Positions 1-21,411 are shown, counted from the first letter of the stretch. The stretch is DNA of 21,411 nucleotides from Candidatus Altiarchaeota archaeon (GCA_043804895.1 JAZDIN010000047.1:1-21411); one strand, 5' to 3'. The notes: generated from the letters alone by a model not told the origin. Translations and numbers: made by a program.

Positions 1-2
1 GT

Positions 3-407
3 TCTACTATTTGTGTACTTGGGTCTGGATTCTTCAACTATTTCCCCGTTGAACATACTGAAGTTTTCAATGAAATATCTAAGAAGGGGCTATTGGTCAG
101 TGAGCACCCCCCAGAGTTCAAGGGGACTGCTATTTCCTTAGCCTCCAGGAACCGCATAACTTCCGGTATCTCTGATTCAGTCTTGGTTGTGACAAGCCAG
201 AATAAGGGGGGAGCTTTACGTCAAATGGAGATCGCCAATGATCAGAAGATCCCTATCTTTGCCCCTAAGTTAGAGTACAATATGGCACCGAATGAAGGTA
301 TTCGAAATCACATGGTGAAATATCGGATACAAGAAGTAGATGGCATCAAGCCAATTCTCAATGAAATTGCAAGATTGAAGCCATTCTTCTTACAAGCCAA
401 GATATAA
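3..407 (+). CDS. dprA: DprA/Smf (SLOG family) DNA-processing protein, C-terminal part; 5' end lies outside the window
   Basis: The frame is open from base 3 and reads STICVLGSG...YFPVEH...KKGLLVSEHPP...SRNRITSGISDSVLVV...KGGAL. This matches the DprA motifs TIAVLGxG, GLLISEYPP and RNRIISGLS. Confidence 0.8.
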   Translation, partial: STICVLGSGFFNYFPVEHTEVFNEISKKGLLVSEHPPEFKGTAISLASRNRITSGISDSVLVVTSQNKGGALRQMEIANDQKIPIFAPKLEYNMAPNEGIRNHMVKYRIQEVDGIKPILNEIARLKPFFLQAKI

Positions 408-460
408 TGCGAAGATAGGCTCAATTTTCATTTATTATATTGTCCTACGAATTCGTATTT

Positions 461-488
461 ATTCGCAACATAAAGAGATGTTGCGGGT
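461..488. repeat. Imperfect 11-6-11 inverted repeat with 8-bp perfect core arms
   Basis: ATTCGCAACAT-AAAGAG-ATGTTGCGGGT. CGCAACAT (464-471) and ATGTTGCG (478-485) are exact reverse complements. Confidence 0.7.
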
Positions 489-583
489 TCATGTAAAAAG
501 GTCACTCTGATAACCATGCCCTTCCCCCGCATGATATTTTTTAAACTTGTAATGTCTGGGATGATTTACATTGAGGGTGTTGT

Positions 584-1213
584 ATGGCTGGTGTTGGTTT
601 GGTTGAGTTGAGGGGGGTGTTTCGGAGGCTTGATACTCCTGGGAAGATACAGGCTTACATATCAAGCTTGGACTACAACCTCAGCGACAAGTCCGGTTCT
701 CCTCTTTGGGTGCTGAACAACCGGAAGGCGGATTGCTTCGACGGCGCGTTATTCGCAGCAGCCTGCCTACAGTATCATGGGATGTGGCCGCTTCTTATGG
801 ATTTGAGGGCTGTGAACGACGACGACCACACCTTGGCGGTCTATCGAATCGGCGGCCTGTGGGGGGCTATATCTAAGTCCAACTTCTCGGTCTTGGAGTT
901 CAGGGAGCCGGTCTATCGGAGCCTTAGGGAGCTGGCTATGAGTTATTTCGACCTATACTTCAACACTGCCGGTGAGAAGACCCTGAGGGAATACTCCCGA
1001 CCACTGGACCTGAGTGTGTTCGACAACATAGGCTGGGTTACATCAGACGATGACCTCGATTTCATAGGAGAGAGTCTAGACAAGGTTAGGCACTACTCCC
1101 TCATAACTGGCAAAACCGCCCGCAGATTAAACAAGGCCGGTAAAAGACTCGTCAAAGCAGGCCTATTAGGCTCGAACAAACGAGGCTTATACAGCCCTAA
1201 ATATAGCAAATAA
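584..1213 (+). CDS. Vasohibin-like transglutaminase-fold cysteine protease
   Basis: Motifs ADC51FDGALF, DH82TLAVY, GLWGAISKS99 and FREPVYRSLRELA resemble vasohibin IKCLEA, RHIVLG, GRYGALGMS and YKPPAFRTLSELV. Confidence 0.7.
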   Translation: MAGVGLVELRGVFRRLDTPGKIQAYISSLDYNLSDKSGSPLWVLNNRKADCFDGALFAAACLQYHGMWPLLMDLRAVNDDDHTLAVYRIGGLWGAISKSNFSVLEFREPVYRSLRELAMSYFDLYFNTAGEKTLREYSRPLDLSVFDNIGWVTSDDDLDFIGESLDKVRHYSLITGKTARRLNKAGKRLVKAGLLGSNKRGLYSPKYSK

Positions 1214-1346
1214 CAATTTGATGACTCGCGGGTTCGGAAGCTCGTTATAATCCCCCCCGCATTAATAGTTCCAATCAATGGCACCTTCTGAAATCGTTTA
1301 TTAACCCTGTCCTCTAAAAGGTAAAAACCATGTTTGGAGGACTCTG

Positions 1347-4300
1347 ATGCCGGCAAGGACAGACATTAAAAAAGTGCTTGTTATCGGTTCCGGGCCGATA
1401 GTGATTGGTCAAGCATGCGAGTTTGACTACAGTGGGACGCAGGCCTGTAAGGCTTTGAAGGAGGAGGGTTATGAGGTGGTCCTCGTCAATAGCAACCCTG
1501 CTACTATCATGACTGACCCGGGAATGGCTGACCGGACGTATATCGAGCCCTTGACCATCGAATACTTGGAGAAGATAATCGCGAAGGAAAAGCCTGATGC
1601 TCTTCTTCCTAACCTCGGCGGCCAGACAGGATTAAACCTTTCATCCGAACTCTCGAAGGCAGGTGTCCTCAGGAAATATGGCGTCGAGTTGATAGGGGTA
1701 AGTGCTGACGCCATAGAGCGCGGCGAAGATAGGGAGATTTTCAAGTCCACTATGAAGAGCCTAAACATCGACATGCCCAAGAGCAGCATAACCCACTCAG
1801 TAGAGGAAGCGGAGAAGATAGCTGGAGAACTCGGTTACCCTGTCGTACTCAGGCCGGCATACACACTTGGGGGGACTGGAGGCGGAATAGCCTACAATGT
1901 CGAGGAGCTTCAGACGGTAGTCGCCCGGGGGCTTGCAGCAAGCATTGTCAACCAGGTCCTGGTGGAGGAGGCCATCCTCGGCTGGGAGGAGCTCGAGCTT
2001 GAGGTCGTCAGAGACGCTAAGGGCAATAAAATAACCGTGTGCTTCATAGAGAATGTCGACCCCATGGGAGTACACACTGGAGACAGCTTCTGTGTGGCGC
2101 CTATGCTTACGGTGCCTAAAAGGCTGCAGGAAAGACTCCAGGAGATGTCCTACCGCATAGTGGATGCCATAGGCGTACTCGGCGGATGCAACATACAGTT
2201 CGCCCACAACATCGTCGACGACCGTGTCGTCATAATAGAGATAAATCCGAGGACATCAAGGTCTTCTGCCCTCGCATCGAAGGCTACGGGATTCCCGATC
2301 GCGCGCATATCCACGAAGCTAGCGGTTGGGATAACCCTCGATGAGATACCCTACTTCCGCGACGGCACGCTCGACAAATATACGCCTGGCGGGGACTACG
2401 TCGTCGTCAAGTTCGCCAGATGGGCTTTTGAGAAGTTCCCACAGGCAAAGGACGTCCTCGGCACGCAGATGAAGAGCGTCGGAGAAGTCATGAGCATTGG
2501 CAAGAATTTCAAGGAAGCCCTGCAGAAGGCCATACGTTCCCTCGAGACTAAAAGATACGGCCTGGGACACGCCAAAGGCTTCGATCACCTCTCCGTGGCA
2601 GAGCTGAAGGAGATGCTCATGTATCCCACGAGCGAACGCATATTCCTCATGTATGAAGCCCTCCGCAAGGGTCTTTCGCCTCAGGAACTTTATGACCTGA
2701 CTAAGATAGGCATATGGTTCATCCAGCAGATGAAGGAGCTGGTCGAGTTTGAGGAGGAGGTAAAGAAGTACGGTAACAAAAAACTCCCCGACGCCATACT
2801 CATTAAGGCGAAGGAGGACGGGTTCTCGGACCGCTACCTCTCGGAATTGCTCAGCGTTTCAGAGGATGCTATACGGGCTCAAAGACTGACTGCTGGAAAG
2901 ATAGAATGCTTCGAGCCTGTGCCAGTCAGCGGCGCCGATGCCGCATATTACTACTCGACATATAATGCAAAGGACTCCGTTCCAGTGACGAAGAGGAAGA
3001 AGGTGATGATTCTGGGAGGAGGCCCCAACCGCATCGGCCAAGGAATAGAGTTCGACTACACGTGTGTCCACGCCGCGCTCACACTCCGGCAAGAAGGCAT
3101 GGAGACTATACTCGTCAACTGCAACCCAGAAACTGTCTCGACTGACTATGACACCTCAGACAAACTCTACTTCGAGCCGCTGACTGTCGAGGATGTCCTC
3201 AGCATATACGAGAAGGAGAAGCCTATCGGGGCAATAGTGCAGTTCGGAGGTCAGACACCCCTTAACCTGGCGGAAGAGCTCAAGCGCAACGGAATCAGGA
3301 TACTCGGGACATCGCCGGAGAGTATAGCCCTCGCAGAGGACCGCAGGAAATTTGCCAAGGTAATCACAAAACTTAGGATACCCCAGCCTACAAGCGGCAC
3401 AGCAACCTCTGTAGAGGAGGCTATGGCAGTGGCGAAAAAAATAGGGTACCCCCTAATGGTTCGCCCGTCCTTCGTCCTTGGAGGCCGCGGAATGAGGGTC
3501 GTCCACGACGAGCGGACACTAAGGGAATATGCGCAGACCGCAATCGGTGTGAATCCGGAACACCCCATGCTTATAGACCGTTTCCTCGCTAACGCCTTAG
3601 AGGTTGAAGTTGATGCCATAAGCGACGGGAAGGACGTCTGCATACCCTCGATAATGGAGCATATCGAGCTTGCAGGGATACACAGCGGCGACAGTGCATG
3701 CATAATCCCTCCACAAAGGATTCCGAGAAAGCACGTCAGGACAATCGAAAGATACACAAGGAGCCTTGCCAAAGCCTTAAAGGTCAAAGGTTTGATGAAC
3801 GTGCAGTATGCGATAGCAGACGATAAGGTCTACATACTGGAGGCTAATCCCAGAGCTTCCAGGACAGTCCCGCTTGTCAGCAAGGTCATAGGCCTCAACA
3901 TGGCCAAGGTGGCGACCCAGGCAATGCTTGGGAAGAAGCTTAAGAACATACTACCAAAGTTGAAGAGGATTAGGCATGTGGGTGTCAAAGAGGCTGTGTT
4001 CCCATTCGACAAGTTCCCAGAAGTAGATCCTGTGCTTGGGCCAGAGATGAGGTCCACAGGGGAGGTCATGGGAATCGCGAAATACTCTGGAACAGCATAC
4101 TACAAAGCCCAGGAGGCCGCAGGTTATGCACTTCCCCTTAAGGGAACAATCCTGTTTTCCATAGCTGCGGGAGATAGCAAAAACGCTTCGATGAGGATCG
4201 CTAAGATGTTCCATAAACTCGGCTACAGGATAGTTGCAACAGAAGGGACTAGAAAATTCTTCGAAAAACATGGGCTCAAGTGCGGAAGTGCCCTGAAGAT

Positions 4301-4544
4301 AAACGAAGGACGCCCGAACATAGTTGACGACATAGTGAACCGCAAGATAGACATGATAGTAAATACCCCCTCCGGAGGACCAAGCCTCGATGAATCCGCA
4401 TATATCCGCAAGGCGGCGATCAGGTATAAGACGCCGTACATGACGACTTTGGAGGCTGCAAAGGCGGCCGCTGAGGGCATAGCAGCGGCCAGGAAATCCA
4501 AGGCTGAAGTCAAGTCGCTGCAGGAGTACCACGGGAAAAAATAA
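1347..4544 (+). CDS. carB: Carbamoyl-phosphate synthase large subunit
   Basis: 1065 aa starting MPARTDIKKVLVIGSGPIVIGQACEFDYSGTQA. It has duplicated ATP-grasp halves (GGGPNRIGQGIEFDY, HTGDS/HSGDS, EINPR/EANPR) and a C-terminal MGS-like domain. SD GGAGG at 1336-1340. Confidence 0.98.
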   Translation: MPARTDIKKVLVIGSGPIVIGQACEFDYSGTQACKALKEEGYEVVLVNSNPATIMTDPGMADRTYIEPLTIEYLEKIIAKEKPDALLPNLGGQTGLNLSSELSKAGVLRKYGVELIGVSADAIERGEDREIFKSTMKSLNIDMPKSSITHSVEEAEKIAGELGYPVVLRPAYTLGGTGGGIAYNVEELQTVVARGLAASIVNQVLVEEAILGWEELELEVVRDAKGNKITVCFIENVDPMGVHTGDSFCVAPMLTVPKRLQERLQEMSYRIVDAIGVLGGCNIQFAHNIVDDRVVIIEINPRTSRSSALASKATGFPIARISTKLAVGITLDEIPYFRDGTLDKYTPGGDYVVVKFARWAFEKFPQAKDVLGTQMKSVGEVMSIGKNFKEALQKAIRSLETKRYGLGHAKGFDHLSVAELKEMLMYPTSERIFLMYEALRKGLSPQELYDLTKIGIWFIQQMKELVEFEEEVKKYGNKKLPDAILIKAKEDGFSDRYLSELLSVSEDAIRAQRLTAGKIECFEPVPVSGADAAYYYSTYNAKDSVPVTKRKKVMILGGGPNRIGQGIEFDYTCVHAALTLRQEGMETILVNCNPETVSTDYDTSDKLYFEPLTVEDVLSIYEKEKPIGAIVQFGGQTPLNLAEELKRNGIRILGTSPESIALAEDRRKFAKVITKLRIPQPTSGTATSVEEAMAVAKKIGYPLMVRPSFVLGGRGMRVVHDERTLREYAQTAIGVNPEHPMLIDRFLANALEVEVDAISDGKDVCIPSIMEHIELAGIHSGDSACIIPPQRIPRKHVRTIERYTRSLAKALKVKGLMNVQYAIADDKVYILEANPRASRTVPLVSKVIGLNMAKVATQAMLGKKLKNILPKLKRIRHVGVKEAVFPFDKFPEVDPVLGPEMRSTGEVMGIAKYSGTAYYKAQEAAGYALPLKGTILFSIAAGDSKNASMRIAKMFHKLGYRIVATEGTRKFFEKHGLKCGSALKINEGRPNIVDDIVNRKIDMIVNTPSGGPSLDESAYIRKAAIRYKTPYMTTLEAAKAAAEGIAAARKSKAEVKSLQEYHGKK

Positions 4545-4659
4545 ATATCTATTCAAGGTCCTGTCTATTTAATAAGTTTGGTTCCAGTTTTTTCTAACTC
4601 TCCATCTTTTATTTTTTATTCTGTATTGCCTTGTTATGTTGAGTCGGTTGTGATTTGTT

Positions 4660-4935
4660 ATGCGTTATCCTAAGCAGTTGGGGCGTATCGGGAGGACGAA
4701 GAGGGGGAATATAATGCTCACAAACCCCCAAGGGGAATCATTCAACGTCCACGAGACCGTAGCCTACATCTGGGATAAGGCGACAGGCAACCAGACCATC
4801 AAGGAAATCTCGGACTCGCTGATGGAGGCCTTGAAGATATCTGAGGCTGACCAGGAGGCTGAGAGGGAGAACGTCATACTTGCCCTCCGAGACCTCGAGC
4901 GGAAGTCGCTGATGGAGTACCGGCAGGGAAAGTAG
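4660..4935 (+). CDS. PqqD family / RiPP recognition element (RRE)-like protein
   Basis: 91 aa with the pattern F-x-V-x-ET-x-x-x-IW-x-x-x-x-G-x-x-TIKEI-x-x-x-L and a C-terminal helix LRDLERKSL, typical of PqqD winged helices. Confidence 0.75.
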   Translation: MRYPKQLGRIGRTKRGNIMLTNPQGESFNVHETVAYIWDKATGNQTIKEISDSLMEALKISEADQEAERENVILALRDLERKSLMEYRQGK

Positions 4936-4977
4936 GGATTTGCACTTAAATAAAACAGTCAAATATGATATTCGGAT

Positions 4978-5493
4978 ATGGCAACGCAAGTCAAGCGCTA
5001 TGAACAGTATCCGTTGTGGATAGTCCTCTTGTCCAATCTCAATTCAATTGCAATGTATATGGTCGGGGGTTATATACTCTATCAACTAGGCTCTATCTGG
5101 TTAGCCACATATTTGCTCTATGTTCTGTTATTAGAAGTCAGATTAATGAGAAGAAGCTGCACTAATTGTTATTACTATGGGAAGGTTTGTGCCTTTGGTA
5201 AGGGAAAATTAAGTGCAATATTCTTCAAGAAAGGGAATGGCAGGAAATTCGCTAAAGACCAAATCACATGGAAAGATATTCTCCCGGATTTTCTAGTTTC
5301 CATAATCCCTCTGCTGGTAGGAATTGCACTCTTGATAATGAACTTTAATTTTTTTATTTTATCACTACTTATCCTGCTGGTTATATTAACCTCTGTTGGC
5401 AATGGATTTATCCGAGGCTCCTTAGCCTGCAAATATTGCAAGCAAAGAGAGATCGGTTGCCCTGCGCAAAAATTATTTAATAAAAGCAAATAA
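4978..5493 (+). CDS. Membrane protein (about 4 TM) with two Cys clusters, function unknown
   Basis: Hydrophobic segments plus CTNCYYYGKVC and CKYCKQREIGCP. It is visibly more AT-rich than the neighbouring carB. Confidence 0.75.
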   Translation: MATQVKRYEQYPLWIVLLSNLNSIAMYMVGGYILYQLGSIWLATYLLYVLLLEVRLMRRSCTNCYYYGKVCAFGKGKLSAIFFKKGNGRKFAKDQITWKDILPDFLVSIIPLLVGIALLIMNFNFFILSLLILLVILTSVGNGFIRGSLACKYCKQREIGCPAQKLFNKSK

Positions 5494-5558
5494 TATACCT
5501 TCAAGTGTTAATGGTGTTCTTACCTTCAAAACAAACATAGTAACGGGCACGAACCCTT

Positions 5559-5582
5559 TTGCGGATTACTCCTCCTCCGCAA
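5559..5582. terminator. Hairpin between convergent genes (possible terminator or stability element)
   Basis: TTGCGGA (5559-5565) pairs with TCCGCAA (5576-5582) around a 10-nt loop, in the gap between stops at 5493 and 5661. Confidence 0.3.
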
Positions 5583-5660
5583 GCGGTTATAAAAAGTAAC
5601 TAAATTGGGTTGGATGATGGCTTATTAGGTGTGGTTAGATGGGTTTATACCCCCTTGGGG

Positions 5661-6017
5661 TCAAAATGACTGCGTTTCTATCTTATCGATCTTCCAGAAT
5701 TCTCTTGTGAACTCAACGGCTTTTTTCTCATCAAAGTTCTTACAGGTGTAGATTATCACGGACATGAATCTGGCGTTAGACCAGACGTAGAGGGAAATTC
5801 CGGAATCAATGAGCGGGATGAAAGCATCATAGCCTTGGTTAATCTCCCTACCCGCCCCCCCTGGCGAGAAGATTATTGGTTCTCCATATGTCTTGAGCTT
5901 CAAAGCTTTACTGATTTTACGGAAGTAATCCGCGATAACCGTCCTACTCACATCTATCCTATAATATCCCTCCATCAGTAACCTCTGCCTTGTAATCTGC
6001 GGTGCGATCTTTCTCAT
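5661..6017 (-). CDS. S-adenosylmethionine decarboxylase (SpeD/SpeH)-family pyruvoyl proenzyme, divergent
   Basis: 118 aa. LID-S72-GISLYVW aligns to the canonical LAE-S-HISIHTW, and YTC92KNFD supplies the conserved Cys 20 residues after the Ser. Confidence 0.7.
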   Translation of the reverse strand: MRKIAPQITRQRLLMEGYYRIDVSRTVIADYFRKISKALKLKTYGEPIIFSPGGAGREINQGYDAFIPLIDSGISLYVWSNARFMSVIIYTCKNFDEKKAVEFTREFWKIDKIETQSF

Positions 6018-6407
6018 AAGCTATAGGATGACCATCCTTTGGGTGGGGGAATTAATCAATCAACTATTGTGGTTTCAAGCTTATATGACGGGGGCTTGTG
6101 GCCGTGTTTTTTCTCCCGTTATATAAGATTCAGCTCGGGTATGGTACTGGTGGGTATAATCAATGCTGTCACGTTAGTTTTTTTATGCTTTTTAAACCTT
6201 ACGTGCAATACATATACGGTTATACTGGCTGAATGACATACCCTCTAAGACCCCTCAGAATTTGAGGGTATTGGTTAGGCTTAAAAGCTCGTCTGGGGTA
6301 AGTTGGCGGATTATTATAGGGGTATACGTTTAGGGTAAAACAGGGGATATATGGTTTTTAAACCCTAAAAAGCAAATAAGCAATATATCAGTAAATATAT
6401 CCTTACG

Positions 6408-6415
6408 GGAGGAGG
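6408..6415 (+). promoter_or_regulatory. Shine-Dalgarno sequence of the archaellin gene
   Basis: GGAGGAGG immediately upstream of ATG 6419. Confidence 0.7.
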
Positions 6416-6418
6416 CAC

Positions 6419-7006
6419 ATGAGAAAAACAGCTAGCAAGGGTATGATGGGTATTGGGACACTGATTATTTTCATTGCGGTGATTCTGGTTGCTGCTGTTG
6501 CTGCTTCAGTGCTTATTTCGACTGCTGGTAGTCTGCAGCAGAAGGCTTTGGTGACTGGTGGGCAGACTGAGGAGGGTGTGGCCACTGGTGTTGAGGCGGT
6601 TTCTGTTACTGCGACTGATGGTACTACAACTCATGATGTGGAGCAGTTCGAGTTTATTGTGAGGTTGCAGGCTGGTAGTGAGTCGTTGAATCTTAACAAC
6701 ACTGTGCTCATGGTTGATACTTCGGCATTAACGTGGAGCATGGATTACTCTGGAAGTGCAACGGAGTGGGATGTGTCTTCTACTACTGGAAGATTCGGCG
6801 TAGAGTACGTAAAGAGGGGGTCTGATTATGAGGAAGGTTACTTGAGTAGGGGGGACGTCATAAAACTTCACTTCAACACATCAGCCGGCGTCAGCGAGAA
6901 CGAGAAGGTTCGCCTGAAGATCATACCACGAGTCGGCCAGGCAACAATTGTTGAGTTCACAACACCCGACGTCATGAATGACAATAGGGTAAACCTCTGG
7001 CCTTGA
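6419..7006 (+). CDS. arlB: Archaellin (archaeal flagellin)
   Basis: Class III signal peptide MRKTASKG| followed by MMGIGTLIIFIAVILVAAVAASVLISTAGSLQQKA, the hallmark archaellin N-terminus. The C-terminus KIIPRVGQATIVEFTTP also fits. Confidence 0.93.
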   Translation: MRKTASKGMMGIGTLIIFIAVILVAAVAASVLISTAGSLQQKALVTGGQTEEGVATGVEAVSVTATDGTTTHDVEQFEFIVRLQAGSESLNLNNTVLMVDTSALTWSMDYSGSATEWDVSSTTGRFGVEYVKRGSDYEEGYLSRGDVIKLHFNTSAGVSENEKVRLKIIPRVGQATIVEFTTPDVMNDNRVNLWP

Positions 7007-7112
7007 CCGGGTTATAAAAGGTGTGTGGAGTACCACATACTCATCTCTTCCATTCTGTTCACGCTTATCCTCTATTTTTGACTTTTAATGGCTGGCACAA
7101 ATATCTCATCCT

Positions 7113-7556
7113 ATGGTTAAGTGTCCGGCTGACGGCTGTGAGATGGAGGAGAGGAATGTGGATGTCGTGGACACGGTCGTCCTGGATTCATGCCCCAAAT
7201 GCGACGGCGTCTGGATGGACAGGGGCGAGCTCAAGAGGGTGTCAAAGGACGAGCTAATCGAGCACAAATTGGCTGAAAAGAACGAAGGCAGTCGCATGTG
7301 CCCTCGATGCCGCCAGTATATGAGGCGGGCAGAGTTGAATGGAGTCATATTGGATGAGTGCAGCTGTGGAATATATTTCGACAAGGGTGAAGTGGACCGG
7401 GTGGTGGGCAAGAAGATTGTACTCAACTCAAGGGACGACATACACACACTCGGAGTAACAGTCCCGCAGATGCAGGAACTCTTGCACAATGGCATACTCA
7501 AGGTCGACTCCGTGGAGTTGCGGCTAATCCGGGCAAAAGACGGGAACACAGACTAG
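7113..7556 (+). CDS. Protein with two tandem zf-TFIIB-type zinc ribbons
   Basis: Repeat 1 is CPADGCEM...LDSCPKCDGVWMDRGEL and repeat 2 is CPRCRQYM...LDECSCGIYFDKGEV. Confidence 0.8.
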   Translation: MVKCPADGCEMEERNVDVVDTVVLDSCPKCDGVWMDRGELKRVSKDELIEHKLAEKNEGSRMCPRCRQYMRRAELNGVILDECSCGIYFDKGEVDRVVGKKIVLNSRDDIHTLGVTVPQMQELLHNGILKVDSVELRLIRAKDGNTD

Positions 7557-7565
7557 GGTGTGGAT

Positions 7566-8129
7566 TCAGTATAACAGGCTCCTTGAGACGAGTATCTCGA
7601 CCACGGCGGCTATTATGAGAAGCGGGATGACTGTTGTGAGGTAGACTGCGGATGCCTCTTTCATCGCCTGGGTTGTGGCCTTCACTCTGGTGCCTTTTGA
7701 TTTCACAGCCTGCAATCCGACTCGCATTCCTGCCGCTGCGCAGATGAAGAGGGCAGGCAGCTCGAATATCCCGTGGGGTGTTATCCCGTAAACGAGGTTA
7801 GCCGGGTCAAGTCCCCTGTCCAGGGCGAACCTGAGTATGAGGCCGACTAGGAATCCGTTGGCTGAGAGTATGAGCACTGGTATTATGACCGTGACGCCTG
7901 TCACGAGAATTATAAGGGAGGCTGTCATGTTCCTGAGGAGGACTTTAGCGATTATCTCCGCCGTGGTGCCTGTCATTACCCCTGCGAAGGCTATCTTCAG
8001 GAGTGCTGGCAGCTTGTCTTTCACGAGCGGGTAGCAGAGTGAGCCTGCCGGGATGCTTAATGCGAAGGCGGCTGCTGAGATTAGGGTCAGGGTTAGGTTC
8101 GTTCGCATTATTGTTGCAATCTTATTCAT
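7566..8129 (-). CDS. Stage II sporulation protein M (SpoIIM/DUF95) family membrane protein
   Basis: Motifs NGFLVG, PHGIFELPA and IPLLIIAAVVE. The start was moved to ATG 8129, which overlaps the upstream gene's stop (ATGA). Confidence 0.88.
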   Translation of the reverse strand: MNKIATIMRTNLTLTLISAAAFALSIPAGSLCYPLVKDKLPALLKIAFAGVMTGTTAEIIAKVLLRNMTASLIILVTGVTVIIPVLILSANGFLVGLILRFALDRGLDPANLVYGITPHGIFELPALFICAAAGMRVGLQAVKSKGTRVKATTQAMKEASAVYLTTVIPLLIIAAVVEILVSRSLLY

Positions 8130-8620
8130 CTTAGCTTTATGTTGCATGACACGCATGTTTCCGCAGCTTCCACGTTGCCTTGACCGCAGTTTTTGCATAT
8201 CATGTAGTTCACGCCGGGTTTAGTCTTCGGTGGCGAGATCATGTCATGTATGCCCTTTGGAATCATTGTCTGCAGGTCTTTGCCAACAGCACCAAACCCT
8301 CCCCCGACTCCTGCGAAAAGTATTCCTGTGATGTTCCAGACTAACAGCACCCATATTGTGAACGCTTTAAGGAGTGTGTTCGTGCCTGTTGTGGGCAGGA
8401 TGTTGTAGGATGCAAGCAGGTACGCGACGAGGATTGCTCCTGCCGTGCTGGCGCAGATTCCATGGTTGAATCCCCTCTTGAACCCCCCTCCCACAACGTA
8501 TCCTGTGAATGCTCCGACTGATAGCGGCCCTATTACTGGTACCCAATTTAGTGCCGCGTAGAATAGGGCGCCGGCTGATATTGATAGAACAGACCTTACT
8601 GCCGCGTTGACGTCTGACAT
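8126..8620 (-). CDS. Gly-rich membrane protein (DUF5518-like) with C-terminal zinc ribbon
   Basis: WVPVIGPLSVGAFTGYVVGG, several TM helices, and C-terminal CKNCG...CVSC. Confidence 0.7.
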   Translation of the reverse strand: MSDVNAAVRSVLSISAGALFYAALNWVPVIGPLSVGAFTGYVVGGGFKRGFNHGICASTAGAILVAYLLASYNILPTTGTNTLLKAFTIWVLLVWNITGILFAGVGGGFGAVGKDLQTMIPKGIHDMISPPKTKPGVNYMICKNCGQGNVEAAETCVSCNIKLR

Positions 8621-8623
8621 ACC

Positions 8624-9646
8624 CTATAGATTCTTAACTGTCTCTACAGTCAGTTTGATCGCGTTGTTCACATCAGCCATGCTGAACACAGCCGTCGGGC
8701 CGTGTATGTAGCGTGTCGGTATGCTAACAACTCCTGAGGGTATGCCCTCTCTTGTCAGGTATACTATGGCAGCGTCCGTCATCCCCCCCTCTAGTATATC
8801 CACTTGGAATGGTATTTTCCCAGCCTTCGCAGCCTTCATCATCGTGTCCTTAACCTTCGGGTGCGTTATCACTCCCCTCCCAGAGGCCTCCATGATGGTT
8901 ATTGCAGGGCCTTTCCCGAGTTTGAGGCTGCTTTCAGTCTCCTTTATCCCTGGGCTGTCGCCTGCTAAGGTAGTGTCTACTGCTATCGAGTAGTCCGGGT
9001 TGAGCTTGAATGCCGCTACCCTCGCGCCCTTTAGGCCTACCTCCTCCTGGCCTGAGCCTACGGCGTAGATTGTCGCACCCTTTACGGAAAGCTTTTCCAT
9101 TGCCTTTATTACCGCATAGCATCCGAGCCTGTTGTCTGCTGCCTTCCCAAAGTGGAGGTCTTTATTCAGTACCCCGTAGTTGGGTTCGAAGACTGCCGCA
9201 TCCCCTACCTCGACCATCTTTTCAGCATCCTTTTTGGATGTTGCGCCTATGTCTATGAACAGGTCCTCGTGTTTTATGGCCTTCTTCATCTCATCCTGTT
9301 GCAATAGGTGCGGCGGCTTATAGCCTATCACTCCTGTGAAATCGCCTTTCTTCGCCTTCACGACGACCCTCTGCCCGACAAGCACTCTATCGTCTATGCC
9401 GCCAACTTTTACGAAGTGGAGGAAACCCTCCTTTGTAACGTGTTTGACGACCAATCCGATCTCGTCCATGTGGGCAACGAGCATAATCTTATTCTTTCCC
9501 TTGCCCTTGCGGCCTATGACGTTCCCGAAGCTGTCTTGCGATACCTCGTCGCACGTCTTCTTCAGCTCCCTCTTCATTATATCAGCTACGCTTCCCTCAA
9601 AACCGGACACGCCGGAGGCCCTGCAAAGTTGTTCAAGTAAGTCCAT
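8624..9646 (-). CDS. M42 family (TET-type) metallo-aminopeptidase
   Basis: Motifs GVSGFE, AHMDEIG, KAADNRLG, QEEVGLKGA, GGMTDA and PTRYIH. The start was moved to ATG 9646 (MDLLEQL), which is preceded by SD-like GGTGAGAGG. Confidence 0.95.
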   Translation of the reverse strand: MDLLEQLCRASGVSGFEGSVADIMKRELKKTCDEVSQDSFGNVIGRKGKGKNKIMLVAHMDEIGLVVKHVTKEGFLHFVKVGGIDDRVLVGQRVVVKAKKGDFTGVIGYKPPHLLQQDEMKKAIKHEDLFIDIGATSKKDAEKMVEVGDAAVFEPNYGVLNKDLHFGKAADNRLGCYAVIKAMEKLSVKGATIYAVGSGQEEVGLKGARVAAFKLNPDYSIAVDTTLAGDSPGIKETESSLKLGKGPAITIMEASGRGVITHPKVKDTMMKAAKAGKIPFQVDILEGGMTDAAIVYLTREGIPSGVVSIPTRYIHGPTAVFSMADVNNAIKLTVETVKNL

Positions 9647-9678
9647 CCTCTCACCAGAGATTATTATGGTATCGTCAA

Positions 9679-10257
9679 TTATAAGTCGTTGAATGCGTTC
9701 GGAGCTTTCTTTTTGAGTATTTTGAGCATGCGCTGGGCCATCTCCTTTATCTCCCATTGGGCTCCCCTCTCTGTCCTAAGCTCGATGAAGTGCCTCAGCT
9801 CCCTGAGGTTCATGGTCACAACAATCTTCGTGGCTGTCGCATTTGGGAGTAGGAACCTAGCGTCCTCCTTCGGTATTCCGGATTCGATGAGCTCTTTGTA
9901 AGCCTTTCGTGCGCACTCCACAGCCTCGTCGAACCTACACTTAATCTTCTTGTCCCCTGCTACCGTCGGCGGCGTAACATACTCGAAGCCTTCCTCGTTA
10001 ACGTAACGTTGGCTCTGCTGACTGTAAGATGCTATCCTATGCCTCACCAGTTGATGGGTGCATGCCCTAGAAACTCCCTCAATGAGGAACGTCGCACTGG
10101 CGTGCTCGTACGTGCTCAGATGCCCCCATCCCCTCAGGTTTTTGACAAGCCTCGAGTCGGCTCCTCTAGTCTTAGGCTCAGACGCGTAGCATACCCGCGC
10201 GCTTGAGGCTATCAGCCCCTCGGGGTCGTTCGTCAAACGTAGCAGCGTGACTTTCAC
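9679..10257 (-). CDS. thyX: Flavin-dependent thymidylate synthase
   Basis: GHLSTYEH, SRACTHQLVRHRIASYSQQSQRY (the RHRx7S signature), EDARFLLP and AQWEI. The likely start is GTG at 10257. Confidence 0.96.
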   Translation of the reverse strand: MKVTLLRLTNDPEGLIASSARVCYASEPKTRGADSRLVKNLRGWGHLSTYEHASATFLIEGVSRACTHQLVRHRIASYSQQSQRYVNEEGFEYVTPPTVAGDKKIKCRFDEAVECARKAYKELIESGIPKEDARFLLPNATATKIVVTMNLRELRHFIELRTERGAQWEIKEMAQRMLKILKKKAPNAFNDL

Positions 10258-10412
10258 CTTAAGGATTGTGCGCGGGGCTAATAAATATCGTGAGGCGGTC
10301 AACTAACCTAAAAATAAAAACAAAAAAGGCCTTATAACTGCTTATTTTGCCTTTTTCAACCAAGCACACGGGTATTTAAATGAGGGTTGCGTATATTATT
10401 CCTTAGTTTCCA

Positions 10413-10655
10413 ATGCGCTTTGGGATGTGTTTCAACTTGGATACAGGGGAAGTAACTTCTATCGTCGGGGACCAGGTGGTTGTGAAATCCGCCACTCAAC
10501 CGCCTAAGATAGGCACTACCGTATACACACTCAAGGGTAAGGTGGGCAGCGTGTCAGACATCATCGGGTCAGTCGACAAACCCTACTTCATAGTCAAACT
10601 AAACCAGAACTCTAAAGTTAACGTCGGCGACAAACTAATGGGGGGTCTAAAATGA
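10413..10655 (+). CDS. gar1: H/ACA ribonucleoprotein subunit Gar1/Naf1
   Basis: PPKIGTTVY...KVGSVSDIIGSVDKPY. It overlaps the tfb start, a conserved archaeal gar1-tfb arrangement. The start could be 10413, 10425 or 10437. Confidence 0.85.
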   Translation: MRFGMCFNLDTGEVTSIVGDQVVVKSATQPPKIGTTVYTLKGKVGSVSDIIGSVDKPYFIVKLNQNSKVNVGDKLMGGLK

Positions 10656-11590
10656 GCGAGGAGAAGAAGTCGGAAAGCGGCGGCAGCCAAGTCATATCCT
10701 GCCCGGACTGCAAGGGAACCAACCTGATAACAGACTACAAACACGGCGAACTAGTGTGCAAGGACTGTGGCCTCGTCCTTGAGCAGGGGATGTTCGACTT
10801 CGGCCCTGAGTGGAGGGCGTTCGACGAGGAGCAGAAGAGCAAGAGGGCGAGGACTGGGGGCCCTGTGAAATTCGCGAAACTCAACAAGGGACTAACCACT
10901 GAGATTGACAGATACGACCGCGACATACGCGGCGGAGCGATACAGCCTGAACGTAAGGCTCAACTCTACAGGCTTAGGAAATGGCAGAGGCGTTCGAGGA
11001 TGAGCGACTCGGTGCAGAGGAACCTCTCAATCGCGCTCCCTGAGCTTGATAGGATGTGCGCCTACCTGAACATACCAAACAACATAAAGGAGGAGTGCGC
11101 CATGTGGTATAGGAAGGCAGTCAACAAAGGGCTTGTGAGGGGCAGGAGCATCGAATCCGTTGTCGCAGCCATAATCTACCTAATATCGAGAAAGCATCAG
11201 CTCCCCAAGACCCTGGAGGAACTTGAGGAAGCATCAGGCGTGAAAAAGAAGGACATCGGCAGAAGCTACAGGTTCGCATGCAGGAGACTCGGAGTGAGGA
11301 TGCCGGTCGCAACCCCCATGGACTACGTTCCCCGGTTCGCGAGCGAACTTGGCCTATCAGGCGAGACCGAAGCCAAAGCCATTGAGATACTCGAGAAGGC
11401 CAGGGAGAAGGGAGTAACATCAGGCCGCGGCCCCACAGGAGTCGCAGCGGCAGCCATATACCTTGCAGGGAAGATAACCAACGACAAGCAGACTCAGAAG
11501 GGAATAGCAGGCCGCCTCGCAGGCGTAACCGAGGTCACAATCAGGAACCGCTACGAAGAGATAGCGAGGGAATTGGGGATAGAGCTGTAA
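10652..11590 (+). CDS. tfb: Transcription initiation factor IIB
   Basis: Zinc ribbon CPDC...GELVCKDCGLV, GPEWRAF, RLRKWQ, and cyclin repeats GRSIESV and GRGPTGVAAAAIY...GVTEVTIRNRY. Confidence 0.98.
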   Translation: MSEEKKSESGGSQVISCPDCKGTNLITDYKHGELVCKDCGLVLEQGMFDFGPEWRAFDEEQKSKRARTGGPVKFAKLNKGLTTEIDRYDRDIRGGAIQPERKAQLYRLRKWQRRSRMSDSVQRNLSIALPELDRMCAYLNIPNNIKEECAMWYRKAVNKGLVRGRSIESVVAAIIYLISRKHQLPKTLEELEEASGVKKKDIGRSYRFACRRLGVRMPVATPMDYVPRFASELGLSGETEAKAIEILEKAREKGVTSGRGPTGVAAAAIYLAGKITNDKQTQKGIAGRLAGVTEVTIRNRYEEIARELGIEL

Positions 11591-11645
11591 TTATTTGTAG
11601 TGCCTAACTTACGTAGCCTAATGGATAACCTCCAATAGTAGCAAA

Positions 11646-12641
11646 ATGTCGAATATACGGATTTTTGGGCAGGTTAAAGCAAAGTCTGGCGTTGAATCTG
11701 ATGGACATAAAGAGTTGGTAGAACCGATACAATCAGCACAGGACAAACTTAATACTATGCTTGAAGCCATGGGAATCTTCCCTAACCAAATGACAGCCAT
11801 CATTGACTCCTACAAAAGAGCTTATGGCATAGCAGAGGCGACGCTTGATGAGCGACGTGAGTTGGGGTTTGCTCCACGCATCCCTGAATCGGCCAACCTA
11901 TTCGACATACTCTCTAAGGCGGTCATCGACAGGGACACAAGTACATTCAACTTCCCTGAAGGTTTTGCCAACATACTAAAGGATTTGGACTCCGGTCGTA
12001 ACGTCGTGTTGGCAGTCAACCACGGGTCATACGCCGACAACCTGGCGGTCCATGCGCTGCTAGACCACACTGACCCTGAATTGAACAGGAGAGCACTTTA
12101 CATCGCAAGCACACCGCGCAGGGGCGCTGATGAGGAGGTATTCTTCAACGGCGTTGACAGGATCCAAGTCTACTCAGACTCCATGGTCGAAAGAGCCACT
12201 GACGATATGAAGAGGAAGATGAAGGCACAGAATCTGACGGCAATCAAAGACTTCATGCGACTCTTGATGGGGGGCGGATATCTTGTGATAATATACCCTG
12301 AGGGCGAGTTCAACGATGGTAGACTCATGAGGGGTAGCCTCGGCTCAAGCGTGATATTCGAGGCAGTCAGCAGGTACTCCCCTAAAGGGAGCGAATTATA
12401 CCCTGTTTACATTGACGGCGCACAGGAGATACTGCCGCCAGGGATGTTCAGTGACACAATCCCTAAAACAAGGCGCGGCCCAGTCAACATCCAGGTGGGG
12501 CGGCCATCTGACTTGCATCAGATGGTGTTCGACCTATCTGGTGAAGATCTAAAGTCTAGGAGGAGGCTGGTCGACGCCGTGATGGGAAAAATTGCTGAAT
12601 TGGCGCCTAAGGACAGGAGGGGCCACTATGGTGGGGCCTAA
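11646..12641 (+). CDS. PlsC-like glycerolipid/lysophospholipid acyltransferase
   Basis: Catalytic block NHGSYAD (HxxxxD), IYPEG block, PVYIDG...ILP and VNIQVGRP. Confidence 0.8.
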   Translation: MSNIRIFGQVKAKSGVESDGHKELVEPIQSAQDKLNTMLEAMGIFPNQMTAIIDSYKRAYGIAEATLDERRELGFAPRIPESANLFDILSKAVIDRDTSTFNFPEGFANILKDLDSGRNVVLAVNHGSYADNLAVHALLDHTDPELNRRALYIASTPRRGADEEVFFNGVDRIQVYSDSMVERATDDMKRKMKAQNLTAIKDFMRLLMGGGYLVIIYPEGEFNDGRLMRGSLGSSVIFEAVSRYSPKGSELYPVYIDGAQEILPPGMFSDTIPKTRRGPVNIQVGRPSDLHQMVFDLSGEDLKSRRRLVDAVMGKIAELAPKDRRGHYGGA

Positions 12642-12653
12642 TACACACACCAA

Positions 12654-13829
12654 CTACCTACTGTGTTCCTTAATGAATTCCCCCAGTTTCTCCCTGTTCT
12701 GGAATAACTCAACAATCCCTATTACGGCCTCTTTTCCGTGCTCGTTTGTGTAGGGTTTCAGAACACAACCTAAGACTTGGTCGAATGTAACCCCATTGTC
12801 TTTCGCCTTTTTCATGACAGAATCCCACATACACATCCCCACATAGTACCTGGGGTTCTTCTCCTTGTATTTAATCTGTGGCTGCAGACCGAGGTCATGC
12901 ATGAGTTTCGGACTCATGTACGAGGCCAGACCTTCTCCGGTGAACGTCTCATTTGAAAGCTCGACAGGGAAGCCCATCTGGTTTTCATCCAATGCACGTG
13001 GAATGTCCTCGTCAGTGAATGACCCCTCAGCCTTCAGTTGAGTGAATATGCTCTGCAACAGGTCATCTTTTAGCCTGTCTAAGAAGCCCATACTCCTCAG
13101 TTGAGTCCTCCTCTCCAAGAATTCACCTTCCCGTGATTTGTCGCGAGTAATCCTATGTTCCCATATATGGGTGCCCTCATGTAATGCAACCTCCAAAAAG
13201 TGTTCAGGCATGTTTTTTTCGCTTATGCCGCAGAATGCGATCCCATCCTCTCCCATGAAGTTGGGGTCATCCCAGTGCCTGAATCTCTCCAACCCCCTGG
13301 AGGCAGCAAAGTCTGCTATTCTGTCCCTCGTTTTTACGATTTGTTCCGCTCTATCCCTAAAGCCTGCCTTCTTGAGCGCATCGGCTAGTTCAGTCCAGCT
13401 TCTAAGGCGGTACGCGAAAATGCCCTCGCCTGCGCCTTTCTTAGCCTCCTCTTCAGCGGAATTCCACATCTCGTTAATGTCATCTCTTCTCAACCCACTG
13501 ATAATCTTTGACAGTGGGATTTCTACGTCTTCCCCCGCCCTCATTTGTGTCCTCCTCTGGAGGAATTTCACATAGAACCTTGATACGGTCCCGTCTTCCA
13601 CTGAGGCGGCGTAGACCGGTATCCTCATGCCGCTTCTGAGCTCAAGCATATCCTCTGCTATACTTCTGTAGGATTTGATGGCGTCGTCTTTGCCCATCCT
13701 CTGAGATTCCCTAACCCTCTCACTGAGTTTTTTTATGCTGTCAAGGAACCTGCCTCTATAGTCTAACTCCGATGTGGGTGAATTTCCTGACTCCCCAGGG
13801 GTGTATTCCCCTGCGTACTTCACTGGCAT
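12654..13829 (-). CDS. Hypothetical protein with putative zinc-metallopeptidase (HEXXH...E) motif
   Basis: 391-aa ORF with ALHEGTHIWE and a downstream GEGLASY, a gluzincin-like arrangement. Confidence 0.6.
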   Translation of the reverse strand: MPVKYAGEYTPGESGNSPTSELDYRGRFLDSIKKLSERVRESQRMGKDDAIKSYRSIAEDMLELRSGMRIPVYAASVEDGTVSRFYVKFLQRRTQMRAGEDVEIPLSKIISGLRRDDINEMWNSAEEEAKKGAGEGIFAYRLRSWTELADALKKAGFRDRAEQIVKTRDRIADFAASRGLERFRHWDDPNFMGEDGIAFCGISEKNMPEHFLEVALHEGTHIWEHRITRDKSREGEFLERRTQLRSMGFLDRLKDDLLQSIFTQLKAEGSFTDEDIPRALDENQMGFPVELSNETFTGEGLASYMSPKLMHDLGLQPQIKYKEKNPRYYVGMCMWDSVMKKAKDNGVTFDQVLGCVLKPYTNEHGKEAVIGIVELFQNREKLGEFIKEHSR

Positions 13830-13886
13830 CAGTATATATGGCGAAGGATGGGTTGATATAGCATACTCACTCTTTTATTCTATCAC

Positions 13887-13902
13887 TACTTATTTCTGAG
13901 TA
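13887..13902. promoter_or_regulatory. Candidate autoregulatory operator of RbkR
   Basis: Palindrome TACTTA-TTTC-TGAGTA between a TATA-like TTTTATT (13873-13879) and the ATG. An extra half-site CATACTCA lies at 13862-13869. Confidence 0.5.
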
Positions 13903-14549
13903 TGTTATCATATGAGTTCGTGCTTTACTGCCTGGCCGGGAGGCTGAAGTCCCCTTCAGGCCGGCTGTCGATGTCAACATCCGAGTTCGGCCTCTTATTT
14001 AGCGTCTCGCAGCAGACGGCCTCCCGCTACCTGCGTGGGCTTGAGTCGTTGGGTTGGGTTGAGCGAAGGCAAAATGGGAGGGGATTCACACTGAACCTTA
14101 CGTCTGAGGGAGTCGCAGTCTTGAAGGGCATGCACATTAACATCGGAAAATTCCTGGAATCTAAGGCGCCACAGGCATTCGAAGGGAAGGTGGTGTCCGG
14201 GATAGGTGAGGGGGCGTATTATGTGAGACAGTACGCTGACAGGATAGAGGAGGCATTGGGCTATAGGCCGTACTATGGCACCCTCAACATACGCTTTGAA
14301 GGAGGCAAGCCTGAGTTGGCTGCGTACAAGACTGACTATGTCAGCGGCTTCAGGTCAGATAATCGGAGCTTCGGAAAAGCTGAATTGGTTGAGGTGATAC
14401 TGTCTGTCGGCAATCATGAGATAGGCTGTCACGCTATACTCCCTGAGAGGACTCACCACAAGAAGGACCTTGAGCTTATCGCAAGACACAACCTGAGACG
14501 GAAGTACGGGCTGGCAGACGGGCAGAAGGTTCTTGTCTCAGTCAGGTGA
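13902..14549 (+). CDS. ribK: CTP-dependent riboflavin kinase with N-terminal winged-helix domain (RbkR type)
   Basis: wHTH region SQQTASRYLRGLESLGWVER, followed by GKVVSGIGEGAYY, PYYGTLN, PERTHH and LELIARHNLR. Confidence 0.93.
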   Translation: MLSYEFVLYCLAGRLKSPSGRLSMSTSEFGLLFSVSQQTASRYLRGLESLGWVERRQNGRGFTLNLTSEGVAVLKGMHINIGKFLESKAPQAFEGKVVSGIGEGAYYVRQYADRIEEALGYRPYYGTLNIRFEGGKPELAAYKTDYVSGFRSDNRSFGKAELVEVILSVGNHEIGCHAILPERTHHKKDLELIARHNLRRKYGLADGQKVLVSVR

Positions 14550-14550
14550 T

Positions 14551-14711
14551 CCAAGATAGAACAGACCACAGTCTTTTGACTGGTGGATGAATACCTACGG
14601 CATCTGTCTGTTCTACCAGGACCCGATAAAGTGCCTTGCACTTTAAGGGTCCTGCCAAAGCTATTGCTTTGGCTTGGATCATACCACAGCCTTTGGGCTG
14701 TGGTCGTTGAT
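14551..14711 (+). mobile_element. Non-autonomous IS200/IS605-family mini-element (PATE-like), 161 bp, with no tnpA or tnpB
   Basis: The left hairpin ACCACAGTC-TTTT-GACTGGTGG followed by ATGAAT spans 14565-14592. The related right hairpin ACCACAGCC-TTTG-GGCTGTGGT followed by CGTTGAT spans 14683-14711. TGAT occurs at 14547-14550 and 14708-14711, and excision restores an in-frame AMMECR1 stop. The boundary is ambiguous by 4 nt. Confidence 0.75.
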
Positions 14712-15302
14712 TTTCCTCTCCACGATATTCCCGCGCGGGGTCTCCTCAACGAAAATCTGCGCGCTGAACGAATAAAGCCTGAAGCCCTTCTTAGTCCACT
14801 CGTCAGGCATGAGTCCGGCTTTAGCGCAGGTGTGCTGGATGAACTCTTCCACATCCCAGTTCAACTCCACAGGCACCTGCGGCAAGAGAAGGCCCCTCTC
14901 CATCCCCCTCTCGGCTATGAGGCCGTCGCGTCCCACTTTGACTTTACTCAAATACTCCTTCGGGTCTTTTACTTCGATGAGCTGCGGCTTCGTGAGTACG
15001 GACACTTCCACTGATACCATATCCATCTCCTCAGCTCTCACTGGCCTGAACCTCGGGTCCTCCAGTGCGGAGGACACTGCTGCTCGCTCAACAGCCAACC
15101 CCAATTGCAGGACTGGTTCAGGGTAACCTATACACCCTCTCAACTCATGGTTCTTGTGCATTGTGACGAACACACCCCTCTTCTCTGAGAAAACTCCCTT
15201 CAGTGAATCAGGGACCAACGGCCGGTGGCCTTTGAAATTCCCTTCAATGACTGCGCGTGCATACAACACAATGTCCCTACCCTGCTCATGGTTAAATGTC
15301 AT
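14679..15302 (-). CDS. AMMECR1 domain protein (TIGR00296 family)
   Basis: RGVFVT, LRGCIG, DPRF, EVSVLT, VGRDGL, GLLLPQVPVE and CAKAG. Confidence 0.95.
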   Translation of the reverse strand: MTFNHEQGRDIVLYARAVIEGNFKGHRPLVPDSLKGVFSEKRGVFVTMHKNHELRGCIGYPEPVLQLGLAVERAAVSSALEDPRFRPVRAEEMDMVSVEVSVLTKPQLIEVKDPKEYLSKVKVGRDGLIAERGMERGLLLPQVPVELNWDVEEFIQHTCAKAGLMPDEWTKKGFRLYSFSAQIFVEETPRGNIVERKINDHSPKAVV

Positions 15303-15821
15303 CTAACACACCGCCTTCTTCACAGCATCGATAATGTCCTTCTCCTCAGCAATCTTAGCCTTACCCTCCTCAATCCTGGGTCCGACGAAGACAACTCCCG
15401 CGCTTTCCAGTCTAACGATGTTTTCAGCGACGAACGGGTTCTCGTACATGCTCTGGTGCATCGCAGGAACTATTATAACCTTCCTATCGCATCCTAGGGC
15501 GGTCGCAGCCATGGTCGTGACTGTTGTGTCATCTATCCCTGAAGCTATCTTGCTTATCGTGTTTGACGTCGCAGGCGATATCAACAGGACGTCGGCTTCC
15601 CCTTCTGTCCCGAGGAGGCGGACATGCTCCACCATCCCAGTTATCTTGGTTATCACCCTATTCTGGGAAGCCCACTCCAGGACATACGGGTGGAGGATGC
15701 AGCGCGCTGACTCAGACATCACGCACTCAACCTCAAAACCTTGCCTTACAAGTTCCCGAACAAGCTCAGGAGTCCTGACTGCAGCGACGCTCCCGCACAC
15801 GCCAACGACGATTTTAGCCAT
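15303..15821 (-). CDS. coaC: Stand-alone phosphopantothenoylcysteine decarboxylase-like flavoprotein (HFCD family)
   Basis: KIVVGVCGSVAA, EHVRL, SPATSNTISKIASGIDD, VPAMHQSMYENP and archaeal-type PRIEEGKAK. The start was moved to ATG 15821. There is no CoaB domain. Confidence 0.8.
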   Translation of the reverse strand: MAKIVVGVCGSVAAVRTPELVRELVRQGFEVECVMSESARCILHPYVLEWASQNRVITKITGMVEHVRLLGTEGEADVLLISPATSNTISKIASGIDDTTVTTMAATALGCDRKVIIVPAMHQSMYENPFVAENIVRLESAGVVFVGPRIEEGKAKIAEEKDIIDAVKKAVC

Positions 15822-15869
15822 AATACTAGCTAATTTATAGTGCAACGGGTAATATTAATGTGGTTTAAC

Positions 15870-16784
15870 GTGGACAGTAAAAAGCTCATCGAAGACATAT
15901 TAAAGCTCAAGAATGACAGGAACGCTGTCATACTGGCCCACAACTACCAGGTGCCTGAAGTCCAGGACATCGGAGACTTCGTCGGAGACAGCCTGGAGCT
16001 CGCCAGGAAGGCGAAAGAGACTGACGCCGAAGTCATCGTATTCTGCGGAGTGGACTTCATGGCCGAGACTGCAGCGATAATCAACCCTCAAAAGACCGTC
16101 CTAATGCCTGCATGGGATGCCCTATGCCCCATGGCGGCCATGCTCCCCCCAGAGGTCATCAGGAAGGCCAGGGAGGAGTATCCCGAAGCTGAGGTCGTCA
16201 TGTACGTCAACACCTTAGCGGCTGCGAAAGTCTACGCTGATTGCATCTGCACCTCAGCTAACATAGTCAAGGTCATCAACAGCATGGACTCTGACACAAT
16301 CCTCTTCGCACCTGACAAGAACATGGCATACTACGTCTCGAAGAGGACTGACAAGAAGATAATAGCAGTACCCCGCTATGGCATATGCGCTGTCCACAAC
16401 AACATCAAACTAGAGGACGTGGAGGGGGCTAAGGCAGTTCACCCGAAGGCGAAATTGACCGTGCACCCGGAGACGCCGCCGGAGGTGCAGGAGATGGCCG
16501 ATTACATCGGCAGCACAAAGCAGATGATAGAGTACGTTAGAGAGAACGATTCAAAGGAGTTCATAATAGGCACTGAGGTGGACATAATACACCGGATGAA
16601 CAAGGAGGCGCCTGGGAAGAAATTCTACCCCTCATCTGATAAGGCAATCTGCAAAAACATGAAAAAAATAAACCTCCTAAACATCCGCGAATCGCTGGAG
16701 AAGATGCAACACCGAATCGAGGTGCCTGAGAAGATAGCAGACGGCGCAAGGAAGGCGATACAACGGATGCTCGATTTGAAATAA
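15870..16784 (+). CDS. nadA: Quinolinate synthase
   Basis: ILAHNYQ, GDSLEL, FCGVDFMAE, CPMA, YVNT, CTSAN, CAVH, HPE and CKNMKK. The likely start is GTG 15870, with ATG 15858 as the alternative. Confidence 0.97.
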   Translation: MDSKKLIEDILKLKNDRNAVILAHNYQVPEVQDIGDFVGDSLELARKAKETDAEVIVFCGVDFMAETAAIINPQKTVLMPAWDALCPMAAMLPPEVIRKAREEYPEAEVVMYVNTLAAAKVYADCICTSANIVKVINSMDSDTILFAPDKNMAYYVSKRTDKKIIAVPRYGICAVHNNIKLEDVEGAKAVHPKAKLTVHPETPPEVQEMADYIGSTKQMIEYVRENDSKEFIIGTEVDIIHRMNKEAPGKKFYPSSDKAICKNMKKINLLNIRESLEKMQHRIEVPEKIADGARKAIQRMLDLK

Positions 16785-16786
16785 AT

Positions 16787-16804
16787 CGCAACCTGAAGGT
16801 TGCG
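16787..16804. repeat. REP-like palindrome just after the nadA stop
   Basis: CGCAACCT-GA-AGGTTGCG, with perfect 8-bp arms. Confidence 0.6.
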
Positions 16805-16892
16805 GTATTCCAAATACGCTCGAAATGTCAATCAGCCAAATAAACACGGGAGGTGCAAGCGAGTAGCTGAATATATCCCTCGCGTATTTGTA

Positions 16893-17279
16893 ATGAGTTT
16901 ATACAGTCGTGGTGCTGGTTTTGAAAGGCAGCTCGTCAGCGAATTCTGGGCTCGCGGGTGGGCTAGCCTGCGGGCTGCAGGCAGCGGAACCCGTAAGGAG
17001 CCCGTGCCTGACGTCGTCGCATTGAAGTGTGGGAGGATAATAATCGTCGAGTGCAAGACCACTAGGAAGGACCGGCTGAGCCTGAAGACGGCCATACTAT
17101 CCCTGGCTGAATTCACGAAAGTCTCAGGAGGGGAAGCCTACATAGCCATCCGCTTCTTCAGGCAAGAGCCGAGATTCTATGATATCAGAAACCTCATGGA
17201 AAAGGAAGACTACACAATCACAGACAAAGACGAGCACATGAGCCTCGACCAGATAACCGGGCAGCAGGAACGACTTTAG
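16893..17279 (+). CDS. hjc: Holliday junction resolvase Hjc
   Basis: RGAGFERQL, RAAGSG, PDVVA and IVECK (PD-(D/E)xK motif). The start was moved to ATG 16893. Confidence 0.93.
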   Translation: MSLYSRGAGFERQLVSEFWARGWASLRAAGSGTRKEPVPDVVALKCGRIIIVECKTTRKDRLSLKTAILSLAEFTKVSGGEAYIAIRFFRQEPRFYDIRNLMEKEDYTITDKDEHMSLDQITGQQERL

Positions 17280-17608
17280 ACGTACTTGCATTCCCTGCAT
17301 AGTCCGCCTTCTCGCCACCATTCCCTGAAGCAGACCCCGCACACGTATATGTCGAACGGCCTGACCTTTTTGGCTTTCAGCTTATGGCAGAACGGGCACT
17401 CGACCTTCTCGTCTTCCCCGACGCATATGTCGCAGAAAGTCTTCTTGCACTGCGGGCACTCGTAGAATGAGACCTTGAAGTCCGCGCCCTCCACCTGGTC
17501 CTCATAGACTGAGATGCACTCGAACCTCCCGCACTTCTCACAGTCGGTGCGGACATGAATCTTCTTGTGCTTCTTCAAAGGTCTGATGTGGTGTTTTCCC
17601 TCAGCCAT
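17276..17608 (-). CDS. Small multi-CxxC zinc-finger protein
   Basis: 110 aa containing CEKC, CPQC, CDIC, CPFC, CGVC and CREC. Confidence 0.7.
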   Translation of the reverse strand: MAEGKHHIRPLKKHKKIHVRTDCEKCGRFECISVYEDQVEGADFKVSFYECPQCKKTFCDICVGEDEKVECPFCHKLKAKKVRPFDIYVCGVCFREWWREGGLCRECKYV

Positions 17609-17636
17609 AATATACTATTGTGTTATCCTCTTAAAA

Positions 17637-18269
17637 CTAGAGCCTGTCTGTTATCCTAAACTCATCCCATAATCCGTCGCCGTATACGCCGTCCATGGGG
17701 TCCGTGTCCCCGAACATGAACGTTTCAACCCGGTTCTCCTTGATGTTGCAGGTCTTCTTCCATTCCCCGTCTATCATGACGTCATACTCCCCGTAATGCG
17801 GCCTGACGTTGATGGCTATGTCGCCCCATGTGTTCGGTTCAATTCTCCCTAAGAGCTCCCTCCTGCCGTTGACGACGCACACGAATCCGGACGCCCACTC
17901 AAGTCCTATGTCAATGTTCCTGTCCCGGTAGACTGTATAACCGTAGTTCTCTCTGTGGGGGACCATGAACTTGAATGACACGCTATAGTCCTTCGTGTAG
18001 TCCATGTCAAACTTCGGGGCTGAAGCGTAGGCTGACCTGAGTCCCTGGCTTCGCATCTCAACAGCCTTGTAGACTCTGAAGTTCTCCCTGTCTAAGACTC
18101 TTATGGAGCCGCCGCCGGCAGACTCGACGTCCCACCCCGTCAAATCCCCAGAACTGAAGTCTTCGCTGAAATACACTATCGGCTTCACCTCAGCAGGCTG
18201 CACGTTCTCCTGTTTACTCAAGCAACCGCATAAGAGAGTCAAGTAGACTAACAGGGCAAGCCAGCGCAT
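17637..18269 (-). CDS. Putative lipoprotein with beta-sandwich (ConA/LamG-like) domain
   Basis: Signal peptide with lipobox LLCGC, followed by FSEDFSSG...W, YSVSFKF, W.DIAINV...YDVMIDG and WDEFRI. Confidence 0.65.
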   Translation of the reverse strand: MRWLALLVYLTLLCGCLSKQENVQPAEVKPIVYFSEDFSSGDLTGWDVESAGGGSIRVLDRENFRVYKAVEMRSQGLRSAYASAPKFDMDYTKDYSVSFKFMVPHRENYGYTVYRDRNIDIGLEWASGFVCVVNGRRELLGRIEPNTWGDIAINVRPHYGEYDVMIDGEWKKTCNIKENRVETFMFGDTDPMDGVYGDGLWDEFRITDRL

Positions 18270-18319
18270 AATAAGGATTTATCAACAGTGTTTATAATGT
18301 GTGTGGTTGTTGCAAAGTC

Positions 18320-18541
18320 CTACTCAACCAGCCTGAGGAATTCCTCCTTCGACAGGCCAGTGCACTTTATTACTGCAAGTAATGTGCCCGTCTTAAGTTC
18401 ATCATGCTTCGGGACTGGAATCGAGTTCGAAGGGTCGGTCTTGTGGAGTATTATGTGGCTGCCTGATTGTCTTCGCACGGTATAACCGCGTTTTGTCAGG
18501 GCTTTAACGACATCCTTCCAGGATACTACTGGCATCTTCAC
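18320..18541 (-). CDS. hicA: HicA family toxin (mRNA interferase)
   Basis: DVVKALTKRGYTVRRQSGSHIIL...IPVPKHDELKTGTLLAVIK...GLSKEEF. Confidence 0.93.
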   Translation of the reverse strand: MKMPVVSWKDVVKALTKRGYTVRRQSGSHIILHKTDPSNSIPVPKHDELKTGTLLAVIKCTGLSKEEFLRLVE

Positions 18542-18542
18542 T

Positions 18543-18758
18543 TTACACTGCTACACTTAGGATGTCTGGTTTTCCAAGTTTTGAGATGTCAATTCCTTCG
18601 TCTTTAAGGTAGTCTAGATACAAGGCTATCACATCCCTAGCGTTCTCTAAGGCCTCTTTTTTTGTGTCACCCTCGGTGAAACAGTTGGGTAGGCCGATGA
18701 CCTGCACGAAATAACCCCCTTCAGGTTGCGGCTGTAAGGCCACCTTAAAATGTCTCAT
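18543..18758 (-). CDS. hicB: HicB family antitoxin (short form)
   Basis: PEGGYFVQVIGLPNCFTEGDTKKEALENARDVIALYL. The start was moved to ATG 18758. Confidence 0.92.
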   Translation of the reverse strand: MRHFKVALQPQPEGGYFVQVIGLPNCFTEGDTKKEALENARDVIALYLDYLKDEGIDISKLGKPDILSVAV

Positions 18759-18788
18759 GATAACTAATAGGTGTGTGTCCAATAAAAA

Positions 18789-20474
18789 CTACATCCTATC
18801 CGGCGCCTCTATGCCGAGCAGTCCAAGGCCTGTTTTGATTGTGTCACGTAGTTTCGCGACGAGCAGGAGCCGCCGGTTTCTAACCCCCCCTTCTGAGTCG
18901 AGGACCGGGCAATTCATGTAGAATCCGCCGTAGACTCCTGTCAGCTCAATGAGATATGACGCCACCAAATCCGGCCGAAGCTGTTTCGCAGCGTATTCCA
19001 CGACATCGCTGAATTCAAGGAGTTTTAGGACGAGCTTCTTCTCCTCCTCATCTGTTATGTCATAGTCAACGTCCTTTATCTCCTCCAAATCAACTCCGCA
19101 TTTTTCAATTATCCTACAGCTTCTCGCATGCGCGTATTGGACGTACGGTCCGCTGTCCCCCTCAAAGTTTAGCGCATCCTCCCACCGGAACGTTATCTGC
19201 TTGTTAGGGCTCGTCTTTGTTATGTGGAACCTCACCGCCCCGATGCCCACGGCCTGTGCAGTCCTATCATCACCTATCTTCCTCTTATCTACTTCTGCCT
19301 TAGCCTTTGATATGGCCTCATCCAAAAGCTCATCGACTGTGGCTATCTCGCCTTTGCGTGTTGAGAATTTTGTACCCTCGAAGCTTACGAAGCTGAAGTG
19401 AACTGCTTCGATAGGCGTATCAATCTTGAAAACCCCGGATAATATTGCCTTCAGCTCCTGGAATTCGAGCTTATGGTCTTCGCCGAGGACGTTTATGACA
19501 CGTTCACCTAATTTCACCTTCCTAAGGTGGTAAGCGACGTCCCGGGTCAAGTAAACGCTCGTCCCATCAGCCCTCGCCAGGACGCTCATGCCGCCCCTCT
19601 TGTCTATGCCATACTCCTCTAAATCCAAGCCCTCCCCCACCTCGCTCTTCAGATACCTGCTGTCCCTCCTCACATCATCCAACACCCTACCTACGCTGCC
19701 ATCATTGAGGAACTCGCTCTCATAGTCGAACACGTCAAACCTGATGCCAAGCCTGTTGAACGTCTCAAGCTGGCCTTGAAGGCACCTTTTCGCAACGGAA
19801 GTTATCCCCTCCAACGACTTCATGTCACCTGATTCCGCAGCCTTTATCATAGACTGCACACGCTCTTGGAATCCGACATCCCCCTCAAACCTCCGATTAG
19901 CTGCGACGTAAGTGAAGAATATATCATAATCCCCACGTCGGCCGTAACTGCCATAATTCGCCTTCAGTCCACTGTCCTGTTCAACCCCCCCTGTAATGCC
20001 TGCAGCTATTATAGCAACCTGCTTCCCGATATCGTTCACATAATAGTGAGTCTCAACATCATAACCCCAGAATCCGAGAATCCTCCTCAAACAATCACCA
20101 ATCAAACTGTTTCTGATGCGGCCGACATGCACTGGTCCGGTTGGGTTGACTGACGTATGCTCAAGGACCACTTTACCTTTCCTTTTGAAAGCTTCCCCGC
20201 CGGATAAAAGAACCTCAGTGACTCCCCTGTAGTCCAACTCGAAGTTGACGTACCCTCCCTCAGAGGTGGCTCCCCTGATGAACCTGTCTGGCTTAATTTT
20301 TGCCACAATCTCTGAGGCAATATCAGCAGGGTTCCTTTTCAGCCTCTTAGCAAGCTTGAACGCAACCGGGCTTCCGAAATCAGAAACAGGAGAGCTTACC
20401 AAATCCTCAGGCGATATCTCCTCGCTAGCAGCCTCACCTAAAACTCTCAATACGTGCCTCTTGACCTCTTCCAT
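18789..20474 (-). CDS. argS: Arginine--tRNA ligase
   Basis: EHTSVNPTGPVHVGRIRN (HIGH-equivalent), DGTSVYLTRDVAYH, KFSTRKG, GPYVQYAHAR and C-terminal LLGIEAPDRM. Confidence 0.98.
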   Translation of the reverse strand: MEEVKRHVLRVLGEAASEEISPEDLVSSPVSDFGSPVAFKLAKRLKRNPADIASEIVAKIKPDRFIRGATSEGGYVNFELDYRGVTEVLLSGGEAFKRKGKVVLEHTSVNPTGPVHVGRIRNSLIGDCLRRILGFWGYDVETHYYVNDIGKQVAIIAAGITGGVEQDSGLKANYGSYGRRGDYDIFFTYVAANRRFEGDVGFQERVQSMIKAAESGDMKSLEGITSVAKRCLQGQLETFNRLGIRFDVFDYESEFLNDGSVGRVLDDVRRDSRYLKSEVGEGLDLEEYGIDKRGGMSVLARADGTSVYLTRDVAYHLRKVKLGERVINVLGEDHKLEFQELKAILSGVFKIDTPIEAVHFSFVSFEGTKFSTRKGEIATVDELLDEAISKAKAEVDKRKIGDDRTAQAVGIGAVRFHITKTSPNKQITFRWEDALNFEGDSGPYVQYAHARSCRIIEKCGVDLEEIKDVDYDITDEEEKKLVLKLLEFSDVVEYAAKQLRPDLVASYLIELTGVYGGFYMNCPVLDSEGGVRNRRLLLVAKLRDTIKTGLGLLGIEAPDRM

Positions 20475-20498
20475 ACCTAATACCTATCCGCGTGAAAG

Positions 20499-20505
20499 TA
20501 TATAA
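20499..20505. promoter_or_regulatory. TATA box, probably shared by divergent argS and the 20530 gene
   Basis: TATATAA sits exactly at the centre of the 55-bp gap, 25-31 nt from both start codons. Purine-rich BRE-like GAAAG precedes it on the + strand. Confidence 0.55.
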
Positions 20506-20529
20506 CACCTGCTAAGGTAAATGTTGTAG

Positions 20530-21159
20530 ATGGTTGAAAAAGAAGAGGAGATACTCGGTGCCGCAGTCTTGTTCGCAACATTCCTGCTGTTTTTCCTCAT
20601 CATCCTATCCCCAGCATACTTCGTGAACGGCATATACAAAGTTGCAGAAGCCGTATCTCCAACATCAACGACAACATCTACGACGTCAACGACATCGACA
20701 ACAACTTCCACTACAGAATCCACTTCCACCACAACATCATCGACTGGCACGTCCACTTCAACCTCCACAGTCTCCACCACCTCATCCACTTCAACCACGA
20801 TGAGCGGCAGACGATGCTCCTCGGAATCAGAATGTGGCGGAGTGCAAAACGACTTCAAATGCAAGGGTAACAGCATCTACCGCTACACCACAACCTACGC
20901 GTGCAACAACCCTGATAGCCCGCAGTCACAATGCTTCGGCAGGACTCAGGTGAAGGTTGTCGAAGCCTGCGAAGAATACCAGCACTGCACCAACGGCGCG
21001 TGCGTGAACATATACTCCAACGACTGCGACTACAGGTGCGAGACGAGAGGCTACGAACTCTACTACTGCTCAGACGAATGCTCAGGCGACGACACCCAGA
21101 TAGTCCTGCGCGAAGAATGCTCAGAGGAAGAACCAGTATGCTGCTGCATAACGGAGTGA
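20530..21159 (+). CDS. Membrane-anchored surface protein with Thr/Ser-rich stalk and Cys-rich head
   Basis: N-terminal hydrophobic helix, a T/S tract of about 45 residues, and 16 Cys in the C-terminal region ending in CCC. Confidence 0.8.
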   Translation: MVEKEEEILGAAVLFATFLLFFLIILSPAYFVNGIYKVAEAVSPTSTTTSTTSTTSTTTSTTESTSTTTSSTGTSTSTSTVSTTSSTSTTMSGRRCSSESECGGVQNDFKCKGNSIYRYTTTYACNNPDSPQSQCFGRTQVKVVEACEEYQHCTNGACVNIYSNDCDYRCETRGYELYYCSDECSGDDTQIVLREECSEEEPVCCCITE

Positions 21160-21177
21160 ACGAAAGAAAGGGGCTAT

Positions 21178-21195
21178 GTGGGCTCGACCGGATTC
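21178..21195 (-). repeat. Duplicated 3' end of tRNA-Val (att-like direct repeat)
   Basis: GTGGGCTCGACCGGATTC at 21178-21195 is identical to 21264-21281. Confidence 0.85.
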
Positions 21196-21264
21196 CCGCA
21201 AGCCTTACGAGGCTCGCTTAATCCGGCGAGTATGTGATACACATTCGCTTCGGTTAGATACGAG

Positions 21265-21339
21265 TGGGCTCGACCGGATTCGAACCGGTGGTCTTCGCCT
21301 CGTAAAGGCGACGTCATAACCGGACTAGACTACGAGCCC
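21265..21339 (-). tRNA. tRNA-Val, anticodon TAC, intronless, CCA not encoded
   Basis: The minus strand reads GGGCTCG TA GTCTAGTCCGGTTATGAC G TCGCC TT-TAC-GA GGCGA AGACC ACCGG TTCGAAT CCGGT CGAGCCC A, a full cloverleaf. Confidence 0.97.
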
Positions 21340-21377
21340 TTCTTTTTGCTTTGGTTTGAGTATTATGTTTGGGTGGG

Positions 21378-21383
21378 TTTAAA
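21378..21383 (-). promoter_or_regulatory. Putative TATA box of tRNA-Val
   Basis: TTTAAA preceded by an A-run on the minus strand, about 40 nt upstream of the mature tRNA 5' end. Confidence 0.5.
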
Positions 21384-21411
21384 TTTTTGTTCTTTCTTTT
21401 TCGTGAACGTT

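Follow-up and report, generated by a model that had tools for sequence, protein, structure and literature searches.

What is the odd, highly structured stretch of 161 nt that separates two converging genes in the genome of an uncultured archaeon, and how did it come to lie there? The DNA analysed, called the window from here on, has a length of 21,411 nucleotides and constitutes contig C47 of a 1.58-Mb MAG of a Candidatus Altiarchaeota archaeon (genome G000; 71 contigs, 88.7% complete, 89% coding). In the window a ribK-like gene of 215 aa (13902-14549, plus strand) runs towards a gene of the AMMECR1 family of 207 aa (14679-15302, minus strand), both taken from the ORF list and supported by alignments with relatives, which for the ribK product cover residues 1-213 of 215. 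A previous sequence-only reading had interpreted the segment at 14551-14711 as a non-autonomous mini-element. Our analysis indicates that it is very probably a non-autonomous derivative of the IS200/IS605 type, i.e. a palindrome-associated transposable element (PATE). PATEs are a known kind of element, and the copy studied here is a fresh example, belonging to elements that are scattered through the genome. A literature search retrieved no paper on such mini-elements in Altiarchaeota, a phylum that ranks highest for median IS content according to the passages of an archaeal IS survey used here (PMC13343696).

The element occupies 14551-14711 on the plus strand and is the long form of what we term family A, with boundaries derived from an alignment of 12 copies. 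Its left end directly abuts the target TGAT (14547-14550), which is one case of the more general motif T-N-A-T. Three parts may be distinguished, namely a left end (a 16-nt linker and a nested hairpin), a 57-nt filler with two hairpins, and a right end (the guide ATCA, a 9-bp hairpin, and a linker with TGAT). The left end, which starts with CCAAGATAG, forms a compound hairpin (14557-14615) that was detected both by an inverted-repeat search and by folding, and in which an outer stem of 10 bp (14557-14566 with 14606-14615) encloses an inner hairpin (14565-14586) and the conserved GGATGAAT. The inner hairpin reads ACCACAGTC-TTTT-GACTGGTGG and is followed by ATGAAT. The two-hairpin block (14617-14673), seen from inverted repeats and from the copy alignment, is present in long copies only. 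At the right end a perfect 9-bp stem closes the hairpin ACCACAGCC-TTTG-GGCTGTGGT (14683-14704), so that the element finishes with ACCACAGCC-loop-GGCTGTGGTCGTTGAT. One nucleotide 5' of this hairpin lies the putative guide ATCA (14678-14681), which is the complement of the terminal TGAT; the latter, a putative cleavage tetranucleotide, forms together with CGT the right linker (14705-14711). Additional nested inverted repeats are found between the left and right hairpins.

The target, the element and both hairpins agree in letters and coordinates with what the sequence-only reading had given for them. It had also described the hairpins as two related structures in direct orientation that differ by a compensatory exchange of a T-A for a C-G pair. 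That exchange was confirmed, while the left inner stem is less perfect than the description implied, consisting of 5 bp (CAGTC/GACTG) and 3 bp (CCA/TGG) with one bulged G. Both subterminal hairpins are on the same strand and the linkers that separate them from the termini are unequal (16 nt left, 7 nt right). The start of the element, CCAAGATAG..., is not the reverse complement of its end, ...CGTTGAT, i.e. there are no terminal inverted repeats, and the flanks show no target-site duplication. With its 161 nt the element is too short for a transposase, and according to the ORF list it is crossed only by spurious reading frames.

Folded as single-stranded DNA, the element reached -53 kcal/mol compared to -17.6 +/- 2.8 kcal/mol for shuffled sequences (n=200; z -12.8), and none of the shuffles folded as well. 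The bottom strand folds equally well (z -11.2). Given this excess over the shuffled sequences, and since the sequence recurs elsewhere in the same genome, the structure of the element is far beyond chance. A search of the element against Rfam gave no family, the best score being 21.7 bits compared to a gathering score of 60. Within the whole window one Rfam family only scored above its threshold, namely a tRNA gene near the right end (21265-21339, minus strand, 69.8 bits).

Since the target contains the ribK stop codon (TGA at 14547-14549), ribK was left untouched by the insertion. The last codons of AMMECR1 (K-I-NDHSPKAVV-stop, 14679-14711) are read from the element, the gene extending 33 nt into it, and the C-terminus of the protein is now ...VERKINDHSPKAVV-stop as compared to ...VERKIT-stop in the sequence without the element. 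When 14551-14711 was removed in silico, the minus strand read GTG GAG AGG AAA ATC ACC TGA with the stop codon at 14542-14544, exactly as the sequence-only reading had it, and the reconstructed AMMECR1 stop overlapped ribK by 8 nt. Another convergent overlap, of 4 nt, is present in the ORF list at 17276-17279. At the reconstructed empty junction ...GGTGAT is joined directly to TTTCCTCTCC.

The junction was compared in 12 related genomes that have both ribK and AMMECR1. In none of the 12 was the element present, and in 10 of them the two genes converge and abut within approximately 0-20 nt, the other two having an intervening ORF. The prediction of an empty junction in relatives is thereby borne out at orthologous sites rather than by an empty allele, the relatives being other species (ribK 33-53% and AMMECR1 49-64% identical). 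A search for related loci with ribK as the query retrieved no relative. In 13 of 14 loci the AMMECR1 homologues align only to residues 195-200 of the 207, and the homologues stop 2-3 residues after R/K-I, several of them ending in R-I-x-stop with an overlap with ribK. Judged from these alignments, the homologue ends match the reconstructed VERKIT-stop, and removal of the element restores an AMMECR1 C-terminus like that of the relatives. An insertion accounts for both the odd structured spacer of 161 nt and the AMMECR1 C-terminal tail that is 8 residues longer. Both converging transcripts would run into a very stable cluster of hairpins.

Further copies were predicted to exist elsewhere in the genome, each located 3' of TGAT. 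BLAST searches within the genome did retrieve two other long copies (C66:3563-3726, 83% identical; C25:21146-21314, 81%) and at least eight short copies of about 105 nt that have no counterpart of 14617-14673; the left flank, on the other hand, is not always TGAT but follows T-N-A-T. One short copy with a covarying right hairpin was found in the congeneric genome G002. An alignment of 11 copies from G000 and the one from G002 sets the boundaries of the element from CCAAGATAG... to ...TTGAT. Family A thus contains 12 copies, three of them long, and the long form equals the short form plus the 57-nt two-hairpin block, which is bordered by GGA on both sides and was found nowhere else on its own. 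Pairwise identities within the family range from 62 to 96%, with most copies at 75-91% and the copies on C20 and C26 as the closest pair (96%). The three long copies are 82-89% alike in the 12-copy alignment, the corresponding BLAST values being 81-83% to the window copy.

Family A is not the only one of its kind. Four families (A, B, C and D) whose bodies differ have a right-end module in common, which begins with ATACC or AAACC, continues with a 9-bp stem closing a TTNA-like loop, and ends in T-N-A-T after 2-3 nt that follow the return stem. By our own reading, 31 of the 97 perfect hairpins in the genome with an 8-bp stem and a 4-nt loop are of this kind. At least 39 related hairpin-ended modules from the four families are present in G000; 39 were examined, and both ends could be defined in 35. 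The boundaries and the T-N-A-T rule can be used to annotate at least 39 similar modules in Altiarchaeota MAGs. Copies of types B2, long C and D2 carry an extra double-hairpin block with TGTG/CACA-like borders.

Of 35 elements from the four families, 29 have a tetranucleotide of the form T-N-A-T directly on their left, five have CCAT and one has TAAC; among the 11 copies of family A, 10 have TGAT, TCAT or TTAT there. The target (G)TGAT put forward in the sequence-only reading hence has to be replaced by the wider rule. The right-end stems are strictly complementary: for pairs 2-9 of 23 distinct hairpins, all 184 stem cells are Watson-Crick pairs with no G.T, and at five stem positions two or three pair types occur as compensatory changes. 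The lack of G.T pairs fits selection on a DNA hairpin better than selection on an RNA.

A second set of covarying nucleotides concerns the guide. In 11 of 12 family-A modules the guide tetranucleotide is the exact complement of the terminal tetranucleotide, and the pairs change together, being ATCA/TGAT, ATTA/TAAT, ATAA/TTAT and ACCA/TGGT in G000, with a fifth, ATGA/TCAT, in G002. Of the 11 family-C modules scored, nine were complementary, and one more has ATCA but was scored out of register. None of the 10 family-B modules showed such complementarity. A left-end guide tetranucleotide complementary to T-N-A-T was looked for as well, and none could be assigned. In IS608, as far as described in the sections of PMC3597680 used here, it is not the protein that recognises the cleavage sites but a tetranucleotide guide situated 5' of the foot of the hairpin. 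The guide contacts in IS608 are a mix of canonical and non-canonical ones, whereas the right-end pairing of our element is fully Watson-Crick. The covariation of right-end guides and termini is what the IS608 guide/cleavage-site rule would predict. Such a natural series of copies, in which the guide and cleavage tetranucleotides of the right end change together, lends support to the recognition rule of IS608 from an archaeal lineage and needed no experiment.

Where, then, is the transposase? A search of G000 with the Y1_Tnp profile (PF01797) gave no match, the assembly being 88.7% complete so that absence is not proven, and tblastn with TnpA from three relatives gave a best E value of 0.42. 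For TnpB, the profiles PF07282 and PF01385 gave no match each in G000. Contig ends of G000 were also inspected for a collapsed multi-copy IS and none was found, the only overlaps being pairwise ones of 141 nt. An autonomous parent with family-A ends was found neither in G000 nor in the genomes of the order, nor in the public genomes and metagenomes searched. The exact family-A hairpin occurs in G000 alone among the 49 genomes of the order. A search for the family-A right-end pattern in 185,579 species genomes returned two bacterial matches, apparently due to chance, and in metagenomes it returned one unrelated contig, in which a single hairpin precedes ACTTCAT and the family-A left end is missing. 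A 15-nt word from the left end, also tried as a probe, was discarded as too short to be specific, since it gave at least 119 matches in unrelated bacteria. Elements with tnpA or tnpB and the same hairpins, which the sequence-only reading had expected, were found neither in the assembly nor in the public collections. The absence of a cognate TnpA bears on the present mobility of the element and not on its descent.

Relatives of G000 do contain the enzyme. Y1_Tnp is present in 4 of 21 genomes of the taxonomic family and in 17 of 49 genomes of the order. The IS200 elements of genomes G018 and G020 have a length of approximately 650-690 nt, code for a single Y1 tnpA with the HUH and Y motifs, and are preceded by TT[TC]AT. 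At their left end an inner hairpin, with GATGAA after it, is enclosed by an outer stem. Their right end has the general form ATACC-hairpin-..TT[TC]AT and consists of AATACC, a hairpin and ATATTTAT or TCATTCAT. A degenerate right-end pattern was found at 13 sites in G000, 16 in G030, 10 in G026 and 6 in G042, compared to 0-2 per genome for the reversed control pattern, and in G026, G042 and G023 it is located some 90-160 nt 3' of a match to the Y1_Tnp domain. The left end of the sister family B2 matches that of a G018 IS200 starting with the very first nucleotide (72% identity across about 100 nt; the hairpin shows compensating changes). In sequence, family A resembles the IS200 of relatives at its right end only (76-81% over 31-42 nt), and its left end shows no such likeness. 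G030, a genome from the same order that is 92% complete, contains 16 right-end modules with one type of hairpin, ATACCACACCC-TTTA-GGGTGTGGTTGTTGAT, and no match to Y1_Tnp. In G030, as in G000, mini-elements are thus numerous although no transposase was found; G026 and G042 have the modules as well as tnpA.

Several known systems can be set beside these observations. The PATEs of Haloquadratum walsbyi, in the portions of their description used here, lack inverted terminal repeats as well as a target duplication, have a palindrome close to either terminus with a longer distance between terminus and palindrome at the 5' end, are preceded on the 5' side by a targeting sequence of 4-5 nt, and have ends related to IS605-type transposons (PMC3119063). 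PATE-like minimal elements occur in Geobacillus stearothermophilus, and short 'terminal-only' versions exist, according to the same kind of excerpts (PMC10055086; PMC3119063). Our element resembles them in termini, palindromes, 5' linker, target and small size, as far as these sources describe them, and its ends may likewise be related to those of IS605-type elements. It differs in that it comes from Altiarchaeota, that the related autonomous elements are IS200 with tnpA only (no TnpB and no omega RNA), that no transposase was found in the assembly, and that the left end is a nested double hairpin. The PATE assignment follows from the lack of room for a transposase, of inverted terminal repeats and of a target duplication, together with the near-terminal palindromes, the longer 5' linker, the target of 4-5 nt and a probable relation of the ends to those of IS605-type elements. 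The proposal of the sequence-only reading that this is a non-autonomous element of IS200/IS605 type is upheld by the multiple copies with asymmetric ends and without terminal repeats or duplication, by the absence of the element from the ribK/AMMECR1 junction of relatives, by the complementarity of the right-end guide and by the IS200 of relatives, whose ends are built alike.

With IS608 and ISDra2, which have a Y1 HUH TnpA and move by single-strand 'peel and paste', the element shares subterminal hairpins on one strand and insertion 3' of a fixed target without duplication. In contrast to IS608 it has no transposase gene, and one middle base of its target is free (T-N-A-T). Its right end, TTGAT, equals the ISDra2 target named in the sequence-only reading. 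The IS200 of G018, G020, G026, G042 and G023, of about 650-690 nt and with one Y1 tnpA each, resemble our element in the left flank TT[TC]AT and in the nested left hairpin followed by GATGAA, and their right end, ATACC-stem-TTYA-stem-GGT-NN-TTKAT, has the same form as that of the element. The likeness to family A is, however, confined to the architecture and the right end, and a search of the other genomes of the order for the hairpin ACCACAGCC was negative.

For the enzyme and the chemistry of the strands we infer the following, and the element itself may or may not still be mobile. By analogy with IS608, a dimer of a Y1 (HUH) TnpA supplied in trans would attach to the two top-strand hairpins at a time when the DNA is single-stranded and cleave at two sites. 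One of these lies 3' of the flanking T-N-A-T and the other 3' of the terminal TGAT, the latter tetranucleotide being held by pairing with ATCA. A single-stranded circle would be released and the donor resealed, whereupon the circle would insert 3' of another T-N-A-T without duplication. The landing site in the window would have been a GGTGAT located where the convergent genes ribK and AMMECR1 overlapped by 8 nt, with ribK keeping its stop codon and AMMECR1 exchanging its last residue and stop (T-stop) for NDHSPKAVV-stop. Mobilisation in trans is offered as a proposal only, because no tnpA, tnpB or autonomous element with these ends was found in the assembly or in public collections.

The same missing enzyme allows a less dynamic history. 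In this scenario the element is a genuine IS200-type PATE whose lineage has lost the transposase, and the copies are immobile relics that persist since they are harmless at gene boundaries; we regard this as a serious, if doubtful, possibility. Besides the lack of tnpA in the assembly it is favoured by the divergence of the copies (long ones only 82-89% alike, or 81-83% to the window copy by BLAST, and most pairs at 62-91%), by left hairpins that have decayed in several of them, and by G030 with its 16 right-end modules and no tnpA at 92% completeness. Since most copies are just 75-91% identical, much of family A is old and may be immobile. Against the relic scenario, the copies on C20 and C26 are 96% identical, and all four insertions tested (ribK/AMMECR1, RadA, GatE and LeuA) are absent from congeneric genomes and hence post-date speciation. 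Furthermore, perfect complementarity has been kept in the stems and the guide pairs of the right end, and an assembly that is just 88.7% complete may lack the gene. An improbable variant, in our estimation, is that diverse IS200-type mini-elements without a resident Y1 transposase are moved by a visiting virus or plasmid or by an unrecognised enzyme, or have been tamed as structured inserts that are neutral for expression. It draws on their landing on stop and start codons, their folding shut and some in-frame inserts of 34 residues.

Two further readings both appear very unlikely. Short, numerous and extragenic hairpin repeats could be of the REP/BIME kind, served by a domesticated Y1 enzyme of the RAYT type, and not be deletion derivatives of an insertion sequence. 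RAYTs belong to Pfam Y1_Tnp, however, of which G000 has none, and our elements have distinct left and right ends in direct orientation instead of inverted REP pairs. REPs have a conserved GTAG head, which is absent from the element, and a true IS200 has a left end that is collinear with that of sister family B2. Alternatively, a structured small-RNA gene, such as a TnpB omega RNA or a regulatory sRNA, could have been copied around the genome and its structure kept for RNA function. The very stable fold (z -12.8) and the location of other families of elements in the 5' leaders of genes are compatible with this, and published PATEs often encode omega RNAs, at least those treated in the portions of PMC10055086 used here. 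Against it stand the lack of matches to the TnpB profiles PF07282 and PF01385, the lack of an Rfam family (21.7 bits against 60), the equally good fold of both strands (bottom z -11.2) and the complete absence of G.T among 184 stem cells.

Taken alone, the element in the window is an ordinary genomic parasite, and its value lies in annotation and as a worked example. Its sister families show how such elements survive in a genome that is 89% coding, namely at start and stop codons and occasionally in-frame within genes. That the elements land exactly on such codons results from T-N-A-T covering TGA-T, TAA-T and the complement of ATG-A. In 14 of 19 copies of families B and C with both ends, and in one copy of family A (together 15 of 35), the left flank ends in a CAT that, read on the other strand, is the ATG with which a real gene starts. 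From our reading of the N-termini, the genes with abutted starts include those for RadA, a LeuA-like protein, GatE, an IlvN-like protein, an aminoacyl-tRNA synthetase, PIN and HicB. The elements before RadA (C1:~23805-23918), the LeuA-like gene (C4:~20668-20769) and GatE (C38:~3436-3534) are examples from G000. Orthologues in up to five relatives begin at the same Met, and in none of 14 cases was the element found in the 160 nt upstream. With the element taken out, the normal SD-to-ATG or TATA-to-ATG spacing of the relatives returns: LeuA then has GGAGGT-7 nt-ATG, and RadA has a TTTAATAAA box some 30 nt upstream of its ATG.

According to a null model, approximately 46% of those ATG[AG] sites that follow a non-coding base resemble starts, compared to 15 of 19 observed (p ~0.003, and less when a stricter rule of 100 codons is applied). 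We do not claim that start codons are actively targeted, as a YCAT target combined with selection against insertions in coding sequence explains most of the pattern. An element that is folded shut could let a displaced ribosome-binding site or promoter still serve its gene. In some genes of phage T4 a hairpin bridges the ribosome-binding site and the start codon, and one idea, by analogy, is that such bridging may keep the genes next to our elements expressed.

Two copies of family C, each of 102 nt, lie in-frame in long ORFs (C19:13441-13542 and C62:28162-28263 of G000), to which each adds 34 residues, giving 529 aa compared to 495 without the element and 451 compared to 417. The added peptides are similar (YQRPAAKAAGLIRRKLP...), and one of the copies is located just before what is presumably a YD..VD motif of a spermidine-synthase-like protein. 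Rickettsia palindromic elements (RPEs) are small palindromic repeats that are likewise tolerated inside genes, and we know of no transposase family or mechanism established for them. They resemble the in-frame inserts of family C and not the copy in the window.

Many contig ends of G000, including the right end of C47, overlap one other end by exactly 141 nt with 100% identity, which looks like an assembly-graph overlap or strain branching and not like a multi-copy repeat. Pile-ups of elements were seen at two places in G000 (C4:~39290-39470 and C40:~16870-17050). In one case a right hairpin of family D has a family-C copy nested in its loop, TTTAT. In the other, two elements of the family-D type lie in tandem, head to tail, with a TTTAT junction in common, one of them being a variant with a different left end.
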